Notes under the pieces: model-generated
The model's input: only the letters and a program-made list of their open reading frames with translations
Told to the model about the DNA's origin: nothing
Databases searched by the model: none
Part shown: positions 1-64,000 of the stretch, one piece after another
Position numbering within the stretch: the stretch's first letter is position 1
How the letters are laid out: every line of letters starts with the position of its first letter
Translations under genes and position numbers: made by a program
Source: Minisyncoccota bacterium
GTDB taxonomy: Bacteria > Patescibacteriota > Minisyncoccia > Phycocordibacterales > GWA1-40-21
Assembly: GCA_041663045.1 (NCBI GenBank)
Contig: JBAZRH010000002.1
Coordinates: forward strand, 193,946 to 257,945
Direction: 5' to 3'
Length of the DNA: 64,000 bases

Positions 1-679
1 AATCAATCGAATCCAAAATAACACCATCTTTCTTAAGTTTGCCAGTAAAATCAACTATTGAGTCAAGATTTTTCTCCCACATATCAATAAAAGTATTCTG
101 GGAAAGAAGATGGTTGTGAATTCCAAGCTTGATTTTATTTTTTTTACGTAAAATATTAAGCTTATCAAAAATTGGCATCACCTCAGAAATATGAAAGCCT
201 AAAAAAGAATCTGAGCTATAAGGTAATTCAGCATTGGAAACTTTAACTCCAGTATTAATACGAACTAAAACTTCAAGAAAGGCACCAATGGCTATATCTT
301 CAAGCAAAATCTCAAGTTGCTGAATAGAATCTACACTAAAACGGCTAACACCAAATTGACGAATCTTTTTATATTGTTCCCTAGTTAAACTTGGTGATTG
401 AAAGATGATTTTATCCTTTTTATAACCTTTCTTGATTGCAACTTTTTCTAGTTCTTCGACTGAAGAAATTAATAAACTACAACCCTCAGCTAAAATCACT
501 TCTAAAATCCCATCCTCGGGATTAGTCTTATGAGAATAGGCGATCTCACCTATAAGTGAGAATTTAACTTCTTTGATCAAATCAATTAAACTGACTTTAT
601 CAACAACAAAACAAGGGGTCTGATTTTGCCATATGTCTTTATTTTTATTTAAGAAACTAATTACAGTATTTTTATCCAT
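1..679 (-). CDS. PLP-dependent decarboxylase, Orn/DAP/Arg decarboxylase family (N-terminal part; gene runs off window start)
   Basis: Absent from the ORF track because it is truncated by the window edge. Minus-strand translation from ATG (complement 677-679) reads MDKNTVISFLNKNKDIWQNQTPCFVVDKVSLIDLIKEVKFSLIGEIAYSHKTNPEDGILEVILAEGCSLLISSVEELEKVAIKKGYKKDKIIFQSPSLTREQ..., resembling the N-terminal TIM-barrel region of fold-III decarboxylases. Confidence 0.5.
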   Translation of the reverse strand, partial: MDKNTVISFLNKNKDIWQNQTPCFVVDKVSLIDLIKEVKFSLIGEIAYSHKTNPEDGILEVILAEGCSLLISSVEELEKVAIKKGYKKDKIIFQSPSLTREQYKKIRQFGVSRFSVDSIQQLEILLEDIAIGAFLEVLVRINTGVKVSNAELPYSSDSFLGFHISEVMPIFDKLNILRKKNKIKLGIHNHLLSQNTFIDMWEKNLDSIVDFTGKLKKDGVILDSID

Positions 680-756
680 TTGTTAAGTATTCAAAACCCT
701 TTATAAAACGCCCTGATATTGTATCATATTACGCCGTAAAAGCAAGTAAAAATGGC

Positions 757-1668
757 CTAAATACCAATAAAATAGGTTCCTATAATAATCAGCCCGATGC
801 CAATGATCTTTTGTAGTATATTCTTCTTTGAAATAGATTCTTGGCTTATATTGGGGAAAAATATTGTAAGGGCAACTCCAATAACAAAGACAAAAAGTGG
901 TTGGAATGAGCTAACTAAAAGAACGAGAACTAATGGGGCCAGTAAAATTGCATATTGGGTAACAGATTCCGCAACGATAAATAGTGTTTCACTTAATGAA
1001 TTCAGACCAAGGACAGCTATCTTATTTTCTTTAATCATTTCCATAAATTGGAAACGATACGATTTTATAAATACAAAGAAAATCACCCCTAATATTATTT
1101 TACCTATTAATGACCAAAATGTGGATAACCAGAAACCATTATCCAGAGCAATCAATTTGAAGATAGCCCCATTGACGGCAAAAAGAATAGACGCCGTTAT
1201 CATAAGTAAGACTACTTCTTTTTTGAATCTTATCTTTTCTCCTCCTATTTCAAAAGATAGGATAGTTGCTCCAAAAATAATAACTAAAGAAGCTATTATT
1301 TGAATAGTTGATATTGTTTCTCCTAGAATGAAATAACCTAGGATAAAACCAAAAATTGGTATCGTTTGGTAAAAAGGCACAACGTAGGAGGCCTCATCTT
1401 TTTGCAGAGCATAGAAATAACAAAGGATAGCCAAGACAACAAGCATGCCATTTATAGCCAAAACTATTCCGTGAATAAGACTGACATTAAATACACTCGG
1501 ATGAAAAAATAGAACAATGGGTAAAGCAACAACACTAAATATAGAAGAAAAGATAATAAGTGAACCAACAGCCCCACCTTTTAAGTATTTTGTAATAAGA
1601 TACTTATCGGTGTGATTAGCTACTGCATTTAATATGGGGCCTATTAGTGCTATAAGAAACCAGTTCAT
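757..1668 (-). CDS. DMT-superfamily (EamA-like) membrane transporter
   Basis: 303 aa, about 10 predicted TM helices, duplicated 5-TM architecture. Confidence 0.6.
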   Translation of the reverse strand: MNWFLIALIGPILNAVANHTDKYLITKYLKGGAVGSLIIFSSIFSVVALPIVLFFHPSVFNVSLIHGIVLAINGMLVVLAILCYFYALQKDEASYVVPFYQTIPIFGFILGYFILGETISTIQIIASLVIIFGATILSFEIGGEKIRFKKEVVLLMITASILFAVNGAIFKLIALDNGFWLSTFWSLIGKIILGVIFFVFIKSYRFQFMEMIKENKIAVLGLNSLSETLFIVAESVTQYAILLAPLVLVLLVSSFQPLFVFVIGVALTIFFPNISQESISKKNILQKIIGIGLIIIGTYFIGI

Positions 1669-1680
1669 TATTTTTTAAAT

Positions 1681-2688
1681 TTAATCATTTTTATAAAAGT
1701 TTCTCTCCCAGGAATGTTTTTTTAGTTCTTTCATAAGAGATTTTGATAATTTTCTGCCATCCGAAACAGACATATTTGCTTCCACATTTTTTACTTTTCT
1801 CATACCAGGGATAACAGATGACACTTGATCAAATGATAATATATATCGTAGAGATAACTCGGCAAGTGTTTTTGCTTCATCCCCCATTATTTCCTTAAGT
1901 GAGTCTGTTCTTTTAATAAGATCACGTAACCTTTGCCAAGAAAAATAACCGTGGCGGAGGTCACCTTTTTCAAATACAGTATCTTTAGTAAAATTACCAG
2001 CTAAACCCCCCTCATCTAACGGGACTCTGGCAATCAGCCCAATATTATGTTTTTTAGCATAAGCAAAAAGTTCTTCGGTTGGCTTTTGATGAAAAATATT
2101 AAAAATAAACTGAACGCTTGAAATAAGTCCAGTGTCTAAAGTCTTTAAACAATTGCTAGGTTCATAATCATTAACAGATATACCCCAATGCTTTACTTTT
2201 CCTTCCTTTGTTAATTTCTTAATAGTATTTTTCCAGCCTTCCTCTTTGGCAAAATCATCTTGCCAGACATGAAATTGGACAAGGTCGAGTGTCTTAACCC
2301 CTAAGCTTTTTAGGGAATCATCTACACATTTTTCTATATGATCATTGGGAAAGACCTCAGAAATAGGTGCGCCTTTTTGGGCTGGCCATTTCATATTTTT
2401 GGGAGGTATTTTTGTGGCAATAATAACTTGATCACGCTTCCCTGATTCTCTAAGAAACTTACCTAACAATTCTTCAGATGGATGTTTGTCGGGAAATTCC
2501 TCTGAATATCCATATATCCAGGCAGTATCAATAAAATTACCACCAAGTTCTATAAATCTGTACAAACTTTTTAGACTTTCTTCGGGATTTGCACCAACCC
2601 AAAAATGTGGATCATTAGCAAGTTGCCATGTTCCACAACCGATCTCTGATACTTTTAAATTAGTTTTACCTAATGTTCTGTATTTCAT
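1681..2688 (-). CDS. aldo/keto reductase family oxidoreductase
   Basis: N-terminus MKYRTLGKTNLKVSEIGCGTWQL..IDTAWIYG matches AKR family conserved motifs. Confidence 0.8.
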   Translation of the reverse strand: MKYRTLGKTNLKVSEIGCGTWQLANDPHFWVGANPEESLKSLYRFIELGGNFIDTAWIYGYSEEFPDKHPSEELLGKFLRESGKRDQVIIATKIPPKNMKWPAQKGAPISEVFPNDHIEKCVDDSLKSLGVKTLDLVQFHVWQDDFAKEEGWKNTIKKLTKEGKVKHWGISVNDYEPSNCLKTLDTGLISSVQFIFNIFHQKPTEELFAYAKKHNIGLIARVPLDEGGLAGNFTKDTVFEKGDLRHGYFSWQRLRDLIKRTDSLKEIMGDEAKTLAELSLRYILSFDQVSSVIPGMRKVKNVEANMSVSDGRKLSKSLMKELKKHSWERNFYKND

Positions 2689-2765
2689 GATTATTTAAAG
2701 TAATTATAAAGATATTTTAGATTTTTTATTTATAGGAGAAATATAGCTTAAATAATATTAGAAAA

Positions 2766-3545
2766 CTATATCTCTTTTATTTTTTTAGAAACACCCTCTG
2801 CAAATTTTAAATTCGCCTCCCTTGCTTCCTTAAGTGCATTTGGATAAGTCGGTACATTTTTAATGTCCTTAATATCAAAATTATTAGCAACTATTAAAGG
2901 ATGACGAAACCCAAAAAATTTAGTAGAAAAGGGTTGCATCACAATTACTCTTCTCTTTAATAATGTCGCCCAATAAGCCCCATGATAACTATTAGTAATA
3001 ACTAATTCAGCACTTCCAAGAAAACTTATTATCTCTTCAAAAGAATCGCCATTCTTCATTTTAGGAAAGTCCATGTCCAAATTCCTCATTGGAAAATTTT
3101 TGTGTTCATAGATCACAACCTTATTTTTGATTTCGAATTCTTTATCAAATATGCTGTGCATACAACTTGGGCAAGGAACCCACTCGAGATAATTTGTGCT
3201 ATCTCTTACCCCAAGCAAATCGAACTCATTAGAATTTTTATATTCGTCGTATAATATATCACATCCGCCATGAACATTATGACCAAGTGCCCACCCTATA
3301 AGTAATTTGGTCTTAGCTCCAAGTAGTGCTTTCATATAATCTTTGAAATAATCCTGGGCGATAAAACCACCTCCGCCAAATATAATAATCTTACCTTCAA
3401 TTTCTTTGACAAATTTGTCTATAGGCAACTCAGTAATATCTAAAGTTTTAACATCTTTCAAAAAATCAAAGTATTTTGTAGGTGTGCCAAATTTATCACC
3501 TGTATTAGATGTGTTTTTACGATAGATGTTTACTATTTTTTCCAT
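2766..3545 (-). CDS. polysaccharide pyruvyl transferase-like protein
   Basis: The track ORF 2766..3632 probably starts at the internal Met (MEKIVNIY, complement 3543-3545). It has an N..GD N-terminal motif, a GGGG segment and a C-terminal SYHGAYWATLL segment like the CsaB/WcaK family. Confidence 0.4.
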   Translation of the reverse strand: MEKIVNIYRKNTSNTGDKFGTPTKYFDFLKDVKTLDITELPIDKFVKEIEGKIIIFGGGGFIAQDYFKDYMKALLGAKTKLLIGWALGHNVHGGCDILYDEYKNSNEFDLLGVRDSTNYLEWVPCPSCMHSIFDKEFEIKNKVVIYEHKNFPMRNLDMDFPKMKNGDSFEEIISFLGSAELVITNSYHGAYWATLLKRRVIVMQPFSTKFFGFRHPLIVANNFDIKDIKNVPTYPNALKEAREANLKFAEGVSKKIKEI

Positions 3546-3624
3546 GTATGTATAATAGTAGATAAGTACTCGAAAAACAAGTACGGGCGAGAAAATACAT
3601 TTATTAAATTTAATATAATTTTTT

Positions 3625-4161
3625 ATGGACACAAAACAAACACAGGCAGATAATAATAAAATTGAATTAGCAAAAAAATATGCTTCAGAAAAATTTGCAG
3701 AAACTGGGAAAAAGAATCATTATCTTGATGTTTTTGCAATACTACAAAACGAATTTAATGTGCCTGAACAAGATGTTTTGATTGCGGGACTCCTTCATGA
3801 CACTCTGGAGGACACTTCGGCCACATATAAAGAAATAGAAGAAACTTTTTCAAAACAGATTGCAGATTTAGTACAAGAAGTATCTCATCCAAAGAATTAT
3901 ACTCAGGAACAGAAAATAAAATACTATGAAGATATAAAGAAAATATCAGATGGGGCCAAACTAATCAAAATGGCCGATTTTACATCACACCTCAGAAATT
4001 TTGCTAAGGTATATGAAAGAGGAGAACAGCATCTCCATCCTAAATTCGTTAATAATGATAAATATATTGCAAGCATACGAGATTTTTTGGCTAGTTGTAA
4101 GGAATCAACCGGAAAAAATGTGGTTTATGATTTAACGAACAAACTGGAGGCTTTACTATAG
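3625..4161 (+). CDS. HD-domain hydrolase, RelA/SpoT-type HD (small alarmone hydrolase-like)
   Basis: GLLHDTLEDT motif typical of the (p)ppGpp-hydrolase HD domain; 178 aa stand-alone protein. Confidence 0.65.
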   Translation: MDTKQTQADNNKIELAKKYASEKFAETGKKNHYLDVFAILQNEFNVPEQDVLIAGLLHDTLEDTSATYKEIEETFSKQIADLVQEVSHPKNYTQEQKIKYYEDIKKISDGAKLIKMADFTSHLRNFAKVYERGEQHLHPKFVNNDKYIASIRDFLASCKESTGKNVVYDLTNKLEALL

Positions 4162-4248
4162 ACGAAGGGGGTATTTTTAAACTGGCTCATCTTGATTTGA
4201 CACAATACCATTTTTAGTATATACTGTAACTAGAAAGGAGGAAAGCTC

Positions 4249-4800
4249 ATGAGAAATGAAAAGGTACCGAAGTTCATTGTTTTGGAAGGTATTTCTGGAA
4301 GTGGTAAAACGGAGCTTGGTGTAAAATTGTCTCAGCAGATTTCTGCTCAATATTACACTACTCCCCCGGCTCTGTATCGTAAGATCAGAGAGGAAGTTGA
4401 TAAGACTTTGTGTCTAGAATCAAGATTTTTGTTTTATCTCTCGTCTGTTGTGCAGGCGTCGTGGGAGATCAGCAAGATTCTTGAAACACAAAGTGTCGTG
4501 TGCGACAAATACATTTGGTCCACCATCTGTTATCACACAGTGTATGGACTTGATGTAAAAATACCACCATCAACAACCTACCGCCAACCGGATTACACCT
4601 TCCTAGTTGTCTGTGAGGAAGAAAAAAGACTCGAGCGTCTGAGCCATCGTGGAGTTGTCAAAGACAAAGAGAAGTATGATCTGAGACAAGAAATGGAACG
4701 GAGATGCTTAGTCGAGTTTCGAAAGCATATACAACTGGAAATCGACAACAGGATTGATGGCTCACAAAATGCTATCGATCAAATTCTCGCAGTTATCTAA
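4249..4800 (+). CDS. P-loop nucleoside/nucleotide kinase, thymidylate-kinase-like fold
   Basis: Walker A GISGSGKT and Tmk-like DKYIWSTICYH (DRY..S..AYQ-like) segment; AGGAGG Shine-Dalgarno sequence upstream. Confidence 0.6.
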   Translation: MRNEKVPKFIVLEGISGSGKTELGVKLSQQISAQYYTTPPALYRKIREEVDKTLCLESRFLFYLSSVVQASWEISKILETQSVVCDKYIWSTICYHTVYGLDVKIPPSTTYRQPDYTFLVVCEEEKRLERLSHRGVVKDKEKYDLRQEMERRCLVEFRKHIQLEIDNRIDGSQNAIDQILAVI

Positions 4801-4816
4801 GAGAGGCAGACAAGTT

Positions 4817-5737
4817 CTACCTCTCTTTTTTCTTTATATATATAAAGGCGTATTTATAACCGAATAATCTAATAAATCTACAGAAAGCCTCAAAAAAATT
4901 CAGTTTGGTAATGGCTTGAGTCAATTCTTTAAAAAAATAAATCGTAAGATAAACCTCTTTTTTATCATAAAAATTCTCTAAACCTCTTTTTTTTACCATA
5001 ATATAATCAGATATCCCTTGCCAAAATAATCTGCGAGTCATAAATATTCTTGTTAGTCTCTTCTCTTTAATTTTCGACCAGACCTCTGCTTGTGGCTCAT
5101 ACCAAACCATACTTTGCGGAATTCTAATCAAAAATTCTGTGTCACCATTAGACAATAGATTACCACCCTTTCTATCTAAGTCTGGATCAAACATACCAAA
5201 TCTTTTAAATGTCTCTCTTTTAAATGACATATTTGCACCTATTATAAAATAAGGTGCATAAAGATGTCCTGCTTGTCTGGGGAAATTAGGAGGTAAAAGG
5301 AATCGAAGAAAGTAATTTGAAAACCAAACAGGCCATTTTTTTGTCTCTTTATCTTTAACAAAAACTGGACCGCCAACACAAAGTATATCCTGTTCACTAT
5401 AACCACACACAATGTTTTTAGCCCAATGTTCAGACACAATGACATCATCGTCTAGGAACGAAATTATATCTGCCACCGCTTCAGTAATTCCCGTATTCCT
5501 GGCATAATTCAAACCAACCCTTTTTTCTTCTATTATTTTGACCTTATTATAGTTTCTAAGTTTTAAAGTGCCTGAATCCACAGAAAGAGAATTTCCATTA
5601 TCTACTATAATGATTTCCCTAATATATTTTATGTTAGAAGTCGTTGATAAAGAACACACTAAATCTACGAGATCGGTTAATCTTTCTTCATGCTTATATG
5701 TAGGAATGATTACAGTTATTAAATTTTCTTGTTGCAT
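4817..5737 (-). CDS. glycosyltransferase family 2
   Basis: ITVIIPTYKHEERL...IIVDNGNS...DDD motifs of the GT-A fold. Confidence 0.8.
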   Translation of the reverse strand: MQQENLITVIIPTYKHEERLTDLVDLVCSLSTTSNIKYIREIIIVDNGNSLSVDSGTLKLRNYNKVKIIEEKRVGLNYARNTGITEAVADIISFLDDDVIVSEHWAKNIVCGYSEQDILCVGGPVFVKDKETKKWPVWFSNYFLRFLLPPNFPRQAGHLYAPYFIIGANMSFKRETFKRFGMFDPDLDRKGGNLLSNGDTEFLIRIPQSMVWYEPQAEVWSKIKEKRLTRIFMTRRLFWQGISDYIMVKKRGLENFYDKKEVYLTIYFFKELTQAITKLNFFEAFCRFIRLFGYKYAFIYIKKKER

Positions 5738-7572
5738 ATTATTTCCTTAATTTTCATCTTTACTTCCCTCATCTTTAAATCGGTAGTATCAATATAAGAA
5801 ATTTTTATAGGTAAAAACTTTTTAAGTTCATTTTTATAAAATTCCTTAAAATAACCTAAAAATGTTGGATCAAACCAGTTCTTATATTTAATATTTTTAG
5901 AGTAAATTTCTCTTCTTTTCAGACTCTCTTCAATCGAAACATCTAAATATATCAGATGGGTCGGAAAAGTAATTGTATGTTTTACTTTTTCATAAACTTC
6001 GAGCAATGATTTGTATTCATTTGGAGTATTATTTACTTTTGATCTTGCATAGCAATAAGCCAATGTTGTAATAAAAGTCCTATCCAAAATAACTTCCGAA
6101 TATTTTCTATCAATATTATTAATAAAATCGGTTTTATTCTTTTCTATAATTAAAAATTGTCTTGATGTTTCAAGATTATCCTTATTCAATATCTTCTCAT
6201 CTTCTATTTGGAGTTGGGGGATGAATAATTTTTTTTCATCGCTTACATAATTCTTTATGAAAGTCGTCTTTCCCGCACCGGGCATCCCCTCTAGAGCTAT
6301 TATTTTTTCTAAATTATACGTCTCAACTGTATTTCGATTCAAGATAGAGAAAGAAAAATCTTTTGGTAATTCATCTGAAGATATCTCTTTAAAACGACGC
6401 TTTTCAATAGCTTCTTGAAGCCAAACAGGCTCTTTATTTGCCATCGCCTCATTATCTTTACTTGGCCTTTTGACATTAGGAGTATTTAAAACTTTTTCGT
6501 ATGTCCTAATTGTTTGTTTAGCAATTATATTCCAATCATAGTATTTTTTTATTGCAGAATATCCCTTTTTAGATATACGAGTAAGTTTCTTTTTGTCCTT
6601 TAATAGATCAATTATCTTTGTCGTATACTTAGAATAGTCATCCTCGATCAAAAAATAATCTTTTCTATTAAACCCAGCGGTAGCTATACTAGTTGTTAAG
6701 ATTGGAATACCCGCGGCTAAATAATTCAGTAGCTTTATTCGCATGCCCGTTCCTTCATTAATAGGAGCTAGAGCAAAAGTAGCATCTTTAAAGAGTTGAT
6801 TTAAATCAGGGATGGTCCCTATAAAAGAAAAACTGGGTGCAGTACATTCTTTTTTAAGATTTGGAGGGCAATCACCGGCGATTGTAAATCTAAATCCATG
6901 CTTTTGTAGCTCTGGATATATTTGATTCCTTATCACACGCACAGCATCTTCATTTGGTTTAAAATATAAATTACCGAGGAAAACTATATTTTTCGCAGTG
7001 AAATTTGGTTTATTATACTTTAACTCCTTACAATCAACACCGCTCGGAATCACAGATATCAATTCTGGTCTAATTTTCATATACTCCATAAGAGATGGTT
7101 TATCTTGGTCACTTAAACAGATTAGATGATCTATGGATCTACCGACTTCTTTCTCAATATTCTTAATCTCATTTAGCCTAGACATGTTCGCACCAAGTTT
7201 TTTGGCAAGATTTCTTATTACATAATGCATCTCGCTGATTAATTTTGTTCCAGTTAATTGTGCTAAACGTACACCTTGAAGTAAAATTGGTTCCAAATTA
7301 TCAAATTGAATGATGTCGATAGACTCTTTTCTAAGAATGGAAGCGATCAATTCCAAATTATTATAATAGTTTTTTATTGGGAAAATGTAAGTCTTGAAAG
7401 GTTCTTTTTTTATTAAAGATATATCAGACCACTTTCGATACCCATGAAAAATAACAACATTTACATCGTTTAACGCTAAATGTCGTGATAAATAATGAAA
7501 GCGATTTGAAGCACCATCATAAGAAGGAATAAAATCCCCGTCTACAAATATTGCAATATTAATTTTTTTCAT
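5719..7572 (-). CDS. fusion protein: N-terminal GT4 (GT-B) glycosyltransferase plus C-terminal Tmk-like P-loop kinase domain
   Basis: N-terminal GT4 features ending in the E..G..EG motif (PINEGTGMRIKLLNYLAAGIPIL). The C-terminal ~230 aa carry Walker A GMPGAGKTT and the LDRTFITTLAYCYA motif, and are paralogous to 4249..4800. Confidence 0.7.
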   Translation of the reverse strand: MKKINIAIFVDGDFIPSYDGASNRFHYLSRHLALNDVNVVIFHGYRKWSDISLIKKEPFKTYIFPIKNYYNNLELIASILRKESIDIIQFDNLEPILLQGVRLAQLTGTKLISEMHYVIRNLAKKLGANMSRLNEIKNIEKEVGRSIDHLICLSDQDKPSLMEYMKIRPELISVIPSGVDCKELKYNKPNFTAKNIVFLGNLYFKPNEDAVRVIRNQIYPELQKHGFRFTIAGDCPPNLKKECTAPSFSFIGTIPDLNQLFKDATFALAPINEGTGMRIKLLNYLAAGIPILTTSIATAGFNRKDYFLIEDDYSKYTTKIIDLLKDKKKLTRISKKGYSAIKKYYDWNIIAKQTIRTYEKVLNTPNVKRPSKDNEAMANKEPVWLQEAIEKRRFKEISSDELPKDFSFSILNRNTVETYNLEKIIALEGMPGAGKTTFIKNYVSDEKKLFIPQLQIEDEKILNKDNLETSRQFLIIEKNKTDFINNIDRKYSEVILDRTFITTLAYCYARSKVNNTPNEYKSLLEVYEKVKHTITFPTHLIYLDVSIEESLKRREIYSKNIKYKNWFDPTFLGYFKEFYKNELKKFLPIKISYIDTTDLKMREVKMKIKEIICNKKI

Positions 7573-8644
7573 GATAAATTTGATTAACTTTTTCTAAAAC
7601 CTCCTCAATATTTATATCATCTTTTTCAAATAAGATAGAATCGCATTTCTTTTTACCATTCATGCACATACCAAAAAATGGGTAAAAATTCTTGCAAGAA
7701 AGCATGTGTTTGCTACTTACATAATTAAATTTATTTGAAGATCCTCCCCACATCAATGGAGATGTAGTTACATAAATTCCGAGCGATTTTATACCCATGG
7801 AATCACAGAGATGTATTAATCCAGAATCCACAGAGATTAATAAAAATATGTCTCGTAGTGATTCTTCCAATTCATATAGGTTCGTTGGTTTTAATATTTT
7901 TATTTTATTTTTGGTAAAGCTTGGTAAATCCGATATAACTTTATTAGTATATAATTTTTCATTTTCACTAAACCCCTCATATATTTCTACCTTCCTATCA
8001 GATAAAACAAGAGAAGAAATAAGTTTTGCCCATTTTGTAACTTCCCATAATTTAAAAACGCCACCGGAATGCATATTAATCAAGATACTTTCTGGATCAT
8101 TAATTATAGGAAAAAATAACTCAAAGATAGAAGTATCATAAATGAGTTTTTGATTTGTTCCCTTTTGAAGGATTTTTAAAATTATATCTCTAATATTAGT
8201 ATTAGTTTTTTCATCGGCGGTCAATGTTTCGTCATCATAAAAGTTAATCTCACTATTTTGAGTAACAAACCAATCTTTAAAATCATAATAACCTTTCTCG
8301 AAACGACGACCGACAGTACGTAAATTCATAACGACTTTAATATCGTTTTGCTCAAGAAACACACTAATTTCTTTCCAATAATTCCTAGGAAACTTTCTAA
8401 AATTATTGTCTATAATTTTGAAATTGGATGGGGCCTGTATATTTCCTTGGGTAAGATTGCCAGAAAAAAAAAGATTCGTAGTATAAAAAAACAATGATTC
8501 TGGCATTTTCTCTCCAATTTCTTTAAAAATTGGATAATATATCACTCCGTCGCCTAAACCATCAAAAGTTGTAATCAAGTAATTCATAAGGGTGTCATTA
8601 TTATTGACATTAACTAATATATCATGTAGCATACTTAATTGCAA
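7559..8644 (-). CDS. glycosyltransferase family 9 (heptosyltransferase-like)
   Basis: VDSGLIHLCDSMGIKSLGIY resembles the GT9 signature NDSGLMHLAAALG..V.LFG. Confidence 0.6.
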   Translation of the reverse strand: MQLSMLHDILVNVNNNDTLMNYLITTFDGLGDGVIYYPIFKEIGEKMPESLFFYTTNLFFSGNLTQGNIQAPSNFKIIDNNFRKFPRNYWKEISVFLEQNDIKVVMNLRTVGRRFEKGYYDFKDWFVTQNSEINFYDDETLTADEKTNTNIRDIILKILQKGTNQKLIYDTSIFELFFPIINDPESILINMHSGGVFKLWEVTKWAKLISSLVLSDRKVEIYEGFSENEKLYTNKVISDLPSFTKNKIKILKPTNLYELEESLRDIFLLISVDSGLIHLCDSMGIKSLGIYVTTSPLMWGGSSNKFNYVSSKHMLSCKNFYPFFGMCMNGKKKCDSILFEKDDINIEEVLEKVNQIYHEKN

Positions 8645-8660
8645 TTAATGTATATTTCAT

Positions 8661-9419
8661 ATGCCTAAATTAAAAAAAGAGACTGTTCTAACAGACAAAG
8701 AAAGTAGAAAATATCGAGGTGTAGTTTTTGATTTTCACTTTACGATTGCCCATTTTTATCCATCAAGGGAAAAAGTGTATGAAAAAATTTTTAATAAATA
8801 CGGGTTTACTAATTCACCAAAAGATATTGCCAGAGCTTTTTCTAGGGCATGGTTAAAATATACAGACAAAGAACTTATCGAGGCTTTCAGCCAGCAAATT
8901 GATATACCCTCTATGGAAAATTGGTGGCTTGAATTTCATTCTGGAGTTTTTATGACATTGGGAATAGAAGATAAGAAAATATTGGAATTGATAAATAAGG
9001 ATATTTCTGACCTTGTGTATAAAGATTCTTCTATCTATCGTTTATATCCGGATGTCTTAGAAACGCTCTCTTTCCTAAAGAAAAAAAAGGTTAAGATTGG
9101 AATGATAACTAATGCTCACGGTACAATCCGAGAAATTATTAATGAATTGGGCATAACAGAATATTTTGATTATATAACGATCTCTTGTGAAGTCGGGCTT
9201 AGCAAACCTGATCCTAAAATCTTTGAATATACATTTGAAAAAATGGGATTGCATAATAAAGATGTGTTATTTGTAGGAGACAGTTATCATACTGATGTTG
9301 TTGGCTCTGAAATCGCTGGATGTGCCATCGCCATCATTGATAGAAAAGATAAGGATGGGAAGAAACTGAATAAATACCTACACCTTAATAATTTAACTCA
9401 GATTAAAAATCTGATCTAA
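8661..9419 (+). CDS. HAD-superfamily hydrolase
   Basis: N-terminal VVFDFHFT (motif I variant) and C-terminal FVGDSYHTDVVG (motif IV). Confidence 0.55.
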   Translation: MPKLKKETVLTDKESRKYRGVVFDFHFTIAHFYPSREKVYEKIFNKYGFTNSPKDIARAFSRAWLKYTDKELIEAFSQQIDIPSMENWWLEFHSGVFMTLGIEDKKILELINKDISDLVYKDSSIYRLYPDVLETLSFLKKKKVKIGMITNAHGTIREIINELGITEYFDYITISCEVGLSKPDPKIFEYTFEKMGLHNKDVLFVGDSYHTDVVGSEIAGCAIAIIDRKDKDGKKLNKYLHLNNLTQIKNLI

Positions 9420-9455
9420 TTGGGGATCTACCGCCTTTTTTAGATCTCAAACTTT

Positions 9456-9986
9456 TTATTTTCCTGCTTCTTTTTTGGCTAAAATTAAAACTCCATTAAC
9501 AAACTCACTCTTCCCACTAATGTACGAATCTTTTCCTGTTGGATTATTCTTTAATAACTTTTTCTTTAATTTTTGGTATTCATCTCTCAAATCAGAATGT
9601 TTTCTCAAGTAATCTCTAAATAATATCTGTCTTTCCCAAAAGCCTCCTTTGTCAGTATAGGCAATAGAAAGATGAAATTCTGTAGGATTACCTTTCCTAA
9701 ACAAGTGCCTTTCCGCACTGGAATTTAGCTTATCATAGGAATATCTGAATCCCTCAAGTGGTTTGATAAAAGCATCAGCATCTTTTTGATTCTCTATCAT
9801 TACTGCAATATCAATAATTGGTTTTGAAGCTAACCCTTCAATAGATGTACTGCCAATATGTTCAATAGCGATTACTTTATCACCAAATATTTCTTTCAAT
9901 TTACTTTTTTCTGTCTCAAATCTGTCTTTCCAAGATGATTGATAAGATATTAAGATTGCATGTGATGAATCGTTCATAAAATACAT
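9456..9986 (-). CDS. grpB: GrpB-family protein (UPF0157, nucleotidyltransferase fold)
   Basis: IEHIGSTSIEGLASKPIIDIAVMIE signature. Confidence 0.8.
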   Translation of the reverse strand: MYFMNDSSHAILISYQSSWKDRFETEKSKLKEIFGDKVIAIEHIGSTSIEGLASKPIIDIAVMIENQKDADAFIKPLEGFRYSYDKLNSSAERHLFRKGNPTEFHLSIAYTDKGGFWERQILFRDYLRKHSDLRDEYQKLKKKLLKNNPTGKDSYISGKSEFVNGVLILAKKEAGK

Positions 9987-10436
9987 TTAAAGATCAGTAA
10001 AAATTTCTTTTATTTTTTCCTGAGTATCTTTTAATTGCCCATCAAAAAACAGATAATCCTTCAATTGCTCAAAAGGTATCCACTTATAAAATCTAACCTC
10101 TCCTTTTTTTGGTTGTATTTCATTATTAGTTCCAATAAATCTAAATCCAAAAAAATACCGTACTGACCCTTCATATTCAATCCCATCGCGATTCAACTTA
10201 ATTACTTTGAATTTGAACCTGACGGGGATATTGCTTTGGCCTACAATCTTAAGATGTTCTTCTTTAATTCCCAACTCTTCATTTAACTCTCGGTACACCG
10301 CATCCTTTAGTGTTTCGCCCTGCTCAACCCCTCCACCAGGAATTGCAAAATACTTGTCTTCAAAAGACTCTAAATTGACTAAAAGAAACTCGTTCTTTTT
10401 ATTGATGATAATTGCTGAAACTCCTTTTCTAAACAT
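9987..10436 (-). CDS. NUDIX hydrolase
   Basis: Nudix box GGGVEQGETLKDAVYRELNEELGI. Confidence 0.85.
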   Translation of the reverse strand: MFRKGVSAIIINKKNEFLLVNLESFEDKYFAIPGGGVEQGETLKDAVYRELNEELGIKEEHLKIVGQSNIPVRFKFKVIKLNRDGIEYEGSVRYFFGFRFIGTNNEIQPKKGEVRFYKWIPFEQLKDYLFFDGQLKDTQEKIKEIFTDL

Positions 10437-10520
10437 GGATTAATTAAAAATTATTTATAAATCATAAAGGTTGCTTTTCCTCATACCATCTGGTATGTAT
10501 CTAAAGAAGATGATAACACA

Positions 10521-11174
10521 TTACTCCCGCTCTTGTATCGCATAATCAATTCTGGTTTTTGCTCCACCTAGTATTGGATCGTCTAGTGAACAGAGTGGCC
10601 TCAGACCTTTACTTGAATATTCTAGCGTTTTGAATAAATATCCAAGAAATGAACCCGTATAACGATAACGAAGGATACATCCTTCAATTTTCTCCTCTAT
10701 GGGGTCAGAATAACCTCTCCAACGCCAAATTTGAGGGTATTTATCAATCCAATCATCAACTATGTATCTAATCCAAGAAATCAGTTCTCTTTGGGCTAGT
10801 GCATTTCCTTTCTGGGAAATTCTCACAAGGGCAACAATAATACGATCACGAATATGCCGGTCTTTCTCGTGTTGAGGCGACATGAATGTATAAAGTTTAT
10901 CCTTATATTTATTCAGTATCCTATCAACCTCATCTTGATTATCATATGGTTTGGCTTGCTTCCGACGATATCGTATCCAACGCTTTTGTAGATATCTGTG
11001 TAAATGACTTGTAACTCTGTCCCAATCTATAGAATTATTTTCCGTTCTGACATTTTTCTGAATATGACGGTAAACATTAGGAGTGCTAGCTAGTATCCAA
11101 GAGGGACTAAATTCTTTTGGTTGTTTTTCTTTAAGTGATTGACTAAGAATTTTAATCGCTGTATGAAAATGCAT
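10521..11174 (-). CDS. hypothetical protein (basic, Trp/Arg-rich)
   Basis: 217-aa ORF with no recognisable motif; lies directly downstream of tRNA-Lys and its terminator. Confidence 0.4.
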   Translation of the reverse strand: MHFHTAIKILSQSLKEKQPKEFSPSWILASTPNVYRHIQKNVRTENNSIDWDRVTSHLHRYLQKRWIRYRRKQAKPYDNQDEVDRILNKYKDKLYTFMSPQHEKDRHIRDRIIVALVRISQKGNALAQRELISWIRYIVDDWIDKYPQIWRWRGYSDPIEEKIEGCILRYRYTGSFLGYLFKTLEYSSKGLRPLCSLDDPILGGAKTRIDYAIQERE

Positions 11175-11201
11175 TTATTCTATTTTATCATTCAAGTAAA
11201 A

Positions 11202-11221
11202 CCCCGCTAGGAATAGCGGGG
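11202..11221 (-). terminator. intrinsic terminator hairpin after tRNA-Lys
   Basis: CCCCGCT-AGGAATA-AGCGGGG followed by a T-run on the minus strand. The hairpin 3' arm resembles the tRNA-Lys 3' end (ATTCCTAGCGGGG versus ATTCCTACTGGGGG). Confidence 0.55.
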
Positions 11222-11283
11222 GTTAACTTGACGACACGAAAGAAATGCTCTGTTGAGCCACCTCGGTCGGTCTCACTACGATG

Positions 11284-11356
11284 TGCCCCCAGTAGGAATC
11301 GAACCTACGACCATCTCCTTAAAAGGGAGCTGCTCTACCAACTGAGCTATGAGGGC
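11284..11356 (-). tRNA. tRNA-Lys (anticodon UUU)
   Basis: Cloverleaf with D-arm GCTCAGTTGGTAGAGC, anticodon loop CTTTTAA, T-arm GGTTCGATTCC and acceptor GCCCTCA/TGGGGGC; no CCA encoded. Confidence 0.85.
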
Positions 11357-11406
11357 ATATTTTCCGATACCGCAAAAATATAACAAGAAATTGAACAAAA
11401 GTCCAC

Positions 11407-12153
11407 TTACAGTTCCAAAATAAACTTTTCCAAAGCCACATAAAAATCCGTATTTCCTCTGTGCGCTTCGTGATACATAAAGACAAGTTTCTCGGCGATA
11501 GTTTCTAGCTCACCGTCTTTAGAAAAATTTCTCCCATATTCACGAGCTTTTTGAAATGGATACGGTTTCATATTTGCTTCGGCTGGAGTTTTGCACTTTT
11601 TTGCCAAGAGCATGCTTTTGATTTGCCAGAAAAATATCCCATGCACTTCCTCGGCTGGTACTTGCTCGGCGAGAGCATCTTGATATAGCACCCAAAGCCC
11701 CCTTTTATCTCTCTTTCCTAGTGCATCGGCGAATTCAAAGAAATCTATTTTTTCGCCTTTCAGCGCCAGTGCTTGCTTTTTTGTCAGAGTTTTTTCTGGC
11801 TTGATAAATTCTTCCACTTTTTCGGCATTTTTTTCTATTTTCGCCAGACTTGTCTTGTCCATCTTGCCTTCAGCAAATATAAAAATATTTTCAGACTTCG
11901 CAATATCTTTTATATCTTTCAAAATCAATTCTTTATTCTCTTTATTATCAAAAGTTTTATGGAGATAGATTAAATATTTATTATAGAAAAGTGCTTGCGT
12001 ACCGATAAGTTCATCTATTCTTCCTTGTGAAAGTGGCTCATCACCGATTTTTATAAGTGTTGCCCCCTCGTGCTTTTTCAGCGAAGAATCCACCGTAATA
12101 TTGGCTTTTCGGCTCGCCTTTTCTGTGTCTGTCCCGTAATAAAAGTAAATCAT
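11407..12153 (-). CDS. holA: DNA polymerase III delta subunit
   Basis: MIYFYYGTD N-terminus and a C-terminal delta-subunit-like helical region. Confidence 0.55.
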   Translation of the reverse strand: MIYFYYGTDTEKASRKANITVDSSLKKHEGATLIKIGDEPLSQGRIDELIGTQALFYNKYLIYLHKTFDNKENKELILKDIKDIAKSENIFIFAEGKMDKTSLAKIEKNAEKVEEFIKPEKTLTKKQALALKGEKIDFFEFADALGKRDKRGLWVLYQDALAEQVPAEEVHGIFFWQIKSMLLAKKCKTPAEANMKPYPFQKAREYGRNFSKDGELETIAEKLVFMYHEAHRGNTDFYVALEKFILEL

Positions 12154-12872
12154 AGTAGTATTTTTACGGCTATAGCTATAGCTGCGGTTTCTGCGCGGAG
12201 AACTGGCTCACCGAGTGAAATCGCTTCAATCTTTTTTTCTTTAAAAAATTCCCGTTCCTTTTCTGTCCAACCGCCTTCTGGGCCGATCAATACACCGATT
12301 TTATTGCCGGAAATTTTTGTCGCCGAAAGTGGTTTGTCCGAGAAATCCAGTGTAAAAAGTGTCCCGTCAAAATCCTCAATCGCCACAGCAAGCTCTGCCG
12401 GCACAAAAATTTCTGGCACTCTTCCCTTGCCCGACTGCTCGCTCGCCTCTTTTGCTATTTTTTGTAATCTCTCAATATTCAAATCTTTTTTCTCGCTCCT
12501 TTCCGAAATTATTGGGTGAAAAGATGCTGCACCTATTTCTGTGCATTTTTGGACTATAAGTTCAAAATTATCTTTTTTAATTATCGATTGGAAAATGTGT
12601 AGGGCGATTTTCGGCTCGGCGACTGTTTTTTTCTCCCCCACTTTCAAAATCGCTTCCTTTTTTGTAAGCAATTCAAATTCTGTTTCATATTCAAAACCTG
12701 TACCATCAAAAATAATTATTTTGCTTGCCCCGTCAAATTGATTTTTATTTGGCTTGGGGTCCCCAGCTTTTAAGCGAAAAACTTTTCCCCATTGGTTTAA
12801 AAGCTCAGAATCGTCAATTCTCAATTTATCCCCCTGTATTCTTTGATTGATATAAAATCTGTGTAATCGCAT
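12150..12872 (-). CDS. rsmE: 16S rRNA (uracil1498-N3)-methyltransferase RsmE
   Basis: MRLHRFYI N-terminus, GPEGGWTEKE, and C-terminal LGEPVLRAETAAIAI (SPOUT knot). Confidence 0.8.
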   Translation of the reverse strand: MRLHRFYINQRIQGDKLRIDDSELLNQWGKVFRLKAGDPKPNKNQFDGASKIIIFDGTGFEYETEFELLTKKEAILKVGEKKTVAEPKIALHIFQSIIKKDNFELIVQKCTEIGAASFHPIISERSEKKDLNIERLQKIAKEASEQSGKGRVPEIFVPAELAVAIEDFDGTLFTLDFSDKPLSATKISGNKIGVLIGPEGGWTEKEREFFKEKKIEAISLGEPVLRAETAAIAIAVKILL

Positions 12873-13005
12873 AACAGAAGTGTAGAACGAAAAACGAAAA
12901 AATCAAAATCTCTTTTGTCTTGACTTATGGAATACTGATGCTAATCTGGTTTTAGACAATGTTTGTGAGATCATTGTGATTTCACTCAAAAGCAAGGAGA
13001 TCGCT

Positions 13006-13401
13006 ATGAGTTCAAGTTATAAGTTTGATGGGCGACGAGTGGACCTTAAGGTTATGTCAGATGTCGCAGGCATCTCGACGAAGGATATTTACCTCGCAAT
13101 GGAAAGGTGGACGAAGGGAGAACAAGACAAGCGCGAGGAAATCGAAGAAGAAGATCAACACCTGCACGATCAGCTCAATAAGGCCAAAACTATCGAAGAG
13201 ATTGATCAAGTTATTGATGCCTGCCCAATGAGGGCTGGTGAATTGCTGATTGAGGCGAAGTATAAAAGGCATGCTTTGTGGCTTCAAATGCTACGGCATG
13301 CCAAGAGCAAGAAGGTAGTGATTGACTTGTTTATCCGTGCCAATGACAGGCAGGATCAATATTACGCCATTCAAAAGCTCTCGGAGTTCTTTCAGGTTTG
13401 A
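13006..13401 (+). CDS. hypothetical protein (G+C visibly above flanks)
   Basis: Probable start at MSSSYKF preceded by AAGGAG; followed by terminator hairpin CGGGTCGTGC-AAAGTAG-CACGACCCG-TTTT at ~13421..13450. Confidence 0.45.
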   Translation: MSSSYKFDGRRVDLKVMSDVAGISTKDIYLAMERWTKGEQDKREEIEEEDQHLHDQLNKAKTIEEIDQVIDACPMRAGELLIEAKYKRHALWLQMLRHAKSKKVVIDLFIRANDRQDQYYAIQKLSEFFQV

Positions 13402-13551
13402 TTTGTGTGGTCAACACAACGGGTCGTGCAAAGTAGCACGACCCGTTTTCTTGTCAAACTTCCTTTTTTGATGTATCTTTGAATTGGTTGTTTATTCGTA
13501 GCCATTCGTTGTATTAGTACCATTCGTATATTAGTATTTTAATTTAAAAAT

Positions 13552-14127
13552 ATGTCATACTTAATCCCAACAGTAATTGAGAAAAGCCAGTTTGGCGAAA
13601 GAGCTTTTGATATTTATTCAAGATTGCTCAAAGAAAATATCGTTTTCCTTGGTGGGCCGATAGATGATGAAACGGCCAATATCGTCATTGCCCAACTTCT
13701 CTTTTTACAATTTGAAAATCCAAAGAAAGATATTCAGCTTTATATCAACTCCCCTGGAGGTTCTGTTTCTGCGGCTCTTGCCATCTTGGACACGATGAAT
13801 CATGTGAAGAATGATATTTCGACAGTCTGTGTGGGACTTGCGGCTTCAGCAGCAGCTCTCTTGCTCTCTTCAGGAAAGAAAGGAAAGAGATTTGCCTTAC
13901 CAAATTCTGAAATAATGATTCATCAGCCGATGGGTGGTGCGCAAGGGCAAGCTTCTGATATTGAAATCACGGCGAGGCAGATTTTGAAATTGAAAGGTAA
14001 ACTAACGAAGATAATCGCTGAAAATACAGGTAAAACAGTTGCGCAAATAGAAAAAGATTCTGACAGAGACTACTACATGTCAGCAGATGAGGCGAAGAAG
14101 TATGGGGTGGTGGATAGGGTGTTGTAG
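13552..14127 (+). CDS. clpP: ATP-dependent Clp protease proteolytic subunit
   Basis: [41 protein letters not shown] plus the catalytic-region segments MIHQPMGG (His) and [11 protein letters not shown] (Ser, GxSxG-type). Confidence 0.9.
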
Positions 14128-14175
14128 AAGATAGATTCACGATTCAAGATTCAGGAATTAAGAATAAATACAAAA

Positions 14176-14200
14176 GGCGGGCGCGCTTCGCGCGCCCGCC
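14176..14200. terminator. bidirectional intrinsic terminator (clpP and the convergent thrH-like gene)
   Basis: GGCGGGCGCGC-TTCG-GCGCGCCCGCC with an A-run upstream and TTTTGTGTTGTGTTTT downstream. Confidence 0.8.
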
Positions 14201-14214
14201 TTTTGTGTTGTGTT

Positions 14215-14820
14215 TTAGAGTATTTTGGAAATTATTTTTTTCAAATCGATGTAAGTCTGTGCTACTTCAATATTCTTCTCTTGTTTTAGGAGTTTGGGTG
14301 ATGGCCTGAAGAGTATTCCTTTTTCAGCGCCTTTTAGCATTTTCAAATCGTTGAAGCTGTCCCCTATTGCAATCGTGAAATATCCGGCTTTTTGAAATCT
14401 CTGTATCATTTCTATTTTCCCGTCCTTTTCTCGGAGTTTGTATCCGACAACATTCCCCTTTCTATCCACCTCAAGAGTATTTGCAAAAGTAAGCGGATGG
14501 CCGAGCTTTGCGATGAGTGGCATTATGTAATCATAAAAGCTTCCGGTAAGTATGAGAGGCTGTGCCACACCGGTATCTCTGATCCACTTTACAAATTCTC
14601 TCGCGCCGAGAAATGGTTTCATTTTCGCTACAACTTTTTTTATTTTTTCAATATTATATTTATTTTTTTTCAAAATCTTAATCCTCATTTGCATGAGTTT
14701 GTCATAATCCGGAATATCTCTCGTGGTCAAAGCAAGCTCTTTTATGCCTGTGACGATAGCAAATTCTTCCCAGAATTCTGGTATAAGCACACCTTCAAGA
14801 TCCATGCATATTAATTTCAT
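14215..14820 (-). CDS. thrH: ThrH-like HAD phosphoserine phosphatase
   Basis: Near-collinear similarity to Pseudomonas ThrH: MKLICMDLEGVLIPE, TTRDIPDYD, GDSFND and GILF. Confidence 0.75.
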   Translation of the reverse strand: MKLICMDLEGVLIPEFWEEFAIVTGIKELALTTRDIPDYDKLMQMRIKILKKNKYNIEKIKKVVAKMKPFLGAREFVKWIRDTGVAQPLILTGSFYDYIMPLIAKLGHPLTFANTLEVDRKGNVVGYKLREKDGKIEMIQRFQKAGYFTIAIGDSFNDLKMLKGAEKGILFRPSPKLLKQEKNIEVAQTYIDLKKIISKIL

Positions 14821-15122
14821 ACTGTAATATATAACACAAAATGGCGGTTTTGGCTTGTCCGCCTAGGGCGTGACGAAGCGAAACCGCCATTTTGTGTTGT
14901 TTTCCATGACTTTTCTACTGGTAGGGACGGCAAGCCCGACTCGGCTGATTTTCCTAGACATTTCCCTCAAAATGCGATACTATTATCCTGTTAGCAATTT
15001 AATTTTAAAGATTCCGTTTTTTCAGATTTTAAGCAAGCAGTATGTTGTTAAAAATGAAATTAGTTAGTGAAAACATAAAGCAGGTGAAAAAACTCTAAAG
15101 GGGCGAAATCTTTTTCGCAATT

Positions 15123-16652
15123 ATGTCATTAAAAATAGTAATTCTTCTCGCAGGCCTTGCAGGTCTTTTCGGCATTGCGATAGGTTACTTCTTGCGACTT
15201 ATCATCTCTCTCGGTAAGAAGGGATCAATGGAACTTGAGATCCGACAGATGATGCTAAGCGCCGAGGAGAAAGCCAAGAAGATAATTATCGACGCGGAGA
15301 CGAAGTCCGTCGAGGTAATGAAAGAGATCAAAGAAGAAACACGTCAGAGGGAAGAAAAATTTAAACAAACAGAAGACCGTCTTATAAAGAAAGAGGGACT
15401 TTTGGATGGAAGACAACAGGATATAGACAAAGAAGTAGAGAGTCTGAAGCAAAAAGTCGTTGAAATCAAGGAAATTCGCGATAGAGCCGACAAACTTGAG
15501 ACACAGAAACTTGGAGATTTGCAATCTATTGCAAAGATGACTGAAGAAGATGCAAAGACTTCTCTGCTTGGAGCGATGGAGAGAAAATATGAAGAAGATT
15601 TGCTTGGGAGAATGAAAAAGCTTGAAGAGAATGGTGCAGAGAAAATGGAACACAGAGCTCGCGAGATTCTCGTCACATCGATTCAGAGACTTTCTACATC
15701 TGTTGCACCGGACATTATGTCTACGATGCTCAGTATTCCATCCGATGAAATGAAAGGAAAGATTATCGGTAAAGAGGGTAAGAATATTAAAGCCTTTGAA
15801 AGAGCTACTGGTGTTGAGGTTATAGTAGATGACACTCCTGGTGTCATCACCATCTCCTCTTTTGATCCGATCAGAAGACAAATAGCTAGAGTTGCTCTTG
15901 AAAACTTGCTCATGGACGGCAGAATACAACCAGCGAAGATTGAAAAGATAGTTGAAAAAGCTCAGCAAGATATAAACAAGATAATCAAAGAAAAAGGCGA
16001 ACAAGCTGTATATGAATGCGGAATTTTGAATCTTGACCCTAGGGTTATACAGATTCTCGGTAGACTACACTTTAGAACAAGTTATGGGCAAAATGTTTTG
16101 CAACACTCCATAGAAATGTCCCATATTGCAGGTATGATAGCTGAAGAAGTTGGTGCAAATGTGCAGGTAGCAAAAGCCGGTGCGCTTGTGCATGATATCG
16201 GAAAAGCACTCGATCATGAAGTTGCAGGGACACATGTCGAAATCGGTAGAAGGATTTTACAGAAATTCGGTGTGAGCGAGGAGATCATAAAAGCCATGCA
16301 GTCTCACCATGAAGAATATCCAGCTGAAAATCTTGAAGCTGTGATAGTCACTGTGGCGGATGCGATATCTGGTGGAAGGCCGGGCGCAAGAAGCGATAGT
16401 ATTGAGAATTATATAAAGAGATTGCAGGAGCTTGAGGCTTTGGCAAATTCATTCCAAGGGGTTGAGAAATCCTACGCTTTGCAGGCAGGGCGAGAAATAA
16501 GGATTTTTGTCACTCCGGAGCAGATTACGGATATTGAAGCCAAGAAAATGGCTAGAGATATAGCGGATAAAATAGAGAGTGATCTCAAATACCCTGGAGA
16601 AATCAAGGTTACGGTGATAAGAGAGTCAAGAGTAATAGAATACGCGAGATAA
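15123..16652 (+). CDS. rny: ribonuclease Y
   Basis: N-terminal TM helix, coiled-coil, KH domain (IGKEGKNIKAFE) and HD domain (HDIGKA). Confidence 0.9.
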   Translation: MSLKIVILLAGLAGLFGIAIGYFLRLIISLGKKGSMELEIRQMMLSAEEKAKKIIIDAETKSVEVMKEIKEETRQREEKFKQTEDRLIKKEGLLDGRQQDIDKEVESLKQKVVEIKEIRDRADKLETQKLGDLQSIAKMTEEDAKTSLLGAMERKYEEDLLGRMKKLEENGAEKMEHRAREILVTSIQRLSTSVAPDIMSTMLSIPSDEMKGKIIGKEGKNIKAFERATGVEVIVDDTPGVITISSFDPIRRQIARVALENLLMDGRIQPAKIEKIVEKAQQDINKIIKEKGEQAVYECGILNLDPRVIQILGRLHFRTSYGQNVLQHSIEMSHIAGMIAEEVGANVQVAKAGALVHDIGKALDHEVAGTHVEIGRRILQKFGVSEEIIKAMQSHHEEYPAENLEAVIVTVADAISGGRPGARSDSIENYIKRLQELEALANSFQGVEKSYALQAGREIRIFVTPEQITDIEAKKMARDIADKIESDLKYPGEIKVTVIRESRVIEYAR

Positions 16653-16674
16653 TTTGTCAACCTTTTCTCCCCTA

Positions 16675-16702
16675 TTGCACTTAATTCGCAACGTATTATA
16701 AT
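16675..16702 (+). promoter_or_regulatory. sigma-70-type promoter for hup (TTGCAC, 16 nt spacer, TATAAT)
   Basis: TTGCAC at 16675-16680 and TATAAT at 16697-16702; about 155 nt untranslated leader before hup. Confidence 0.5.
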
Positions 16703-16858
16703 ACCCACAGGTCTCTAAACCCTTTGTGAGTACTTATTTAGGAAGTGAGAAACCAGAATAAGCACAAGGAAAGCACATAAGGGGTCGTATATTATAAGCT
16801 TCGTGTGTCCCTGACCTGATACGCGAATAATTAAAAGAATCGCAAGATTCATAACATT

Positions 16859-17131
16859 ATGAATAAAGCAGCAATTGTAGATGCAGTACACGGCGTTCTA
16901 AATGGTACAAAGGTACAAGCAGAACAAGTCGTTGATACAGTATTTGATTCAATCGTCGCTTCTTTGAAGAAAGGCGAAGAAGTATCAGTAGCAGGTCTCG
17001 GAATCTTCTCAGTCAAGGCAAGAGCAGCCAGACAAGCAAGAAACCCAAGAACAGGCGAAACCATTCAGGTTAAGGCCATGAAGGTTCCAAAATTCAGAGC
17101 AGCAAAGGCTTTGAAGGATGCAGTTAAGTAA
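16859..17131 (+). CDS. hup: DNA-binding protein HU
   Basis: MNKAAIVDAV...GEEVSVAGLGIFSVKARAARQARNPRTGETIQV, the canonical HU fold. Confidence 0.9.
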   Translation: MNKAAIVDAVHGVLNGTKVQAEQVVDTVFDSIVASLKKGEEVSVAGLGIFSVKARAARQARNPRTGETIQVKAMKVPKFRAAKALKDAVK

Positions 17132-17225
17132 TTCTTAATAAAAAAACACCCCCAACGGGGTGTTTTTTTATTTTTGAATTACTAAATTAATGAAAAAAGC
17201 GCCACTCGGCGCTTTTTTGATTTGT

Positions 17226-17435
17226 TTAAATCTGATCTTTCCTACGTAATTCCTTCCATGCGTTTGTATTTCTAAACCAAGGGCAAGCTATCATACCAGC
17301 GTATGAGAGCACAAGGAGAATCAGAGCACTCCAATATAAGTTTACCTCGTTTTTTATAACAAAAAGGAAATAATAGACGGCGATATACCATATTACGGCT
17401 TCTGCAATTCCCCAAGACCAATTTTTTGCTGACAT
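17226..17435 (-). CDS. small hypothetical membrane protein
   Basis: 69 aa with two hydrophobic helices, flanked by terminators. Confidence 0.35.
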   Translation of the reverse strand: MSAKNWSWGIAEAVIWYIAVYYFLFVIKNEVNLYWSALILLVLSYAGMIACPWFRNTNAWKELRRKDQI

Positions 17436-17588
17436 AATAATTTGTGAATTATTTTTTAATAAATGCGACTTTTATTTTATATAATTATAACAAATAATAG
17501 AGATGGTATTGGTATACGCTGATGTTGACATTCTTTCTGTAGGTGTTAGATTCTGTATGGAACTGAACAAAAAACATAAGGAGAGAAG

Positions 17589-17903
17589 ATGAATATTCAG
17601 GAACAGAGTCGTAGTGTTTACCGATACATGATAACCGTATCGACGGTGCTGTGGCTGGCGGGGCTTGGCTTGATGGTTGCCTCTTTCGCTCGGTTGATTT
17701 TTATCTTCAACAACGGTCAGTGGTCATTGCGCGCCTGTGTCATATCCGCAATGATTCTGACGGCCTTCGTGAGCTATGTCGTACGTAATGTGCCATCAGT
17801 ATACATTCGTCCGATTGGAAATGGCGGATGGGAGCTACACTCAAGCCGGCATATCACCTACCCCGTTATCTTTCTCGCAATGGTCCTACTCTTCACATCT
17901 TAG
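17589..17903 (+). CDS. hypothetical membrane protein (G+C above flanks)
   Basis: Shine-Dalgarno sequence AAGGAGAG upstream, three hydrophobic segments, terminator hairpin at ~17928..17955. Confidence 0.45.
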   Translation: MNIQEQSRSVYRYMITVSTVLWLAGLGLMVASFARLIFIFNNGQWSLRACVISAMILTAFVSYVVRNVPSVYIRPIGNGGWELHSSRHITYPVIFLAMVLLFTS

Positions 17904-18011
17904 TCTGTGATCGAGTGAGGACTAAAGCCACCTCATCTCTGAGGTGGTTTTTATTTTGTATAAAAAAAGAGGGCTAGATTTTATCTAGCCCCCAAAACAA
18001 CCGATTGTTGT

Positions 18012-18338
18012 CTATGATTCGGGGAAACGATCATTGAAATATTCCAGGTTATTGTTAATTCGTTTGATATCTGAGGGAATCGAGCCCGGCAGTTCTCCCA
18101 CCTGTGTTCTCGATAATTTTCCCAGGACTCTGCTCATATTTACAATCAATTTCCTTTTGAGTATTTCTACGGCATTCTTTCTTGAAATCCCTTTGCATCT
18201 AACAACTCCCTTACCTTTACATGCCGTACATCTTTGGTAACTATAGCCCGTAGGACCTGTTCCTGTGTTTTCTATCAGTTCGCCACGGCCATAACAACGT
18301 GGACATATTTTCGAACTGCTTTTCTGTTTCGTTGACAT
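18012..18338 (-). CDS. small DnaJ-type zinc-finger (CXXCXGXG x2) protein
   Basis: CPRCYGRG...CTACKGKG. Confidence 0.5.
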   Translation of the reverse strand: MSTKQKSSSKICPRCYGRGELIENTGTGPTGYSYQRCTACKGKGVVRCKGISRKNAVEILKRKLIVNMSRVLGKLSRTQVGELPGSIPSDIKRINNNLEYFNDRFPES

Positions 18339-18523
18339 GTTATCCTTTTTTTCTTACCAATTTCAAACGTTTAACACGATATTCGCAGAAAGCAGAACCA
18401 ACTTGGTCTTGGCAATGATCTGCAAACCGCCTCGCCTCCCTTCCATCCTCGAAAGCTTTGCCATAAACACTTGTTCGCCTACCAGTTTCGCCAATTATTA
18501 TACAGATACTTTTCATTCTCATG

Positions 18524-18823
18524 TTATCCTTTCTTTTTCCTCTTGTAAGAACACTTTTCATACCTGAACCATTCAAGAACCTCTATAATTTCGCCAATAA
18601 GATGAAACTCCTCGAGTTGCCGTTGTGTGATTTTGTTAATGGCGTTTTCTTTTACGATCTCTGTGAATTCTAACAACCTTTTTAAGAGTTCTTCTTTTAG
18701 TAATGGTGAATCAGCGTTCTGTTTGAGCATCCCTTTCCAATCATATATTCTACTTGCTCTTTCCCTGTCTGGAATTACACAATGATCTTCCTCGTCTTCC
18801 CCGTTTGAATACCACATACCCAT
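18524..18823 (-). CDS. hypothetical acidic protein
   Basis: 99-aa ORF within a tight co-directional 4-gene cluster. Confidence 0.4.
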   Translation of the reverse strand: MGMWYSNGEDEEDHCVIPDRERASRIYDWKGMLKQNADSPLLKEELLKRLLEFTEIVKENAINKITQRQLEEFHLIGEIIEVLEWFRYEKCSYKRKKKG

Positions 18824-18852
18824 AATTCATCCCTTCCAGTAGTTCGTCCTTT

Positions 18853-19161
18853 TTACTTACATTTCGACACTACAATCATAAGCGTCTTCTTAACGAGTTT
18901 GATTTCTCGTTTAAGGCGCGGAATTTCTTCTGAACGATACTGTTTTAATTCATCTTGTTTCTCGCGTAGTGTGTTCCTGATTTCTGATATATCTTTTCTC
19001 CTAACTTCATCGATCAGGATAACACCTTTCCCTGCGCACCTTCGACAGTCGTTATAACTGCTTACCAGGGTATTATCAGCGTGCCAACTTCCCGAGTAAC
19101 TTGTCGTGTAGCCACGCCCGTCACATTCTGGACACGGAATTGATTTGACCTTTTTTGACAT
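18853..19161 (-). CDS. small DnaJ-type zinc-finger (CXXCXGXG x2) protein, paralog of 18012..18338
   Basis: CPECDGRG...CRRCAGKG. Confidence 0.5.
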   Translation of the reverse strand: MSKKVKSIPCPECDGRGYTTSYSGSWHADNTLVSSYNDCRRCAGKGVILIDEVRRKDISEIRNTLREKQDELKQYRSEEIPRLKREIKLVKKTLMIVVSKCK

Positions 19162-19255
19162 ATTTCTCTCCTTTCAAATAACCAATATCCAGGCTCAAAT
19201 TAGCATAAACTAAAATAAACTTGCAAAAAGTGTATAAAAGATATACACTTGTATT

Positions 19256-20014
19256 ATGCAGAAATTGGATAAAATAATAGAAAAAGCTTCATTTAGTAAG
19301 CGAGAAGCCGAGATTATATCGGTTATTTATAAAAACGGACATGCAAATATCCTCTCCTTATCAAAAGATATAGGTCTAGCTCGCCCAAGTATTTATTCAG
19401 CAGTAAAAGATTTGACGGCAAGAAGAGTTTTGTCGAAAAAGAAGAAAGGCAAGAGAATTGTTTTTGTAATAAATAAAGATTTTGATATTCGCTCTCTATA
19501 CCAAGAGACTTCTAAACAGATATCTGAATCGCTTAATCTTCCAGTAAAGAAAAACTCTGATAGTGGCCTAATGCCCTATTTCAAAGATTTGAATGGATTT
19601 TTGGATTTGGCTCTTAAATTAAAGAGAGGAGAAGTGATTTATTCTATCGAAACGCCCGAAGATATAGATGTTCTACTTAAGAATACAGAGAAAGAGTGGT
19701 TGAAACATTGGCAAGAAACCGTAGCCAGGAAAGGCATTGTGTTAAAAGGTATAAGTAGTCCGACGGGTCTAGATATTTTTAAGAAAAGCCTTGGAAATCT
19801 TTCAGAAATACTCAAAAAGAGAAGTGGAAGTGCTAGATTTATCTCTGATATTAAAATACAGACAAGCATTGTGTCATTTAAGGATTATATTTGTTTCTTT
19901 AATAGGCGAAATAAGAAATTTGTTGTTATAAAAGATGAAACTATAGCGACGACGATGCAATCGATAATAGATTTTATCTATAATATTTCAGAGTATAAAA
20001 ACTTATTCCCTTAA
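19256..20014 (+). CDS. TrmB-like transcriptional regulator (winged HTH)
   Basis: N-terminal HTH ILSLSKDIGLARPSIYSAVKDLTARRVL; paralogous to 26495..27265 and 37505..38269. Confidence 0.55.
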   Translation: MQKLDKIIEKASFSKREAEIISVIYKNGHANILSLSKDIGLARPSIYSAVKDLTARRVLSKKKKGKRIVFVINKDFDIRSLYQETSKQISESLNLPVKKNSDSGLMPYFKDLNGFLDLALKLKRGEVIYSIETPEDIDVLLKNTEKEWLKHWQETVARKGIVLKGISSPTGLDIFKKSLGNLSEILKKRSGSARFISDIKIQTSIVSFKDYICFFNRRNKKFVVIKDETIATTMQSIIDFIYNISEYKNLFP

Positions 20015-20421
20015 TTATTGTTAGAGAATCTCTTGATATATTCTCTAACAATACTCTCACAATTAAAAGCGAATCTTAACCCTTCCAACTTCCCCACTGA
20101 GAAGAATTCCCCGCACTGCCCTTCTTTGACCTTTAGATTTCTTAATTTTATTTGATTATCTACTTTTCTAAACATATGTATGTCGTAACCGTCAAAAGGG
20201 AAAACGCCTAAATATTCTGGATCTAAAAGCGTGTAACCTAATTCTTCTTTTATCTCTCTGATTATCGCTTCTTTCGGGGTTTCTCCTTTCTCGATTTGTC
20301 CACCGAAAGTTCCCCAAGTATTTGGATAAGGTATTGCACTTTTATTATCTCTTAACTGTAAGAGAATCTCTCCTTTAGTATTTTCTAATATAAGTCCACA
20401 TTGTGGTCTGTCTTTAGACAT
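20011..20421 (-). CDS. NUDIX hydrolase
   Basis: Nudix box GGQIEKGETPKEAIIREIKEELGY; start codon 5 nt from the tRNA-Gly 3' end. Confidence 0.8.
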   Translation of the reverse strand: MSKDRPQCGLILENTKGEILLQLRDNKSAIPYPNTWGTFGGQIEKGETPKEAIIREIKEELGYTLLDPEYLGVFPFDGYDIHMFRKVDNQIKLRNLKVKEGQCGEFFSVGKLEGLRFAFNCESIVREYIKRFSNNN

Positions 20422-20425
20422 TTTG

Positions 20426-20496
20426 TGCGGGCGCCGAGAATCGAACTCGGATCAACACATTGGAAGTGTGTCATTCTACCATTAAACCACGCCCGC
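20426..20496 (-). tRNA. tRNA-Gly (anticodon UCC)
   Basis: Acceptor GCGGGCG/CGCCCGC, anticodon stem ACACA/TGTGT with loop CTTCCAA, T-arm CCGAGTTCGATTCTCGG. Confidence 0.85.
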
Positions 20497-21174
20497 ATTT
20501 TGATGAACCTTGTCTATAAGCGACATTATTCTTCTAAAGAAGAAATTGTTTCCCGCACCTTTTATGGAGATGTGTGCCGTCCCAAAAGGTAATTTACCAT
20601 GATTTTTCTTCTTTTTGTTTGTTCTAGTATCAACAACGCAATTTAAAAAAGAATCTTTTGATAAACCAGTCTCTTTTGACCAAAAACTTATAGCTTTACC
20701 CTGATTCGTATCAGGATATAAATGGATTCTAATAGAAAAATTACTATTTTGCAAATGAAAACACTTTTTAAACCAAGATATAGTAGTTTTGATTATCTTT
20801 GGATCGGAGTTTACAACTCTTACAATATGACTAGTTTTTGCACCTTCCCCGATATAAATACCGATTCCGAGCATAAATAAATCTCTTTTCGTGAATTTTC
20901 CGATATCTTTTGTTGCTAATTTCTCTGCATCTTCAATAGATTTTCTCTTTTTTGCTCTCTGGGCTTCATTCGCCATTAATCTAGCCCTGACTATCTTATC
21001 GGCAGTTTCTTTATTCGGTTTATATGGTATATCAGAAAGCCACTCACTTAAAGTGCTCTTTGAAACTCCAGTTTGTTTTTGAATATAGGAATAAGAATAG
21101 CCAGCTTTTCTAAATTTTATTGCATCAGTACGTAGATAAGCTTTTGTCATAACGAACTCTATTATATAGTACAC
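20482..21174 (-). CDS. LAGLIDADG-type homing-endonuclease-like protein with N-terminal HTH
   Basis: LGIGIYIGEGAKT resembles the I-SceI-type LAGLIDADG motif (GIGLILGDAY); N-terminal HTH SYIQKQTGVSKSTLSEW; the stop codon lies inside the 5' end of tRNA-Gly. Confidence 0.4.
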   Translation of the reverse strand: MYYIIEFVMTKAYLRTDAIKFRKAGYSYSYIQKQTGVSKSTLSEWLSDIPYKPNKETADKIVRARLMANEAQRAKKRKSIEDAEKLATKDIGKFTKRDLFMLGIGIYIGEGAKTSHIVRVVNSDPKIIKTTISWFKKCFHLQNSNFSIRIHLYPDTNQGKAISFWSKETGLSKDSFLNCVVDTRTNKKKKNHGKLPFGTAHISIKGAGNNFFFRRIMSLIDKVHQNAGVV

Positions 21175-21204
21175 TAGATACTAATACAAGGTTCGAATAG
21201 TGAA

Positions 21205-21519
21205 TTAAGCCTGAGATTTTTTGCTTACTCTCACCACTTCATCAAAATTATCCTCTTTTTCTATTTTCTTTCTCCTTTCAAAACCACATTTTACGCATTT
21301 ATGTGTAATCACAAATTCCCCTTTTTCAGTCTCTATCTTTATAGGGCACATCATCCCTGCACAAGCCTCCGCCCTATCCCCTGGGTTTACGTCCACATGT
21401 TTACTCCAAAGGCATTTCGAACAATGGTTTGTGTAGCCAGTGCCTTTTACGGTATTTCCGCATTTTTCACAAACAAAGTCCTCCACTTTTTTCTGAAATT
21501 TCTTTGGCTGATTTGTCAT
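21205..21519 (-). CDS. RNHCP-domain zinc-ribbon protein
   Basis: CEKCG...YTNHCSKCLWSKHVD...C..C arrangement. Confidence 0.4.
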   Translation of the reverse strand: MTNQPKKFQKKVEDFVCEKCGNTVKGTGYTNHCSKCLWSKHVDVNPGDRAEACAGMMCPIKIETEKGEFVITHKCVKCGFERRKKIEKEDNFDEVVRVSKKSQA

Positions 21520-21520
21520 A

Positions 21521-22228
21521 TTAAATAATCTTCACTATTTTTGCTTTTTCCGCTGATTTTTTAATAATTATCTCATCTCCTGGATTCAAAGGTATCTCTT
21601 CAGCGTGATTGTCCGCATAAGCCATCGCTGGTCCGCGCATTATTTTCACTTTTATTTCTGAATCATCCCTTATCACCATATGGTCAGATTGCTCCGTACT
21701 GTTATTGAAAGCGATTCCAATACCGACTTCAAAGAAGCTGTCTGTGATAGCACGATAGTAGCCCGTAGAACCAAACGGCGTCGATATTGCCACCCCATCT
21801 CCTATTATTTCATGCCCGATTTGCTTACCATTTACAAAGATTTCATATCTTATGGCTTGTCTTGGGTCGCTATTATGGACGATAATTTCATTTAGCCCAA
21901 CAATTCGCCTGTCTTTTGTATTTCCCTCAATTTTTATTTCTTCTTCGGTTCTATATTCCCCTTTCGCGACCTTCTCTAATATCTCTTCATTTGGCAAATG
22001 ATGACCCTTTTTTGTCGTATGGCTTTTCTTCAAAATAAATTTCGGAATTCCAGGAAAGTCTTTCTCACATTTCATAAATGTGCCATCACCCCCGTAGCTT
22101 GCCACGAGATCGATAGATTTTTCGTGGCTTGCGATTATTTCTGTCCCACTTTCAACCACATCAAGACCCACCTTTTCAGCAAGTTTTTCAATTTCTTTTG
22201 TATTCTCGCCGTAGATTAGAATCTTCAT
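21521..22228 (-). CDS. nadK: NAD kinase
   Basis: GGDGT motif and DGVAISTPFGSTGY (the NadK NE/D...TGSTAY region). Confidence 0.85.
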   Translation of the reverse strand: MKILIYGENTKEIEKLAEKVGLDVVESGTEIIASHEKSIDLVASYGGDGTFMKCEKDFPGIPKFILKKSHTTKKGHHLPNEEILEKVAKGEYRTEEEIKIEGNTKDRRIVGLNEIIVHNSDPRQAIRYEIFVNGKQIGHEIIGDGVAISTPFGSTGYYRAITDSFFEVGIGIAFNNSTEQSDHMVIRDDSEIKVKIMRGPAMAYADNHAEEIPLNPGDEIIIKKSAEKAKIVKII

Positions 22229-22231
22229 TTG

Positions 22232-22297
22232 TCGGGGCGCAGGGATTTGAACCCTGACTATCCGCCTCAGGCGGAGATATTACCTATAATCACACCG
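22232..22297 (-). pseudogene. degenerate tRNA-like copy; its 3' 30 nt are identical to the tRNA-Pro 3' part
   Basis: 66 nt. T-arm and acceptor 3' strand (TAGTCAGGGTTCAAATCCCTGCGCCCCGA) are identical to tRNA-Pro. The 5' acceptor strand CGGTGTG still pairs, but the anticodon arm is a 6-bp stem with a 3-nt loop (TCCGCC-TGA-GGCGGA). Confidence 0.55.
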
Positions 22298-22318
22298 ATA
22301 CCTTTTCTATCTTTATGG

Positions 22319-22389
22319 TCGGGGCGCAGGGATTTGAACCCTGACTACATGCTCCCAAAGCATGGATGCTACCGTTACACCACGCCCCG
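22319..22389 (-). tRNA. tRNA-Pro (anticodon UGG)
   Basis: Acceptor CGGGGCG/CGCCCCG, D-stem GTGT/GCAT, anticodon stem CATGC/GCATG with loop TTTGGGA, T-arm CAGGGTTCAAATCCCTG. Confidence 0.85.
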
Positions 22390-22592
22390 ATATTAAAAGA
22401 TATTAGCATAAAAGTTGTAACGAAGCGAGGGATAAAAATTTTTGTTAGGGGTGGCGAGCCTGCCCCTTTTGAAATGCCTTGGGAGCGCGACGGCGCGAGC
22501 ACGAGGAATTTTTTAGCAAGAAAATATCCGTGCATTTCAAAAGGGGCAGGTCGACAGGACCCCGTGAAAATTTTTATCCAGACAAGCCTCTC

Positions 22593-24131
22593 TCACTGTA
22601 CCCAATGCTTCCCTCTTATCTTTTTCACCTCCTTTTCATTTTCTATTTCCTTTTTTTCTTTCCCTTCCTCGCCGATTTTCTTCAATTCTTTTATTGGCAA
22701 CTTCATAAGTTCTTTCGCACGATTTTCCAAATATTCTTCAGTATTGAGTTTTGGATCTTCAAGTACATCTTCGAGAAGTGCATGCAAAACAAAGCCAACT
22801 TTTGGCCCCGGAGCTTCTTTTGTGACTTCCATAAGTCTTCCCCCATCTATTTTCAGCATTCCCACAGAAATCGGGTCTCTAGTCGCCTCTTCTATCATGG
22901 CATGATATTTTCTTAAGCGATACGGATCGGCTTTTGGTCTGCCCATACCTATCCTATCGGCGATTCGCACATTCATCAAATCCCAAATATTATCTTTGCC
23001 TACTTGAGCGATAATCCTTCTCACAGCCGACAAACTTATCTGCTCAGTATCAGAGAAAAACATATGCCATCTGACAAGCTTAACCACTTTTTCAATAACT
23101 TTTTTCGGATATTTTAAATCGGTGAGAATTTTTTCTGTCATTCTCGCGCCGATCACTTCATGCCCATAGAAAGTCCATTTTTCCTTGCCCGCCTCTTTGG
23201 AGGGGCCCTCGGCCCCTGCCCTGCGAGATTTAGGCTTGCCGATATCGTGAAGCAATGCAGATAATCTTATATCCAAAGGCCACTTTTTATCCGCCGTCTC
23301 CTGAAGCGCCCTCAAAGAATGTTCCCAAACATCATAAATATGGGCACCCTTTTGTTCTATGCTGATAGTCTTTTCCAAATCAGGAATAATATATTTCAAA
23401 ATTCCAAATTTTTGGCAGGATTTTATGCCTTCCATTGGCGTATCCGACATTATTATTTTTGTAAATTCATCGCGTATTCTTTCTTTAGAGATTTTTGCAA
23501 GAAGCCCCGATTCTACAAGCAAAGCTTTCTCCGTGGCTTTATCAATTTCAAAACCGACAAAATTTGCAATCCTTACTGCACGCAAAATCCTCAAACCATC
23601 TTCTTGAAATCTTTCATGTGGGTCGCCGACAGTCCTCAAGACTTTTTTCTTCAAATCATCTTGCCCGCCATAATAGTCCTCAATATTTCCTTTATAAAAT
23701 CCTTCCTTACTCCCCTCTTCTGTGATATTCAATGCAATTGCATTTATGGTGAAATCTCTTCTGTGAAGATCATCGTCTAGCTTTTCACTAAAAATAACTG
23801 CATCGGGTCTCCTATTATCTGAATATTCTGCTTCAAGTCTGTATGGAGTGACTTCTATCACCTTCACTGCTTCGTCTACGGTATTTTCATTTACAACACC
23901 AACAGTACCAAAAGTATTTTCATAAAAAGTCTTTGGAAAAGTGGCAATAATCTGTTCCGGCTTTGCATTTGTCGTAATGTCCCAATCTTTTGGAATAATG
24001 CCGAGCAAAATATCTCTCACACATCCGCCTATGAGATACGCCTCAAAACCCGCCTTTTTCAAAGTCTGCGACGCCTCCCAAACCTCCTTTGGTATCGGCC
24101 CGAATTCTGTTTTATTTGAAGTTTTCTTCAT
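22593..24131 (-). CDS. cca: CCA-adding tRNA nucleotidyltransferase with C-terminal HD domain
   Basis: LIGGCVRDILLG...DWDITT head domain and HD motif HDIGKP, plus a K/E-rich tail. The likely start is MKKTSNK; the track start at 24221 adds an improbable 30-aa extension. Confidence 0.85.
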   Translation of the reverse strand: MKKTSNKTEFGPIPKEVWEASQTLKKAGFEAYLIGGCVRDILLGIIPKDWDITTNAKPEQIIATFPKTFYENTFGTVGVVNENTVDEAVKVIEVTPYRLEAEYSDNRRPDAVIFSEKLDDDLHRRDFTINAIALNITEEGSKEGFYKGNIEDYYGGQDDLKKKVLRTVGDPHERFQEDGLRILRAVRIANFVGFEIDKATEKALLVESGLLAKISKERIRDEFTKIIMSDTPMEGIKSCQKFGILKYIIPDLEKTISIEQKGAHIYDVWEHSLRALQETADKKWPLDIRLSALLHDIGKPKSRRAGAEGPSKEAGKEKWTFYGHEVIGARMTEKILTDLKYPKKVIEKVVKLVRWHMFFSDTEQISLSAVRRIIAQVGKDNIWDLMNVRIADRIGMGRPKADPYRLRKYHAMIEEATRDPISVGMLKIDGGRLMEVTKEAPGPKVGFVLHALLEDVLEDPKLNTEEYLENRAKELMKLPIKELKKIGEEGKEKKEIENEKEVKKIRGKHWVQ

Positions 24132-24523
24132 TAGATGAATTTTAGCAGATATTTTGATAAAAAGAAAAGCGCACTTCCCGGAGGTCATGCGCGATTGGAG
24201 AATGAAACACATCAGAGGCACTTCAGTGTGTTAGGAAGTGAAGGATTGCAATCCCCACAATAAACAGAAACACAATCGAAAATGCTTTGACGTTGTCTCG
24301 GTTGGTCAGGAAGAGATATATTCTCGACTTAAAGAACTCTTCTTCTGCGTGATGCTGTTCGTTCTGTACGTGCGTAAACGGAGGTGTCGGAGGCATTTTG
24401 TCCAGTCCTTTCTTAATGTGCTTTTTTCACAGTGTGATTACTGTAAAAATCATCAACTTTGATAACTAATTAATAATATCAGCCTTTAGACAATATGTCA
24501 AACTAACTCATATTTTTATTTTG

Positions 24524-24595
24524 TGCGCTCGGCAGGACTCGAACCCGCAACAACAGTTCCGAAGACTGTTGTGATATCCATTTCACCACGAGCGC
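24524..24595 (-). tRNA. tRNA-Arg (anticodon UCG)
   Basis: Acceptor GCGCTCG/CGAGCGC, D-stem GTGA/TCAC, anticodon stem ACAGT/ACTGT with loop CTTCGGA, T-arm GCGGGTTCGAGTCCTGC. Confidence 0.85.
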
Positions 24596-24756
24596 AATAT
24601 TAAACTCCCCCATTAGGATTCGGTCACGACTTTTGCTCGGCCGTCGCCATCGCAAAGTCTCGACCCCGACTCGCTTCCAATCCTGCTGGCTTAGGGCCCG
24701 CTCCGTCCTTTAAATCTTTCGCAAGTAAAGACTTTTACTTGCTTTCTAAGATTTAA
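24596..24756 (-). repeat. GC-rich tRNA-associated structured element (family member)
   Basis: In tRNA orientation it contains GGAAGCGAGTCGGGGTCGAGAC, a stem-loop CTTTTGC-GATGGCGACGGCCGAG-CAAAAG, and ends GTGACCGAATCCTAATGGGGGAG; G+C far above flanks. Confidence 0.6.
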
Positions 24757-24809
24757 ACCCACAACAACAGTTCCGAAGACTGTTGTGATATCCATTTCAC
24801 CATGGGAGC
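24757..24809 (-). pseudogene. partial tRNA copy: D-arm and anticodon arm identical to tRNA-Arg(UCG), with a different 5' acceptor strand and no T-arm
   Basis: 41 nt identical to the tRNA-Arg body; acceptor 5' strand GCTCCCA. The element's terminal AATGGGGGAG could pair with it. Confidence 0.55.
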
Positions 24810-24896
24810 ATTTCATCATAATACGCTAAATTGGCTAAAAATCAAAAAACAATTTTGTTTTTTTATAAAATTGTGTATAATACAAAAAGTAAATTT

Positions 24897-24967
24897 GCGG
24901 GCGTAGTTTAATGGTAGAACTAGTCCTTGCCAAGGATTGGGTTCGGGTCCGATTCCCGACGCCCGCA
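24897..24967 (+). tRNA. tRNA-Gly (anticodon GCC)
   Basis: Acceptor GCGGGCG/CGCCCGC, anticodon stem AGTCC/GGATT with loop TTGCCAA, T-arm TCGGGTCCGATTCCCGA; TATAAT at 24876-24881 upstream. Confidence 0.85.
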
Positions 24968-25017
24968 CACATAGCAAAAAAGCGCGTAACTGCGCTTTTT
25001 TGCTATGTGTGCGGGCG
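24960..25017 (+). terminator. 26-bp perfect inverted repeat incorporating the tRNA-Gly acceptor 3' strand
   Basis: CGCCCGCACACATAGCAAAAAAGCGC-GTAACT-GCGCTTTTTTGCTATGTGTGCGGGCG. Confidence 0.6.
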
Positions 25018-25548
25018 CAATGATTTTTATAACATTCACACTAAATCCTTTCACATGAAACACGACTTTCTCTCAAAGACACACCTCCCTACTTCAAAGA
25101 CACATAATGACATGAAAAGCAGATATGAAAATAAGTGGATAATTTATAGCTTTTAATATAAGGGTATTTTCACATGAAACTGTGGATAACTATGTGAATA
25201 TGTGTATAAAAGACGACCAATAGAATCTGGCAAATTCGAGCCTTTTAGATGTCTTTTATTAAAAATACGGCTAACTGTGAGGGTAGGACATAAAATACAT
25301 TGTCTGAAATACAATCTGTCCTATATCAAAAACGTTTCTTAGAAACGTTTTAATTTGTCTCGTGTGAAAAGATTAGAATGTGTTAAAGAGACCAAAAACA
25401 CACAAAAATCAATAAAAAATTCAAAAATCTATAATAAACAAGTAAAAATACGTGAAAATCTTGAGTAATTATAAGAATATAATGATTTTTACACGAAATG
25501 AATGTTTTTTTGTGATATTTTGATTAATTATGATATAATTTACTCATA

Positions 25549-26004
25549 TTGAAAGACAAGACAAAAAACAATGAAATAGGGAAATTAGGTGAGGATTTGG
25601 CGTGTAGGTTTCTGGTGAAACACGGTTTTAAGATAATTGATCGAAATTATTGGAAAAAATGGGGGGAAATTGACATAATTTCCCAAAAAGTCAATAAATT
25701 GCATTTTGTAGAGGTAAAAAGTGTTTCCCGTGAAAGTTTACATGGTGTTTCATGTGAAAAGGGTGGCTTTAGACCTAAATCAAATGAATTTGATCGGTCG
25801 AACACCCAATCTGATGGGTGTTTTAGACCGGAAGACAATATGCATCCCTGGAAGCTACAAAGACTATCTAGGACAATTCAAACCTATTTGCTGGAGAAAG
25901 ATGTTTCAGATGAAACAGAGTGGCAATTTAATGTAATTACTGTCTATATTGATATGAAAAGGCGAGTATCAAGGGTTTTTCTGCTGGAAGATGTGATACT
26001 TTAG
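25549..26004 (+). CDS. YraN-family (UPF0102) endonuclease-like protein with an internal insertion
   Basis: GKLGEDLACRFLVKHGFKIIDRNYW..GEIDIIS....LHFVEVKS core; TTG start; TATAAT at 25534-25539. Confidence 0.6.
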   Translation: MKDKTKNNEIGKLGEDLACRFLVKHGFKIIDRNYWKKWGEIDIISQKVNKLHFVEVKSVSRESLHGVSCEKGGFRPKSNEFDRSNTQSDGCFRPEDNMHPWKLQRLSRTIQTYLLEKDVSDETEWQFNVITVYIDMKRRVSRVFLLEDVIL

Positions 26005-26494
26005 ACATGTTTCACGTGAAAAAACCCAATAAATCAGCCATAATTTGGCTTTTTAAGTATTAAAAAACCGCCCCTCTATATACAAGTTCTGAGCGAAATT
26101 GTTTTTGAGATGAGCGGTTGTCGAAAGAGAATTCCCAGTGTTACTACATTCTCGACTCCTAGTCGTCTTTTTTGAGAAAAGATCAAGACAGGTTTTTCGA
26201 GAGGAAAGCTAATGATGTATCACCAAGTAAGCCTTTCTATTGCGGAGTTAGCTAGACTCCCTTAAAGAACGAAGTTAATGCCGGTGGAGAAAGCTTTTGA
26301 GTTGCATTTCTAAAAACTTTTTCCGACGAATAACTTATTTCACCCCTCACATATTTTAATCCCTCTTAAAGGACATGTAAAGGACATACCTGTGGATAAC
26401 TCAAAACAAAAATGTCCTTTATAAAAGAGAGGAGCCGTGGCTAATAATAAGAGTATTATTAATTTATGAAAGTTATTGATGATTACAGACTTGG

Positions 26495-27265
26495 TTATTT
26501 TTCTTTTGCAGGTGTAGAAATTTTCCAAATATTTTCAAATTGTAATTTCATCAGGTCGGAAAAATCTTTTGAATGGACGACAAAACCAAATCCTTCTTTT
26601 TCGGAAGAAAGAAAAGCGACTTTGTCTTCATACAGCCAATAACCCATATTCCATGTCATACCAACCGGTGCAAAGCGCAAGTCGCGCAGAGTATCCTCGC
26701 CACTTTTCAAATATGGATATTGCTCGGTATCCAAGACTTTATCACTCGGCCATATCGCACGCAAAAAAATATTTCTTTTTACTCTCTTTTCATTTAAATC
26801 TCTTAAATATTCCGGTCCAAGCACTTTCATCATTTCACTCATTGGCCAAAATAGGACTGTTTCTATATCTCTATTTAGCATTATTGTGTTCAAGACTTGT
26901 CTCATACCCTCCTTTCCTGAATAAAACTTAATCTGTGGCTCTACAAAAGCCACTTTTTGCAATAAAGAGGGAAGCGAGAGCTCAAATTGCTTTTTCTCAT
27001 TCTCCAAAGATTTGATTTTGTCGGCTAGCATTTCCTGAATATTCCGCACATTATCAATCTGAAATACTTTCTTATACTCCTCCTTTCTTTCTGTTACCAA
27101 GCCGTGTTTTATCAATATTTTAAGATGATCATACACAGATGGGCGGGGAATACCCACTCTATCTGCCAATTTACTAGCAGGCGTCGCTCCATTTGCCACC
27201 AAGTCATTGAAGACTTTTTGTGTGATTTCAGACAAACCAAGTTCTTGAAATACTTTTGTAAACAT
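26495..27265 (-). CDS. TrmB-like transcriptional regulator
   Basis: N-terminal wHTH ASKLADRVGIPRPSVYDHLKILIKHGLVTE. Confidence 0.55.
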   Translation of the reverse strand: MFTKVFQELGLSEITQKVFNDLVANGATPASKLADRVGIPRPSVYDHLKILIKHGLVTERKEEYKKVFQIDNVRNIQEMLADKIKSLENEKKQFELSLPSLLQKVAFVEPQIKFYSGKEGMRQVLNTIMLNRDIETVLFWPMSEMMKVLGPEYLRDLNEKRVKRNIFLRAIWPSDKVLDTEQYPYLKSGEDTLRDLRFAPVGMTWNMGYWLYEDKVAFLSSEKEGFGFVVHSKDFSDLMKLQFENIWKISTPAKEK

Positions 27266-27428
27266 TTCTTTAACTTTATTATATGTCTAATTATATACCT
27301 CTATTTATCTTTGTCGAGATTCGACGACAGCTTTACATTACTAGACAAAGGTGCTATATTGTTGTCAGATGATTAAGGTAGTAGGAATTCAAACGAATTT
27401 CGCCTTGATTATAGGTCTTTGAAAGGAA

Positions 27429-27863
27429 GTGAGTATGAATTATGGAATGATCGCGATCATACTGTTCGTCATTCTGTGCCCGTGCATTAGCTACATTATT
27501 ATAAAGAATAAGATGCATATCTGGGACGGCGGATTGATGCTGGTTATAAAAGATGGTGAAGACAAACAGACTATAGTCCCATTGAATTGTAATAAATTCA
27601 ATGAAGTGGACTTGAAGAAAGAGACGGTGGTATTGGGTTTGTTTATTCCAGGTGGAGATAGCCACTACATTCCGAGTGTACTGTTTCGTGACATTAAAGT
27701 CACATTTGAACTGAACGATGGACTATTCTGTTATTCAGTTGAGAACACAGACGCCGGATTATATCTCATGCTTCATAAGCCAATGGATCATAGATATCGA
27801 ACAGTAGCTCTTGATGTGTGGCGGATGGATTATTCGGTTACCATTCTGTTCAATCGGAGATAG
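27429..27863 (+). CDS. hypothetical protein with N-terminal TM helix
   Basis: 144 aa; hydrophobic N-terminus, then a soluble domain. Confidence 0.4.
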   Translation: MSMNYGMIAIILFVILCPCISYIIIKNKMHIWDGGLMLVIKDGEDKQTIVPLNCNKFNEVDLKKETVVLGLFIPGGDSHYIPSVLFRDIKVTFELNDGLFCYSVENTDAGLYLMLHKPMDHRYRTVALDVWRMDYSVTILFNRR

Positions 27864-27895
27864 GGCGAAACTCTTGGGGAAAGACTTCAAATTTC

Positions 27896-27990
27896 CCCTT
27901 CTTATCAAACTCATCACTAAAACAAAAAGTGGTAAGTTTGTAGGAAGATATAGGGTCTTCTTAAACAGGTTCTTTGAGAAAGGGAAAAAC
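27896..27990 (+). promoter_or_regulatory. conserved structured 5' leader, copy 1 of 3 (Shine-Dalgarno-sequestering hairpin)
   Basis: ~95 nt aligned with the copies at 28221..28316 and 36451..36548: CTCATCAC/GTGGTAAG stem, GGAAG/CTTC stem, and TTCTTT/AAAGGG covering the Shine-Dalgarno sequence; preceded by a terminator-like hairpin at 27876..27898. Confidence 0.5.
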
Positions 27991-28170
27991 ATGAATATGT
28001 ATTTTGTTTTACCTGGTTTGGTTACCTTCATTCCCGGGCTTCTCATTTCTGTGGGCGCTTTGGGCGATCCTTCGAATAAGAAAATAGGTTTGGTCGGAAT
28101 TGTTCTAGTTCTGGTTGGGGTATCACTTGCCTCAATTGGCTCTGCATCATCTACAATGATATTAAAGTAG
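27991..28170 (+). CDS. small membrane protein (two TM helices)
   Basis: The internal ATG of track ORF 27811..28170 sits right after leader copy 1: MNMYFVLPGLVTFIPGLLISVGALGD... Confidence 0.4.
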   Translation: MNMYFVLPGLVTFIPGLLISVGALGDPSNKKIGLVGIVLVLVGVSLASIGSASSTMILK

Positions 28171-28220
28171 TTGACTGCAGTACTTCGGGCAACCGCTTCG
28201 CCCCACAAGCGAAACGGTTG

Positions 28221-28316
28221 CCCTTCTTATCAAATTCATCACTAACAAAAATGTGGTGAGTTTGTAGGAAGGCAAAACGCTTTTCTAAACGAGTTCTTTG
28301 AGAAAAGGAGAAAGTT
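28221..28316 (+). promoter_or_regulatory. conserved structured 5' leader, copy 2 of 3
   Basis: CCCTTCTTATCAAATTCATCACTAACAAAAATGTGGTGAGTTTGTAGGAAGG...TTCTTTGAGAAAAGGAGAAAGTT-ATG; preceded by a hairpin at 28187..28223. Confidence 0.5.
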
Positions 28317-28787
28317 ATGTGGCAATTCATATCCGCAGTGTTGTTCGTGGTGGCGACCTCGATGATCAGTCACTATCTGGTCAAAAAAAGCCTGACCCCG
28401 TGGAATGGTGAGATGTTTTTGATTTCGAATTACCATGAGCAAAAGCTAGGAATAGTCAGTCGGTTGACTGAAGAACATGGAGGAAAAATATTTAGTGACA
28501 AAGTTGTCACTCCTACGGGTTTTCACAGAGATATCTGTCTACCCGAAGCGACCATTATTAACTCTCTTATGTTTAGTGAGTCTACCTGTGAAAAGATGCC
28601 TTTTATTCGTATAGCTTTAAAGAAAGGGTCTGTAATCACTTCTGTGGGTTGGCGCATTGCGGTCAGTATTGACGAAGTGGACATGTGTTTTGAAGAGCCT
28701 GTTGATGGAAGTAAGTTTGATTGCCTCTGTGTGATTATGGAATCTCAACTAAACAAAAGGGTTTACACAATTAATTTCAACGCATAA
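28317..28787 (+). CDS. hypothetical protein with N-terminal TM helix
   Basis: 156 aa; architecture resembles 27429..27863. Confidence 0.4.
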   Translation: MWQFISAVLFVVATSMISHYLVKKSLTPWNGEMFLISNYHEQKLGIVSRLTEEHGGKIFSDKVVTPTGFHRDICLPEATIINSLMFSESTCEKMPFIRIALKKGSVITSVGWRIAVSIDEVDMCFEEPVDGSKFDCLCVIMESQLNKRVYTINFNA

Positions 28788-28956
28788 CCTATTCCTTGCA
28801 ATATGTGTTTATAGATGTTGATACTCAATAAATCGGGCGGGGTTTGCGAAGCAAACCCCGCCTTTTCTTTTGTATTTCCAACATCTTTCTGGTATTTGCA
28901 TCCTATATTATCATATGATAATATAGGATATGTTAGTAATTTAATATATATAAAAT

Positions 28957-29178
28957 ATGAGTACAATATCTGTTCCACTTCCTGCAAAATTGGAAGAAAA
29001 ACTGAATAATCTTGTGAAGTCTGGATATGGTTCAAACAAAGCCGACGCTGTTCGCCGAGCTATTTTAAGTGCATCGGAAGAAGAGGCGATACAGGATGTC
29101 TTGCAAGCGCAGCATGAAATAGCTATGGGCAAAGGGTTGCACGGAGATTTAAGAGAATTAGCAAAAAGATTCAAATAA
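28957..29178 (+). CDS. type II antitoxin, ParD/RHH family
   Basis: 73 aa; N-terminal beta-strand then ..KADAVRRAIL, typical of ribbon-helix-helix antitoxins; a toxin gene follows 1 nt downstream. Confidence 0.55.
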   Translation: MSTISVPLPAKLEEKLNNLVKSGYGSNKADAVRRAILSASEEEAIQDVLQAQHEIAMGKGLHGDLRELAKRFK

Positions 29179-29179
29179 A

Positions 29180-29440
29180 ATGCTAAATCTTATTTATGCA
29201 CCGATTTTTGTAAAGAAATTTAATAAACTAGAGGAGAATTTACAGGATGAGGTGATTGAGAAAATAGAATTATTTAAAGATGCTCGAAATCACAAAATAC
29301 TGAAAGTCCATAAATTACACGGGCAATTCAAAAATTGTTATAGTTTTTCTGTAAATTATGAATTTCGAATCATTTTTTCCTATGCTTCTAAAAAAGATGT
29401 CGATATTTTGGCTATTGGAGGACACGATATATACAAATAA
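29180..29440 (+). CDS. type II toxin, RelE/ParE family
   Basis: 86 aa; YEFRIIFSYASKKDVDILAIGGHDIY matches the RelE/StbE C-terminal signature. Confidence 0.6.
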   Translation: MLNLIYAPIFVKKFNKLEENLQDEVIEKIELFKDARNHKILKVHKLHGQFKNCYSFSVNYEFRIIFSYASKKDVDILAIGGHDIYK

Positions 29441-29441
29441 T

Positions 29442-30245
29442 TTATTTCAATTCAAGCAGTACCGGGCAATGGTCGCTTCCAAACATATTATTTAAGATTT
29501 CGGCGCGGGAGATTTTTGATTTCAAATCTTGTGAGGTGAAAAAGTAGTCCAGACGCCAGCCGACATTTCTTTCTCGAGCAAAAGTTTTCATATCCCACCA
29601 GCTATATTTTATTTCTTTTGGATGAAGTGTGCGGAAAGTGTCTATCCAGCCATGGGCGACGAGTTTGTCCATCCAAGCGCGTTCTATCGGTAAAAATCCG
29701 GTATGCTCGGCATTTTCTTTTGCTCTTGCAAGGTCGATTTCATTGTGTGCGGTGTTTACATCTCCGCAGAAAATCACGCTTTTTCCGGCTTTTTCCAATT
29801 TTTTTATAAATTTCAGAAATTCATCATAATATTCAAGCTTGTATTCAAGTCTGTCTTGCCCACCTCCGCCATTTGGGAAATAGCAAGTTATGATGACAGT
29901 ATCTCCGAGATGCAATGCGAGAAATCTACCTTCCTGGTCTAATTTTTCCACTCCAAGTCCATATTCTACTTTTGGGGACTGGGTTCCGTTCTTCAACGGA
30001 ATGACAGAGGAGAGAAGTTTTTCTTTTATATAAATTGCTACGCCAGAATATCCCTTCTTCACTTTTGAATGATCAAAAAAGGCGTGATAACCTGCGGGGG
30101 AGCGCACTTCTTCGGGAAGCTGTTCTGGATGAGCTTTCGTCTCTTGCAGGCAGAAAATATCCGGATCAACCTCAAAAATGCTGTCAAAAGCCCCCTTTTT
30201 GTGGAAAGCTCGCAGGCCGTTTACATTCCAGGAAATGATTTTCAT
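29442..30245 (-). CDS. xth: exodeoxyribonuclease III
   Basis: MKIISWNVNGLRA start (the track ORF extends 44 aa further upstream); DHCPV near the C-terminus. Confidence 0.85.
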   Translation of the reverse strand: MKIISWNVNGLRAFHKKGAFDSIFEVDPDIFCLQETKAHPEQLPEEVRSPAGYHAFFDHSKVKKGYSGVAIYIKEKLLSSVIPLKNGTQSPKVEYGLGVEKLDQEGRFLALHLGDTVIITCYFPNGGGGQDRLEYKLEYYDEFLKFIKKLEKAGKSVIFCGDVNTAHNEIDLARAKENAEHTGFLPIERAWMDKLVAHGWIDTFRTLHPKEIKYSWWDMKTFARERNVGWRLDYFFTSQDLKSKISRAEILNNMFGSDHCPVLLELK

Positions 30246-30264
30246 AAGACAATAATAACACAAA

Positions 30265-30313
30265 AATACCGAGGCGGAACCTTTCTGTGGATTTAAGGTT
30301 CCGCCTCGGTATT
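30265..30313. terminator. 17-bp perfect-stem bidirectional terminator
   Basis: AATACCGAGGCGGAACC-(15 nt)-GGTTCCGCCTCGGTATT, flanked by an A-run and a T-run. Confidence 0.75.
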
Positions 30314-30315
30314 TT

Positions 30316-30558
30316 TTAGAAATCTCTATAGGTTTTTTCTGATCGATATTCGACGGAGACAATATTATTGTAGCCACTATCTCTTTTATAGATTATCCTG
30401 ATTTTTCCTTTTCTTAGGCGGAAACAATTTTCTTGGTCTTGTAGTTTCTTAATGTCTAGACCCCTTAGGTCGTCTGTCTTTATCTTATAGAGTAATTCGA
30501 GAATAATATCCCTTTTCCGACTCTCAATTTTAGAGAGAAACTTTTCTATTTTGTTCAT
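30316..30558 (-). CDS. type II toxin, RelE/ParE family
   Basis: 80 aa; CFRLRKGKIRIIYKRD...IVSVEYRSE. Confidence 0.55.
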   Translation of the reverse strand: MNKIEKFLSKIESRKRDIILELLYKIKTDDLRGLDIKKLQDQENCFRLRKGKIRIIYKRDSGYNNIVSVEYRSEKTYRDF

Positions 30559-30808
30559 TCTTCTTAAATTTTTCCATTATAGAAATGAGTTTCTCGACCC
30601 TAATCCCTTCTTTTTTACCTCCCTCTGTAAAATCAATCAAAGTCTCCCATTTTTCACCCACTGGTTCCAGACGAAAGATTGCTTTTGACCTTTTGACTAC
30701 CACAAAAGACATACCTTTTTCCAAGGCCCTGATATATTTGTCGGCATTTACGCGGAAATCCTTAAAAGGAATAATATTATTTATGTGGTTTTTTACCAAT
30801 GTATTCAT
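30530..30808 (-). CDS. type II antitoxin, Phd/YefM-like
   Basis: 92 aa; IPFKDFRVNADKYIRALEKGMSFVVVKRSKAIFRLEP; overlaps the downstream toxin by 29 nt. Confidence 0.45.
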   Translation of the reverse strand: MNTLVKNHINNIIPFKDFRVNADKYIRALEKGMSFVVVKRSKAIFRLEPVGEKWETLIDFTEGGKKEGIRVEKLISIMEKFKKNEQNRKVSL

Positions 30809-31040
30809 ATAGACAAGTTTATCTTAAGTTAAACTTAAAGTCAAATCATTTAATATAAAAAAACCCACCGCCGAAGCAAGTGGGTCTGGGTCGAGGCTGT
30901 ATCCCAGGTAGCCTCCGAGAGGTTAGGTTCTTGTTCTCTTGGGTTTGTGTAAGGCGGATCGGCCGAAGCAGATCAGCTAATGACAAACCGGAATTACCCT
31001 TTTATTGGAAGCTATGCTTCCAAACCTTGTCGGTTTATGG

Positions 31041-31301
31041 TCATTTTTCGTCGATCATAGAGTCGAGTTCCGCAACAACTTTTTGATAAGTAGTTGCAAG
31101 AAACATCTTTGCAAGCTCGGCCATTTCCGAAGGAAGGATGCCGAGTTTCTTTGCCCCGTTGGTGAGTTCTCGCCTGATTTCCTTTGGATTCAGACGGATT
31201 CCACCATCTCTCTCCATTTTGTCTTGGAGAACCAACACTGCGATTTCACCAGCCCGCTCTTTACTCAGTGTCATATGACACTCCTTTTCTTGAACGAACA
31301 T
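31041..31301 (-). CDS. hypothetical protein (G+C above flanks)
   Basis: 77-86 aa; followed downstream by a ~155 nt GC-rich structured untranslated segment and a terminator at 30864..30885. Confidence 0.35.
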   Translation of the reverse strand: MFVQEKECHMTLSKERAGEIAVLVLQDKMERDGGIRLNPKEIRRELTNGAKKLGILPSEMAELAKMFLATTYQKVVAELDSMIDEK

Positions 31302-31423
31302 TGCAGTTGCGGACTGCTAGCCGACCGGTTACTATCATTTCACCAGTACTACGAGTATATCATACTTGAATATAAAAGTCAAATCGTAAGAACGTAGTAT
31401 TTTTATGATATAATTTCACCACT

Positions 31424-31786
31424 ATGAACGAAGAACAGAAGATAATAAATCCATTGGAGAATAACGGCGGGGCGGGGAGTGGGCAGATTGATAATGAAAA
31501 ACTTTGGGCGGTTCTCGGATATTTTATATTTTTTCTGCCTATGATTTTTGTGAAGAATAGAACACAGTTTTTGAATTTTCATATTAATCAGGGGATTATT
31601 CTTTTTATTGTATCGATGGCAGGATATTTTGGCTTTGGGATTTTGCCTTTCGGAATAGGAATGATTTTCTCTTGGATTTGGCAGATAGCTGTGATTGCTT
31701 TACTCGTCGCGGGCGTGATGAATGTGATGAAAAAAGAGACGAAGCCCTTGCCGGTGGTGGGAAGATTATTTAATTTTTTGAAATAA
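31424..31786 (+). CDS. hypothetical membrane protein (DUF4870-like)
   Basis: 120 aa, 3 TM helices. Confidence 0.45.
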   Translation: MNEEQKIINPLENNGGAGSGQIDNEKLWAVLGYFIFFLPMIFVKNRTQFLNFHINQGIILFIVSMAGYFGFGILPFGIGMIFSWIWQIAVIALLVAGVMNVMKKETKPLPVVGRLFNFLK

Positions 31787-31791
31787 AATAT

Positions 31792-32271
31792 ATGGATACA
31801 AATAGGAAAAACATCTTTGAGACAAATGCTGCAAAAGCATCAAATAAACTCACAATAAATTCTTTTATGATGGGCAGTCTCCTTTTTATCTTTACCTTGA
31901 TTTGGACATTAAGTCCAGATAGATTTGATTTGAATTTAATATCTCAGATAACTCTCGCTTTCCCACTCCTATTTGTCTCTAGTTTGGCGTACTCTAAAAT
32001 AGCGTACTGGCATGAGACAAAACTCTGGGACACTTTTGGATGGTTCACAAACAACTTAGCAAATATTCTTATATTAAACTCAATCGGCTTGATGGTGGCT
32101 TCAATTAATAAAACGCTTTCAATTAGTTATTTTAGTCTTTTACTAATTGCCATGTTTATCTATTCAGTAATAAATGTTATTTATACACCAAGTGCTTTAT
32201 CTGAAAAGATTTTTAAATATCTATTTTTGGTAACGGGGATAATATTGGGTGGGGTATTGATGATTTTGTAA
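31792..32271 (+). CDS. hypothetical membrane protein
   Basis: 159 aa, 4 TM helices; terminator at 32292..32333. Confidence 0.45.
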   Translation: MDTNRKNIFETNAAKASNKLTINSFMMGSLLFIFTLIWTLSPDRFDLNLISQITLAFPLLFVSSLAYSKIAYWHETKLWDTFGWFTNNLANILILNSIGLMVASINKTLSISYFSLLLIAMFIYSVINVIYTPSALSEKIFKYLFLVTGIILGGVLMIL

Positions 32272-32335
32272 ACTGGACTTGTTTAAAATACAAAATGCGG
32301 GGTTTTGGCGAAGCCAAAACCCCGCATTTTGTATT

Positions 32336-33304
32336 TTATGATTTATTATGGAATTTTTTGTGAACATCCCGCAAGTGTTTATCCGTAACATGTGTGTAAA
32401 TTTGCGTCGTCGCGATATTTGAGTGGCCGAGCATAGCCTGGACAGAGCGAAGGTCGGCACCGTTTGAAAGCAAGTCCGTGGCAAAGCAATGGCGTATGAC
32501 ATGAGGCGTGACTTTCTTTGTTATTCCAGCTATTGTGGCGTATCTTTTTACAATTCTTTCAATTGTCCTACTAGTAAGACCACCATCCGGATCAGCTGCT
32601 GGTTTGCCTTTTATCTTTTCTTCAGCGACTTTTACAAATAAAGCATCAGACATGTCCTTGCGTAGAGCGAGATATTCTTTAATAGCGGATTTGGCTCCGT
32701 CTGATAAGAATACTACGCGTACTTTACCTCCTTTTCCGCGAATAGAAAATTCGTCCATCTTTATATCCAGATCATTTTTTAGTGAGCACAATTCAGAAAC
32801 ACGAAGGCCGGTGGAAAATAATAATTCTAAAATCGCATGTCCCCTTGCTTTTTTCTCCGGATTTTCTTCCTTATCTGGTGCGGTGAGTAAACGTTTTAAT
32901 TCAGTTTGAGAGATTACGTCTATTGATCTTTCGCCGACTTTAGCCAACTCAATATTATCTGCTGACAAGGAAGTGATACCGCGTCTAGTTAGGAATCTTA
33001 AGAATATGCGCAAAGCAATCAGATAATAATTCTGCGTTTTCTTGGTCATATTATCACTGACAAAAGTCTGATTGGAATTTCTTAGTGTCCCTCGAGTTTT
33101 TGCTCCAGGTCGGCGATTCAACCAAATACGAAATTCACGCACTTTTTCATTAGTAATATCTTTCGGATTTGTAACCTTACTTTGTTTGAAGAAGAGCGTT
33201 AGGTAACGATCATAGTTTTTTATAGTCTTCAACGCCCGTCCTCTTTCGATCTCAATATATTCAAGGAATTGAGTTTTTAGTTCTTGTAAATTCATGTCGC
33301 ACAA
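32336..33304 (-). CDS. tyrosine site-specific recombinase, XerC/XerD-like
   Basis: N-terminal SAM-like domain; catalytic-region R..HxxR..Y signatures RHCFATDLL, LGHSNIATTQIYTHV. Confidence 0.8.
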   Translation of the reverse strand: MCDMNLQELKTQFLEYIEIERGRALKTIKNYDRYLTLFFKQSKVTNPKDITNEKVREFRIWLNRRPGAKTRGTLRNSNQTFVSDNMTKKTQNYYLIALRIFLRFLTRRGITSLSADNIELAKVGERSIDVISQTELKRLLTAPDKEENPEKKARGHAILELLFSTGLRVSELCSLKNDLDIKMDEFSIRGKGGKVRVVFLSDGAKSAIKEYLALRKDMSDALFVKVAEEKIKGKPAADPDGGLTSRTIERIVKRYATIAGITKKVTPHVIRHCFATDLLSNGADLRSVQAMLGHSNIATTQIYTHVTDKHLRDVHKKFHNKS

Positions 33305-33385
33305 TAATTATAGCATTTAAAAGAGAGAATAAAAAAGCGGCGTTTTCTTGGGGGTGAATACCCCCAAGAAAACGCCGCCCCAACA

Positions 33386-34015
33386 TCACTCCACCAAAAG
33401 AACATGATCCCGCACTTCAAAGGGTAAGTTTACAAATCGCCCCATAAGCACAGGCTCATCTCCTTGGCGGAAGTTTATCTCCGTTACCATCTCAAGGCCA
33501 GGCTTACCGAAAGGTGTGTGAGGAAAAATGAAGCATTCCCCACGCATGATAGCTTTCCGGTGGCCTTCATTCGCCCAGAAGGCGAGTGCATCTCCGATGG
33601 TCGGCAAATACTTTTTCACGCGATTCCGCCTGACATCGGAAACATTTTTCCATCGTGGATCCATACCAAGGGTCAAGCGAATTTTGCCTTCCGTGGTCGA
33701 GAAGATCCGTTTGCGTCCGACAAGCCCTTCCCGAATTCTCTGATCCACGCCGGAGCTACCCAATATTTCAAGTAGCTTTCGCCTCGTTTCCAAATCTTTA
33801 CTACGAATGATTTGGAATCTTGAGAAAGAACGATCCGTGCCGGAGCGTATCAGCGAAAGCAAATTGCGGTATGTGATTCCGGGTGGATTAAACCCAGGAG
33901 ACATAATCACCCCCAGTAATGTCTGGACACGATAGTCTTTGCCATGATCTTCTGTCATCCTCGCTCTGTGTGCCAAGTCTGACAATATTCCTACTGCACT
34001 GTGCATTTCTTTCAT
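33386..34015 (-). CDS. hypothetical protein of foreign (high) G+C
   Basis: 209 aa; GFNPPG segment weakly reminiscent of the RES-domain GRFNPPG motif; 18-bp-stem terminator at 33326..33367. Confidence 0.45.
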   Translation of the reverse strand: MKEMHSAVGILSDLAHRARMTEDHGKDYRVQTLLGVIMSPGFNPPGITYRNLLSLIRSGTDRSFSRFQIIRSKDLETRRKLLEILGSSGVDQRIREGLVGRKRIFSTTEGKIRLTLGMDPRWKNVSDVRRNRVKKYLPTIGDALAFWANEGHRKAIMRGECFIFPHTPFGKPGLEMVTEINFRQGDEPVLMGRFVNLPFEVRDHVLLVE

Positions 34016-34159
34016 CTTCTCTACCTTTCCTTGTTTTTGTTGTGCTATCTATTAGTTAAATTACTTAAATTTAGTAAATAAGTCAAATCTTTATTAATAG
34101 TGTTTCTATCAAAAATATTATACAATTACTATATTAATTATTTTTAATAAAACAAAAAT

Positions 34160-34945
34160 ATGAATTTTGAAATGCCACCAAAAGAGACCTTGGAAAAAGA
34201 TATGCTTGCGAAAGTGAAGGATAGTATTCCTACTGGCCAAGAATGGCGTGTCGGGCAACTTTTGAAATGTGAAATAATTGTGAAGGCGGGGGCCAAGCTT
34301 ACTGTTACAGAAATGGCCGCAAAAAATAAAATCATTGTCGAGGAGGGGGGCGAGCTTGAAATTACAGGACAAGATTTGGTCAATGAAATAACGAGGGGTG
34401 GGCAAGTTGAAACAGCATCTGCGCAGGAAGAGAAAACCGAAACACCCATGCAACCGCAAAATAATGAGGTGCAAAAAGATTCGGTGGCTATACCGGAGAA
34501 TATGTCTGAACATGATAGGAGAATGCTTGATATTAGCAGAAAAGAGGTGGAGACAATACTAGGGATGACCCCCGAAGGACTCACCAAGATGGAGAAAGTC
34601 GCTGATATGATTAAGAAAATGCCATTAATTCAGAATGCAATGGTTATTGAAGGCCTTACAAGTTCTGGAGCTATCGATAAAAAGATTGGGGCAGATTTCA
34701 TTATTGCAGAATATAATCTAAGAGTTGATTTGGCATTGAAGATTTTACAATGGCCAGACTCCGCTAGGGAGACAGTAGAGACTTTATTAGGGGCTGATGG
34801 TAAGGATCCTAATAAACGTGCAATAGAAACGTACGTGAGTGATAAGAAAAAGATGGATGATTTTCTTAAAACCGGTGTAAATAATGGATTGGATCAGTAC
34901 CAAGTAATGGCATTAAATGAGATCAGAAAGGAAAAGGGGCTTTAA
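34160..34945 (+). CDS. hypothetical protein
   Basis: 261 aa, acidic, no clear motif. Confidence 0.45.
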   Translation: MNFEMPPKETLEKDMLAKVKDSIPTGQEWRVGQLLKCEIIVKAGAKLTVTEMAAKNKIIVEEGGELEITGQDLVNEITRGGQVETASAQEEKTETPMQPQNNEVQKDSVAIPENMSEHDRRMLDISRKEVETILGMTPEGLTKMEKVADMIKKMPLIQNAMVIEGLTSSGAIDKKIGADFIIAEYNLRVDLALKILQWPDSARETVETLLGADGKDPNKRAIETYVSDKKKMDDFLKTGVNNGLDQYQVMALNEIRKEKGL

Positions 34946-34953
34946 ATGAGGGG

Positions 34954-34982
34954 TTGCAAATATTGGGCAGATATGCTACAAT
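34954..34982 (+). promoter_or_regulatory. promoter of rpsO with extended -10; near-leaderless
   Basis: TTGCAA (34954-34959), 17 nt spacer, TGcTACAAT ending at 34982, 9 nt before the ATG. Confidence 0.45.
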
Positions 34983-34991
34983 CTCCCCACA

Positions 34992-35255
34992 ATGCTTACA
35001 AAGATAAAGAAACAAAAAGTCATCGCCGAACACGCTATGCACGATACAGACACAGGTTCTCCTGAGGTCCAGATAGCTATGCTTACGAAGAAAATCGAGG
35101 AATTGACCAAACATTTGAAGAAAAATGCCAAGGACAATCACTCAAGAAGAGGTCTTCTAGGTATGGTGGCAGACAGACAGAAACATATGAAATATTTGGC
35201 AAAGAACTATCCAAAAAGGCATTCAGCGATAGCAAAGAAGACGGGACTAAAGTAA
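34992..35255 (+). CDS. rpsO: 30S ribosomal protein S15
   Basis: HDTDTGSPEVQIAMLTKKI...DNHSRRGLLGMV. Confidence 0.9.
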   Translation: MLTKIKKQKVIAEHAMHDTDTGSPEVQIAMLTKKIEELTKHLKKNAKDNHSRRGLLGMVADRQKHMKYLAKNYPKRHSAIAKKTGLK

Positions 35256-35367
35256 TTTAAACAAAAATCCGCCTCGAGCGGATTTTTGTTTATTTTATCG
35301 TGTTATAATGTAAGTAGGTCGGTATTATTAATTTTATAATAAAGAGCGGGGTAGTTGTATCGATTTA

Positions 35368-35464
35368 CCCCAGTGAAGTATCCGCCTATGGCGGAGAAAT
35401 CTTAAAAGATTTCACTTCACGGGGTGATGATTTTTATATTCACTTCGCTCATTAAAAATCAATC
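35368..35464 (+). promoter_or_regulatory. duplicated structured upstream module (copy 1), abutting the NYN gene start
   Basis: CCCCAGTGAAG...CTTCACGGGG stem, then TGATGATTTTTATATTCACTTCGCTCATTAAAAATCAATC-ATG; the 3' 47 nt are identical to 43829..43875 apart from two a/g swaps. Confidence 0.5.
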
Positions 35465-35989
35465 ATGTCAGTAATAAAACACAAAAATCAGAGAGTTGGG
35501 ATTTTTATAGATACACAAAATTTATATCATTCAGCTAAGAATCTGTATGGAGCCAAGGTCAACTTCGGCCAAGTCGTCAAAGACGCATTGGATGGAAGAG
35601 TTTTGATCAGAGCGACAGCATATGTCATCACCACAGAATCTGGAGACGAGAAAAGCTTTTTCGAAGCTCTTGGTAAGGTTGGTATCACGACAAAGACAAA
35701 AAATCTACAGATTTTCCCCGGTGGAGCCAAGAAAGCAGACTGGGATGTCGGTATGGCGATAGATGCTATATCACTTTCAGCAAAAGTGGATGCAGTGGTC
35801 TTGATCACAGGCGACGGAGACTTTATTCCGCTTGTAGAATATTTGAAAATCAAACAAGGATGCCAAGTGGAAGTAGTTTCCTTTGGTAAATCAACATCAG
35901 CCAAGCTCATAGAAGCCGTAGATGGCTTTATGGATTTGGATGTAAATCCGAGAAAATATTTGCTAGGGACGGGAGGGGGGAAGAGGTAG
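35465..35989 (+). CDS. NYN-domain (LabA-like, PIN-fold) protein
   Basis: RVGIFIDTQNLY...VVLITGDGDF. Confidence 0.75.
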   Translation: MSVIKHKNQRVGIFIDTQNLYHSAKNLYGAKVNFGQVVKDALDGRVLIRATAYVITTESGDEKSFFEALGKVGITTKTKNLQIFPGGAKKADWDVGMAIDAISLSAKVDAVVLITGDGDFIPLVEYLKIKQGCQVEVVSFGKSTSAKLIEAVDGFMDLDVNPRKYLLGTGGGKR

Positions 35990-36057
35990 GCACAGATTCA
36001 AGATTCAAGAATAAAAAAACAGCCGAAGTTCACCATGGTGCACTTCGGCTGATTGGT

Positions 36058-36450
36058 TTATGGAGTATTTGTTCCCCTTATAATTTTTTGTGGTACTATC
36101 AAAACCATACTTACTCCTCTTGGACCTGGAAATCTAGGATTACACACGAACCAAAATCTCTTGTGAAAGGTCATCTCCTCATCACAATGACTATAGATAC
36201 CTTTTGGTAGATTTCTATTGCCGAACAGTATTATGTATTTACCACTGCCAATCAAACCAATAGTAGCAAATGATCTCTTGGTGCCGAATGCCGATGAATT
36301 TCGACGGATTATCGAGAGATAACTACCGCTACATGGATCGAGATTTATACTAATGAGTTTTTGCCTGACCTCTTTGACTCCATGCATAATCTTCTCAAAA
36401 TTAACAAGATAAAATACTTTTCTGCCAAATCGATATTTTATTTTTTTCAT
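36058..36450 (-). CDS. hypothetical protein
   Basis: 130 aa, immediately downstream of leader copy 3. Confidence 0.4.
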   Translation of the reverse strand: MKKIKYRFGRKVFYLVNFEKIMHGVKEVRQKLISINLDPCSGSYLSIIRRNSSAFGTKRSFATIGLIGSGKYIILFGNRNLPKGIYSHCDEEMTFHKRFWFVCNPRFPGPRGVSMVLIVPQKIIRGTNTP

Positions 36451-36548
36451 TTTTTCTCCTTTTGTTAAAGAACATTTAGAAAAGTCCTATACTTTCCTAC
36501 AAACTCACCACTTTTTTGTTTTAGTGATGAGTTTGATGAGAAGGGGAA
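36451..36548 (-). promoter_or_regulatory. conserved structured 5' leader, copy 3 of 3 (minus strand)
   Basis: Reverse complement CCCCTTCTCATCAAACTCATCACTAAAACAAAAAAGTGGTGAGTTTGTAGGAAAG...TTCTTTAACAAAAGGAGAAAAA-ATG; preceded by a hairpin at 36543..36563. Confidence 0.5.
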
Positions 36549-36585
36549 CCACAGGCGTTCCCCGAAGTGAAACTCGGCTGATGTG

Positions 36586-37143
36586 TTATCCACGGAAGTA
36601 GTGCCTTTCAAGCTCCTTCCCATACTTCCATACTTTGCATAGAACATCCAAAGCGCATTTAAACTCTAATCCAGATATCGTCTCGGTGTCAACCTTATGA
36701 CTGGCCCATCCTGCAATTCTGCTCAACTTTTTGCCTTCTCCTATTTTAATCTCCATGATCTGCGCCCATCTGGAGGCAAAGCGAAGCATTCCCATCATCT
36801 CTCTTTTATTTGTTTCGACGATTTCTGCCCAAAGATTCTTGTTACGAACTTTGAATGGTACAATGCCTTGTGCAATGGCTTTCCTCTTGAGCCTTAAGTA
36901 TTTTCTGTCCTCAGCTTTTTCCTTGAGGATTTCTGCTCTCCCTTCCGGAGATCTTCCCCATTCTTTTTCATAGTTTCTCACTATGGATTTAACACTACTA
37001 CCTTTTGGGTGAGCAGTAACAATGATTCCATTGAACCTTATACAGACAGAGTTATTGAGCTTTTTTGCCCTCCCAATCATCTTTCTTGCTAGAGAATATA
37101 GATTGTCTCCATAATCGCAGAAACCCCTCTTGAGATGTCTCAT
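36586..37143 (-). CDS. hypothetical protein
   Basis: 185 aa; translationally coupled (ATGA overlap) to the upstream small Cys-rich ORF. Confidence 0.45.
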   Translation of the reverse strand: MRHLKRGFCDYGDNLYSLARKMIGRAKKLNNSVCIRFNGIIVTAHPKGSSVKSIVRNYEKEWGRSPEGRAEILKEKAEDRKYLRLKRKAIAQGIVPFKVRNKNLWAEIVETNKREMMGMLRFASRWAQIMEIKIGEGKKLSRIAGWASHKVDTETISGLEFKCALDVLCKVWKYGKELERHYFRG

Positions 37144-37319
37144 AACCTTCCTCCTTTTTTCATTTCTTTCATTAAGTGGCGAATTTCTTTCAGTTCACGT
37201 TTCCTTGCACAGCCCGGACAGGCACATGTGCAATGTCTATCACAATGTGTGCCTGATTCCATGCAAAAGTGAAAAGTCTTGCGTTTGCATTTCTTAGGAC
37301 AGTTTTCCTTGCCCTTCAT
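37140..37319 (-). CDS. small Cys-rich protein (59 aa), not in the ORF track
   Basis: MKGKENCPKKCKRKTFHFCMESGTHCDRHCTCACPGCARKRELKEIRHLMKEMKKGGRL; AAGGAGG Shine-Dalgarno sequence for the downstream gene lies in its 3' end. Confidence 0.35.
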   Translation of the reverse strand: MKGKENCPKKCKRKTFHFCMESGTHCDRHCTCACPGCARKRELKEIRHLMKEMKKGGRL

Positions 37320-37504
37320 AATATACTCCTTACCTATTTTGCTTTATTAACGAACGCTTTTTTGACTAAGCACCTTGCTTAATCTTTCTGTATATAGTGT
37401 AGTTTGCTTTTATAAAATAGTCCAAAATGTCGTCAATATACATAAACCTTGCATAAATATGCCTATTATGATAGTATTTATGTTGTCGACTGTATCGACA
37501 GAAT

Positions 37505-38269
37505 ATGGAAAATAATCATTACATTGAGATATTGAAGGAAATCGGGCTATCAGAGCATGAAAGTGCAGTGTATTTTACTATGGTTTCCCTTGGTCCTTCA
37601 CCAGTGCTTAAGATCGCCAGAACTTCAGATGTAAAAAGGACTACAATCTATTCGGTTATTGATTCATTGAAAGAGAAGGGTCTTGTCAGGGTAGAACTGA
37701 AAGGTTTCAAAAGTCTTTTTGTTGCCGAAAGTCCGGAAAAGCTGGAGGGAATACTTGAACAGAGAAAAAATAAATTCAAAAAGCATTTGCTCGACTTTAT
37801 GCAGATTTATAATAAAGGTGGTGGCGAGTCTCTTATCAAAATCTATGAAGGACTTGAAGCGGTGAAGGGGGTATACGAGAGTTTGATAAATGATATAAAA
37901 AATGGAGAAGATTATCTGATTGTATCCGATGCAGAGAAATGGTTTGCACTTGATAGAGATTATTTTATGGATTTTACCGAAAGGAGATCTAAATTACCGA
38001 TAAAGATAAGAATGCTTATTCAAGATAATGAAGATGCTCAATATTTAAAAAAATATCAGAAAAATTTTAACTATACGACGAGGATTTTGCCAAAAGAGAC
38101 AAAACTCACGACGAATTTGATCGTAACTCCGCAAAAAGCCGTGGTGCACCAGCTCGTTCCGCCGATAATGGCTATTGTGATTGAAAATAAAAATATTATC
38201 AAAATGCATCAAGAGATGTTTGAGGTGATGTGGAAGTCGCTCGAAGATAAGGAAAGTGTGGGGGATTAG
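37505..38269 (+). CDS. TrmB-like transcriptional regulator
   Basis: wHTH ILKEIGLSEHESAVYFTMVSLGPSPVLKIARTSDVKRTTIYSVIDSLKEKGLV. Confidence 0.55.
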   Translation: MENNHYIEILKEIGLSEHESAVYFTMVSLGPSPVLKIARTSDVKRTTIYSVIDSLKEKGLVRVELKGFKSLFVAESPEKLEGILEQRKNKFKKHLLDFMQIYNKGGGESLIKIYEGLEAVKGVYESLINDIKNGEDYLIVSDAEKWFALDRDYFMDFTERRSKLPIKIRMLIQDNEDAQYLKKYQKNFNYTTRILPKETKLTTNLIVTPQKAVVHQLVPPIMAIVIENKNIIKMHQEMFEVMWKSLEDKESVGD

Positions 38270-38397
38270 TATGGGGAAATACAAAGAGGGGTTTTTGCTT
38301 CGCAAAAACCCCTTTGTATTTTGTCCACATCTTATGTATTGACAATGTAATGACATTGTATATACTTATATTGTTATTGAGATAATTAATAAATAAT

Positions 38398-38667
38398 ATG
38401 ACTACAACAGTTCAAATAAGAATAGATGACAAAATAAAAAAGGAAATTCACAAACTTTATAAAAGTCTTGGTTTAGATATTTCTTCTGCTACGAAGATGT
38501 TTTATAGTCAGTCTTTGATGATGAAGGGTATTCCTTTTCAACCAAGAACCGCGAATGGTTTTACTCCTGAATATGAGGCTAGGATTATAAAGGAAACTGA
38601 ATGGGCAGAAAAACATGGTAAAAGATACAAAACTGTTGAGGAAATGTTTAAAGCATTAAATAAATAA
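38398..38667 (+). CDS. dinJ: type II antitoxin, RelB/DinJ family
   Basis: 89 aa; VQIRIDDKIKKEIHKLYKSLGLDISSATKMF. Confidence 0.6.
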   Translation: MTTTVQIRIDDKIKKEIHKLYKSLGLDISSATKMFYSQSLMMKGIPFQPRTANGFTPEYEARIIKETEWAEKHGKRYKTVEEMFKALNK

Positions 38668-38668
38668 T

Positions 38669-38947
38669 ATGCTCGAACTAGTATTTTCTAGACAGTATAA
38701 AAAGGCTTTCAAGAAAGTTATGAGATCAGGGAATTTCGACAAAGATAAATTAATGATATTAGTGGGGATATTAATGAAAGAGGAAAAATTAGATGAAAAA
38801 TACAAAGATCATGCACTAAATGGACCGCTTTCGGAGTACAGGGATTGTCATGTCTGTAATGATTTAATCTTAATATACAAAGTTAATAAAACTCTGGGGA
38901 CACTAACCCTTTCAAATATCGGCAGTCATTCGGATTTGTTTGAATAG
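38669..38947 (+). CDS. yafQ: type II toxin, YafQ family (RelE-like mRNA interferase)
   Basis: 92 aa; YKDHALNGPLSEYRDCHV..DLILIY collinear with YafQ; gene 1 nt after the dinJ stop. Confidence 0.65.
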   Translation: MLELVFSRQYKKAFKKVMRSGNFDKDKLMILVGILMKEEKLDEKYKDHALNGPLSEYRDCHVCNDLILIYKVNKTLGTLTLSNIGSHSDLFE

Positions 38948-38999
38948 GCGAGAGCATAAGAAAAAAACAACCGAAGTTCGCCATGGCGAACCTCGGTTG

Positions 39000-39392
39000 T
39001 TATGTTGTCTGTTTGGGCCATTTTGGACTTTTCACCGCCCATTCTATCTCATACATTGCATGTATATGAGACCAATATCTTCCTCCACATGCGGTACATC
39101 GCCATACAAAGGCTCCAAGATCCCAACAGATGTCTGCTCTCCATGGGGGATCGGTTGTGTAACCCACAACTCTTTCCATGAAATCTCTTGACCCACTATC
39201 TTGGTGACAATGTGGACATTGGTTCGGTCCGTGATCCTCTTTTCCAGTACAGCCTTCTCCCCAAGTGTTCAGCTGAGCTAAAAGCTCGGGATCGACTTCC
39301 TGTCTTGTTTCTAATGTCATAAAAAGACCTCCTTTTTCTAAATTGATACTACTACGACAATATCTAATTGTCAAATTTATAAAAATAAACAA
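39000..39392 (-). CDS. hypothetical Cys/His-rich protein (G+C above flanks)
   Basis: CPHCH...CTAC putative zinc site; probable start MTLETRQ. Confidence 0.4.
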   Translation of the reverse strand: MFIFINLTIRYCRSSINLEKGGLFMTLETRQEVDPELLAQLNTWGEGCTGKEDHGPNQCPHCHQDSGSRDFMERVVGYTTDPPWRADICWDLGAFVWRCTACGGRYWSHIHAMYEIEWAVKSPKWPKQTT

Positions 39393-39630
39393 TCGTGCTA
39401 ATATAAAGGCGGAAAATTGCTATCGGCCGAACAAATTCTTATTTGTTTTAGGCCACAATTTTCCGCCTTTTAGTAGTGTGTTTGGTCTCTAAATAAGCAG
39501 GTTTTATCCGCCTTAGGTGGATTGATCTGAAATTTGGAGAGCAAACTATAATTTTCTGGATTCCAGCCTCCCCAGTGAAATAACAAATCAAATTTCACGG
39601 GGCAAGTCACCGGAATGACAGAGTAAAAAT

Positions 39631-41769
39631 ATGATAAAAAAAGAATTCTCAATGGAGCTCAACGGCAAGAAATTGTCGGCGGAGTTCAATGACCTTGTGG
39701 AGAATGCACATGGGTCTGTTTTGCTTAGATACGGAAATACAGTTATCCTCGCGACAGCTGTTATTTCAAAGGAGCCAAAAATGGGGGGCGATTATCTTCC
39801 GCTCACGGTAGATTATGAAGAAAAGTTTTATGCCTCAGGACAGATTCTTGGTAGCCGATTTATGAAGAGAGAAGGTAAACCTTCTGACGAAGCTATTTTG
39901 TCTGGTCGCGTGGTAGATAGGACTATCCGCCCGCTTTTTGACCAATGGATTCGAAATGAAATACAAGTGGTGGTCACGATTCTCTCCATTGAGGAGGATG
40001 ATCCAGATGTACTTGGAGTTGTCGCCGCGTCTCTTGCTCTTGGAGTTTCAAAGATTCCATTCCACGGGCCAGTTTCAGCTGTCAGAATCGGCAAACACAA
40101 AGCAGATGGTTTCCAAGTAAACCCAACATATACAGAAAGAGAAAATGAAAATTATGAAATTGACCTTATCGCCTGCGGAAAAGACGGAAATATAAATATG
40201 ATAGAGCTTGGCGGAGATGAAGCCCAGGAAAATGTGATCGTGGATGCCATGGAAAAAGCATCTGAAGAAATTGAAAAAATAAATGAATGGCAGAAGTCCG
40301 TCATAAAAGAAATCGGTGTTCAAAAACTTTCTATTCCAGCTCCGGTGATGCCAGAAGAAGTGAAAAAACTTTTTGCAACAGAAATTGAACCAAAACTCGA
40401 AAGCTATGTAATGAGTGGTATTCCTGGCGGGTCAAAAATAGGAGAAATAATGGATATTTGGATGAAACTTGCAGAAGAAAAGCTTCCTGAAGTTGATTCG
40501 CATTTTGCCGAATCTTTATTTGAAGGAAAAGTGGACGAAATGATACACGAGCAGGCTTTGAAAAATAATAAAAGAGCAGATGGAAGGGGAATAGATGAGC
40601 TCCGACCTCTTTTTGCACAAGCTGGCGGGATTTCGCCGATACTTCATGGCTCTGGAATATTTTACAGAGGAGGAACACATATTCTTACCGCACTAACACT
40701 TGGTGGGCCAAGCGATGCACAGATAATAAACGGTATGGAAGAGAGTAATGATGCAAAAAGATTTATGCACCATTACAATTTCCCTCCATATTCAACAGGT
40801 GAAACAGGTAGAATGGGTGGAACAAATAGAAGAATGATCGGTCATGGAGCCCTCGCAGAAAAAGCCCTTGAGCCAATGATTCCAAAACAAGATAAATTCC
40901 CTTATACGATAAGGCTTGTTTCTGAAGCGATGTCTTCAAACGGCTCGACTTCGATGGGATCTGTTTGTGCTTCCACAATCGCTCTTATGGATGGAGGAGT
41001 GCCGATAAAAGCACCTGTTGCTGGTATTGCATCAGGTCTTATGATGGATGATAAAGGGAATTATAAAGTGCTTACGGATATTCAAGGCCCAGAGGATCAT
41101 TATGGAGATATGGATTTTAAAGTTGCGGGGACAAAGAGCGGTGTCACAGCGATACAAATGGATGTGAAAGTTTCTGGTGTACCTATTCCAGCTCTTGCCG
41201 AAGCATTTGAAAAAGCAAAGGCAGCGAGATTAAAAATATTGGATGTCATCTTGAAAGCAATCCCTGAATCAAGGAAAGATATTGCTTCGAGTGCGCCAAA
41301 GATTTTGGTTATAAAGATTAAACAAGAACAAATCGGTGGAATAATCGGTAGCGGTGGAAAGACGATTAAAGAAATAAAAGAAAAAACTGGTGCAGATATT
41401 GATATTGAAGATGACGGCACTGTGTATTGTACTGGAAAAGACGGCTCTGCAGAAAAAGCAAAGAAAATTATTGAGGGGATGACCCATGAATACAAAGCGG
41501 GGGAGAGATATGAGGGAGAGGTTGTGAAGATCACTGAATTCGGAGCTTTCGTGAAGATTGGGTATAACACCGAAGGTCTTGTGCATATTTCTGAAATTGC
41601 GCCTTTCAGAGTGGACAGAGTTGAGAAATATCTGAGAGTTGGGCAGAAGGTGCCGATCATGGTGAAGGGTATAGATGAAAGAGAGAGGGTAAGTCTTTCT
41701 ATCAAAATGGCGGATCCGAAATTGTTTAGTGCGCCAGCTGCGGCTACGCCGATACCGCCAGCGAAATAA
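39631..41769 (+). CDS. pnp: polyribonucleotide nucleotidyltransferase
   Basis: Two RNase PH domains, KH (IGGIIGSGGKTIKEI) and S1 domains; 712 aa. Confidence 0.95.
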   Translation: MIKKEFSMELNGKKLSAEFNDLVENAHGSVLLRYGNTVILATAVISKEPKMGGDYLPLTVDYEEKFYASGQILGSRFMKREGKPSDEAILSGRVVDRTIRPLFDQWIRNEIQVVVTILSIEEDDPDVLGVVAASLALGVSKIPFHGPVSAVRIGKHKADGFQVNPTYTERENENYEIDLIACGKDGNINMIELGGDEAQENVIVDAMEKASEEIEKINEWQKSVIKEIGVQKLSIPAPVMPEEVKKLFATEIEPKLESYVMSGIPGGSKIGEIMDIWMKLAEEKLPEVDSHFAESLFEGKVDEMIHEQALKNNKRADGRGIDELRPLFAQAGGISPILHGSGIFYRGGTHILTALTLGGPSDAQIINGMEESNDAKRFMHHYNFPPYSTGETGRMGGTNRRMIGHGALAEKALEPMIPKQDKFPYTIRLVSEAMSSNGSTSMGSVCASTIALMDGGVPIKAPVAGIASGLMMDDKGNYKVLTDIQGPEDHYGDMDFKVAGTKSGVTAIQMDVKVSGVPIPALAEAFEKAKAARLKILDVILKAIPESRKDIASSAPKILVIKIKQEQIGGIIGSGGKTIKEIKEKTGADIDIEDDGTVYCTGKDGSAEKAKKIIEGMTHEYKAGERYEGEVVKITEFGAFVKIGYNTEGLVHISEIAPFRVDRVEKYLRVGQKVPIMVKGIDERERVSLSIKMADPKLFSAPAAATPIPPAK

Positions 41770-41779
41770 ACACTCACTC

Positions 41780-41874
41780 AATACCGCCCTTTTTGGAACA
41801 CGCATAATTTTCTGCTGAAAATTTGCTCCCTCTCATGCCGTCGCATTCCGAGAGTTTCCAAAAAGGGCGGTATT
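41780..41874. repeat. 19-bp perfect inverted repeat with 57-nt spacer downstream of pnp
   Basis: AATACCGCCCTTTTTGGAA ... TTCCAAAAAGGGCGGTATT, followed by a second terminator hairpin at 41891..41925 and TATAAT at 41931-41936. Confidence 0.6.
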
Positions 41875-41953
41875 TCGTTCATTAACTAAATTCAGGCGGG
41901 TTTGGCTTCGCCAAACCCGCCTGAATTTAGTATAATATAGTTGATAAACTACC

Positions 41954-43006
41954 ATGAATCCAGAAGATCAAAAAGTTGAAGAAAATAATGTATCTCCGGA
42001 AGTCAAAAGTGCTGTCTCCAGCGAACTTTCTTCTTATATGAACCCTCATCTAAGTACAGACATACCTACAGCTTCTCAATCAACACCAATAGGATCCATA
42101 AATACCAACGCGCCATTTATTGAGCAACAAGGTATAAAGTCTAAACCCATGATCAGGACTTTTAAAAGTGATGTAGAAGAGACAATACAGTCCCAACATC
42201 TCTCTTCTATAAATATTGCTCTTGCTGAAAACAAAAAGATGATGGAAAGAATACAAAATGCCGAGTTTGAACAAAAAACAGCAAAGAAGAATTATACTAT
42301 TTTAATAATCAGTACAATATTTATTGTGGGTGGCATCTTGGCATTTGCTGTACCATACTTTTTGGTAAATAGACAAAACACAGCTCCGGTTGTGCAGGTA
42401 AAATCAACAATGATAATAACTCCAGATCTTGATGAAAAGATAAATGTGGATGGATTAAATTTAGATAGAATCGCCTCTACTTTGTCTGAAAGAGTAGAAC
42501 AATCGTCAATACGACTTGGAGGTATTAAAAATCTTTATCTTACCGAAGGTCAAGCTGTAAATGAAAAGACTATAGATACTACAAAATTCTTATATCTTAT
42601 AAAATCACACACTCCCCCTGAAATACTGAGGACATTAAAACCTGAATATATGTTTGGAATGCATAATTTTAATGGAAATCAGAGATTTCTGATATTAAAA
42701 GTAGGTTCCTACGAAAATTCTTTCTCTGGGATGCTTGCTTGGGAGACAAATCTTTGGTCAGATTTTAAGACCTTATTTGCATTACCCACGATTATACAAA
42801 GCGGTCAGATAAAAGGTATTGAAATAGCGACATTTCAAGATGCGATATATAGTAATAAAGATAGCCGTGTAGTAAAAAATTCTTCCGGAAACATTATGTT
42901 CCTATATTCGATAATAGATAAAGATACTATTGTTATTACTACGAATACAAAAACTTTGAATGAAATAATTTCAAGAAGCTTGAAAGCACAGACGGTTACA
43001 CAGTAG
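41954..43006 (+). CDS. hypothetical single-pass membrane protein
   Basis: 350 aa; one TM helix at ~115-140. Confidence 0.5.
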   Translation: MNPEDQKVEENNVSPEVKSAVSSELSSYMNPHLSTDIPTASQSTPIGSINTNAPFIEQQGIKSKPMIRTFKSDVEETIQSQHLSSINIALAENKKMMERIQNAEFEQKTAKKNYTILIISTIFIVGGILAFAVPYFLVNRQNTAPVVQVKSTMIITPDLDEKINVDGLNLDRIASTLSERVEQSSIRLGGIKNLYLTEGQAVNEKTIDTTKFLYLIKSHTPPEILRTLKPEYMFGMHNFNGNQRFLILKVGSYENSFSGMLAWETNLWSDFKTLFALPTIIQSGQIKGIEIATFQDAIYSNKDSRVVKNSSGNIMFLYSIIDKDTIVITTNTKTLNEIISRSLKAQTVTQ

Positions 43007-43041
43007 TTGCTCGTATTATTTAATCTGATACAATTTCTTAT

Positions 43042-43401
43042 ATGAATATAGATACAAAAAGATATAAATTACAGTTGGAAAAAGAGTTTAAACTTGTAGA
43101 AGGTGAACTTAGAGCGATAGGGAGAAAGAATCCTTCAAACCCAGCCGACTGGGAAGCGGTTGAGACAGAAATAGATTCTGATCATGCAGATGTAAATGAT
43201 GTGGCAGACAATATTGAAAGTTACGAGGAGAATCGTGCCGTATTGTCTAAACTAGAGAATCAGTACAATGATATCAAAGATGCGCTGAAGAGAGTTGCTG
43301 ACGGTACTTACGGCAAGTGTAGTGTTTGCGGGGAAGAAATTCCAGAGGCAAGACTAGAAGCGAATCCGAGCGCGAAGAATTGTATAAAGCATACGAAATA
43401 A
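43042..43401 (+). CDS. DksA/TraR-family C4 zinc-finger protein
   Basis: CSVCGEEIPEARLEANPSAKNCIKH. Confidence 0.7.
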   Translation: MNIDTKRYKLQLEKEFKLVEGELRAIGRKNPSNPADWEAVETEIDSDHADVNDVADNIESYEENRAVLSKLENQYNDIKDALKRVADGTYGKCSVCGEEIPEARLEANPSAKNCIKHTK

Positions 43402-43452
43402 TATTTAAAATACAATGGGGGGCGCGAAGCGCCCCCCCATTGTATTTTTCTT

Positions 43453-43767
43453 TTACATTGGAAAATCATCCAACATTCCATCCCCAACCATTTGTCTTTC
43501 CAGATTATCTTTTGCCTTTTTAGCCGATTCAATATTAGCCTTAATCGTTGATGTATCTTTTTTATCTCTTATCGCTTTTAATAAAGCCATTTCTAAATCA
43601 ATAATCTCTCTATTTACAGTAATAAGAGATTTCTCTATTCTCTCTCTTTCTTCAGCATCTGGCAATTTTGTCCCGACTTCTTCATTCATAATACAACTAT
43701 AATAACTCTTATATAAAATATAGGCAAATCCACTTTTATATATGATATAATATTTCTTGTTATTCAA
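43453..43767 (-). CDS. hypothetical coiled-coil protein
   Basis: ORF, ~80-104 aa. Confidence 0.35.
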   Translation of the reverse strand: MNNKKYYIIYKSGFAYILYKSYYSCIMNEEVGTKLPDAEERERIEKSLITVNREIIDLEMALLKAIRDKKDTSTIKANIESAKKAKDNLERQMVGDGMLDDFPM

Positions 43768-43795
43768 TTTAATTGAAGCGGATTTATCCGATCAA

Positions 43796-43875
43796 CCCCA
43801 GTGAAATATGCCATCTACGTCGGCATTTCACGGGGTGATGATTTTTATATTCGCTTCACTCATTAAAAATCAATC
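43796..43875 (+). promoter_or_regulatory. duplicated structured upstream module (copy 2), abutting the comM/yifB start
   Basis: CCCCA-GTGAAAT-AT-GCC...GGC-ATTTCAC-GGGG hairpin then TGATGATTTTTATATTCGCTTCACTCATTAAAAATCAATC-ATG. Confidence 0.5.
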
Positions 43876-45477
43876 ATGTCCTTTGCAAAAACTTTTAGCG
43901 CACAGACCGTCGGTTTGGGTGCAGAAATTATTGATGTAGAAGTTGATTTATCAAAAGGTTTACACTCCTTCTCTATTGTGGGCCTCGGAGATAAAGCAGT
44001 AGAAGAGTCACGTGATAGAGTTTCGGCTTCTATTAAAAATTGCGGTTACAAATCTCCTAAAAATAAGAATCAGAAAGTTGTTGTTTCACTAGCTCCAGCA
44101 GATGTTCGCAAAGAAGGTCCGGCTTTTGACGTAGCCATATCACTTGCATACCTTTTGGCGGATGGGGAGATCAAATTTGATTCAAAGAAGAAACTTTTTC
44201 TTGGCGAGCTTTCTCTTGATGGCAAACTTAGGAAAATAAATGGCGTTTTGCCGATTGTGGCAGAGGCAAAAAGGCGAGGTTTTGAGGAGGTCTTTTTGCC
44301 AAAAGAGAATACAAAAGAAGCAGCGCTAGTCTCTGATATAAATATTTATGGTGCAGAAAATCTGGGGCAGATAATCGGCCACTTGGATGAAGGCGATGCT
44401 CCAAGAAAAGGGAAGTCAAGAGAAATTGACCCAGAGACTTTTGAAGCAGAAGATGAATTTATTTCGCAGAAAATAAATCCAGAACCGCAGACAGAGATTC
44501 TCGTAGAAGAAGACGAAGCTATAATAGATTTTAGTGAAATCAAAGGTCAGGAAACTGCCAAAAGAGGGCTTGAAATAGCCGCCGCTGGCGGACACAATAT
44601 CGCTATGTATGGGCCACCGGGGACAGGCAAGACAATGCTTGCAAAAGCATTTAGTCATATTCTTCCACCACTTTCTTTCGATGAAATACTGGAGATAACA
44701 GCCATACATTCTGTGTCTGGAAATCTGAAAAAAGATATTATTTCGAAACCTCCCGTCCGCGCACCACATCATACCTCTTCTTATGTTTCACTTGTCGGTG
44801 GAGGCACAGTGCCAAAGCCTGGGGAGGTGACACTTGCTCATGGCGGAGTGCTTTTCTTGGATGAATTTCCAGAATTTGATAGGAAAGTTATTGAAGCACT
44901 CCGTGAACCACTTGAAGAAGGGGAGATCACTATCTCTCGTGCCCGAGGTTCACATGCTTTCCCTGCCAATTTTATTCTCATCGCCGCCATGAATCCGTGC
45001 CCTTGTGGAAACTTTGGCTCAAAGACAAAAGAGTGTATTTGTAAGCCGACAGATTTGCTTCGATATCAGAGGAAAATCTCTGGGCCGATAGTGGACAGAA
45101 TAGATATGTGGGTGGAAGTCTCGCAGATAAATTATGAAAAGCTCGGTGAGAAAGAAAATATTAAAAAAGAGACGGCCGATATAAAAAAGAGGGTGACAAA
45201 AGCGAGAGAAATCCAAAAAGAGAGATTTACTGCTGGAAAGAGAAAAATTCGCACAAATAGCGAAATGGAAGCCAAAGATATTTTGAAACTTGCCGACTTG
45301 GAAGACAAAGCTAAAGGTATTTTAATTTCTTCCGCAAGAAAGCTAGATCTTTCTGCTCGTGCATATCACAGGGTTATAAAACTCGCGAGAACCATTGCTG
45401 ATCTTGAAGGGAGTGAAAGTATAAAGACAAATCATATCTTGGAGGCGTTGCAGTATAGGCCGAAGAGGAATCAATAA
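43876..45477 (+). CDS. comM: Mg-chelatase-like AAA+ ATPase YifB/ComM
   Basis: N-terminal Lon-like domain, Walker A GPPGTGKTML, C-terminal Mg-chelatase region. Confidence 0.85.
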   Translation: MSFAKTFSAQTVGLGAEIIDVEVDLSKGLHSFSIVGLGDKAVEESRDRVSASIKNCGYKSPKNKNQKVVVSLAPADVRKEGPAFDVAISLAYLLADGEIKFDSKKKLFLGELSLDGKLRKINGVLPIVAEAKRRGFEEVFLPKENTKEAALVSDINIYGAENLGQIIGHLDEGDAPRKGKSREIDPETFEAEDEFISQKINPEPQTEILVEEDEAIIDFSEIKGQETAKRGLEIAAAGGHNIAMYGPPGTGKTMLAKAFSHILPPLSFDEILEITAIHSVSGNLKKDIISKPPVRAPHHTSSYVSLVGGGTVPKPGEVTLAHGGVLFLDEFPEFDRKVIEALREPLEEGEITISRARGSHAFPANFILIAAMNPCPCGNFGSKTKECICKPTDLLRYQRKISGPIVDRIDMWVEVSQINYEKLGEKENIKKETADIKKRVTKAREIQKERFTAGKRKIRTNSEMEAKDILKLADLEDKAKGILISSARKLDLSARAYHRVIKLARTIADLEGSESIKTNHILEALQYRPKRNQ

Positions 45478-46058
45478 GAACTCCCTCGCATCACCACTTT
45501 TCTGTGCGGAGAATTTCCCAGCGGAAATTCTCCTAATCCTCGGCGGTTTCCGTCGTGGTATACTTTTGTTTCAAGACATACTTTCAACAAAATTACACCA
45601 CGCCGTACCGGCAAACTCGCCTGCGGACACAGAAAAGTGGTGATACTCGGTCGTAGACTTGCAGATACTGAGAAGTGTTCTGATTTTACTTGGGGTTCTC
45701 GGCAATGATGAAAAATGGTGATATTCGCTCGCTTACAGAATTTGGAGGTCTCTCCTCTCTGGTAATTTTGCCTGCCCCGTAGTGAGCTTGCTCTACTACT
45801 TGGGGAGGTGAGACCTCCGAATTGCCACCCCTAACAAAAATATTTTCAATGCAAATCCTCGCTCGCTTATGGAGGGGCAAATCCCTTGACGCACTGTCAT
45901 AATATGATATGCTTTTATATAGATTTATAGCTCCTTGAAAGATAGTGAGATTAGATTTTTGTGACCAAAATATTGGTTATAAAAATCTAATCTCATTAAA
46001 AAAGAGACAAGACGCTAACGTCAGAGCGAAATCTGGCATAACGCAGAAGAAAGAAAGG

Positions 46059-46991
46059 ATGGCTCCGATGTCAACAAAAACATTGGCTCCGTCAGTAGTG
46101 ACCGATCGGGATCCGAAGGGTATGAAGTTCATGGCGATCTGTGCTGCGGCCTACAACAGGGCGGGCCTTAGCCAAGAAGAAGCCCAGCGTGTAAATGAAA
46201 CACCCGGTCTATCAGGCTTGGTGGATCGCTATATCGCGGAGAATCGTGTCCCGAACGAGTTCAAGGGAGAAGAAGTGCCGTCGAAATACGGCTACCTCTC
46301 GGGTTACAAGAAGCCAGACGAAGTGTATATTCAGTGCAAGTTACTTCATGTGTTTTTCCCAGATCTGGGTTCAGCTCCGGCTGGAACAGAAGACTCGCGA
46401 ATCGTCCATCAGTTTGGTCTCGGCAATATTGCCGGTATACCTCTCGCTGAAGGATGGTTTGCCATTCCGAATTGGATGAAGAATCCGCAAATCTTTGGCA
46501 AAACCTATGCCGAAGCCGTGCAGAAGGTGCTCGACATGATCAAGGAAGCTCGCGGGCGGTTGTACAACTACCGCGAAGGTTCGATCGATGAAGCGCATCT
46601 GCGCCAGTCGGCTCGATCCCTCGAGGCATGGAAGAATATCGCCGAAGAGCAAGGCAATCCGGATATTCTGATTGTCGCCGGCCAGTTTGGTCTGCGTCAT
46701 CGGGGACGTTCGGTTCGTCGGGCGCTCGCAGTCATGCCGAAGCAAGGCGAGTTCGGTTTTGGAGCCTTCGCTGTCGGTTGCATGTTTTTGGTGCATCCGA
46801 ATCGCCTGCAGAATTACGACGATCTCTGGATCGATTGCAGTGGCGACGAGTGGAGTCCGGATGGCGATGGTAAGTTCTCGCTCGCGCCCTACTTCGGCTT
46901 CCGCGACGACGGGGTGGAGTTCGACGCGTGTGGTGTCAGCAATGCGGGCGGCTACTGCGGTTCCGCCTCTGGGTTCTTCCCGCAAAGCTGA
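46059..46991 (+). CDS. hypothetical protein of strongly foreign (high) G+C
   Basis: Start at MAPMSTK (AAAGAAAGGA upstream); the track's extra 38 N-terminal residues cover a non-coding inverted repeat. The opposite-strand ORF 46371..46985 is a GC-bias artefact. Confidence 0.5.
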   Translation: MAPMSTKTLAPSVVTDRDPKGMKFMAICAAAYNRAGLSQEEAQRVNETPGLSGLVDRYIAENRVPNEFKGEEVPSKYGYLSGYKKPDEVYIQCKLLHVFFPDLGSAPAGTEDSRIVHQFGLGNIAGIPLAEGWFAIPNWMKNPQIFGKTYAEAVQKVLDMIKEARGRLYNYREGSIDEAHLRQSARSLEAWKNIAEEQGNPDILIVAGQFGLRHRGRSVRRALAVMPKQGEFGFGAFAVGCMFLVHPNRLQNYDDLWIDCSGDEWSPDGDGKFSLAPYFGFRDDGVEFDACGVSNAGGYCGSASGFFPQS

Positions 46992-47071
46992 AACTTGTCT
47001 CTTGAATTCCTTTCGCTGTAAGGTGAAAGAAAGCTACGAGGGCTATTTACATTTCCAGTGTAGGTAGCCTT

Positions 47072-47473
47072 TTATTTTATATTTATCAAGGCTTCTATAA
47101 TTTTCTCTTTATTCCCCTTAAAATCCTTTTTATCCCCCCTTGTCGTCTTTGGATCAGGAATCACCCAGATGTGCGCGTGGGGGACTTCTTCACCGACGAT
47201 TTGGCAACGGACCATATCAATATTGAAAACTTTTTTCTGTGCCAGAGCGATTTTCCTCACAACTTCAAAATATTCTCCGATATTTGGGGACACTTGTCTG
47301 CCTGCGGGCAGATCCCAAACCCATCTATAATGCTCCTTCGGTATTACAAGGGCGTGGCCAGGAGAAAGCGGTCTTATATCCATAAAAGCCAGAAAGCCGG
47401 CATCTTCATAGACTTTTTCCGCCGGTATTTCTCCAGCCACTATTTTACAAAAAATGCAATTTGGGTCTTTCAT
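47072..47473 (-). CDS. HIT-family (histidine triad) nucleotide hydrolase
   Basis: CIFCKI N-terminus and HxHxH motif (HAHIW). Confidence 0.8.
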   Translation of the reverse strand: MKDPNCIFCKIVAGEIPAEKVYEDAGFLAFMDIRPLSPGHALVIPKEHYRWVWDLPAGRQVSPNIGEYFEVVRKIALAQKKVFNIDMVRCQIVGEEVPHAHIWVIPDPKTTRGDKKDFKGNKEKIIEALINIK

Positions 47474-47477
47474 TTCA

Positions 47478-47912
47478 TTAGTATTTTAATATTTCCTTAG
47501 CTTCCTCTCTCATAAACTCTTCTATTAGTATAGGCTTATGTTCTGATTTTTCAATAATATCCTTTGCTGGGATTATAATCATTTGTTTCCACTTTTCGTT
47601 TCTATCATCTTGGCTTGCTGCGTAAACCACACCTCTCATCCTAGCCCAGCAAATTGCCGACATACACATCGGGCAAGGTTCATAAGTAGAATATATCCAA
47701 CAATCACTAAGCCTATTAGTACCCAGTTTTTTACAAGCCTTTCTTATCGCTACAATTTCAGAATGTCCTGTTGCATCATGTGAATCAGAGTATATTGTTC
47801 CACCTGTCTTTATAATTATCTTTTCTCCCTCGGTAATTATTACTCCGACAGTAGAATTTTTTAGGCCGAAATCTATCGCCTCTTGCATTATTTTTTTATC
47901 TGGATGATTCAT
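47478..47912 (-). CDS. tadA: tRNA-specific adenosine deaminase
   Basis: HAEIVAIRKAC...PCPMCMSAI zinc-binding deaminase motifs. Confidence 0.8.
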   Translation of the reverse strand: MNHPDKKIMQEAIDFGLKNSTVGVIITEGEKIIIKTGGTIYSDSHDATGHSEIVAIRKACKKLGTNRLSDCWIYSTYEPCPMCMSAICWARMRGVVYAASQDDRNEKWKQMIIIPAKDIIEKSEHKPILIEEFMREEAKEILKY

Positions 47913-47974
47913 ACCGAAAATTATAACATTTTTCTGTTATTCCCGTGTAGGCGGGAATCAAGTATAATGAAACT

Positions 47975-49714
47975 ATGAAGAATTCTTCGGTAAGAGAGGA
48001 AATAGAGGAGAAATATAGTAAAAATCTGGCGGAATATCCGGAGCTTTTGCGCAAGTTGCTTTTTTATAGAGGTATAAAGACGGCCGAGGAAGCTAGGGAA
48101 TTTTTGAACCCCGACTTTTCTGGGAATCATAATCCATTTTTGATGAAAGATATGGACAAAGCAGTGGAGAGAGTTTTTTCCGCCATCGAGAAAAAAGAAA
48201 AAATAGTGATTTATAGCGATTATGATGCAGACGGTATCCCTGGAGCAGTGGTTTTACACGATTTATTCAAAAAAATATCGGATAATCTCTCCGCCCAAGG
48301 CGGACCAACTTTCAGTTGGAAAAGTTATATTCCTCACAGAGTGCTTGAAGGTTTTGGTTTAAATGATGAAGCTGTGGACCAATTTGCGAAAGAAAAAGTT
48401 GATTTGATAATTACAATAGATTGCGGTATTGCTGATATTGAAGAAGCGAAGAAAATAAAAAAGCTTGGAATAGGTTTGATAATTACAGATCATCATTTGC
48501 CGAAGGAAGAGCTTCCTGAAGCGGTGGCAGTGCTTGACCCGAAGCGTGCAGATTGTAAATATCCAGACAAAAATATTTGCGGGGCAGGCGTTATTTTTAA
48601 ATTTGTGCAGGCATTTTTGCAAAAATACGGTGAGAGATATGGTGTTAAGCTCGGCTGGGAGAAATGGCTTCTCGATATGGTGGGTATTGCGACAGTTTCA
48701 GATATGGTGCCACTTGTGGGAGAAAATCGTCTTTTTGCATATTATGGTTTGAAAGTTTTGAGAAAATCGCCGAGGCCGGGAATTCAAAAACTTCTCTCTA
48801 TTTTGAAAATCGATCAGAAAAATATCACCGAGGACGATATCGGCTTTATGATTTCTCCTCGTATCAATGCCGCATCAAGGATGGGTGAGCCAGAAGATGC
48901 TTTTATCTTACTTTCAACAAAAGATGAAGTGGAAGCAGACAAGATGGCACGGCATTTGGATAAGATAAATAGCGAGAGGAAGGGAATCGTGGCGCAAATG
49001 GTAAAAGAAATCAGGAAACATTGGAATGAAAAAGATCCGGAGAAGAAACGCCGTGTGCTTGTCGCCGGAAATCCGGATTGGAAGCCGTCGCTCCTCGGGC
49101 TTGTGGCGAATTCGCTTTTAGACGATCATAACGGGCCAGTTTTTCTTTGGGGTAGGGAGGAGGGTAGGACTTTGAAGGGCTCTTGCAGGTCGGACGGATG
49201 CGTGGATATAGTAGAGATGATGAAAGATACCGCGCACCTTTTTGATGAATACGGCGGGCATTCGGCGTCGGGCGGATTTTCTGTCGCATTTGAGAAAATA
49301 GATTTGCTTGCGGACGGTCTCGAGCTTGCTTATGAAAAACTAAGTATAAAAAGTGATTCTCTAAAAGAAATAATCGCCGATCTCGTGCTTGATATTGATA
49401 ATGTCAATTATGATTTGGAAAAAGAATTAGCGAGACTCGCACCTTTTGGTATGAATAATACAAAACCGATTTTTGCATTTCAAAAAGTGGAAATATTTGG
49501 TGTAAGAATTTTCGGGAAAAATAATGAGCATTTGGAATTACTTTTTAAAAATAAAAAAGGTGGCAAGGTATCGGCGATTGGCTTTTTTACAAAGCCAGAA
49601 GACTTTGGCACCAAAATAGCTGTCGGTGAAAAAGTAGATTTACTCGCAAATATAGAAAAAAGCACTTTCCGTGGTAGGGCAGAGATACGGCTTAGGATTG
49701 TAGATATTTTCTAA
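47975..49714 (+). CDS. recJ: single-stranded-DNA-specific exonuclease RecJ
   Basis: DHH motifs (IYSDYDADGI, ITDHH) and a DHHA1 region. Confidence 0.85.
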   Translation: MKNSSVREEIEEKYSKNLAEYPELLRKLLFYRGIKTAEEAREFLNPDFSGNHNPFLMKDMDKAVERVFSAIEKKEKIVIYSDYDADGIPGAVVLHDLFKKISDNLSAQGGPTFSWKSYIPHRVLEGFGLNDEAVDQFAKEKVDLIITIDCGIADIEEAKKIKKLGIGLIITDHHLPKEELPEAVAVLDPKRADCKYPDKNICGAGVIFKFVQAFLQKYGERYGVKLGWEKWLLDMVGIATVSDMVPLVGENRLFAYYGLKVLRKSPRPGIQKLLSILKIDQKNITEDDIGFMISPRINAASRMGEPEDAFILLSTKDEVEADKMARHLDKINSERKGIVAQMVKEIRKHWNEKDPEKKRRVLVAGNPDWKPSLLGLVANSLLDDHNGPVFLWGREEGRTLKGSCRSDGCVDIVEMMKDTAHLFDEYGGHSASGGFSVAFEKIDLLADGLELAYEKLSIKSDSLKEIIADLVLDIDNVNYDLEKELARLAPFGMNNTKPIFAFQKVEIFGVRIFGKNNEHLELLFKNKKGGKVSAIGFFTKPEDFGTKIAVGEKVDLLANIEKSTFRGRAEIRLRIVDIF

Positions 49715-49833
49715 TTTACGGCTAATATACTAAGTTCATTTCACTATTGACTTTTATACGCAAGTCTGCTATCCTTTTAGGACACAAAATACAACATAGT
49801 GTTGCGTTTTAAATTTAGGGAAGGCGGTGTTCT

Positions 49834-50382
49834 TTGAAAGAAATCATTGGGATAGCTGGAGGTATCATCTCTGGTGCAAATCTTGTCTTTTTTGCTTGGC
49901 AGATCTTGGTCAAGAAAGTGGAAGCGCCAAGCATAGCAAGTTGGGTTCTCTGGACCGTGCTTGATGTGATGTTGCTCATCACGACCGTTATCTCTGGTAA
50001 GCCTATGTGGTTACCGTTGAGTTACACGATTGGGGCGACTGCAGTCACCGCATTATGTCTCGTGCGTGGCAAATGGTCATGGTCTTACAAGGAGACTGTG
50101 TGTGCTGTGGCTACGGTTATCGCGGCATATTTCTGGCAAACTCAGGGTGCATCTGTTGGGGTACTTGCTGGAGTTGTCGCCATGACGGTTGCTGGCACAC
50201 CTCTCTACATAGATATGATCCGAGAACCAATTCGTGGTACATTCTATGTCTGGGCTGTAACGGCTCTGGCGTGTGTGCTGACGTTGTTGGCCTCTGATTG
50301 GAGTTTCATTGGTACGATACTTGCATGGGGTGGCCTGGTATTTAATGGCTCACTAGCGCTTATAGTGTTACGAGGAAAATGA
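49834..50382 (+). CDS. hypothetical 6-TM membrane protein of foreign (higher) G+C
   Basis: 182 aa, TTG start; composition contrasts with neighbouring genes. Confidence 0.45.
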   Translation: MKEIIGIAGGIISGANLVFFAWQILVKKVEAPSIASWVLWTVLDVMLLITTVISGKPMWLPLSYTIGATAVTALCLVRGKWSWSYKETVCAVATVIAAYFWQTQGASVGVLAGVVAMTVAGTPLYIDMIREPIRGTFYVWAVTALACVLTLLASDWSFIGTILAWGGLVFNGSLALIVLRGK

Positions 50383-50476
50383 GATCAAATAGCGACAAAT
50401 CCTATGGAGGGTTTGTCGCTATTATTTTTATTCTGCTTGCGAATTTTGAAAAATTAAGTTAGATTATTGAAGTCAG

Positions 50477-50563
50477 GGAAGAGTGGCTGAGTGGTTTAAA
50501 GCACCGGTCTTGAAAACCGGAGGGCTCGCAAGGGTCCCGTGAGTTCGAATCTCACCTCTTCCG
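50477..50563 (+). tRNA. tRNA-Ser (anticodon UGA), long variable arm
   Basis: Acceptor GGAAGAG/CTCTTCC, anticodon stem CCGGT/ACCGG with loop CTTGAAA, variable arm GGGCTCGCAAGGGTCCC, T-arm GTGAGTTCGAATCTCAC. Confidence 0.85.
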
Positions 50564-50584
50564 CATTAACAAAAAATGCCGATA

Positions 50585-50777
50585 ATAAATATCGGTATTT
50601 TTTGTTAACTATGCGAAAGCTTGCCGAGATTCGAACGGCGGAGCACACGGAGCGAAGCGGAGTCTGTCGCGAGCACGCGACAGGCACGAGCCGGTGCCCA
50701 ACCCGAATCCGAGCGACGGCGAGGATGAGAGGTGCGGGCGAATCTCACCTCTTCCGCATTAACAAAAAATGCCGATA
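50585..50777 (+). repeat. GC-rich tRNA-trailing element ending in an exact 38-nt copy of the tRNA-Ser 3' end plus terminator
   Basis: Direct repeat GAATCTCACCTCTTCCGCATTAACAAAAAATGCCGATA at 50547..50584 and 50740..50777. Interior contains antisense GAGATTCGAAC, hairpins CTGTCGCG-AGCA-CGCGACAG and GGCAC-GAGCCG-GTGCC, and ATCC-GAGCGACGGCGAG-GGAT. Confidence 0.65.
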
Positions 50778-50802
50778 TTTATTATCGGTGTTTTTTGTTT
50801 TG

Positions 50803-51036
50803 TTAAATATTCTGAGTTTGTTTTTTCTCTTTTATATAAAGATATGCGAGATATACTATCTCTGCGATACCTATTGTGTTTAGAAAAGCCAAAATGATAA
50901 AAATCACGAGATGATCATTTTTGGATGCCTTCCACAAAGCGATAAGTTTCCAAATGATGGACCAAATTATTATTAAGACTATCCACGGGTGCGCTGTAAA
51001 ATATGCCGACAGCGCTGCGTTTAATTGTGTATCCAT
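50803..51036 (-). CDS. small hypothetical membrane protein
   Basis: 77 aa, two TM helices. Confidence 0.4.
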   Translation of the reverse strand: MDTQLNAALSAYFTAHPWIVLIIIWSIIWKLIALWKASKNDHLVIFIILAFLNTIGIAEIVYLAYLYIKEKKQTQNI

Positions 51037-51083
51037 AATGTAGAATTATATCACTTTTTTAAAAAATAGTGTAGAATGATTTC

Positions 51084-51836
51084 ATGAAATATTTAGGAAT
51101 TGATTATGGAGAGAAAAGGGTAGGGATAGCCATATCTGACAATGATGGAAAGGTAGCCTTTCCCAAGATTGTCTTTGAGAATAACACTGACCTTTTTAAA
51201 AGAATATCTGAATTTTGTATAGAAAACAAAGTGGAGGCTATCGTCGTGGGAGAATCGAAAAATTACAAAGGTGAAGAAAACAAAATAAATCCCAAGATAA
51301 TTTCTTTCAAGAGAGAACTATCTGGTCTTATTAAACTACCAATTTCACTTGAACCAGAATTTATGTCTTCGATGCAGGTAGAGAAAACTTTTGGTAAGAC
51401 AGAAATGCTCGATGCTTCTGCCGCTTCGATAATTTTGCAGACATTCTTAGATAAAGAAAAAAATAGACAGGAGAAAAAAAAGCAAGCCGAGGCGACAATT
51501 GCCGACAAAAAAATAACTTATGACGATTTCAAAAAAGTCGAGATGAAAATAGGGAAAATACTTTCTGTCGAGCCGGTTGCCGGTTCTGATAAGCTTTTGA
51601 AACTCTCTGTCGATTTCGCAGAAGGCACACCAAGGCAGATTCTTTCTGGGATCGCCAAGTATTTTTCTGATTATCAGACACTTGTCGGAAAGAAAGTCGC
51701 TTTCGTCACCAACCTTGAGTCTAGGGAAATGATGGGACTTCAGAGTAACGGTATGATTCTTGCTGCACATACTGGTGATAGTCTCGCTATCATGGAAGTT
51801 CCGGATTTTATAAAAGAGGGGACAGAACTAAGTTAA
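51084..51836 (+). CDS. ruvX: fusion of RuvX/YqgF-like pre-16S rRNA nuclease with a C-terminal tRNA-binding (Myf/Trbp111/CsaA-like) domain
   Basis: N-terminal MKYLGIDYGEKRVGIAISD; C-terminal KVEMKIGKILSVEPVAGSDKLLKLSVDFAEG...ILSGIAK...GMILAA. Confidence 0.7.
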   Translation: MKYLGIDYGEKRVGIAISDNDGKVAFPKIVFENNTDLFKRISEFCIENKVEAIVVGESKNYKGEENKINPKIISFKRELSGLIKLPISLEPEFMSSMQVEKTFGKTEMLDASAASIILQTFLDKEKNRQEKKKQAEATIADKKITYDDFKKVEMKIGKILSVEPVAGSDKLLKLSVDFAEGTPRQILSGIAKYFSDYQTLVGKKVAFVTNLESREMMGLQSNGMILAAHTGDSLAIMEVPDFIKEGTELS

Positions 51837-51837
51837 A

Positions 51838-52452
51838 ATGATACAAGACATTTTTAATATTATTGATCCAATCACGATAATAAAAGCTCTCGGACTCATT
51901 GGGGTTCTATCTATTGTATTTGCCGAGTCCGGGCTTTTTTTCGGTTTCTTTTTTCCTGGCGATTCTCTTCTCTTCACCGCTGGACTCTTTGCTTCGCAAG
52001 GTTTCCTAAACATTTATATACTTTTATTCGGATCTTTTCTTATGGCAATTCTCGGCGATAGTTTTGGATACTGGTTTGGTAAAAAAGTTGGTCCAAAAAT
52101 TTTTACAAAAGAAGATTCCATTTTCTTCCATAAGAAACACGTTGAAAGGGCACAAATATTTTATGCAAAATATGGCAATAAAACAATAATATTAGCCAGA
52201 TTTATGCCGATTATTCGTACCTTTGCACCAATATTGGCTGGTGTCGGCCTCATGAAATATAGGAATTTTATCACTTATAATATAGTGGGTGGATTTTTGT
52301 GGTCATTTCTTATGGTTTTGGGTGGTTTCATACTAGGAAATGTTGTACCGAACGTAGATAGATATATTTTACCGATAGTATCTTTGATAATAATTATTTC
52401 AATAATTCCAATTTTTGTTGAAGCGTACAAGTCGTCTAGAAAGCTAAAGTAG
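51838..52452 (+). CDS. DedA-family membrane protein
   Basis: ESGLFFGFFFPGDSLLFTAGLFA. Confidence 0.75.
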   Translation: MIQDIFNIIDPITIIKALGLIGVLSIVFAESGLFFGFFFPGDSLLFTAGLFASQGFLNIYILLFGSFLMAILGDSFGYWFGKKVGPKIFTKEDSIFFHKKHVERAQIFYAKYGNKTIILARFMPIIRTFAPILAGVGLMKYRNFITYNIVGGFLWSFLMVLGGFILGNVVPNVDRYILPIVSLIIIISIIPIFVEAYKSSRKLK

Positions 52453-52498
52453 TACATTTCCATTTTTTCTTAAAAAAGATATAATTATACAAGCTTTT

Positions 52499-53584
52499 AT
52501 GAAGTTTGATTTTTTAAAAAGAATTTGTTGCCCTCCGGAATACCTTGCAATGTCATCTGCTGGTATTGAGATTGGGAATAAATTTATAAGATTTGTAGAA
52601 TTTGGAAACGAAGGAGGTAGAACAATCCTTTCCAATTTTGGCGAGGTCTCTCTTGGGCAGGATACTGTTAAGGACGGACAGATTTTAAATAGGGACGCGT
52701 TAGTTCAGGCATTGAAAGTGGTTAAAGAAAAGATTTCTAGCGATTTTGTTAGGGTCTCTATACCGGAAGAGGGGACTTATATCTTTAATACAGTGATACC
52801 TAGGCTTAATAAAAACGAGATAAGGTCAGCACTAGAATTTAAGCTTGAAGAAAATGTTCCGTTGAAAGTAGATGAGGCTGTCTTTGAGTATGAAATCGTA
52901 AATGGTAAAGAAGACGGTAATGATGATATGTTTTTGGGTGTTTCTGTGATTTCAAGACAGATGATAAACAACTATCTTGAGGTATTCGAGCTAGCCGATT
53001 TAAAGATAGTGTCTTTTGAACTTGAGTCGAAAATGGCTGCAAAAGCAATCGTTCCAAGTAATTATAATGTCACAGTATTAGTGGTTGATATTAAACGAGA
53101 TTCTACTATTTTATCTGTTGTTATTGGTGGAAGAGTTCGCTTCTCATCTGTTGTCTCTGTGGGTGAGTCCAGTATGATTAGCTGTCTAAAGAGAATAAAT
53201 AAAGATAATTCAGTTTCAGATAAAATACCACTTTCGTTTCTAGATTTAAATGATAATCTTGGCGTTGAAGCATTTGATTCTCTTTTAAATATATACTCTA
53301 TACTTAAGGATGAAATAGAGAAATTCAATACATACTGGTTAACTCAAACAGCAAATACAGAGACCTCTAGGTCTGATAAACCTCGTAAAATAGTTTTCTG
53401 CGGCAGAAGCGCTGCCTTGCCAGGATTTCTAAATCATATTAGTCAAAGTCTTGGAATAGAGACTATTCTAGCTAATGTCTGGGTAAATGCTATAGACACA
53501 GATAAATTTCTGCCAACACTCGGATTTGTCGATTCACTAGATTATGCTACTGCAATAGGTCTCGCCATGCCTTGTAAAGAATAA
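52499..53584 (+). CDS. pilM: type IV pilus assembly ATPase-like protein PilM (probable start at 52547)
   Basis: Actin-like fold N-terminus GIEIGNKFIRFVEF; followed by two single-TM genes in a pilMNO-like arrangement. Confidence 0.5.
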   Translation: MKFDFLKRICCPPEYLAMSSAGIEIGNKFIRFVEFGNEGGRTILSNFGEVSLGQDTVKDGQILNRDALVQALKVVKEKISSDFVRVSIPEEGTYIFNTVIPRLNKNEIRSALEFKLEENVPLKVDEAVFEYEIVNGKEDGNDDMFLGVSVISRQMINNYLEVFELADLKIVSFELESKMAAKAIVPSNYNVTVLVVDIKRDSTILSVVIGGRVRFSSVVSVGESSMISCLKRINKDNSVSDKIPLSFLDLNDNLGVEAFDSLLNIYSILKDEIEKFNTYWLTQTANTETSRSDKPRKIVFCGRSAALPGFLNHISQSLGIETILANVWVNAIDTDKFLPTLGFVDSLDYATAIGLAMPCKE

Positions 53585-53587
53585 TTT

Positions 53588-54127
53588 ATGACAAAATTTT
53601 TACCAGGACAATTAAAGGATGAAGTTAAGAAAGAATATCTATCTAGATTATTTATAGTCTTTTTGTTTTTGCTTCTAGTCGTAATGATTATTTCAATTTG
53701 TTTCTTATTACCATCAAGCTTTCTATCTAAGGTCAGAGGCTCGGTTGTAGATCAACAGCTTTCTAGTATAAAGACTGTAACCATTAAAGGAGACTCTTCT
53801 TTTGCAGAGGATATTAAAAAGATTAATGAGACGATCAGCGCCTTATCTCTTAGTATAGATAATAAAGACCAGCTCAATTCTTTATTGAAGAAAATGCTTG
53901 CTGTTAAGAATGGTGATATAAGAATCTCCGCAATATCTCTTTCGATTGATCCAAATAGGATGAAGGTACTCTCTGTTAGGGGTATTTCTGCTGCGAGGGA
54001 TAGTTTGATAATGTTTGTAAAGGACATTAAAAGCCTTGGGATTTTTAATTCTGTAGATTTTCCTGTTTCTAATCTTATAAAAAATTCCAATGTTGATTTT
54101 ACAATCGGTTTAATATTAAATAAATAA
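53588..54127 (+). CDS. pilN: PilN-like pilus assembly protein (single N-terminal TM)
   Basis: 179 aa, TM at ~20-45, operon position. Confidence 0.4.
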   Translation: MTKFLPGQLKDEVKKEYLSRLFIVFLFLLLVVMIISICFLLPSSFLSKVRGSVVDQQLSSIKTVTIKGDSSFAEDIKKINETISALSLSIDNKDQLNSLLKKMLAVKNGDIRISAISLSIDPNRMKVLSVRGISAARDSLIMFVKDIKSLGIFNSVDFPVSNLIKNSNVDFTIGLILNK

Positions 54128-54128
54128 G

Positions 54129-54689
54129 ATGATATTATCAGAGACGAAGAATAAACTCATAATGATTTTAATAGCCGATATTATTGCTGTCTCTATTTTT
54201 GTATTTATTTTATGGGATATTAATTCCATTAATAATAAGTTTACTCTAAAGGCATTTGAGATAAAATCTGAAGCTGATAAACAAGATACTTTTTTCTCTA
54301 CTAAAAGAGATTGGGGAGAGAATAATGTAAAAATTAACAATCTTGATAGTTACGTGATGTCTTCAGATGGTGTAGCGAACTTTATAGAAAGACTTGGGAG
54401 TTTGACACTGAATAATGGTCTAAAGTCAGAAGTAAAATCAATTTCATTCGGCACAGTTTCTGGTAGAAACTATCGAAATATCGAATTGGTTGATATAAAG
54501 ATAGACGTGATAGGAGAGTGGAGAAATGTGGAATATTTTCTAGAGATCTTAGAGAACTATCCATTAGCAATCGATATAAAGAGTTTTAATATGAGTAAGT
54601 TCTCAGATTATGAGAAAAATAATAAAAAAATATCTCAATGGCTCGGAAGCTTTGAATTTACGGTAGTTAAGCTTAAAGAGAAAAAATAG
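54129..54689 (+). CDS. pilO: PilO-like pilus assembly protein (single N-terminal TM)
   Basis: 186 aa, TM at ~10-30, operon position. Confidence 0.4.
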   Translation: MILSETKNKLIMILIADIIAVSIFVFILWDINSINNKFTLKAFEIKSEADKQDTFFSTKRDWGENNVKINNLDSYVMSSDGVANFIERLGSLTLNNGLKSEVKSISFGTVSGRNYRNIELVDIKIDVIGEWRNVEYFLEILENYPLAIDIKSFNMSKFSDYEKNNKKISQWLGSFEFTVVKLKEKK

Positions 54690-54690
54690 T

Positions 54691-55011
54691 ATGAAAGATT
54701 TTAAAGAAAAGATAAAAAGTCTTTGGAGGGAAGAGAAAACATTTACTTCCCTTGATATTTTTAGACCACACAGAGATTGGAAGACGCTTATTGTCCTGTC
54801 TTTCCTTGTTCTTATAGCTTTATTAACTTTTGACTATTTGGTTTACAGAGATATAAATAATGAGAAGATGTTTGTAGAGGGGAACAATTTGTCAGGAAGC
54901 ATAGAAAGATTAAAAACAGAAGATATGGATAAAGTAAATATTTATTTTAATGGTAAAAAAGAAGCGATTTCTAGTTTAGAGAAAAAACCTCTTCTTGACC
55001 CGTCACTGTAA
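54691..55011 (+). CDS. hypothetical single-TM protein (pilus operon)
   Basis: 106 aa, TM at ~30-50. Confidence 0.35.
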   Translation: MKDFKEKIKSLWREEKTFTSLDIFRPHRDWKTLIVLSFLVLIALLTFDYLVYRDINNEKMFVEGNNLSGSIERLKTEDMDKVNIYFNGKKEAISSLEKKPLLDPSL

Positions 55012-55108
55012 AAATGTTAAATTGCCTATTGTCTGGTATTGATTTGCCCTAAAATATCTTTATTACAAAAATATTCGGGCGAACATCTTATCAGAATTAA
55101 ATGTTTCA

Positions 55109-55180
55109 GCCGCCATAGTTCAATGGATAGAACAGAGCTCTTCTAAGGCTTTGATGTAGGTTCGATTCCTACTGGCGGCA
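55109..55180 (+). tRNA. tRNA-Arg (anticodon UCU)
   Basis: Acceptor GCCGCCA/TGGCGGC, D-arm GTTCAATGGATAGAAC, anticodon loop CTTCTAA, T-arm GTAGGTTCGATTCCTAC. Confidence 0.8.
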
Positions 55181-55480
55181 CAAAATGAAAAAGGTGGAAA
55201 TCAATCCGCCTTTTTCATTTTGTGTCGCCAAGCAAGCAAACTGCTTTGCTTGCGGGTAGGAATCGAACAGCGGAACTATGTTTTTTCAGCAGAAAAAACT
55301 AGTGAGCTGGTGCCCAGACTTTTTCGAGCGACGGCGAGAAAAAAGTCGAGGGAGATAAGCGAAGTGGTCCTGCTGGAATCGAAGCCCCATTGAGCGTTTT
55401 TTGTAATTTCTGAATGAACAAAAAATCCAATGGGGGGGGTACTGACCCTGTAAGGGTCGATATCCTGCTGGCGGCTTTTT
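55181..55480 (+). repeat. composite GC-rich tRNA-trailing element(s) with two degenerate copies of the tRNA-Arg 3' end
   Basis: Terminator at 55180..55224; antisense GTAGGAATCGAAC (55256..55268); hairpin GACTTTTTC-GAGCGACGGCGAG-AAAAAAGTC (55317..55347); 3'-end-like GGAATCGAAGCCCC and GGGTCGATATCCTGCTGGCGGC-TTTTT (55454..55480). Confidence 0.6.
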
Positions 55481-55516
55481 GTAAAATCTCTCTCTTTGTG
55501 TTATAAATGTCTGGTT

Positions 55517-55589
55517 GGGCGATTAGCTCAGTTGGTAGAGCGCTTCATTTACACTGAAGATGTCACAGGTTCGAGTCCTGTATCGCCCA
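55517..55589 (+). tRNA. tRNA-Val (anticodon UAC)
   Basis: Acceptor GGGCGAT/ATCGCCC, D-arm GCTCAGTTGGTAGAGC, anticodon stem CTTCA/TGAAG with loop TTTACAC, T-arm ACAGGTTCGAGTCCTGT. Confidence 0.85.
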
Positions 55590-55742
55590 CAGGCAAAAAG
55601 AGGGCAAATGCGAAAACTTGAAGTATTTGTTCTCTTTTTGGCTAATGATACAGGATTCGAAAGACGGAACACGACGGTGTGAGTCGGGGTCGCAGGATTT
55701 TCTAGCAGGAAAATACCTGTGACCGAGTCCTGTATCGCCCAC
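55590..55742 (+). repeat. GC-rich tRNA-trailing element ending in a 19-nt exact copy of the tRNA-Val 3' end
   Basis: Antisense GATACAGGATTCG (55647..55659); GGTGTGAGTCGGGGTCGCAGG; junction CTGTGACCGAGTCCTGTATCGCCCAC (55717..55742) then TTTTTT-ATG of rluA. Confidence 0.65.
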
Positions 55743-55748
55743 TTTTTT

Positions 55749-56492
55749 ATGAAAAAATCCCCAGAAATAGAAATACTATATGAAGATAAAGACGCATTGG
55801 TTATAAACAAACCTGCTGGGCTTATTGTGCATCCCGACGGGCATACAGAAGAACCGACCCTCGTGGACTGGATTTTGAAGAAGTATCCGAGAATGAAAAA
55901 AGTTGGCGAACCACTTGTACTTTCGGATGGCACGGAAATCTTCCGCCCAGGGATTGTCCATAGAATAGACCGCGATACTTCTGGTGCACTTATTATTGCC
56001 AAGAATCAGAAAGCCTACGAATTCTTGAAAGGTCAATTTAAAGCGAGAAAGGTTCATAAAATCTATCATGCATTTATTTATGGGAATTTAAAAGAAGACA
56101 GAGGAATGATAGACCGCCCGATAGGTAGAAGTCCGAACGATTTCAGAAAATGGTCTGCACAGAGAGGGGCAAGAGGTGAACTTCGTCCGGCAACCACATA
56201 TTTTAGAGTGCTCGCAAGAAAAGACGGCATTACTTTCATTGAAGCAATACCAAAAACCGGTAGAACGCATCAAATCCGCACACATTTTAAAGCTATAAAC
56301 TATCCTGTGGTGCAAGATCATCTTTATGCCACCAGGAATCTTTTGGATCAAAAGAATCAAGCAGGATTCAAAAGGCTCGCCCTTCATGCCAAAGAGCTTG
56401 AGATTAAGATTTCACCGGAGAAGACTATAAATATTAAAGCCCCGTACCCGAGAGATTTCGATAAAGCAGTGAAAGAAATAAATAAAGTTTAG
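55749..56492 (+). CDS. rluA: RluA-family pseudouridine synthase
   Basis: [16 protein letters not shown] catalytic motif. Start taken at ATG 55749; the track's GTG start at 55719 translates the tRNA-3'-end copy (MTESCIAHFF). Confidence 0.8.
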
Positions 56493-56493
56493 C

Positions 56494-56991
56494 TTGCTAA
56501 TTGAGGCTGATTATGTTAAATTACTCATCACTATGGAATTAAAGAATATCAAAGTGGCACCGATAGATGTTGAAGCAAGAAAGAATGTAGACATAAGACC
56601 AGGAGATACCGTTCGTGTCTGGCAGAAAATTCAGGAAGGCGAAAAATCAAGACTTCAAGCTTTTGAAGGTGTTGTCCTTGCTAAAAAACACGGCAAAGAA
56701 AATGGCGGAACATTTACCGTAAGAAAAGTTATAGACAGTGTTGGAGTAGAGAGAATCTTTCCGTTATACTCACCAATTATAGATGAAATCGAAGTTTTGA
56801 AGAGAGCAAAAGTCAGAAGATCAAAACTTTACTTTATCAGAGAAAAAGCCGCAAAAGATATAAGAAAGAGAATGAAGAGCGAACTTTTAGAGGCAAGAAA
56901 AGAATCAAATACAGATACTTCCGAAGCCAAGAAAGTAAAAGAAGAAGTAAAAAAGGCAGAAGTGGAAGCAAAAGCAGAAGAGAAGAAATAA
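56494..56991 (+). CDS. rplS: 50S ribosomal protein L19 with N- and C-terminal extensions
   Basis: [27 protein letters not shown]...[34 protein letters not shown]. Confidence 0.85.
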
Positions 56992-57078
56992 AAAAAGAAA
57001 AGCCGCGCCCTTCGGGCGCGGCTTTTTATAAGAGATTGAAAATAAGGGTAAATCTGCTATTATGAGAAAGTTCGAAAT

Positions 57079-57162
57079 GCACGGGTGGCGAAACTGGTAG
57101 ACGCACTACCTTGAGGTGGTAGCGCCCGTAAGGGCGTGGAGGTTCGAGTCCTCTCCCGTGCA
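57079..57162 (+). tRNA. tRNA-Leu (anticodon GAG), long variable arm
   Basis: Acceptor GCACGGG/CCCGTGC, anticodon stem CTACC/GGTAG with loop TTGAGGT, variable arm CGCCCGTAAGGGCG, T-arm GGAGGTTCGAGTCCTCT. Confidence 0.8.
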
Positions 57163-57311
57163 CAAAATAAGCAAATTTATTTGCTTATGTAATTGGGGAC
57201 GAGAAAACCGGAGCGATGCCGAGCCAGCAGGCGAGGCCGTGAGGCGGGGTCGAGAGTTTTTGTGAGCGACGGCGAACAAAAAACTTGTGACCGAGTCCTC
57301 TCCCGTGCACA
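57163..57311 (+). repeat. GC-rich tRNA-trailing element ending in a 20-nt exact copy of the tRNA-Leu 3' end
   Basis: Terminator-like hairpin at 57165..57188; CCGTGAGGCGGGGTCGAGAG; hairpin AGTTTTTGT-GAGCGACGGCGA-ACAAAAACT (57255..57284); junction TTGTGACCGAGTCCTCTCCCGTGCACA then ATT-ATG of the pduO-type gene. Confidence 0.65.
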
Positions 57312-57313
57312 TT

Positions 57314-57865
57314 ATGTTATTCACTAGAAAAGGCGACGATGGTAAAACCACAATATTTGGCTGTGATCAGAGGCTTTCAAAGAGTTCTGATATTGCTGAA
57401 GCACTTGGAACACTTGATGAGGCGAATTCTTTCCTTGGAATCTGTAAGGCGAAGATGAGAGAATCGAAAACCAAGATTCTTAATTTAAAGATTGAAGAAA
57501 TTCTACATGCCATCCAAGAAAACTTATTTATAATACAAGCACAAGTCGCTGGTGGTGACAAAAGAATCGATAAAGAAAAAATTTCTGAAATGGAAAGTCT
57601 GATAGGAGGGATAGAAAGCGAATTGCCACCCATAAAATCATTTATGATTTCTGGCAGTACCGAAATATCCGCACTTTTCGATTTCGCTCGCACACTTTGC
57701 CGACGTGCTGAAAGGAGAGTGGTAGCAGTAAGTGAAGAAAACCTTGCGAAGATAGATGAAGAAACCCTCGCATATCTCAACCGCCTCTCAAGCTTAATCT
57801 ATGCTCTGGCTAGATATTTCTCCAAAGAAGCCGGTATAAAGGAAGAATCTCCAGAATATAAATAA
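57314..57865 (+). CDS. PduO-type ATP:cob(I)alamin adenosyltransferase family protein (MMAB-like)
   Basis: FTRKGDDGKTT N-terminal motif. Start taken at ATG 57314; the track GTG start at 57287 translates the tRNA-Leu 3'-end copy. Confidence 0.7.
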   Translation: MLFTRKGDDGKTTIFGCDQRLSKSSDIAEALGTLDEANSFLGICKAKMRESKTKILNLKIEEILHAIQENLFIIQAQVAGGDKRIDKEKISEMESLIGGIESELPPIKSFMISGSTEISALFDFARTLCRRAERRVVAVSEENLAKIDEETLAYLNRLSSLIYALARYFSKEAGIKEESPEYK

Positions 57866-57911
57866 GACAAAAACTAGATTTTAATCAAAAAATCTGTTAT
57901 AAATACCCCAT

Positions 57912-57985
57912 GGTGCTCATAGTGTAGCGGCTCTGCACGATTCCCTGTGGAGGAATAAGTTCCGGTTCGACACCGGATGGGCACC
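57912..57985 (+). tRNA. tRNA-His (anticodon GUG) with encoded G-1
   Basis: G-1 pairs with discriminator C73; acceptor GTGCTCA/TGGGCAC; anticodon stem ATTCC/GGAAT with loop CTGTGGA; T-arm TCCGGTTCGACACCGGA. Confidence 0.8.
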
Positions 57986-58011
57986 CATTTAATTATGTTA
58001 TACTTTCTCCC

Positions 58012-58746
58012 ATGCTTATTTTAATTGCCATTGGAGCCTTTGTAGCGACCATTTTGGGTGGATTATTTGCTATTCGTTTTAGAGATAAACTTCATCTAAT
58101 ACTTGGTTTTAGTGCTGGAGCGGTGCTCGGAGTCGCTTTTTTTGACCTTTTACCCGAGGCAATAAGTTTGGGAAATAAATTTTATGAGATATCTTATGTC
58201 ATGGGCTTTGTCGCTCTTGGCTTTATCTTTTATCTCATTTTAGACAGACTAACTCTTCTACATTGCCACGATGAAGGTTGTGATCATGGACACTCCGAAG
58301 AAAGCAAACAAAATAAGGGTGTTTTTGGAGCAATAAGTCTTTCGGTTCACAGTTTCTTAGATGGTGTGGCTGTAGGAATCGGTTTTCAGGTTTCAGTTGC
58401 TGTGGGTGTTGTGATAGCCGTCGCTGTGCTTGTCCACGACTTTTCAGATGGCTTAAATACTGCTAGCTTGATATTGAGAGGCGGGGGAGAGAAGAAAAAG
58501 GCTTTCAGATTTTTGATTATTGATGCCTTAGCTCCAGTCTTAGGTATATTCTCGACATTTCTTTTTATCCTGCCAGAGAAATCTTTCAGTATAATCCTCG
58601 CTCTATTTGCCGGTTTTTTCTTATACATAGGCGCAAGTGATCTCTTGCCAGAAAGCCACCACGCACATCCAAAAATCTTTACTACTATCATGACCCTTTT
58701 GGGTATGGGGCTTTTATATCTTGTTATAAGTCTGACTAGTTTTTAG
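58012..58746 (+). CDS. ZIP-family divalent metal transporter (ZupT-like)
   Basis: HSFLDGVAVGIGF and LVHDFSDGL metal-binding TM motifs. Confidence 0.75.
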   Translation: MLILIAIGAFVATILGGLFAIRFRDKLHLILGFSAGAVLGVAFFDLLPEAISLGNKFYEISYVMGFVALGFIFYLILDRLTLLHCHDEGCDHGHSEESKQNKGVFGAISLSVHSFLDGVAVGIGFQVSVAVGVVIAVAVLVHDFSDGLNTASLILRGGGEKKKAFRFLIIDALAPVLGIFSTFLFILPEKSFSIILALFAGFFLYIGASDLLPESHHAHPKIFTTIMTLLGMGLLYLVISLTSF

Positions 58747-58775
58747 TTATCAACAGGTCTGATAAACCCTAGCCG

Positions 58776-58803
58776 TTGACAATACCCCTAGGGGGTATAT
58801 ACT
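58776..58803 (+). promoter_or_regulatory. csoR-copA promoter with embedded 17-bp palindromic CsoR-type operator
   Basis: TTGACA (58776-58781), spacer ATACCCCTAGGGGGTAT (perfect palindrome, 58782-58798), TATACT (58798-58803); closely resembles the B. subtilis copZA operator TACCCTACGGGGGTA. Confidence 0.65.
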
Positions 58804-58812
58804 TGTCTATAT

Positions 58813-59076
58813 ATGAATATACAGAGAAAAAGACTTGTCCGTAGATTAAAGATTATTGAAGGGCAGATAAGAGGCCTCCAAGAAATGCTTTTGAAAGATA
58901 AATACTGTATTGATGTCATCACTCAAACATCGGCAGTAAAGCAGGCGCTCTCCGGAGTAGAGGACGCACTTATGGAGAATCATCTTGGTACATGTCTTAT
59001 AGCCCAGATTAAAAAGGGTAAAGAGAAAAAAGCTACCGACGAAATACTGAAAGTCTATAGGCTTAAAAGGAAATAA
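58813..59076 (+). CDS. csoR: CsoR/RcnR-family copper-sensing repressor
   Basis: RLKIIEGQIRGLQEMLLKDKYCIDVITQTSAVKQAL...HLGTC. Confidence 0.85.
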   Translation: MNIQRKRLVRRLKIIEGQIRGLQEMLLKDKYCIDVITQTSAVKQALSGVEDALMENHLGTCLIAQIKKGKEKKATDEILKVYRLKRK

Positions 59077-59079
59077 AAT

Positions 59080-61347
59080 ATGAGCTACATGAAAGCTTTT
59101 AAAATAAAAGGGATGCATTGCGCATCATGTGCCGGTATCATTGAGAAGACACTTAAGAAAAGTGTCGGAGTTTCTTTTGTAGAAGTGAATTATGGTACCG
59201 AGACGGCAAAAGTTGGATTTGATGAAACAAAAACAGATATAAATGGTTTATCCAGCAAAATAAATCCCCTCGGCTACTATTTTTTAACAGAAGAAGATCA
59301 CTCAAATCATGCTGGCATAAATCATTCAAAAGCAGATAAAATGGTTGAACTTAAAGACATGAAAAACAAAGTTATTTCTGCTATACCACTTGCAGTGATC
59401 AGTATCTTTATAATGGGATGGGATATTTTTTCTCAGTTTAACTTTGCGCCAGATATGCCTTATGTTTGGAAAGAGTTTTCCCATCATCTGCTTCCAGTAA
59501 TGGCCACTTATATGTTATTTGTCGTAGGCAAGCCATACCTTCTAGGCGTTTATCGTTTCCTGCGTTTCGGCAAGGCAAATATGGATACCCTTATAGGTAT
59601 AGGAACATCTGTTGCTTTTCTTTACAGTTTCATCGTCGGTGCTTTTGAAGAAAGTCTGAAGTTTTTTATAAATGTTGAAAATACTTATTTCGATGTGGTC
59701 ATCGTCGTCGTAGCGTTTATCACTCTTGGTAAATATCTTGAAGCCAGATCAAAACTAAAAACAGGTGATGCCATAGAAAAACTTTTAAATCTTCAGGCGA
59801 AGACCGCGCTGGTCGTAAGGAGCGGAAGTGAAATCGAGATACCGATAGGCGAAGTCATACATGGAGATTTGATCATTATAAAACCAGCTGGAAAAATACC
59901 AGTGGACGGTATACTTACTGAAGGGCACTCTTTTGTAGACGAAGCGATGATTTCCGGTGAACCAATACCGGTAGAGAAAAGCATAGGAGACACTGTCGTC
60001 GCAGGGACGATCAATACGACAGGTACTTTTATCTTCAAGGCGATAAAAGTTGGCTCTGAAACTATGCTTGCTAATATTATAAAGATGGTTGAGGAGGCAC
60101 AGGGGAGTAAAGCGCCGATCCAGGCTCTCGCAGACAAAATATCAAGTATTTTTGTGCCAATTGTTTTAGTCATAGCGTTTCTCGCTTTGATTTTATGGCT
60201 TGCTATCGGCACATATTTTCTCGGTTTTTCACAAGCTCTTTCTGCCGGACTCGTTTCGTTTGTGGGGATTCTCGTAATCGCTTGCCCTTGCGCTTTGGGG
60301 CTTGCTACTCCGACAGCTATAATCGTCGGTGTTGGTAAAGGTGCTCACGCAGGTATCCTTGTCAAAGATGCAGGGACACTCCAGAAACTTCATAAGGTAA
60401 ATGTGGTTGTGGTTGATAAGACAGGGACGATAACAAAGGGAAAGCCAGAACTTGTATCAATACAGAATCTCTCTGACGAAGAAGACTCTAAGATAATCTC
60501 GATACTTGCTACGCTTGAAAATAAATCCGAACACCCGATAGCGCAAGCGATCATCTCTTATGCAAACTCAAATAAAATTAAACTTTTGACCGTAGACAAA
60601 TTTGAGGCGGTGAAAGGGAAGGGGTTGAAAGGTGTCATCAATGGAGTTGAATATTTTGCCGGCAATACAAAGATGATGCAAGAACTCGGACTCCCTCTTG
60701 ACTTAAAAGCTTTGGAAAAAGAGACGAGCGAAGGGAAGACACCTGTAATCCTTGCGATTTCAAATAAAATTCTTGGTGTTATAATGGTTGCAGATACGAT
60801 AAAGAAAGAGGCGATATCGGCTGTCTCAGATCTTCACAAGCTTGGCATAAAGACAGTGATGCTTACTGGTGATGATAAGAATACAGCTAGGTTTATCGCC
60901 AGTCTTGTCGGCATAGACGAGGTCGTGGCGGAAGTGATGCCGGAGGACAAGCTCAATGTGATTAGGAAGCTTCAATCGGAGGGGAATATAGTAGCGATGG
61001 CCGGTGATGGAGTAAATGATTCCCCAGCTCTTGCACAGGCAGATGTAGGTATAGCCATGGCGACAGGAACAGATGTGGCGATTGAGAGTGCTGGCATCAC
61101 ACTTCTTCACGGAGATATTTCAAAGCTTGTAAAAGCGATCAGACTTTCAAAGATGACAATGCTTGGTATAAAGCAGAACCTTTTCTGGGCATTCTTCTAC
61201 AATATTGTCGGGATACCTCTTGCTGGAGGATTATTTTATCCGATTTTTGGTTGGCTACTTTCACCAGTATTTGCAGGTCTTGCTATGGCATTCTCAAGTG
61301 TGTCTGTGGTAGGCAATTCACTCCGTATTAAAGTTAAAAAGTTATAA
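59080..61347 (+). CDS. copA: copper-translocating P1B-type ATPase
   Basis: N-terminal HMA GMHCASCAG, TM CPC motif (ACPCALG), DKTGTIT, GDGVNDSPAL. Confidence 0.95.
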   Translation: MSYMKAFKIKGMHCASCAGIIEKTLKKSVGVSFVEVNYGTETAKVGFDETKTDINGLSSKINPLGYYFLTEEDHSNHAGINHSKADKMVELKDMKNKVISAIPLAVISIFIMGWDIFSQFNFAPDMPYVWKEFSHHLLPVMATYMLFVVGKPYLLGVYRFLRFGKANMDTLIGIGTSVAFLYSFIVGAFEESLKFFINVENTYFDVVIVVVAFITLGKYLEARSKLKTGDAIEKLLNLQAKTALVVRSGSEIEIPIGEVIHGDLIIIKPAGKIPVDGILTEGHSFVDEAMISGEPIPVEKSIGDTVVAGTINTTGTFIFKAIKVGSETMLANIIKMVEEAQGSKAPIQALADKISSIFVPIVLVIAFLALILWLAIGTYFLGFSQALSAGLVSFVGILVIACPCALGLATPTAIIVGVGKGAHAGILVKDAGTLQKLHKVNVVVVDKTGTITKGKPELVSIQNLSDEEDSKIISILATLENKSEHPIAQAIISYANSNKIKLLTVDKFEAVKGKGLKGVINGVEYFAGNTKMMQELGLPLDLKALEKETSEGKTPVILAISNKILGVIMVADTIKKEAISAVSDLHKLGIKTVMLTGDDKNTARFIASLVGIDEVVAEVMPEDKLNVIRKLQSEGNIVAMAGDGVNDSPALAQADVGIAMATGTDVAIESAGITLLHGDISKLVKAIRLSKMTMLGIKQNLFWAFFYNIVGIPLAGGLFYPIFGWLLSPVFAGLAMAFSSVSVVGNSLRIKVKKL

Positions 61348-61405
61348 TAGAAATACTTGTCCCGTTAGAAATTCATTTAGATAAAATTATAAATATAAAA
61401 ATATT

Positions 61406-62485
61406 ATGGAAGATAATCAAAAAATTATAGAAGACAATATTAGTAAAATTTCTATTGGGATGCAAAAGACATTTACATTTCACATAAGTGGTATGCACTG
61501 CAAATCTTGCGAGCTTTTATCTGAGAGTGAACTCTCAGAACTTCCGGAGATTATTTCCGTGAAGGCCAATATGAAAACATCAAAAATAGAGGTTATTGGA
61601 GGTTTCCAAGACGAAAATCAAGAGAGCATCGCGATGAGATTGACAGAAGTCTTGAAAAAGCACGGCTACACAATATCTTTGGAACCTATCGGGCGGATAG
61701 AGAATATTTGGTCTGATTTTAAAATTGCTTTACCGATAGCTTTTGTAATAATCGCCAGCTTTTTCCTCTTACAAAAGATGGGTCTTGTGAATCTCATTTA
61801 TTCAGGAAGCACTTCTTATGGGACGATTTTCGTGGTGGGCATCGTAGCTTCTCTTTCAAGCTGTATGGCTGTCGTGGGAGGACTTGTACTTTCAATGTCA
61901 GCGACTTTTGCTAGCTCTGGTAACAAAATGATTCCTCAAACTTTATTTCATGTCGGCAGGTTGATCTCATTCTTTATTCTTGGTGGGCTCCTTGGCGCTA
62001 TAGGCTCGACTCTGGCGATAAATAGCACAGTTTCACTTATCCTTGGTTTTGTTGTTGGTATTGTGATGTTTATTTTAGGATTAAATTTACTTGGGATTTT
62101 CCAATGGACCAAATATATCACTCCATCAATGCCAAGATTTATCTCAAAGCATGCTATTGGAGTTTCAAAGCTTAATCATTCGCTTACCCCGCTTTTCGTC
62201 GGTATTGTGACTTTCTTTCTGCCTTGTGGCTTTACTCAATCAATGCAGATAATCGCTCTTTCGACAGGATCATTTTTCTCCGGTGCGCTGACCATGCTTG
62301 TATTTGCGCTTGGGACGCTTCCTGTCCTTGCTCTTATAAGCTTTAGCTCGGTTGGATTTAAAGATAAAAACAAATCTAGAATCTTTTTGAAAACTGCCGG
62401 ACTTATCGTAATAGCATTTGCCATCCTGAATTTATTAAATGCTCTTGTAGCTTCTGGTTTTATAAGACCAATATTTAATTTCTAA
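61406..62485 (+). CDS. HMA-domain protein fused to a multi-TM permease (CcdA/DsbD-like or TauE/SafE-like)
   Basis: N-terminal GMHCKSCE heavy-metal-associated domain; 6-8 TM helices with intramembrane Cys (LSSCMAV, LPCGFTQ). Confidence 0.55.
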   Translation: MEDNQKIIEDNISKISIGMQKTFTFHISGMHCKSCELLSESELSELPEIISVKANMKTSKIEVIGGFQDENQESIAMRLTEVLKKHGYTISLEPIGRIENIWSDFKIALPIAFVIIASFFLLQKMGLVNLIYSGSTSYGTIFVVGIVASLSSCMAVVGGLVLSMSATFASSGNKMIPQTLFHVGRLISFFILGGLLGAIGSTLAINSTVSLILGFVVGIVMFILGLNLLGIFQWTKYITPSMPRFISKHAIGVSKLNHSLTPLFVGIVTFFLPCGFTQSMQIIALSTGSFFSGALTMLVFALGTLPVLALISFSSVGFKDKNKSRIFLKTAGLIVIAFAILNLLNALVASGFIRPIFNF

Positions 62486-62489
62486 AAGT

Positions 62490-62900
62490 ATGGAAAATAA
62501 AAACATAATTATTTCGATCTTGATTACCGCAATGTTAGTCGGCGGAGCCATATTTTTCGTAGGTAGAGAAAATAATTCTGATATGAATGTGAATCAAGGG
62601 GTTTTAATTTCTGGTGATAATATTTTGATAGAAAATGGCAGGCAGATTATAGACATAGATGTTAAGGGCGGATATTGGCCTAGGAAGACAGTGGCGAAAG
62701 CTGGAATTCCTACTATAATAAGATTTAAGACGAGTAGTACATTTGACTGTTCACTTTCTGTCAGACTTCCAAGTGAGGGTATTAGGAAAATACTTCCGCA
62801 GACCGGAAGCTCAGATATAGATATCGGCACTTCCACAGCTGGCCAATTCTTCGGAACATGTGGAATGGGAATGTATTCGTTTGAAATCGACTTCAATTAA
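62490..62900 (+). CDS. secreted/anchored putative copper-binding protein (cupredoxin-like?)
   Basis: N-terminal TM/signal anchor; C-terminal GTCGMGMY; position within the copper operon. Confidence 0.3.
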   Translation: MENKNIIISILITAMLVGGAIFFVGRENNSDMNVNQGVLISGDNILIENGRQIIDIDVKGGYWPRKTVAKAGIPTIIRFKTSSTFDCSLSVRLPSEGIRKILPQTGSSDIDIGTSTAGQFFGTCGMGMYSFEIDFN

Positions 62901-62903
62901 TTT

Positions 62904-63344
62904 ATGAAAATAATTTTCCTAACGGTTGGTAAGAAGGGGGGCATCACAGACGATGCTGTTTCAGAATATGTAAAAAGATTGCAAAAATATATTTCTGTCG
63001 AAAGGGTGATTTTGCCGAATTCAAATAAGAAGAAAGAAAATGAAACGATTGCGAAACACCTTTCAGATGAAGATTTTGTCGTTGCCCTAGACGAGAAGGG
63101 AAAGGGACTCTCAACCCTTGAACTTGCCAAGTTTTTAGAAGGGAAGATGATCTCTGGTGAGAAAAAGATTATTTTTGTGATCGGTGGGGCGTATGGATTA
63201 GACGAATCTATTATAAAAAGAGCAGATATGATATGGTCTCTTTCAAAGCTCACTTTTCCACATGAGATAGCGTGGATTGTCTTAGCCGAATCTGTATACC
63301 GAGCTTTTACTGTTATAAAAGGAGAGTCATATCATCATGCGTAG
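62904..63344 (+). CDS. rlmH: 23S rRNA (pseudouridine1915-N3)-methyltransferase RlmH
   Basis: SPOUT fold; FVIGGAYGLDE...SLSKLTFPHEIAWIVLAESVYRAF. Confidence 0.8.
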   Translation: MKIIFLTVGKKGGITDDAVSEYVKRLQKYISVERVILPNSNKKKENETIAKHLSDEDFVVALDEKGKGLSTLELAKFLEGKMISGEKKIIFVIGGAYGLDESIIKRADMIWSLSKLTFPHEIAWIVLAESVYRAFTVIKGESYHHA

Positions 63345-63353
63345 TCTATTTAT

Positions 63354-63953
63354 ATGGAAAGATATGTGAACATCATAAAAGATGGAGGAATAGGTGTCAT
63401 ACCGACAGATACTATTTATGGCATAGTTGCCAGTGCCTTTTCCATAGAGGGAGTTGAAAAGGTTTATAAAATAAAAGGGCGCGATTCGAAAAAACCGCCA
63501 GTGATTTTGATAAGCTCCGTGAAAGACTTGAATCTTTTTGGAGCAAGGCTGACAGAAAAGGCCAAAATTTTTATGAAAAAATTTTGGCCGGGCAGGATAA
63601 GTGTTGCTCTTTCTGTAGATAAAGTTGGATTAGACCATCTGGATCGGCTGGATGGAACTCTTGCCTTCAGATTACCGGACAAAAAAGACTTAATTGAATT
63701 TTTGAAAAAAACCGGCCCTATAATAGCACCAAGTGCCAATCCGGAGGGTATGCCACCGGCGAGAAATATTGAAGAAGCTAGGAAATATTTTGGCCTGCCC
63801 GGCCAGGGAGACAAAGTAGATTTTTATGTAGACGAAGGAGAGATTTCAGGTTTATCATCAACTCTCGTAAAAATAGTAGATAACGAGGTATCAATATTAC
63901 GCGAGGGTGCAATTAAAAGTGATGATATAATAAAAGTATGGAAAGAAATATAA
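63354..63953 (+). CDS. tsaC: threonylcarbamoyl-AMP synthase (YrdC/Sua5 domain)
   Basis: GGIGVIPTDTIYGIVASAF. Confidence 0.8.
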   Translation: MERYVNIIKDGGIGVIPTDTIYGIVASAFSIEGVEKVYKIKGRDSKKPPVILISSVKDLNLFGARLTEKAKIFMKKFWPGRISVALSVDKVGLDHLDRLDGTLAFRLPDKKDLIEFLKKTGPIIAPSANPEGMPPARNIEEARKYFGLPGQGDKVDFYVDEGEISGLSSTLVKIVDNEVSILREGAIKSDDIIKVWKEI

Positions 63954-64000
63954 TAATTTTTTCGGATGGTTCATCGAGAGGAAATCCTGGTCCTGGTGGC
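63938..64000 (+). CDS. rnhA: ribonuclease HI (N-terminal 21 codons; continues beyond window)
   Basis: MERNIIIFSDGSSRGNPGPGG matches the RNase HI DGS..GNPGPGG start; overlaps the tsaC 3' end. Confidence 0.55.
   Translation, partial: MERNIIIFSDGSSRGNPGPGG

Follow-up and report, generated by a model that had tools for sequence, protein, structure and literature searches.

A candidate pseudo-tRNA stub between tRNA-Pro and a NAD-kinase-like gene in a CPR bacterium and its relation to tRNA-trailing inserts

Results

Anatomy of tRNA-Pro and its 66-nt copy

In the 64,000-nt stretch of DNA that was analysed (the window), a tRNA-Pro gene is followed after 21 nt by a shorter sequence that looks like a second, damaged tRNA. 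The question arose whether this copy is a tRNA at all, the scar of a mobile element, or a site at which a transcript is cut. ARAGORN, Rfam and a repeat search located the arrangement described by the first-pass annotation, tRNA-Pro, gap and 66-nt tRNA-like copy, on the minus strand (Table 1).

Table 1. Positions of the tRNA-Pro locus, of the neighbouring NAD-kinase-like gene and of further tRNA-linked elements in the window.
Feature	Position	Strand	Evidence
Intact tRNA-Pro(UGG)	22316..22389	-	ARAGORN; Rfam tRNA 61.7 bits
21-nt spacer CCATAAAGATAGAAAAGGTAT, encoded CCA included	22298..22318	-	Sequence reading and alignment A4
66-nt tRNA-like pseudo-copy	22232..22297	-	Rfam tRNA model, RNAfold
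Downstream member of 30-nt exact direct repeat (partner 22318-22347)	22231..22260	-	Repeat family D6, 100% identity, spacing 87
NAD-kinase-like ORF (ATG 22228-22226)	21521..22228	-	ORF list; 100% match to a Candidatus Paceibacterota protein with PF20143
Separate GC-rich hairpin element on the other strand, immediately 5' of tRNA-Pro	22446..22566	+	Fold -59.8 kcal/mol, z = -5.3; motif match
tRNA-Arg(UCG) locus	24523..24810	-	Repeat D7; compared with L001
Insert behind tRNA-Ser(UGA) (50477-50564)	50565..50799	+	68-nt repeat D1
Two tandem inserts behind tRNA-Arg(UCU) (55109-55181)	55182..55475	+	
Insert behind tRNA-Val(UAC) (55517-55590)	55591..55742	+	Fold -51 kcal/mol, z = -6.95
Insert behind tRNA-Leu(GAG) (57079-57163); family A core, exact 19-nt 3'-end copy 57292-57310	57164..57310	+	

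The intact tRNA-Pro(UGG) runs from C1 (22389) to the discriminator A73 (22319), and the encoded CCA follows at 22318-22316. The exact identity of the last 30 nt that had been claimed for the two units was found; it spans tRNA positions 44-73 plus C74. The repeat spacing corresponds to the 71-nt tRNA plus 16 nt, and the gap of 55-57 nt between the repeats contains no ORF. The copy starts with an acceptor-like strand, CGGTGTG (22297-22291), followed by an AT-rich D remnant. Instead of an anticodon arm it has the hairpin TCCGCC-TGA-GGCGGA (22275-22261) with a 6-bp stem and a UGA triloop, and its 3' part consists of TAGTC, the T-arm, the acceptor 3' strand and A73 (22260-22232). The manual fold given earlier, with triloop, collapsed D-arm and pairable acceptor stem, agrees with the Rfam alignment and with RNAfold. 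In the latter, the acceptor-like stem CGGUGUG/CGCCCCG was formed by five Watson-Crick pairs, one G-U pair and one mismatch and is thus paired at 6 of 7 positions, for which the probability is ~0.002 per position for a 7-mer facing the acceptor 3' strand. The T-arm is intact and identical to that of tRNA-Pro (GTTCAAATC-type loop). On the Rfam tRNA model (RF00005) the copy aligned from end to end with 26.6 bits, where the gathering score is 29 (E = 0.002 in 500 nt); the alignment shortens the D-arm and leaves the anticodon loop 3 nt short. The Rfam mascRNA model gave a weak match of 19.7 bits.

ARAGORN called tRNA-Pro and made no call for the copy (22297->22232); hence, a normal tRNA with a 7-nt anticodon loop, which would have contradicted the manual fold, was not returned. 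Canonical tRNAs have a 7-nt anticodon loop with U33 on a 5-bp stem, which is missing here; a 7-nt loop can be drawn by breaking G-C pairs and would carry C33. Judged from this fold, the copy cannot decode. Its 5' half matched tRNA-Pro at 13 of 42 positions in a gapless comparison by eye. Because gapless homology is missing and gapped similarity is marginal (alignment p ~0.04), the 5' half could be unrelated filler and not a decayed tRNA half. The filler of the Pro locus (a unique 48-nt sequence, or roughly 45-55 nt) had no nhmmer homolog in 1.3 Mb of related sequence. A hairpin identical to that of the copy, TGA loop included, is found at L001:646; TCCGCC-NNN-GGCGGA was considered as a mobile module and rejected, as it is a generic terminator-type hairpin in these genomes.

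The copy occupies the place of tRNA-Pro in relatives

The ATG of the NAD-kinase gene starts 3 nt (CAA) past the discriminator A73 of the copy, and this start is taken as fixed because the N-terminus MK(I/L)LIYG is conserved in alignment A2. In related genomes, the same position is held by a genuine tRNA-Pro. Its 3' end is followed by AA and the ATG of NAD kinase in L086 and L089 (…CCGAC-AA-ATG), by AAA-GTG in L009, by CCA-A-ATG in L021 and by ACT-ATG in L025; in L001 it is followed by ATT-ATG, where the ATG belongs to a small ORF overlapping the start of NAD kinase. In alignment A4 the copy and the NAD-kinase start of the window are collinear with these true junctions, and the 5' flanks of the window's intact tRNA-Pro and of the L001 tRNA-Pro are orthologous. 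Therefore, the ancestral flanks now lie 87 nt further apart. The repeat extends beyond the tRNA into locus-specific sequence, the first NAD-kinase codons (…GACCATAAAGAT vs …GACAAATGAAGAT), and the first ~11-16 nt of the spacer are, by sequence reading and alignment A4, a diverged copy of the NAD-kinase start (CAA-ATGAAGAT…) with ATA in place of ATG. Since the repeat reaches the locus-specific flank, the duplicated material is local and not imported. The duplication, its boundaries and the ancestral tRNA|ATG arrangement can be read from these alignments, according to which tRNA-Pro was duplicated locally, over 87 bp, and the locus is not a foreign att site.

The flank copies are identical at ~11 of 16 positions, the tRNA part at 30 of 30, which argues for conversion or selection on the 3' half of the copy; the identity could also stem from a recent conversion without function. 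Neither a promoter-like nor a terminator-like site was found between tRNA-Pro and NAD kinase. Start codons close to tRNA 3' ends are common in this group: an ATG ORF of at least 80 aa begins within ~10 nt of the tRNA 3' end in 30 of 225 tRNAs, compared to 1 of 225 in an antisense control. Displaced tRNA 3'-end copies abut ORFs in 7-9 of 40 cases, among them window Leu, where the insert is followed by ATT and then by the start codon (ATG) of the next ORF, and window Val, where TTTTTT stands before the next ATG.

The copy as such is not conserved in any of about 95 related loci. L001, the closest relative with sequence here (78% NAD-kinase identity), has none and, therefore, the stub is young or dispensable. 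A metagenome scan gave 12 loci, none closer than 72%, and the 72% locus ends 26 nt upstream of NAD kinase. Absence in all relatives had been named beforehand as an outcome that would speak against the observation, and this is literally what was found for this very copy, but analogous short copies are present behind tRNA-Pro(CGG) in L014, L023 and L030, with the same junction at 43/44. In L014 and L023, what comes after these copies is not an ORF but terminators and further inserts, and the 5' part of the copies is not tRNA-like; therefore, a processing role cannot explain the whole class.

Structured inserts behind tRNA genes in the window and in the clade

Other tRNAs of the window are also trailed by copies of their 3' ends, as the first-pass annotation had stated. 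Those of Ser, Val and Leu have an exact 19-nt copy 128-174 nt downstream, whereas the copies of Arg(TCT) and Arg(TCG) are degenerate. The Ser insert is composed of a terminator, a left arm (the reverse complement of the tRNA 3' end), a structured core, a 3'-end copy from C56 (50739-50757) and a second terminator copy; the Val insert has a terminator, the left arm GATACAGGATTCGAA, a family A core and the 3'-end copy (55724-55742). Behind tRNA-Arg(UCU), the first insert carries a family B core and a partial 3'-end copy (55366-55376), and the second ends with the degenerate copy CGATATCCTGCTGGCGGC (55458-55475). The Arg(UCG) locus begins with an upstream copy (24810-24739) whose 3' end does not match, continues with a hairpin, a left arm, a family A core and a displaced 3' end, CGAATCCTAATGGGGGAG (24622-24605), and closes with the intact tRNA-Arg (24595-24523). 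The hairpin element beside tRNA-Pro has perfect 19-bp arms (22459-22477/22532-22550) and a core with GAGCGCGACGGCGCGAGC and TTTTTTAGCAAGAAAA hairpin; its L001 ortholog has a conserved core and entirely different arms.

Among 230 tRNAs from about 85 Paceibacteria loci, 41 had a direct copy of their own 3' end downstream and none had one upstream (at most 3 mismatches in 16 nt, within 500 nt), an excess of downstream copies far beyond chance. Most copies bound GC-rich inserts of 100-250 nt that are joined in the T-loop and contain covarying helices; overall, the repeats of this clade enclose 46-460 nt without a gene, and insert lengths cluster tightly. The junctions are sharp and family-specific and lie in the T-loop, at C56 or, in family D, at G53/T54. 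A typical insert has a left arm complementary to the 3' strand of the T-loop/T-stem and a conserved multi-hairpin core. Inserts behind different tRNA species and in different genomes have homologous cores. Of 70 core loci, 65 are found at most 520 nt downstream of a tRNA on the same strand, and there are tandem and nested arrays. Flanking sequence was co-duplicated in L023 (17 nt), at window Ser (41 nt) and at the Pro locus, the duplications measuring 17-67 nt overall. Read from these sequences, Paceibacteria have a clade-wide tendency to duplicate the tRNA 3' segment, with a variable piece of flank, around inserted sequence.

The Pro copy resembles these inserts in being a same-strand, downstream direct copy with a sharp 5' junction and a co-duplicated flank. 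It departs from them by its junction at 43/44 (in the variable loop, before TAGTC) and by keeping the whole T-arm, and its filler has neither a left arm nor a structured core, just the acceptor-complementary 7-mer and one hairpin. The earlier view of the Pro locus as the minimal version of the same phenomenon thus held for polarity, junction sharpness and flank and failed for junction position, T-arm, left arm and core; by these features the locus is a short, atypical relative of the tRNA-trailing inserts.

Scans with Rfam 15 (gathering and E-value thresholds; the window and 9 related regions) returned tRNAs and chance-level matches alone and, therefore, the inserts match no known RNA family; by eye, the cores were also considered as hammerhead, twister, HDV-like, tmRNA-like or RNase P-like, for which these scans gave no support. 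A group I intron was rejected as well, the upstream tRNA being intact and the inserts too small; tRNA group I introns of Patescibacteria are located at position 35/36 and exceed 200 nt (PMC13011429). Remnants of large islands were rejected since no tRNA 3'-end copy was found at 0.5-10 kb in 84 related loci, which had short-range copies only. A phage origin was rejected too: viral contigs contained no match to the conserved hairpin or to the family D signature, and the five family B 16-mer matches all fell into unrelated coding sequence. No recombinase, reverse transcriptase or nuclease was linked to any insert. A full-text literature search gave no account of duplicated tRNA 3' ends or of inserts in the T-loop for Patescibacteria, and the structured tRNA-trailing inserts of Paceibacteria are apparently new to description.

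Discussion

A candidate processing site in front of NAD kinase

On balance, and with little to spare, we regard the 66-nt copy as a non-decoding pseudo-tRNA that came from a local duplication, retained the acceptor/T-arm domain and is a candidate cut site that frees the NAD-kinase mRNA. An 87-bp duplication would have taken in the tRNA-Pro gene and the first bases downstream. The upstream unit would have remained a normal tRNA-Pro, and the downstream unit would have held the ancestral place against the NAD-kinase start codon. Its 5' half would then have been remodelled, with loss of the D-arm and conversion of the anticodon arm into a stable 6-bp triloop hairpin of the terminator kind, and its 3' half (variable loop, T-arm and acceptor 3' strand) would have been kept identical by gene conversion and/or selection. 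The predicted remainder is an acceptor/T-arm "minihelix", the part of a tRNA that is recognised by RNase P, by RNase Z-type 3' processing and by the CCA-adding enzyme. A gene for the latter is a neighbour of the locus (22593-24221). If tRNA-Pro, stub and NAD kinase are co-transcribed, cleavage at the discriminator of the stub would yield a NAD-kinase mRNA with a 3-nt leader, as the genuine tRNA-Pro would do in relatives. The stub may, in short, mark the cut that releases a nearly leaderless mRNA.

Two things that would be expected of a tRNA-like processing signal are found here: an acceptor-like stem is predicted to stack on the T-arm, with no working anticodon arm, and the copy lies at a predicted mRNA boundary where relatives have tRNA-Pro. 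The processing signal that the first-pass annotation had mentioned as a possibility has therefore gained strong contextual support, with co-transcription, cleavage of the stub and the cause of the 3'-half identity being steps that we infer. TRNA-like processing signals are known from plant mitochondrial t-elements, from the tRNA punctuation model of mitochondria and from mascRNA at the 3' end of MALAT1. Like these, the stub has a degenerate tRNA-like fold at an mRNA boundary, with acceptor stem and T-arm kept and an anticodon arm that does not work. Unlike these, which are organellar or eukaryotic and were demonstrated experimentally, it is bacterial (CPR), lies beside its parent tRNA and is known from sequence alone. 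Should tRNA-processing enzymes cut the stub, bacteria would provide an example of a tRNA-like element that no longer decodes and is kept as punctuation for a nearly leaderless mRNA, and many CPR genes (13% of the tRNA neighbours here) may owe their 5' ends to tRNA processing.

A possible class of elements at tRNA 3' ends

A more far-reaching interpretation, possible as a whole and put forward tentatively, takes the Pro stub for the smallest trace still visible of a hitherto undescribed class of non-coding elements of Paceibacteria/CPR, RNA-structured on the tRNA-sense strand, that colonise tRNA 3' ends. Such elements would enter at a fixed point of the T-loop, occasionally in the variable loop, and duplicate the 3' segment so that the gene survives; they would occupy about a quarter of tRNA loci with several modular core families and repeatedly leave tRNA-like stubs, which the cell would use as processing sites for mRNA 5' ends. 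Under this interpretation, an arm complementary to the tRNA 3' segment implies target recognition through nucleic-acid pairing instead of a protein-specific att site. Campbell-type insertion of a circle with a hairpin att site, fold-back template switching at the palindromic T-loop/terminator, and target-primed synthesis with a variable second nick each fit parts of the anatomy.

Two groups of known systems offer partial parallels to the wider insert family. Bacteria contain small structured intergenic repeats and MITEs such as REP/BIME, BOX, Correia, RUP and the Rickettsia palindromic elements. With these the inserts share non-coding, GC-rich hairpin modules of 100-250 nt, many copies per genome and insertion/deletion polymorphism; in contrast, in REP/BIME/MITE-type repeats the terminal repeats are fixed, as are the short target duplications, and tRNA genes are not known to be targets, whereas the arms found here are direct and inverted copies of the host tRNA 3' end, with duplications of variable length. 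Folded single-strand sites are used in integron attC and in CTXphi attP, the latter by XerCD, and long repeat duplications are made by Cas1-type integrases, as in CRISPR repeats and in casposons at tRNA 3' ends. Hairpins mimicking a duplex target (here the tRNA 3' end with its reverse complement), strand asymmetry, repeat-insert-repeat arrays and long target duplications are common to both sides, but neither an integrase nor Cas1 is associated with the inserts and their duplication length varies; the likeness is one of analogy only.

Alternative explanations

The most serious alternative, in our view rather unlikely, keeps the mobile element and dispenses with a host function: the Pro locus would be the footprint of a dedicated non-coding element, its ~45-55-nt filler having been inserted at 43/44 by the machinery that made the T-loop inserts, and a long target-site duplication (44-73 plus about 10-16 nt of flank) would have kept the tRNA intact. 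The clade-wide, strictly downstream polarity of the copies, their sharp family-specific junctions, the homologous cores close behind same-strand tRNAs of different species and genomes, the tandem and nested arrays and the co-duplicated flanks in L023, window Ser and the Pro locus all agree with it. So do the short inserts with the same junction behind tRNA-Pro(CGG), and an element related to the hairpin 5' of tRNA-Pro shows presence/absence between near-identical relatives (L091 vs L090/L096). What speaks against it is the Pro filler itself, for which no homolog was found, which lacks left arm and core, is joined outside the T-loop, and by its size and weak tRNA-likeness fits a decayed tRNA half. 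Moreover, no enzyme of insertion is linked to any insert, and the core signatures have no true match in viral contigs.

Williams reportedly distinguished sublocation classes of integration in tRNA genes in 2002. An intact tRNA with a same-strand direct repeat of its 3' part downstream is what such integration leaves, and most clade inserts join in the T-loop, one of the classical crossover positions of integrases. Accordingly, the locus might be read as an attL/attR remnant, left by a tyrosine-integrase phage or integrative element that entered tRNA-Pro and subsequently lost nearly all of its sequence, so that the att copies now stand 57 nt apart. A tRNA 3'-part repeat beside an intact tRNA is indeed the textbook signature, and partial tRNA genes (att sites) flank integrated mobile elements (van der Gulik et al. 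2023, PMC9897764; tycheposons, bioRxiv 10.1101/2020.12.28.424599). Nevertheless, we consider this origin very improbable. Known elements measure 9-23 kb or more and carry an integrase, whereas the spacing here is short, without a gene or a linked integrase; random deletions would scatter the insert lengths, which are tightly clustered, and the 84 related loci had no copies at larger distances. The repeats run into NAD-kinase codons or terminators, which an incoming attP would not bring, so that they are target-derived.

That the copy works as a non-canonical tRNA, or is a mimic serving as decoy for a tRNA-binding enzyme, a toxin or a phage factor, is hardly credible: acceptor stem and T-arm are intact and the 3' part is that of tRNA-Pro, but the D-arm is degenerate, a 7-nt loop costs G-C pairs, the Rfam score is under the cut-off with no ARAGORN call, and the copy is missing from L001 and the other related loci; the decoy suggested by the first-pass annotation thus found no support. 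The chance that the 87-bp tandem structure is an assembly artefact is equally slight, since the window does come from a metagenome-assembled genome but a unique filler and diverged flanks set the two units apart, differences of a kind that assemblers do not make up, and comparable structures recur in many independent assemblies.

Beyond the pseudo-tRNA at the Pro locus, the wider pattern weighs more, with about a quarter of the tRNA genes of this class, whose members are ultra-small bacteria, carrying GC-rich, covarying, strand-specific structured inserts. These have neither an Rfam family nor an associated protein, and they point either to an insertion mechanism with long T-loop target duplications or to a class of tRNA-linked RNAs, and either would be new. 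In practice, partial copies and dead tRNAs of this kind can mislead tRNA annotation as well as att-site and prophage prediction in CPR genomes.

A shortened tRNA-like copy downstream of tRNA-Pro

The first-pass annotation had described a tRNA-Pro trailed by a 66-nt tRNA-like copy and, indeed, both are present, on the minus strand. The stretches 22231-22260 and 22318-22347 form an exact direct repeat of 30 nt with a spacing of 87 nt (repeat D6). ARAGORN called tRNA-Pro and made no call for the copy. The latter aligned end-to-end with the Rfam tRNA model at 26.6 bits, under the gathering score of 29, with a shortened D-arm and an anticodon loop short by three positions. RNAfold predicted the T-arm along with an acceptor-like stem and a stem of 6 bp that ends in a UGA triloop. 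The manual fold is therefore correct, and a molecule with this predicted structure cannot decode. The 5' 37 nt of the copy have marginal similarity to tRNA-Pro (p about 0.04), and a 7-mer within the 5' part can form 6 of 7 pairs with the acceptor 3' strand (chance about 0.002 per position). The triloop hairpin TCCGCC-TGA-GGCGGA is of a generic terminator type in these genomes, with an identical one in a related Paceibacteria locus (L001:646). For the intact tRNA-Pro, the 3' CCA is encoded in the gene, unlike for other tRNAs read in the window (e.g. Val, Leu, Ser, His), and the gene for the CCA-adding enzyme lies directly upstream.

Coordinates of the features; positions are those in the window unless a related locus (L number) is named
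Feature	Position	Strand	Remark
CCA-adding enzyme gene	22593-24221		
Hairpin element 5' of tRNA-Pro	22446-22566	+	Between CCA-adding-enzyme gene and tRNA-Pro, antisense to both
Related hairpin element	L001, about 9520-9650		
Related hairpin element	L091, about 2790-2900		
tRNA-Pro(UGG)	22316-22389	-	ARAGORN; Rfam 61.7 bits
Landmarks of tRNA-Pro	C1 22389, A73 22319, encoded CCA 22318-22316	-	Minus-strand reading
Spacer, tRNA-Pro to copy		-	21 nt; minus-strand reading
tRNA-like copy	22297-22232	-	66 nt; minus-strand reading
NAD-kinase-like ORF	21521-22228	-	Starts 3 nt past the copy
tRNA-Gly(UCC)	20421-20496	-	
Two tRNA-Arg(UCG) genes	24523-24810	-	
Terminator past tRNA-Gly(GCC)	24961-25019		Rho-independent, long palindrome
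Insert behind tRNA-Ser	50565-50799		Structured insert
Insert behind tRNA-Arg(UCU)	55182-55475		Structured insert
Insert behind tRNA-Val	55591-55742		Structured insert
Insert behind tRNA-Leu	57164-57310		Structured insert

Origin of the copy at the NAD-kinase junction

The NAD-kinase-like protein has a 100% identical counterpart in a metagenome-assembled genome of Candidatus Paceibacterota (CPR/Patescibacteria), and the gene order CCA-adding enzyme, tRNA-Pro, NAD kinase is kept in relatives. Two nucleotides (AA) separate the true tRNA-Pro 3' end from the NAD-kinase ATG in L086 (72% NAD-kinase identity) and in L089; the junctions read AAA-GTG in L009, CCA-A-ATG in L021 and ACT-ATG in L025, and in L001 (78% identity) ATT precedes the ATG of an ORF of 85 aa, which overlaps the start of NAD kinase. 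In the window, the 3' end of the copy holds this place (…CGCCCCGA-CAA-ATG) and is collinear with the true junctions of L086, L089 and L009 (alignment A4). Upstream of the intact tRNA-Pro, the sequence agrees with the 5' flank of tRNA-Pro in L001 and, therefore, the flanks of one ancestral gene now lie 87 nt further apart. Past the tRNA end the repeat goes on, with CCATAAAGAT… after the intact tRNA and CAAATGAAGAT… after the copy, which indicates that the first NAD-kinase codons were co-duplicated, with ATG changed to ATA in the upstream unit. This co-duplication shows that the material is local and was not imported by an attP-bearing element. The tRNA (71 nt) and another 16 nt add up to the spacing of 87 nt, so that duplicating the tRNA gene in tandem with a little flank is arithmetically sufficient. 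Since the two units agree at only about 11/16 positions in the flank but at 30/30 in the tRNA part, the 3' half of the copy appears to be held identical to tRNA-Pro, by conversion or selection.

A possible role in mRNA processing

No promoter-like or terminator-like site was found between tRNA-Pro and NAD kinase. In about 85 related loci, an ORF of 80 aa or more has its ATG within about 10 nt past the tRNA in 30 of 225 cases, compared to 1 of 225 in the antisense control. One such case in the window is tRNA-Gly(UCC), which is separated by AAA from the ATG of a NUDIX-like ORF. Abutment of tRNA and ORF is thus found clade-wide. Spacers of 0-3 nt, or an encoded CCA that overlaps the start codon (CCATG), occur in some relatives, direct contacts being seen in L001, L002, L005, L021, L025 and others. 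The arrangement suggests that near-leaderless mRNAs may be widely made by tRNA 3' processing. The acceptor/T-arm minihelix is the part recognised by tRNA-processing enzymes, and exactly this part is kept in the copy. From both the arrangement and the retained minihelix, we infer that the copy would still act as a cleavage signal for the NAD-kinase mRNA. The copy itself varies known themes, a fragment of a tRNA gene and a putative tRNA-like processing signal.

Copies of tRNA 3' ends across the clade

Other tRNAs of the window are also trailed by copies of their 3' ends, as had been noted before; they were seen at Ser, Arg(UCU), Val and Leu. Among 230 ARAGORN tRNAs of the window and related loci, 41 have their own last 16 nt (up to 3 mismatches) copied within 500 nt downstream on the same strand and none upstream; removal of redundant loci left 40 cases. 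In the related loci searched, no copies were found at 0.5-10 kb. Insert lengths cluster at 100-250 nt, and the match to the tRNA nearly always starts in the T-loop, the first matching base being C56 or, for one family, G53/T54.

The structured inserts have a typical anatomy. Behind the tRNA lies a terminator palindrome, and its 3' arm carries on as the acceptor 3' strand in reverse complement. A conserved hairpin (GCAAGCAAACTGYTTTGCTTGC) often comes next, then a left arm (reverse complement of the T-stem 3' strand and T-loop), a GC-rich multi-hairpin core and a right arm, the direct tRNA 3'-end copy. A left arm is present at 61 of 214 tRNAs, about a quarter, including a few false positives from convergent tRNAs. 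In the window, the Ser, Arg(UCU), Val and Leu inserts are GC-rich, 130-290 nt long, bounded by inverted and direct tRNA 3'-end copies joined at C56, and have a common loop motif (GAGCGACGGCGAG; 6 hits, 0.24 expected). Arrays and nested copies also occur.

The cores fall into several families common to different tRNA species and genomes, and 65 of the 70 loci found by nhmmer have a tRNA on the same strand no more than 520 nt upstream; of the other five, three come after decayed tRNA 3' ends. Two results support the structure. Family D comprises 11 copies, which follow Ala, Arg, Asp, Lys, Met and Pro tRNAs; here, 91.7% of cells are paired, compared to 28-59% in slid controls, and compensatory changes occur at 11 pairs (2-4 in controls), a covariation reached by none of 500 shuffles. 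The tRNA-sense strand of the cores folds 5.5 kcal/mol better than the complement (32 of 34 cases, p = 7e-7), an asymmetry larger than that of tRNAs themselves, which speaks for a single-stranded form, either RNA or DNA of the top strand. Rfam scans of the window and related regions gave no match for the inserts, core signatures had no true matches in viral contigs, and a literature search found no description. The clade-wide family, which appears to be undescribed, is a more interesting lead than the Pro copy itself.

The Pro copy had been taken as the minimal version of the same phenomenon, and this interpretation stands in part only. Polarity, sharp junction and flank co-duplication are alike, but the junction lies at 43/44, the whole T-arm is kept, and left arm and core are missing. 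No homolog of the sequence between the Pro repeats was found by nhmmer in related loci. Its nearest analogues are short copies behind tRNA-Pro(CGG) in L014, L023 and L030, in which the last 33 nt are copied exactly from the same start place, just after a small triloop hairpin (CTCC-gNa-GGAG). There, the 'insert' is partly duplicated flank and terminator, the 5' part is not tRNA-like, and terminators but no ORFs follow. Therefore, we place the Pro copy outside the structured-insert families and regard it as a short and atypical case of the same tendency to duplicate.

Possible mechanisms

All the duplications are of local origin and have their anchor at a fixed point within the respective tRNA; their downstream reach varies from 17 to 67 nt, and they enclose 14-460 nt of other sequence. 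Co-duplicated flank amounts to 17 nt in L023 and to 41 nt of terminator at the window tRNA-Ser. Three schemes each fit parts of this. Target-primed insertion would have its first nick fixed in the T-loop and its second variable. Fold-back template switching would take place at the terminator and at the T-loop, which is palindromic (TTCGAA), and cores would spread by short-homology conversion. By analogy to integron attC or CTXphi, a small hairpin-att element could be inserted in Campbell fashion. The co-duplicated flank is locus-specific, which argues against imported att sequences, and cores common to different tRNAs argue for mobility in some form. For the Pro locus, we prefer the wording 'local duplication around an insert' and no commitment beyond.

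Other elements near tRNA genes

Certain host tRNAs are dead, e.g. the upstream tRNA-Arg(UCG), whose 3' end has lost its pairing with the 5' strand of the same gene and pairs with the left arm of the insert; the original-type 3' end now lies past the insert (24622-24605), followed by an intact second gene that rescues the function. In L001, the first Arg gene is intact and the insert ends with the 3' end of the other Arg allele.

In the terminator of tRNA-Gly(GCC), the 3' arm extends into a stretch complementary to the acceptor 3' strand (…CGCCCGCA…TGCGGGCG), so such an extended palindrome can sequester the tRNA 3' end; it is also seen in L010 (11455-11580) and many loci, even without an insert. 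The hairpin element 5' of tRNA-Pro has a core conserved between the window and L001, whereas its perfect 19-25-bp arms are completely different. It is present in L091 and missing from the about 96-97% identical L090 and L096, which shows recent gain or loss; in this comparison it is flanked by two copies of a terminator hairpin.

A 57-nt direct repeat (95% identical) lies at 35413-35469 and, 8.4 kb apart, at 43824-43880, with a TCCGCC-TAT-GGCGGA hairpin at 35381 before the first copy. The adjacent repeat families D3 and D10 (27893-27989 and 28218-28313; identity 77-88%) indicate a tandem duplication of about 325 nt.

Follow-up and report, generated by a model that had tools for sequence, protein, structure and literature searches.

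REP/BIME sequences, the Rickettsia palindromic elements, the Correia elements of Neisseria, the pneumococcal BOX elements and the GC clusters of yeast mitochondria are structured, non-autonomous repeats. Among integrative elements that target tRNA genes, the att sites of the tyrosine integrases lie in the T-loop, and the classical signature of integration at these genes is a direct repeat that starts in the T-loop or variable region and continues through the 3' end of the tRNA. The t-elements of plant mitochondria serve as processing or stability signals that are recognised by RNase P or RNase Z. Structured RNAs that interrupt tRNA genes are also described in the phylum studied here: the group I introns of Patescibacteria tRNA genes sit in the anticodon loop (e.g. 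35/36), match RF00028, self-splice and mostly lack homing endonuclease genes (PMC13011429).

The GC-rich element described here is a member of a large, uncatalogued superfamily of RNA-structured repeats tied to tRNA T-arms in Paceibacteria (CPR), and a search of the full-text literature found no description of tRNA-linked structured or mobile elements in CPR. Like REP/BIME, Correia and BOX-type repeats, the family members are short, multi-copy, GC-rich or strongly folding, intergenic, modular (arms swap and duplicate), non-coding and patchily distributed, and they often stand at the 3' termini of transcription units in genomes that are AT-rich and reduced. In contrast to such repeats, they do not fold as a simple palindrome but as a three-way junction that covaries and whose junction nucleotides are conserved. 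Their target is a hairpin loop, overwhelmingly that of a tRNA T-arm copy, and each member comes with a duplicated tRNA 3' end; they also have neither terminal inverted repeats of their own nor a known transposase.

The locus lies on the minus strand of the window (the whole 64-kb stretch of DNA analysed, which comes from a CPR bacterium of the Paceibacteria type), where a preliminary description had placed a partial tRNA, a GC-rich element and a complete tRNA-Arg(UCG) in this order. This arrangement was recovered at 24845-24524: a promoter is followed by Arg′ (a 5' fragment of tRNA-Arg(UCG)), a conserved hairpin, a 110-nt GC-rich core, the tail GTGACCGAATCCTAATGGGGGAG, 9 nt and the intact tRNA-Arg(UCG), which is the adjoining complete paralog of the preliminary description. 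The features are as follows.

24818 to 24845, minus strand: sigma-70-like promoter (TTGATT-16 nt-TATTAT), directly 5' of Arg′, 9/12 match
24803 to 24809, minus strand: Arg′ acceptor 5' strand GCTCCCA, 6/7 pairing with the tail at 24612-24606
24762 to 24802, minus strand: 41 nt spanning D-arm, UCG anticodon arm and variable loop, with no difference from the intact tRNA-Arg
24746 to 24762, minus strand: T-stem 5' strand GTGGG and decayed T-loop/T-stem remnant TTTAAAT-CTTAG, attached to Arg′
24721 to 24742, minus strand: 9-bp scaffold hairpin GCAAGTAAA-AGTC-TTTACTTGC, a module conserved in other members
24611 to 24720, minus strand: family core, three-way junction, covariance-model match of 86.9 bits
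24605 to 24627, minus strand: tail GTGACCGAATCCTAATGGGGGAG, made up of the P2 end, CGAAT, CCTAA, TGGGGGA and G
24596 to 24604, minus strand: 9-nt spacer TTTAATATT between tail and intact tRNA, without a promoter
24524 to 24595, minus strand: intact tRNA-Arg(UCG), acceptor GCGCTCG/CGAGCGC, 64.4 bits against the Rfam tRNA model

Within the tail, CGAAT corresponds to the 3' part of the T-loop, CCTAA to the T-stem 3' strand and TGGGGGA to the acceptor 3' strand, all of them those of Arg′; an orphan tail identical to it, GTGACCGAATCCTAA, is found at the Arg locus of a related genome (L040). The CCA is not encoded in the intact tRNA-Arg(UCG) gene. The promoter at 24818 to 24845 is the sole promoter-like site upstream of the two tRNA-Arg copies; none was found between the tail and the intact tRNA-Arg, and the strong promoter of the CCA-enzyme gene is located downstream of the latter. 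With no such site in front of it alone, the intact tRNA-Arg is probably transcribed through Arg′ and the element, and all three appear to belong to the same transcript.

Comparison of the two tRNA copies confirmed an identical run of exactly 41 nt (window 24802-24762; linear tRNA positions 8-48) within an overall agreement of 50/55, as well as different acceptor strands, GCTCCCA in the fragment and GCGCTCG in the intact gene. ARAGORN called 24810-24739 a tRNA only with a mispaired acceptor, and Arg′ scored 26.5 bits against the Rfam tRNA model RF00005, under its 29-bit gathering threshold. As had been proposed, the tail prefers the acceptor strand of the fragment, forming 6/7 pairs with GCTCCCA (one G.U and one G1.A72 mismatch; duplex -11.2 kcal/mol) as against -6.4 kcal/mol with the acceptor strand of the intact tRNA. 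Moreover, the 7:66 pair is G-C in the closest relative (L001) and A-T in Arg′ plus tail. This compensatory change and the 6/7 pairing indicate that the Arg′ acceptor and the tail, which lies some 150 nt further downstream, are the halves of one gene, original or duplicated. The claim that an element had split one tRNA-Arg-like gene therefore holds in so far as a family element lies between a tRNA-Arg-like 5' body and its matching 3' acceptor strand. However, the break had been put between the variable region and the T-arm, which is not correct: the T-stem 5' strand and a decayed T-loop/T-stem 3' remnant are retained, and the core takes the position of the T-loop. The T-arm, which had been called ruined, is indeed decayed but not absent, since GTGGG and the mutated remnant TTTAAAT-CTTAG (24762-24746) are kept.

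Positions 8-52 of Arg′ showed 0/45 differences from the L001 ortholog, as against 5/12 in the T-loop/T-stem remnant (Fisher p=1.9e-4). The remnant TTTAAATCTT (24757-24748) is perfectly complementary to the element 5' module AAGATTTAAA (-7.5 kcal/mol), and the pairing of this module with the tail, which is the usual closing helix, has -2.9 kcal/mol at the Arg′ locus. This complementarity and the weakened closing helix suggest templated correction or selection within that hairpin.

The preliminary description had suggested a comparison with orthologous loci. L001 has a single intact tRNA-Arg without an element; in another relative, L002, an Arg′ remnant is present that has decayed further, its core and 3' half being gone. 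Both loci align with the Arg′ locus in their upstream regions, and these alignments make Arg′ the positional ortholog of the single working, functional tRNA-Arg gene of the closest relative. A broken copy next to an intact copy is present at the Arg locus of L002 too, where the Arg′ remnant carries L002's own anticodon-stem variant, which points to gene conversion between tandem copies or to separate events in each lineage. A recent local duplication, raised earlier as another explanation of the 41-nt identity, is not shown by this identity, because the 45-nt body is also identical in L001 and the broken/intact pair recurs in L002.

The GC island had been assigned to a family on the basis of shared modules, and a covariance model (R1) built from 12 copies in the window and its relatives bore this out. 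R1 gave a full-model match to the core at the Arg′ locus (86.9 bits, E about 1e-26, model positions 1-111), found six more copies in the window, seven in all, and had 46 matches in 805 kb from 80 related Paceibacteria genomes. The fold consists of a closing helix P0 (family consensus GGAWTCG/CGAWTCC), a helix P1 leading with a GGA/GA internal loop to arm Pa, and a helix P2 (GGUCG/UGACC) leading to arm Pb; the GGA/GA loop is not a classical K-turn, as it has a 1-nt bulge only. In the copy at 24611 to 24720, AAGATTTAAA is the 5' strand of P0, which contains three non-standard pairs, P1 is GAC/GTC with the GGA/GA internal loop, P2 is GGTCG/TGACC, Pa is capped by a CAGCAG loop and Pb by GA-UGGC-GACG-GCC-GA. 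Each element contains a single GACG hairpin, with tandem G-A on its flanks, and a single YAGCAR loop; the two modules can exchange places between arms Pa and Pb. Compensatory changes were found at 21/30 pairs in the 12-copy seed alignment; in 47 sequences 29/30 pairs covary and 93.5% of the cells are paired (64% when shuffled, 40-46% when slid), both in an alignment that was fitted to the model and is thus biased toward the structure. A G.U pair is conserved in the family and core and tRNA are co-oriented in 37/37 cases, which suggests that the sense strand forms the structure as RNA. A related core type, the third (C), has the form ...GAAGCCCGATTGAG...CCAATYGGGGTACTG-hairpin(TGTAA)....

The linkage of this family to tRNA genes is strong. 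Among 45 strong copies, 37 lie at most 150 nt downstream of a tRNA, all 37 on the same strand (0.92 expected, p=7e-55). With any core type counted, 32/225 tRNAs are followed downstream by a sense-strand duplicate of their 3' end, as against one on the control side, and about half of these 32 copies hold a type-C core; an R1 core with a decayed tail follows 29 further tRNAs, and a member is present at no fewer than a quarter of the tRNA genes sampled. Typically, an intact tRNA is followed by a palindromic terminator (whose arms include the acceptor 3' strand and an acceptor-5' copy), a conserved 9-bp hairpin, the T-stem 5' strand, AWTCGAA, the core, CGAWT, the T-stem 3' strand, the acceptor 3' strand and, at times, a second terminator copy. 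The core always sits in the loop of a long stem; as a rule, this stem is T-arm sequence of a duplicate, partial or complete, of the neighbouring tRNA gene, and an anticodon arm is missing altogether from most scaffolds of the family. In the hairpin module, 23 nt are identical in three genomes beside three different tRNAs: AGCAAGCAAACTGCTTTGCTTGC is the same in the Arg(UCU) element of the window, in L070 and in L043, and covaries in L054. A kissing pair between the CUGC loop of this scaffold hairpin and the CAGCAG loop was considered and discarded, as it fits the Arg(UCU) copy only.

The flanks of the elements derive from the target and measure 7 to 67 nt. The start of the direct repeat is invariably the (T)CGAWT of the T-loop, and the repeat reaches 43-46 nt past the tRNA end at the tRNA-Ser of the window and the tRNA-Pro of L029; a restriction site (TT^CGAA or T^CGA) at the repeat boundary was rejected, since the right-hand junction ACCGA is no such site. 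The identity of the tail to the tRNA 3' end ranges from 19/19 down to chance level, and young copies have the full acceptor stem, hairpin and T-stem. In copies with decayed tails, the acceptor-5' copy tracks the upstream tRNA or its terminator palindrome, not the element's tail. Since this copy matches the upstream tRNA despite tail decay, the "acceptor stem" of the element is not itself maintained.

Repeat and motif searches found the same modules beside the tRNA-Ser, Arg(UCU), Val and Leu genes of the window, whose other members are the following.

57194 to 57303, plus strand: member after tRNA-Leu(GAG), tail 19/19 identical to the tRNA 3' end
55650 to 55735, plus strand: short-form member after tRNA-Val(UAC), tail 19/19 identical
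55222 to 55470, plus strand: composite member after tRNA-Arg(UCU), with acceptor-5' copy, hairpin, type-B core (55262-55356), type-C core and acceptor-3' copy
50624 to 50750, plus strand: type-B member after tRNA-Ser(UGA), flanked by a 66-68-nt direct repeat that consists of the tRNA 3' end and terminator
41790 to 41862, minus strand: minimal core, placed in the loop of a terminator-like palindrome of 18 bp and without a neighbouring tRNA
22467 to 22544, plus strand: degenerate core in the loop of a 19-bp palindrome, R1 match

Two window cores thus sit in ordinary terminator-like palindromes. In addition, the tRNA-Pro of the window has gained 87 nt, a hairpin and a perfect T-arm copy without a core, i.e., an empty scaffold.

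These comparisons replace the earlier picture of a one-off insertion, since a core in a T-arm-derived stem together with a copy of the 3' end is the general design of the family. The Arg′ locus conforms to this design in having a same-strand tRNA directly upstream of the core, albeit a broken one, and a tail copy of its 3' strands downstream. It is nevertheless atypical within the family because the interrupted copy retains the tRNA body. The family layout usually puts the intact tRNA upstream of the core, whereas here it lies downstream, and only a 12-nt decayed remnant and the tail remain of the direct repeat.

Occupancy and relatedness of the cores were then compared among the genomes. The cores showed no clustering by tRNA type (p=0.15) and weak clustering by genome (p=0.03), and the nearest relatives of a core are often found beside another tRNA in another genome; the CCA enzymes of genomes that share the family structure are only 56-65% identical. 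Occupancy is swapped between the window and L001, the latter having an element after tRNA-Gly(GCC) and none at Arg and the window the reverse; the tRNA-Pro is empty in L001 and shows the full layout with a type-C core in L002. Repeats of 67 nt flank a core in L029, and L050 has an 86-nt tandem repeat, 100% identical, that includes part of a core. The family therefore shows the multiple dispersed copies and the presence/absence polymorphism between relatives that are expected of MITE/REP-like elements; in contrast, it has no inverted repeats at its own termini and no target-site duplication of short, fixed length, and no cognate transposase was found among the ORFs scanned. Nor was any transposase, reverse transcriptase or element-borne recombinase found among the ~33 of some 63 window ORFs that were scanned against Pfam. 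The tails ranging from perfect to decayed, the patchy occupancy, the tandem repeat and the unmaintained acceptor stem point to a duplicative element, the tRNA-derived flanks of which would arise anew with every event and decay afterwards, whereas the core would be conserved.

On this basis, we favour, with a probability of roughly 0.55, the reading of the module as an RNA-structured repeat of a duplicative and probably selfish kind, which settles in redundant copies of tRNA genes and would be co-transcribed with tRNAs, its constrained structure being formed by the sense strand as RNA. It may spread between tRNA loci by recombination or insertion with a fixed left boundary between T55 and C56 of the T-loop, and the surviving copies would be only those in redundant tRNA duplicates or other dispensable hairpins; after insertion, the tRNA-derived flanks would decay and the core would be kept. 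A simple target-site-duplication model does not account for the closing helix, whose 5' strand is the complement of the T-loop and not its repeat. At the Arg locus, the promoter-proximal gene copy would have been struck. The intact tRNA-Arg would then be reached by transcripts that first cross Arg′ and the element; RNase P would release it by a cut at its 5' end, with the Arg′-element RNA left as a by-product, and the element 5' module may have co-changed with the T-loop remnant through templated palindrome correction or selection for the hairpin. What counts against selfishness is the strong structural conservation across divergent, streamlined genomes, which also fits a host function.

A broader and more tentative possibility, to which we give distinctly less credence than to a selfish repeat, is a clade-wide Paceibacteria system in which tRNA-derived scaffolds display three-way-junction modules, these being either functional RNAs produced in parallel with tRNAs (for processing, for stability or for the binding of ligands or proteins) or modules that spread by a new mechanism recognising the T-loop and copying the 3' end. 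Candidate partners of such a system are a clade-specific RuvX nuclease (51084-51836), which is fused to a tRNA-binding domain, and the Xer-type recombinase (32336-33304). The RuvX-tRNA_bind fusion was rejected as a correlate, since it is clade-wide and housekeeping-like and thus shows no copy-level correlation.

Somewhat less probable still, yet a serious alternative because of the deep conservation, is that the cores are host-functional RNAs: working modules on a tRNA-like scaffold that are expressed with tRNAs and whose flanks are under selection. They could be processing or stability signals for RNase P or RNase Z, or protein- or ligand-binding RNAs. Apart from the covarying structure, this would fit the constant position and orientation behind tRNAs, the complete acceptor stem, hairpin and T-stem of young copies, the 23-nt scaffold hairpin shared by three divergent genomes, the GACG cap and CAGCAG loop that are kept even when they swap arms, and the occupation of at least a quarter of the sampled tRNA genes. 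An acceptor-stem and T-stem mimic that flanks a non-tRNA body is also known from t-elements, mascRNA, the tRNA-like domain of tmRNA and engineered tRNA scaffolds, and processing by RNase P or RNase Z would be plausible for the family by analogy. In contrast to those cases, however, the scaffold here copies the neighbouring tRNA and decays with age, and its body replaces the T-loop, not the anticodon arm. Moreover, occupancy is patchy even among close relatives and none of the tRNA types depends on having an element; the acceptor portion of the tail is free to decay while the acceptor-5' copy follows the terminator palindrome, the closing helix is partly broken in the copy at the Arg′ locus, and some cores sit in ordinary terminator hairpins.

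It is unlikely that the tRNA 3'-end repeats are attL/attR-type scars left by integrases, with the cores as remains or miniatures of integrative elements. The resemblance to tRNA-targeting integrative elements is a real one: a direct repeat of the tRNA 3' part is seen family-wide on both sides of the insert, beginning in the T-loop or variable region and running through the tRNA 3' end and beyond, and an intact tRNA lies on one side and a displaced 3' fragment on the other. Consistent with such an origin, the downstream copy at the tRNA-Pro of the window preserves the ancestral junction with the next gene, tRNA orientation flips among relatives, and the window encodes an Xer-type tyrosine recombinase; this sole recombinase found in the window lies 8 kb away, far from any copy. 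Unlike integrative elements, however, the inserts measure merely 60-250 bp, contain no ORF, integrase or cargo, and carry a structured core and an antisense T-loop copy. An integrase would also need a tRNA-specific attachment site for each copy, yet the same core lineages occur at many tRNA types, and scars would not preserve a covarying three-way junction. Scans of viral contigs returned three chance matches, with no model match and no tRNAs, so that no family member was seen on them.

Much less probable is that Arg′ and the tail form a functional tRNA-Arg from whose T-loop the core is removed at the RNA level. In favour of this, the acceptor halves pair at 6/7 positions, one of which has changed in a compensatory way since the ortholog; the D-arm and the anticodon arm are undamaged (0/45 differences), the product expected from splicing is recognised as a tRNA by ARAGORN, and self-splicing tRNA introns exist in Patescibacteria (PMC13011429). 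Nevertheless, the acceptor and T stems of the spliced product are not fully paired (G1.A72 and G49.A65 mismatches), the mutated T-loop remnant is retained, the L002 ortholog lacks the 3' half and the core, and most family scaffolds have no anticodon arm. The core also differs from the known introns of the phylum in its position, which is that of the T-loop and not the anticodon loop, in its size of about 110 nt, and in residing mostly in scaffolds that are not tRNAs. It is far below the size of the smallest group I introns, which to our knowledge is roughly 200 nt; no group I or II Rfam model matched, and RF00028 gave no match at E<=10 over the locus.

That the GC island is SRP RNA, 6S RNA, tmRNA, RNase P RNA or another catalogued RNA has almost no probability left, since only its GC-richness and CAGCAG motif speak for it and no Rfam 15 family matched at threshold, nor any over the core even at E<=10. 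The dismissal of an SRP or 6S identity in the preliminary description was therefore sound. Searches of Rfam at gathering and permissive thresholds over the locus, the other members, the relatives and the type-C core returned only tRNAs and chance hairpin matches, and ARAGORN found no tmRNA. Checks by eye of a resemblance to hammerhead and other small self-cleaving ribozymes and of a likeness of GGAUUCGA to the tmRNA 5' region did not hold.

Overall, CPR genomes are tiny and have little room for junk, yet at least one in four of the sampled tRNA genes bears such modules. If the family is a selfish repeat, as we favour, it would represent a new repeat lifestyle, hidden in the T-loop of spare tRNA-gene copies, from which tRNA pseudogenes, duplications and local inversions arise that confuse annotation (e.g. 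the ARAGORN call of Arg′ as a tRNA). If it is functional, the engineered tRNA scaffold would have a counterpart in nature, and the family would form a new class of RNA in bacteria. The Arg′ locus offers a concrete test, because a tRNA-Arg that is apparently needed seems to be transcribed through the element. Either way, the family merits a covariance model in public databases.

Besides the cores recognised by model R1, the covariance model of this family of GC-rich three-way-junction RNA modules, the window and its relatives carry a third type of core, and one relative carries a compound element.

Window 55357-55470, plus strand: third core type; also in related loci L002 (8935-9045), L043, L076, L033, L025 and others
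L040 3164-3337, minus strand: compound element behind tRNA-Pro

The third type follows the pattern AWTCGAAGCCCGATTGAG...CCAATYGGGGTACTG-hairpin(TGTAA)-AGAWTC and occupies the same kind of tRNA-derived scaffold as the other cores; it was not detected by model R1, and no known Rfam family matched it. In the L040 element, the junction of the outer element holds a second unit of helices and arms (P1/Pa-P2/Pb) together with an extra hairpin, the arrangement being either a nested element or a tandem duplication of the core.

The tRNA-Pro of the window was compared with that of L001, its closest relative.

Window 22231-22316, minus strand: 87-nt gain relative to L001, downstream of tRNA-Pro (22316-22389)

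This gain begins with a 57-nt spacer, the end of which forms a small hairpin; the 30 nt that follow repeat the variable loop, T-arm and acceptor 3' strand of tRNA-Pro without a mismatch. The gain contains no core and resembles an "empty scaffold". In the window the 30-nt copy adjoins the start codon of the following gene, a position taken in L001 by tRNA-Pro itself.

Several features concern the tRNA-Arg(UCG) locus and the neighbouring tRNA-Gly(GCC).

L002 5838-5880: remnant of the broken, promoter-proximal tRNA-Arg copy (Arg′), with a D-loop insertion
Window 24473-24501, minus strand: near-consensus promoter TTGACA-17-TATTAT with extended TG, directly behind the intact tRNA-Arg
Window 24960-25017: perfect 26-bp palindrome with a 6-nt loop at the 3' end of tRNA-Gly(GCC)

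The insertion in the L002 remnant is a 30-nt AT-rich hairpin (CCCGAACAAATTTATTAAAATTTGAACGGG). The promoter presumably serves the gene of the CCA-adding enzyme. The first arm of the palindrome includes the acceptor 3' strand of tRNA-Gly, and its second arm thereby recreates the acceptor 5' strand. This design, which is common behind tRNAs of relatives (L012, L052, L009), may represent a terminator or the scar of a lost duplicate. Across L001-L080, the tRNA-Gly/tRNA-Arg pair sits upstream of the conserved CCA-enzyme gene, relative to which both tRNA orientations flip repeatedly, with all four combinations found; these flips suggest local inversions with breakpoints at the tRNA genes.

Two further repeats were found in the window.

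27893-28313 and 36475-36550: separate repeat family
35413-35469 and 43824-43880: 57-nt sequence, 95% identical at its two sites

The former comprises 34-66-nt direct repeats 325 nt apart and an inverted copy 8 kb away (79-97% identity), which lies just upstream of a Tad4-like-domain protein (36586-37143); the small ORFs around these repeats had no Pfam match. At its two sites the 57-nt sequence directly precedes unrelated genes, one for an RNase with an NYN domain and one for a Mg-chelatase/ComM-like ATPase, and it may be a common promoter or leader.

The window also encodes a fusion protein.

51084-51836, plus strand: fusion of a RuvX/YqgF nuclease domain with a tRNA-binding domain of the Trbp111 type

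All of its 120 best matches keep the fusion (68-100% identity), and every one whose organism is named by the source belongs to Candidatus Paceibacterota. This protein may be a tRNA-shape-specific nuclease.

Follow-up and report, generated by a model that had tools for sequence, protein, structure and literature searches.

A putative parS centromere and conserved DnaA-box modules around yraN form a candidate origin region in a Paceibacteria genome

Introduction

In Bacillus subtilis, the chromosomal parS sites bound by ParB (Spo0J) lie in several copies clustered in the origin region, and parS is also found inside a coding gene, spo0J. Origins of the Escherichia coli gidA-oriC-mioC type place DnaA boxes of the same orientation next to an AT-rich tract, far from dnaA and at the switch of both strand bias and skew, and the bipartite origins of B. 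subtilis and Helicobacter pylori consist of two box-bearing tracts that flank a single gene, dnaA. DnaA-regulated promoters carry one box immediately upstream of the -35 element, and the B. subtilis DBCs and E. coli datA, which are intergenic and near the origin and do not lie at the skew switch, join a high-affinity box with weaker neighbours. Two published definitions are used below: the ParB centromere site parS, with the consensus TGTTNCACGTGAAACA (PMC7022226), and the basal unwinding system (BUS), in which tandem DnaA boxes are combined with DnaA-trios (Pelliciari et al. 2021, PMC8287927). For the latter we looked for a DnaA box followed by at least three NAN trios within 16 nt on the TTATCCACA strand (PMC8287927).

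Here we describe a locus in a 64-kb stretch of DNA (hereafter the window) in which two ORF-free tracts, 24969-25548 (580 nt) and 26005-26494 (490 nt), lie on either side of yraN. The locus shares with B. subtilis-type parS the same 16-bp palindrome (15/16 here, exact in 13 relatives), the clustering of several copies, and the placement of some of them inside a coding gene, here yraN. Unlike in described parS/ParB systems, parA and parB neither adjoin the sites nor occur in the window, most copies in this genome have a central G-to-A change, and the sites stand at a fixed distance from a DnaA-box array; relatives have the variant palindrome GTTACAYRTGTAAC in addition. With the detached E. coli origin it has in common the same-orientation boxes beside an AT-rich tract, the remoteness of dnaA and the place at a strand-bias and skew switch (the latter shown in relatives); it differs in having neither 13-mer DUE repeats of the E. 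coli kind nor DnaA-trios, and is a candidate origin. As in bipartite origins, two box-bearing tracts flank one gene, but that gene is yraN rather than dnaA and there are only about four boxes plus one. As in the BUS, two boxes stand in tandem, the better one leading and separated from the weaker by 3 nt; in contrast to the BUS, no (NAN) run of at least three is found up to 16 nt beyond the box on the TTATCCACA strand, where the perfect box is the last and precedes GTTT and parS or variable sequence. A high-affinity box accompanied by weaker ones is likewise a trait of DBCs and datA, as a box immediately upstream of a -35 is of DnaA-regulated promoters; unlike DBCs and datA, the module is itself at the skew switch in most relatives, and an association with parS and GACA repeats is not a known feature of those clusters.

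Results

Layout of the locus

The features of the locus, by window coordinates, are as follows.

24897..24968, + strand: tRNA-Gly(GCC), marking the left edge of the locus
24960..25017: perfect 26-bp inverted repeat that overlaps the 3' end of tRNA-Gly
25047..25062: parS-like palindrome, 13-mer copy 1, CCTTTCACATGAAACA, 13/16 to TGTTTCACGTGAAACA
25134..25209, - strand: DnaA-box array of module 1, with four boxes head to tail that have their TTATCCACA reading on the - strand (25134, 8/9; 25181, 9/9; 25193, 7/9; 25201, 8/9)
25166..25181: parS-like palindrome, 13-mer copy 2, ATTTTCACATGAAACT, 12/16, adjoining the perfect DnaA box
25206..25275: GACA inverted repeat and G-block, AAAAGACG...TGTCTTTTAT, then AATACGGCTAAC
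25350..25548: most AT-rich tract, 78-82% AT, with tandem 19-mers at 25395-25432
25357..25369: degenerate palindrome GTCTCGTGTGAAA, 176 nt past the box, where relatives have a perfect or near-perfect parS
25549..26004, + strand: yraN, UPF0102 nuclease-like gene (PF02021, 2.1e-18), containing further parS-like sequences
25746..25761: parS-like site in yraN, 13-mer copy 3, TGTTTCATGTGAAAAG, 13/16, encoding VSCE
26008..26023: best parS match of the window, 13-mer copy 4, TGTTTCACGTGAAAAA, 15/16, with a perfect palindromic core
26058..26346, - strand: candidate non-coding RNA of ~285 nt, kept in the six closest genomes and ending in GGGGCGGTTTTTT beside the yraN stop
26353..26381, - strand: leftward sigma-70-type promoter, -35 TTTACA at 26381-26376 and -10 TAAAAT at 26358-26353
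26368..26420, - strand: module 2, AAAGGACATGTAAAGGACAT-acc-TGTGGATAA-...-ATGTCCTTT
26440..26465: G-block-like GGCTAATAATAAGAGTATTATTAAT, the window's only trio-like (NAN)n run

All motif positions in a preliminary description of this DNA were confirmed, exactly or to within 1 nt, and an independent Logan assembly of SRR18595301 is 100% identical over 24906-26401. That description also spoke of two long ORF-free AT-rich stretches. Their lengths hold, but strong AT richness (78-82%) is confined to 25350-25550, the rest of the locus having 58-73% AT, and the second tract, although free of ORFs, is not empty, as it contains the conserved candidate RNA.

To the left of tRNA-Gly all tRNA genes are on the - strand, and tRNA-Gly and all those to its right are on the + strand, with the flip at 24810/24897; many relatives also have a tRNA 3' end ahead of the module. 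The inverted repeat at 24960..25017, with an inner GCGC stem between an A-run and a T-run, resembles a bidirectional terminator hairpin. Elsewhere the window holds an island of orphan genes with a HigB-like toxin (27.4-29.4 kb), a XerC-like gene at 32.3 kb that is syntenic in relatives, and three genes for TrmB-like HTH proteins. Rfam searches (at gathering threshold over the window and by E-value over 24200-27300) returned only tRNAs and spurious hairpin matches.

The repeated 13-mer is a degenerate parS

The 13-mer TTTCACATGAAAC occurs at 25049 and at 25168, where it abuts a DnaA box, and in reverse complement at 25747; its variant at 26010, TTTCACGTGAAA, is a perfect palindrome. Its 12-mer core TTTCAYRTGAAA is found four times in the 64 kb against 0.05 expected, each time between 25049 and 26021, and 10 of the 11 window matches to the 13-mer with up to two mismatches fall inside 25049-26022. 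When the parS consensus is searched with up to three mismatches, the window yields six sites (0.44 expected), all within 25047-26023. Of the 13-mer copies, one matches the 16-bp palindrome at 15 positions and lies 4 nt past the yraN stop, and three match at 12-13 and keep the CAYRTG centre. Weaker sites with a variable centre lie inside yraN at 25607, 25722 and 25902.

The comparison with relatives points in the same direction. Within 1 kb of the yraN start lie all 13 perfect and 28 of 32 one-mismatch parS copies found in 81 loci, the perfect copies belonging to 13 relatives, and 259 of the 325 sites in relatives fall in the same interval, where the core 12-mer is enriched 73-fold. A palindrome at +152..+212 of yraN recurs in 13 relatives, and in relatives variant palindromes (GTTACAYRTGTAAC, GTTTCATGTATAAC) overlap the yraN -10/start region, at the -10 itself or shortly downstream. 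The copies of the window thus all cluster within 1 kb, and the GC3-skew switch of relatives is at the same place. Judged by its sequence, the repeated 13-mer is a slightly degenerate parS, a likeness that the preliminary description had missed. Being recognisable as parS, the 13-mers would therefore be segregation sites rather than generic origin repeats or iterons, and we hold it to be highly likely that the locus functions as a parS centromere.

DnaA boxes form two conserved modules

The DnaA box TGTGGATAA is perfect at 25181-25189 and at 26391-26399, 1.2 kb apart. Around the first of these, an 8/9 box (AGTGGATAA, 25134-25142) and two further box-like 9-mers (TGTGAATAT at 25193 and TGTGTATAA at 25201) share its orientation, giving four boxes in 76 bp, the last three of which make up the conserved triple TGTGGATAA-nnn-TGTGnAnAT-GTGTATAA. 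Inverted GACA units stand on both sides of the module 2 box. Exact boxes number three in the window against 0.61 expected, a count reached or exceeded in 2 of 100 shuffles; with one mismatch allowed there is no enrichment (21 versus 17.7 expected), and 24750-25500 is the sole stretch of the 64 kb with at least three such boxes per 500 nt.

We regard the locus as lying beyond chance because of the comparison with relatives, which is decisive, and not because of the window alone. DnaA boxes and parS are both conserved across 80 related Paceibacteria loci. In about 55 of them, an array of three boxes begins with a perfect one ~100-400 nt upstream of yraN, in constant orientation, and the density of perfect boxes is 0.48 per kb in the vicinity of yraN compared to 0.06 per kb elsewhere. 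In 30 of 53 loci (2.6 expected), the 900 nt upstream of yraN contain the densest box cluster, and the same triple is present in a different organism, L135, there at a distance of 96 nt upstream of dnaA. From the box, parS follows 99-161 nt downstream at clade-specific distances (157-161, 145-147, 127-129 or 99 nt), and between the two lie a block of ~80% AT and the GACA repeat and G-block, short motifs kept at a fixed register. RNAalifold energies for the box-to-parS interval are near zero in the larger alignment (-0.4/-0.5 kcal/mol, 19 sequences; -6.7/-5.4 with 10 sequences), and the interval therefore appears to be an array acting at the level of DNA. A structured RNA gene in the left tract was rejected, as there is neither a consensus fold nor an Rfam match, here at E up to 5. 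On these sequence patterns, the boxes belong to two conserved modules, each with a perfect same-orientation box and GGACATGT/AAAGGACA repeats, and DnaA is quite likely to bind them.

The second box lies at a promoter

Module 2 has the arrangement of a DnaA-regulated promoter, with a consensus box just upstream of promoter elements. The box at 26391-26399 is 9 nt upstream of the leftward -35, and the - strand reads TTATCCACA-ggtatgtcc-TTTACA-N17-TAAAAT; the elements are present in all six closest genomes, the hexamers (-10 TATAAT or TAAAAT) recurring with 17-18-nt spacing in the five closest relatives, of which L044 has them less exactly. The transcript would be the candidate RNA of ~285 nt, which has no Rfam match; its consensus fold has an energy of -21.4 kcal/mol on the - strand against -8.8 on the + strand, with a single-sequence z-score of only -1.54. 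The second DnaA box is thus placed, to judge from these elements, on the promoter of a candidate non-coding RNA. In the left tract, the yraN promoter (TTGTGA-18-TATAAT, 25510-25539) lies inside the most AT-rich DNA, so that 25350-25548, a candidate DNA-unwinding region by its composition, carries that promoter as well.

Skew switches at the module in most relatives

In 38 loci (648 genes pooled), the best pivot of a strand-independent skew switch lies exactly at the module (p = 2e-26), and GC skew at third codon positions (GC3 skew) with the central genes removed shows no strand effect and a side effect of 0.0495 +- 0.0077 (p = 4e-10), p-values that overstate independence because flanking genes are homologous across loci. 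GC3 skew is higher on the right than on the left in 31 of the 38 loci, and in 1-kb bins all right positions are positive and all left ones negative except the outermost (-10 to -9 kb, +0.017). Of 403 ortholog placements, 292 are on the other side as well as on the other strand, 100 differ in neither respect and only 11 behaved otherwise; at least three distinct inversions were found, all spanning cca-module-yraN, and every rearrangement relative to this genome is an inversion across the module. Taken together, it is quite likely that most relatives have their origin no more than a few kb away from the block.

In the genome under study, skew is set by gene strand: the side effect is 0.025 +- 0.016 (p = 0.14), and to the left as well as to the right of the locus GC3 skew tracks the coding strand. 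To the left, 74% of features are on the - strand, and from 48 kb onwards all are on the + strand, a bias that continues in the 5-kb extensions; between 25 and 48 kb gene orientation is mixed, with the best single change point at 47.9 kb. Gene orientation in this genome agrees with a switch at the locus, though in a diffuse manner. The raw cumulative GC skew of the window was accordingly downgraded as origin evidence, being explained by gene strand.

Position of dnaA-dnaN and partition genes

A tblastn search of the window and 5-kb extensions detected no dnaA or dnaN over ~30 kb on the left side of the locus and 44 kb on its right side, and the preliminary description was correct that dnaA is not in the window. 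Nor did tblastn, with a query validated against Pfam, bring up parA or parB in the window, in the extensions or among 160 loci, and a Pfam scan of 40 window ORFs found no replication initiator or partition protein. Among the loci, dnaA/dnaN lies 8-9 kb from yraN only in L015, L018, L025, L036 and L134, and relatives outside the L025-like clade have no dnaA within 10 kb. In the L025-like clade the module is intact, skew is negative on both sides and the origin is apparently at dnaA, 9 kb away, so the function of the module does not require being oriC.

The dnaA-dnaN spacers of L025, L036 and L018 contain box-spacer-TAATAGTAATAG... elements, i.e., DnaA-trios in a complete BUS element. A scan of the window and all loci found no trios or basal unwinding element beside the module boxes; the trio-like run at 26440..26465 is 42 nt from its box and in the wrong orientation for a BUS. 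The 13552/RsmE junction, at which the L025 clade has its dnaA, was also considered as another possible origin. Of the 13 relatives with both flanking genes, about half have a spacer of 47-150 nt without boxes there, and the remainder carry other inserted sequence; with no canonical box cluster or dnaA, the junction was rejected.

Discussion

We interpret the locus as a parS centromere with DnaA-box modules in an origin region and as the best oriC candidate for this genome, with a probability of roughly 0.55; that the tract is the actual unwinding origin of this genome is, in our estimate, slightly better than an even bet. The two ORF-free tracts and yraN would form a compact origin region in which a centromere is combined with DnaA-binding modules. 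ParB, encoded elsewhere, would nucleate on the parS sites, spread, and organise and segregate the origin region, while DnaA would bind the head-to-tail array at 25134-25209 and open the adjacent AT-rich DNA at 25350-25548. The left tract would then be an oriC detached from dnaA, as in E. coli, and the box at 26391, just upstream of a conserved -35, may let DnaA also control the ~285-nt non-coding transcript. The earlier proposal of a replication origin or DnaA-regulated region is in part borne out, by the conserved position and orientation of the box in about 55 of 80 loci and the GC3-skew switch there in most relatives. Part of what was said at that time to speak against an origin did come about, given the absence of dnaA from ~30 kb to the left and 44 kb to the right and a GC skew that follows gene strand. 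Module 1 has few boxes, one perfect and three imperfect, which also speaks against an origin, and we count the promoter-like position of the module 2 box on the same side.

The alternative that survives best, with a substantial though lesser chance of being right, is that the block is a centromere and DnaA-box cluster and not an origin, the canonical dnaA-dnaN oriC lying outside the window. The block would be an origin-proximal parS array whose boxes act in transcription or titration, with yraN and the leftward RNA under DnaA control, or with DnaA buffered as by the B. subtilis clusters or E. coli datA. The L025-like clade, which has the module as well as a canonical trio-bearing dnaA-dnaN origin 9 kb off with the skew switch there, fits this well, as do a module without trios, a module 2 box 9 nt upstream of a conserved -35, and the lack of a side effect in this genome's own skew. 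It is harder to reconcile with a sign change of GC3 skew that falls exactly on the module, and not kilobases away, in about 70 relatives outside that clade, which have no dnaA inside 10 kb; none of the 13 relatives with both flanks has a dnaA at the junction where the L025 clade carries it, and in this genome the divergence of strand bias lies inside the window and dnaA outside it.

An operator array for yraN, also raised in the preliminary description, now appears improbable. It would be bound by a dedicated lineage-specific repressor, the likeness to parS and DnaA boxes would be coincidental, and the GACA repeats might be operators too. Variant palindromes (GTTACAYRTGTAAC, GTTTCATGTATAAC) that overlap the yraN -10/start in relatives, GACA and G-block motifs with no known binder, and three TrmB-like HTH genes in the window lend it some weight, but the palindrome is the pan-bacterial parS, and an exact 16-bp parS in 13 relatives together with an exact 9-bp DnaA consensus makes a double coincidence implausible. 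Sites also lie inside and past yraN, and no syntenic regulator adjoins it; the TrmB-like neighbour, which is beside yraN in 1 of 80 loci, was rejected as the cognate binder on this ground. That the motifs are due to chance, that a mobile element or plasmid-type replicon became integrated at tRNA-Gly, or that the left tract encodes a structured RNA is very improbable and largely refuted by the comparative data: an adjoining tRNA gene, the orphan-gene island with its HigB-like toxin and an exact-box count only modestly above chance in the window alone are outweighed by position, order and spacing kept across 80 genomes, by the lack of plasmid or phage similarity and of an adjacent rep or integrase (the XerC-like gene being syntenic in relatives), and by a box-to-parS interval without Rfam match or consensus fold.

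Returning to the origin-centromere interpretation, a wider and more doubtful extension is that most Paceibacteria moved their origin from dnaA to a compact origin-centromere cassette between the cca/tRNA genes and yraN. The cassette would comprise a three-box DnaA array, GGACATGT/AAAGGACA and AATAYGGCT motifs as sites for a further factor, and parS at a fixed distance of 99-161 bp that depends on the clade; initiation and ParB loading would be coupled physically. The yraN gene always lies inside the cassette and has parS within it, and its product would belong to the machinery of the origin, while the L025-like clade would be ancestral or reverted.

Full-text literature searches returned no account of a parS or an oriC from Patescibacteria, and to our knowledge there is no experimental knowledge of where replication starts or how the chromosome is segregated in these very small, uncultured bacteria. 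Should oriC prove to lie elsewhere, the locus would be no more than a group of parS sites near the origin, of an ordinary kind, accompanied by a DnaA-box cluster. As it stands, the locus offers a sequence-defined centromere and origin candidate for a whole class, and it allows a natural comparison of clades that have the origin at dnaA with others in which it is apparently at the cassette. The fixed geometry from DnaA box to parS suggests that initiation is coupled to ParB loading, and the locus provides a first functional lead on the widespread, uncharacterised YraN/UPF0102 family. The arrangement box-N(99-161)-parS upstream of yraN is also a practical marker for orienting Paceibacteria MAGs and for coverage-based estimates of growth rate.

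A parS cluster and a DnaA-box array beside yraN

The host is a member of the Patescibacteria, class Paceibacteria, and its DNA in the window is low in GC (about 38%). The following features lie at and around yraN, where the sequence from 24906 to 26401 is 100% identical in an independent Logan assembly of run SRR18595301.

22593-24221, minus strand: CCA-adding enzyme gene (cca)
Minus strand: tRNA-Arg, two copies
24897-24968, plus strand: tRNA-Gly
25134, 25181, 25193 and 25201: head-to-tail array of four DnaA boxes (8/9, 9/9, 7/9 and 8/9 matches)
25549-26004, plus strand: yraN (PF02021, 2.1e-18)
26008-26023: best parS site (15/16), directly after the yraN stop
26058-26346, minus strand: candidate non-coding RNA of ~285 nt, convergent with yraN
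26495-27265, minus strand: TrmB-like HTH gene, the right-hand neighbour

All motif positions given in the preliminary description were confirmed in the sequence. The 12-mer TTTCAYRTGAAA, the core of its 13-mer, occurs four times in 64 kb against 0.05 expected, every copy lying within 25049-26021, and when up to two mismatches to the 13-mer itself are allowed 10 of the 11 matches in the window fall in 25049-26022. The 13-mer is close to a palindrome, and its perfect form, TGTTTCACGTGAAACA, is, judging from its sequence, the chromosomal parS site bound by ParB/Spo0J (consensus TGTTNCACGTGAAACA; PMC7022226). At three mismatches or fewer, the parS 16-mer has six sites in the window, all in 25047-26023 (0.44 expected; 0 of 100 shuffles), and the CAYRTG centre is kept by exactly the four copies of the 13-mer. 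The other parS-like matches, inside yraN at 25607, 25722 and 25902, keep only the GTTTC/GAAAC arms and coincide with the conserved peptide motifs FLVKH, VSRE and VSDET, so that they may be either weak parS sites or by-products of coding. YraN itself carries a ~50-residue insertion outside the Pfam model, whose match covers residues 14-63 only; the insertion repeats a VS(R/C/D)E motif, the codons of which make up parS-like sequences, and in 13 relatives a palindrome lies at +152..+212 of yraN.

The exact DnaA box is found three times in 64 kb, two of them at this locus, against 0.61 expected (2 of 100 shuffles reach three). With up to one mismatch the window overall is not enriched (21 boxes against 17.7 expected), and only 24750-25500 holds at least three such boxes per 500 nt. 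The two long AT-rich tracts described around yraN measure 580 and 490 nt, but strong AT-richness (78-82%) is confined to 25350-25550.

The 5′ half of tRNA-Arg(TCG) is duplicated as a 55-nt direct repeat, 93% identical (24523-24810, minus strand), with ~160 nt of GC-rich, hairpin-rich DNA between the copies; as a tRNA, the upstream one of the two (24739-24810) scores below threshold (26.5 bits, cutoff 29). A decayed insertion, a tRNA that is split or interrupted, and a small RNA are all possible readings. An island at 27429-29440, between the putative origin block and a syntenic exoIII gene, holds two orphan ORFs with no Pfam match and no homologue in any related locus, as well as a pair of 73 and 86 aa, the second of them HigB/RelE-like. 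Within 20 kb there are genes for three paralogous winged-helix proteins, TrmB-like and ~250 aa each (19256-20014, 26495-27265 and 37505-38269), of which only the 26495 copy has a close counterpart (77% identity, in the related locus L009). An apparent ORF gap at 16.6-19.2 kb is filled by several small CxxC zinc-ribbon proteins and a 90-aa HU-like DNA-binding protein, assigned by eye from its translation (16859-17131, ~8 kb from the array).

Conservation of the array in related genomes

A YraN query returned 80 loci (44-63% identity) from MAGs of Paceibacteria, Zambryskibacteria and Nomurabacteria, with cca on the minus strand upstream of the box array (hereafter the module) in 66 of them. About 55 of the 80 carry a perfect TGTGGATAA ~100-400 nt before yraN, in invariant orientation, and across these loci the density of perfect boxes is 0.48 per kb near yraN versus 0.06 per kb elsewhere. 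The box context is conserved as aAC-TGTGGATAA-nnn-TGTGGACA-TGTGTATTAAAGACA, that is, three head-to-tail box-like 9-mers; because the same arrangement, TGTGGATAAcccTGTGGACATGTGGATAA, also precedes dnaA by 96 nt on L135, an unrelated contig from a metagenome, we regard it as a genuine type of DnaA-box array. The 8-mers most enriched upstream of yraN come from the DnaA box and from TGTTTCACGTGAAAC.

In 1.25 Mb of loci, all 13 perfect parS sites and 28 of 32 with one mismatch lie within 1 kb of the yraN start, where the parS 12-mer core is enriched 73-fold and the DnaA box 8-fold. The box-to-parS distance is fixed per clade (157-161, 145-147, 127-129 or 99 nt), and the interval contains short blocks in fixed register: GACA inverted repeats, AATAYGGCT and a stretch of ~80% AT. 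No consensus RNA fold was found for this interval on either strand, so that the array is one of binding sites at the DNA level. When metagenomes were scanned for box+GGACATGTG, 119 stretches matched, 80 of which were examined; among the matches listed, 65 had enough downstream DNA, with yraN adjoining in 49 and parS at +90..175 in 35. These comparisons establish a conserved parS cluster and conserved DnaA-box modules, with a fixed geometry between them.

Short motifs recur around DnaA boxes, namely GGACATGT/AAAGGACA, facing either way, and AATAYGGCT(T/A)A, and are 3.5- to 9-fold enriched near yraN; they lie at 25206-25275 and 26368-26420 in the window and between box and parS in relatives, do not occur in the dnaA-dnaN origins of the L025-like sister clade, and yielded no candidate binding protein. 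In five metagenome contigs of another organism (L101, L109, L127, L130 and L142), the DnaA-box pair TGTGGATAActaTGTGGACATGT comes 38 nt before a parS-like palindrome, which serves as the stem of a terminator located between convergent genes; box-parS adjacency thus occurs outside Paceibacteria too.

A second box and a candidate RNA after yraN

Beyond yraN, a second module reads AAAGGACATGTAAAGGACAtacc-TGTGGATAA-ct...ATGTCCTTT in the six closest genomes (the window and relatives L002, L003, L009, L012 and L044). Its minus strand carries TTATCCACA, 9 nt, TTTACA (-35), N17 and TATAAT or TAAAAT (-10), and all six genomes share the box and promoter elements, though L044 matches less exactly. The promoter faces a conserved 230-270-nt element, found only in these genomes, that ends in GGCGGTTTTTT beside the yraN stop (L002 6405-6672, L003 10436-10678, L009 10527-10801, L012 10452-10686, L044 10439-10700). 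The minus-strand consensus fold has -21.4 kcal/mol and 15 compensated pairs, against -8.8 for the plus strand; the single-sequence z-score is only -1.54, and there was no Rfam match. We consider the element a candidate non-coding RNA with a DnaA box on its promoter.

Replication skew around the module

The preliminary description raised the possibility of a replication origin. The cumulative GC-skew minimum does lie at 24-25 kb, where tRNA strands also flip, but gene-level regression shows it to be almost wholly a gene-strand effect (strand 0.152; side 0.025 ± 0.016, p = 0.14), and GC3 skew in the window tracks coding strand on both sides of the module. Genes are 74% minus-strand as far as 24.6 kb, of mixed orientation between 25 and 48 kb and exclusively plus-strand from 48 kb, and the strand bias persists in 5-kb extensions on either side, which suggests an origin-type divergence inside the window, though not a sharp one. 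Neither dnaA nor dnaN lies between about -30 and +44 kb of the module, which counts against the proposal.

Evidence for an origin is much stronger in relatives than in the host genome. When 648 genes are pooled across 38 loci, with fixed effects for locus, the best fit of a strand-independent skew switch places its pivot exactly at the module (side 0.049 ± 0.004, p = 2e-26; sharp RSS minimum). With cca, yraN and all genes between -3000 and +1200 removed, GC3 skew shows no strand effect (-0.009): top-strand values are -0.063 (plus-strand genes) and -0.030 (minus-strand genes) on the left, and +0.065 and +0.063, respectively, on the right (side effect p = 4e-10; right exceeds left in 31 of 38 loci). 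In 1-kb bins all values are positive on the right and, apart from +0.017 in the outermost bin (-10 to -9 kb), negative on the left, as is classical for a replication origin. The parS/box locus coincides with the replication skew switch in most relatives. Third-position skew tracks coding strand in the window genome (about +0.14, almost no replication component) and replication side, with no strand component, in the pooled relatives, a mutational or codon-bias difference between fairly close genomes (whole window versus L003, L009 and L012).

When window orthologues were placed in relatives (403 placements), 292 had switched both side and strand, 100 neither and only 11 behaved otherwise, although flanking genes are homologous across loci, so that inversion events are fewer and p-values weaker than raw counts suggest. 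At least three distinct inversions were reconstructed, every one spanning cca-module-yraN: one of the block by itself, which sets the window's clade apart from most relatives; one running from cca through to the 41954 gene, by which L012 differs from the window; and one of YifB with its neighbour, in L003, L009 and L012. Inversions spanning a single fixed point are what either an origin or a terminus should give; of the two, the divergence of gene orientation and the negative-to-positive skew indicate an origin.

The main alternative, that a DnaA-box cluster or promoter elements stand beside a centromere and oriC lies elsewhere with dnaA, is a serious possibility, if a somewhat doubtful one for the window, and clearly holds in the L025-like clade. 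There, skew is negative on both sides of the module with no GC3 switch, and dnaA lies 8-9 kb right of yraN in four loci (L015, L018, L025 and L036). In three of these the dnaA-dnaN spacer has tandem 12-bp-phased boxes and a box-spacer-TAATAGTAATAGTAATAA element with DnaA-trios (L025 19240-19300, L036 20107-20350, L018 12220-12420), which by the PMC8287927 criteria makes a complete basal unwinding system; this is a textbook origin, and an intact yraN module lies just 9 kb away. No DnaA-trios were found at the yraN module in the window or relatives. The junction that holds dnaA in this clade has neither dnaA nor a canonical box cluster in other relatives, and is a mere 47-150-nt spacer in about half of them.

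Possible function of the locus

After the box-parS interval come variant palindromes (GTTACAYRTGTAAC), often over the yraN -10/start region; in relatives such as L004, L005, L008 and L014, GTTTCATGTATAAC and GTTACATGTGGAAC stand directly after the yraN TATAAT box. This is the usual position for a repressor operator, and ParB or a paralogue may silence yraN through these palindromes. That the boxes and palindromes as a whole are a dedicated operator array, as the preliminary description had also suggested, is improbable. Chance, a mobile element or a structured RNA is more improbable still, the locus lacking plasmid or phage similarity.

We favour a dnaA-distal oriC at the module: ParB, encoded elsewhere, would load at the parS sites, DnaA would bind the array at 25134-25209 and open the adjacent AT-rich DNA, and the second DnaA box would regulate the leftward RNA promoter. 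While parS, DnaA boxes and dnaA-distal origins are each of a known kind, nothing in the literature searched matched the following four features, which appear to be new: a composite cassette with a fixed box-to-parS distance, its extra conserved motifs with no assigned binder, the constant embedding of yraN within it, and the clade-level contrast with a canonical dnaA origin.
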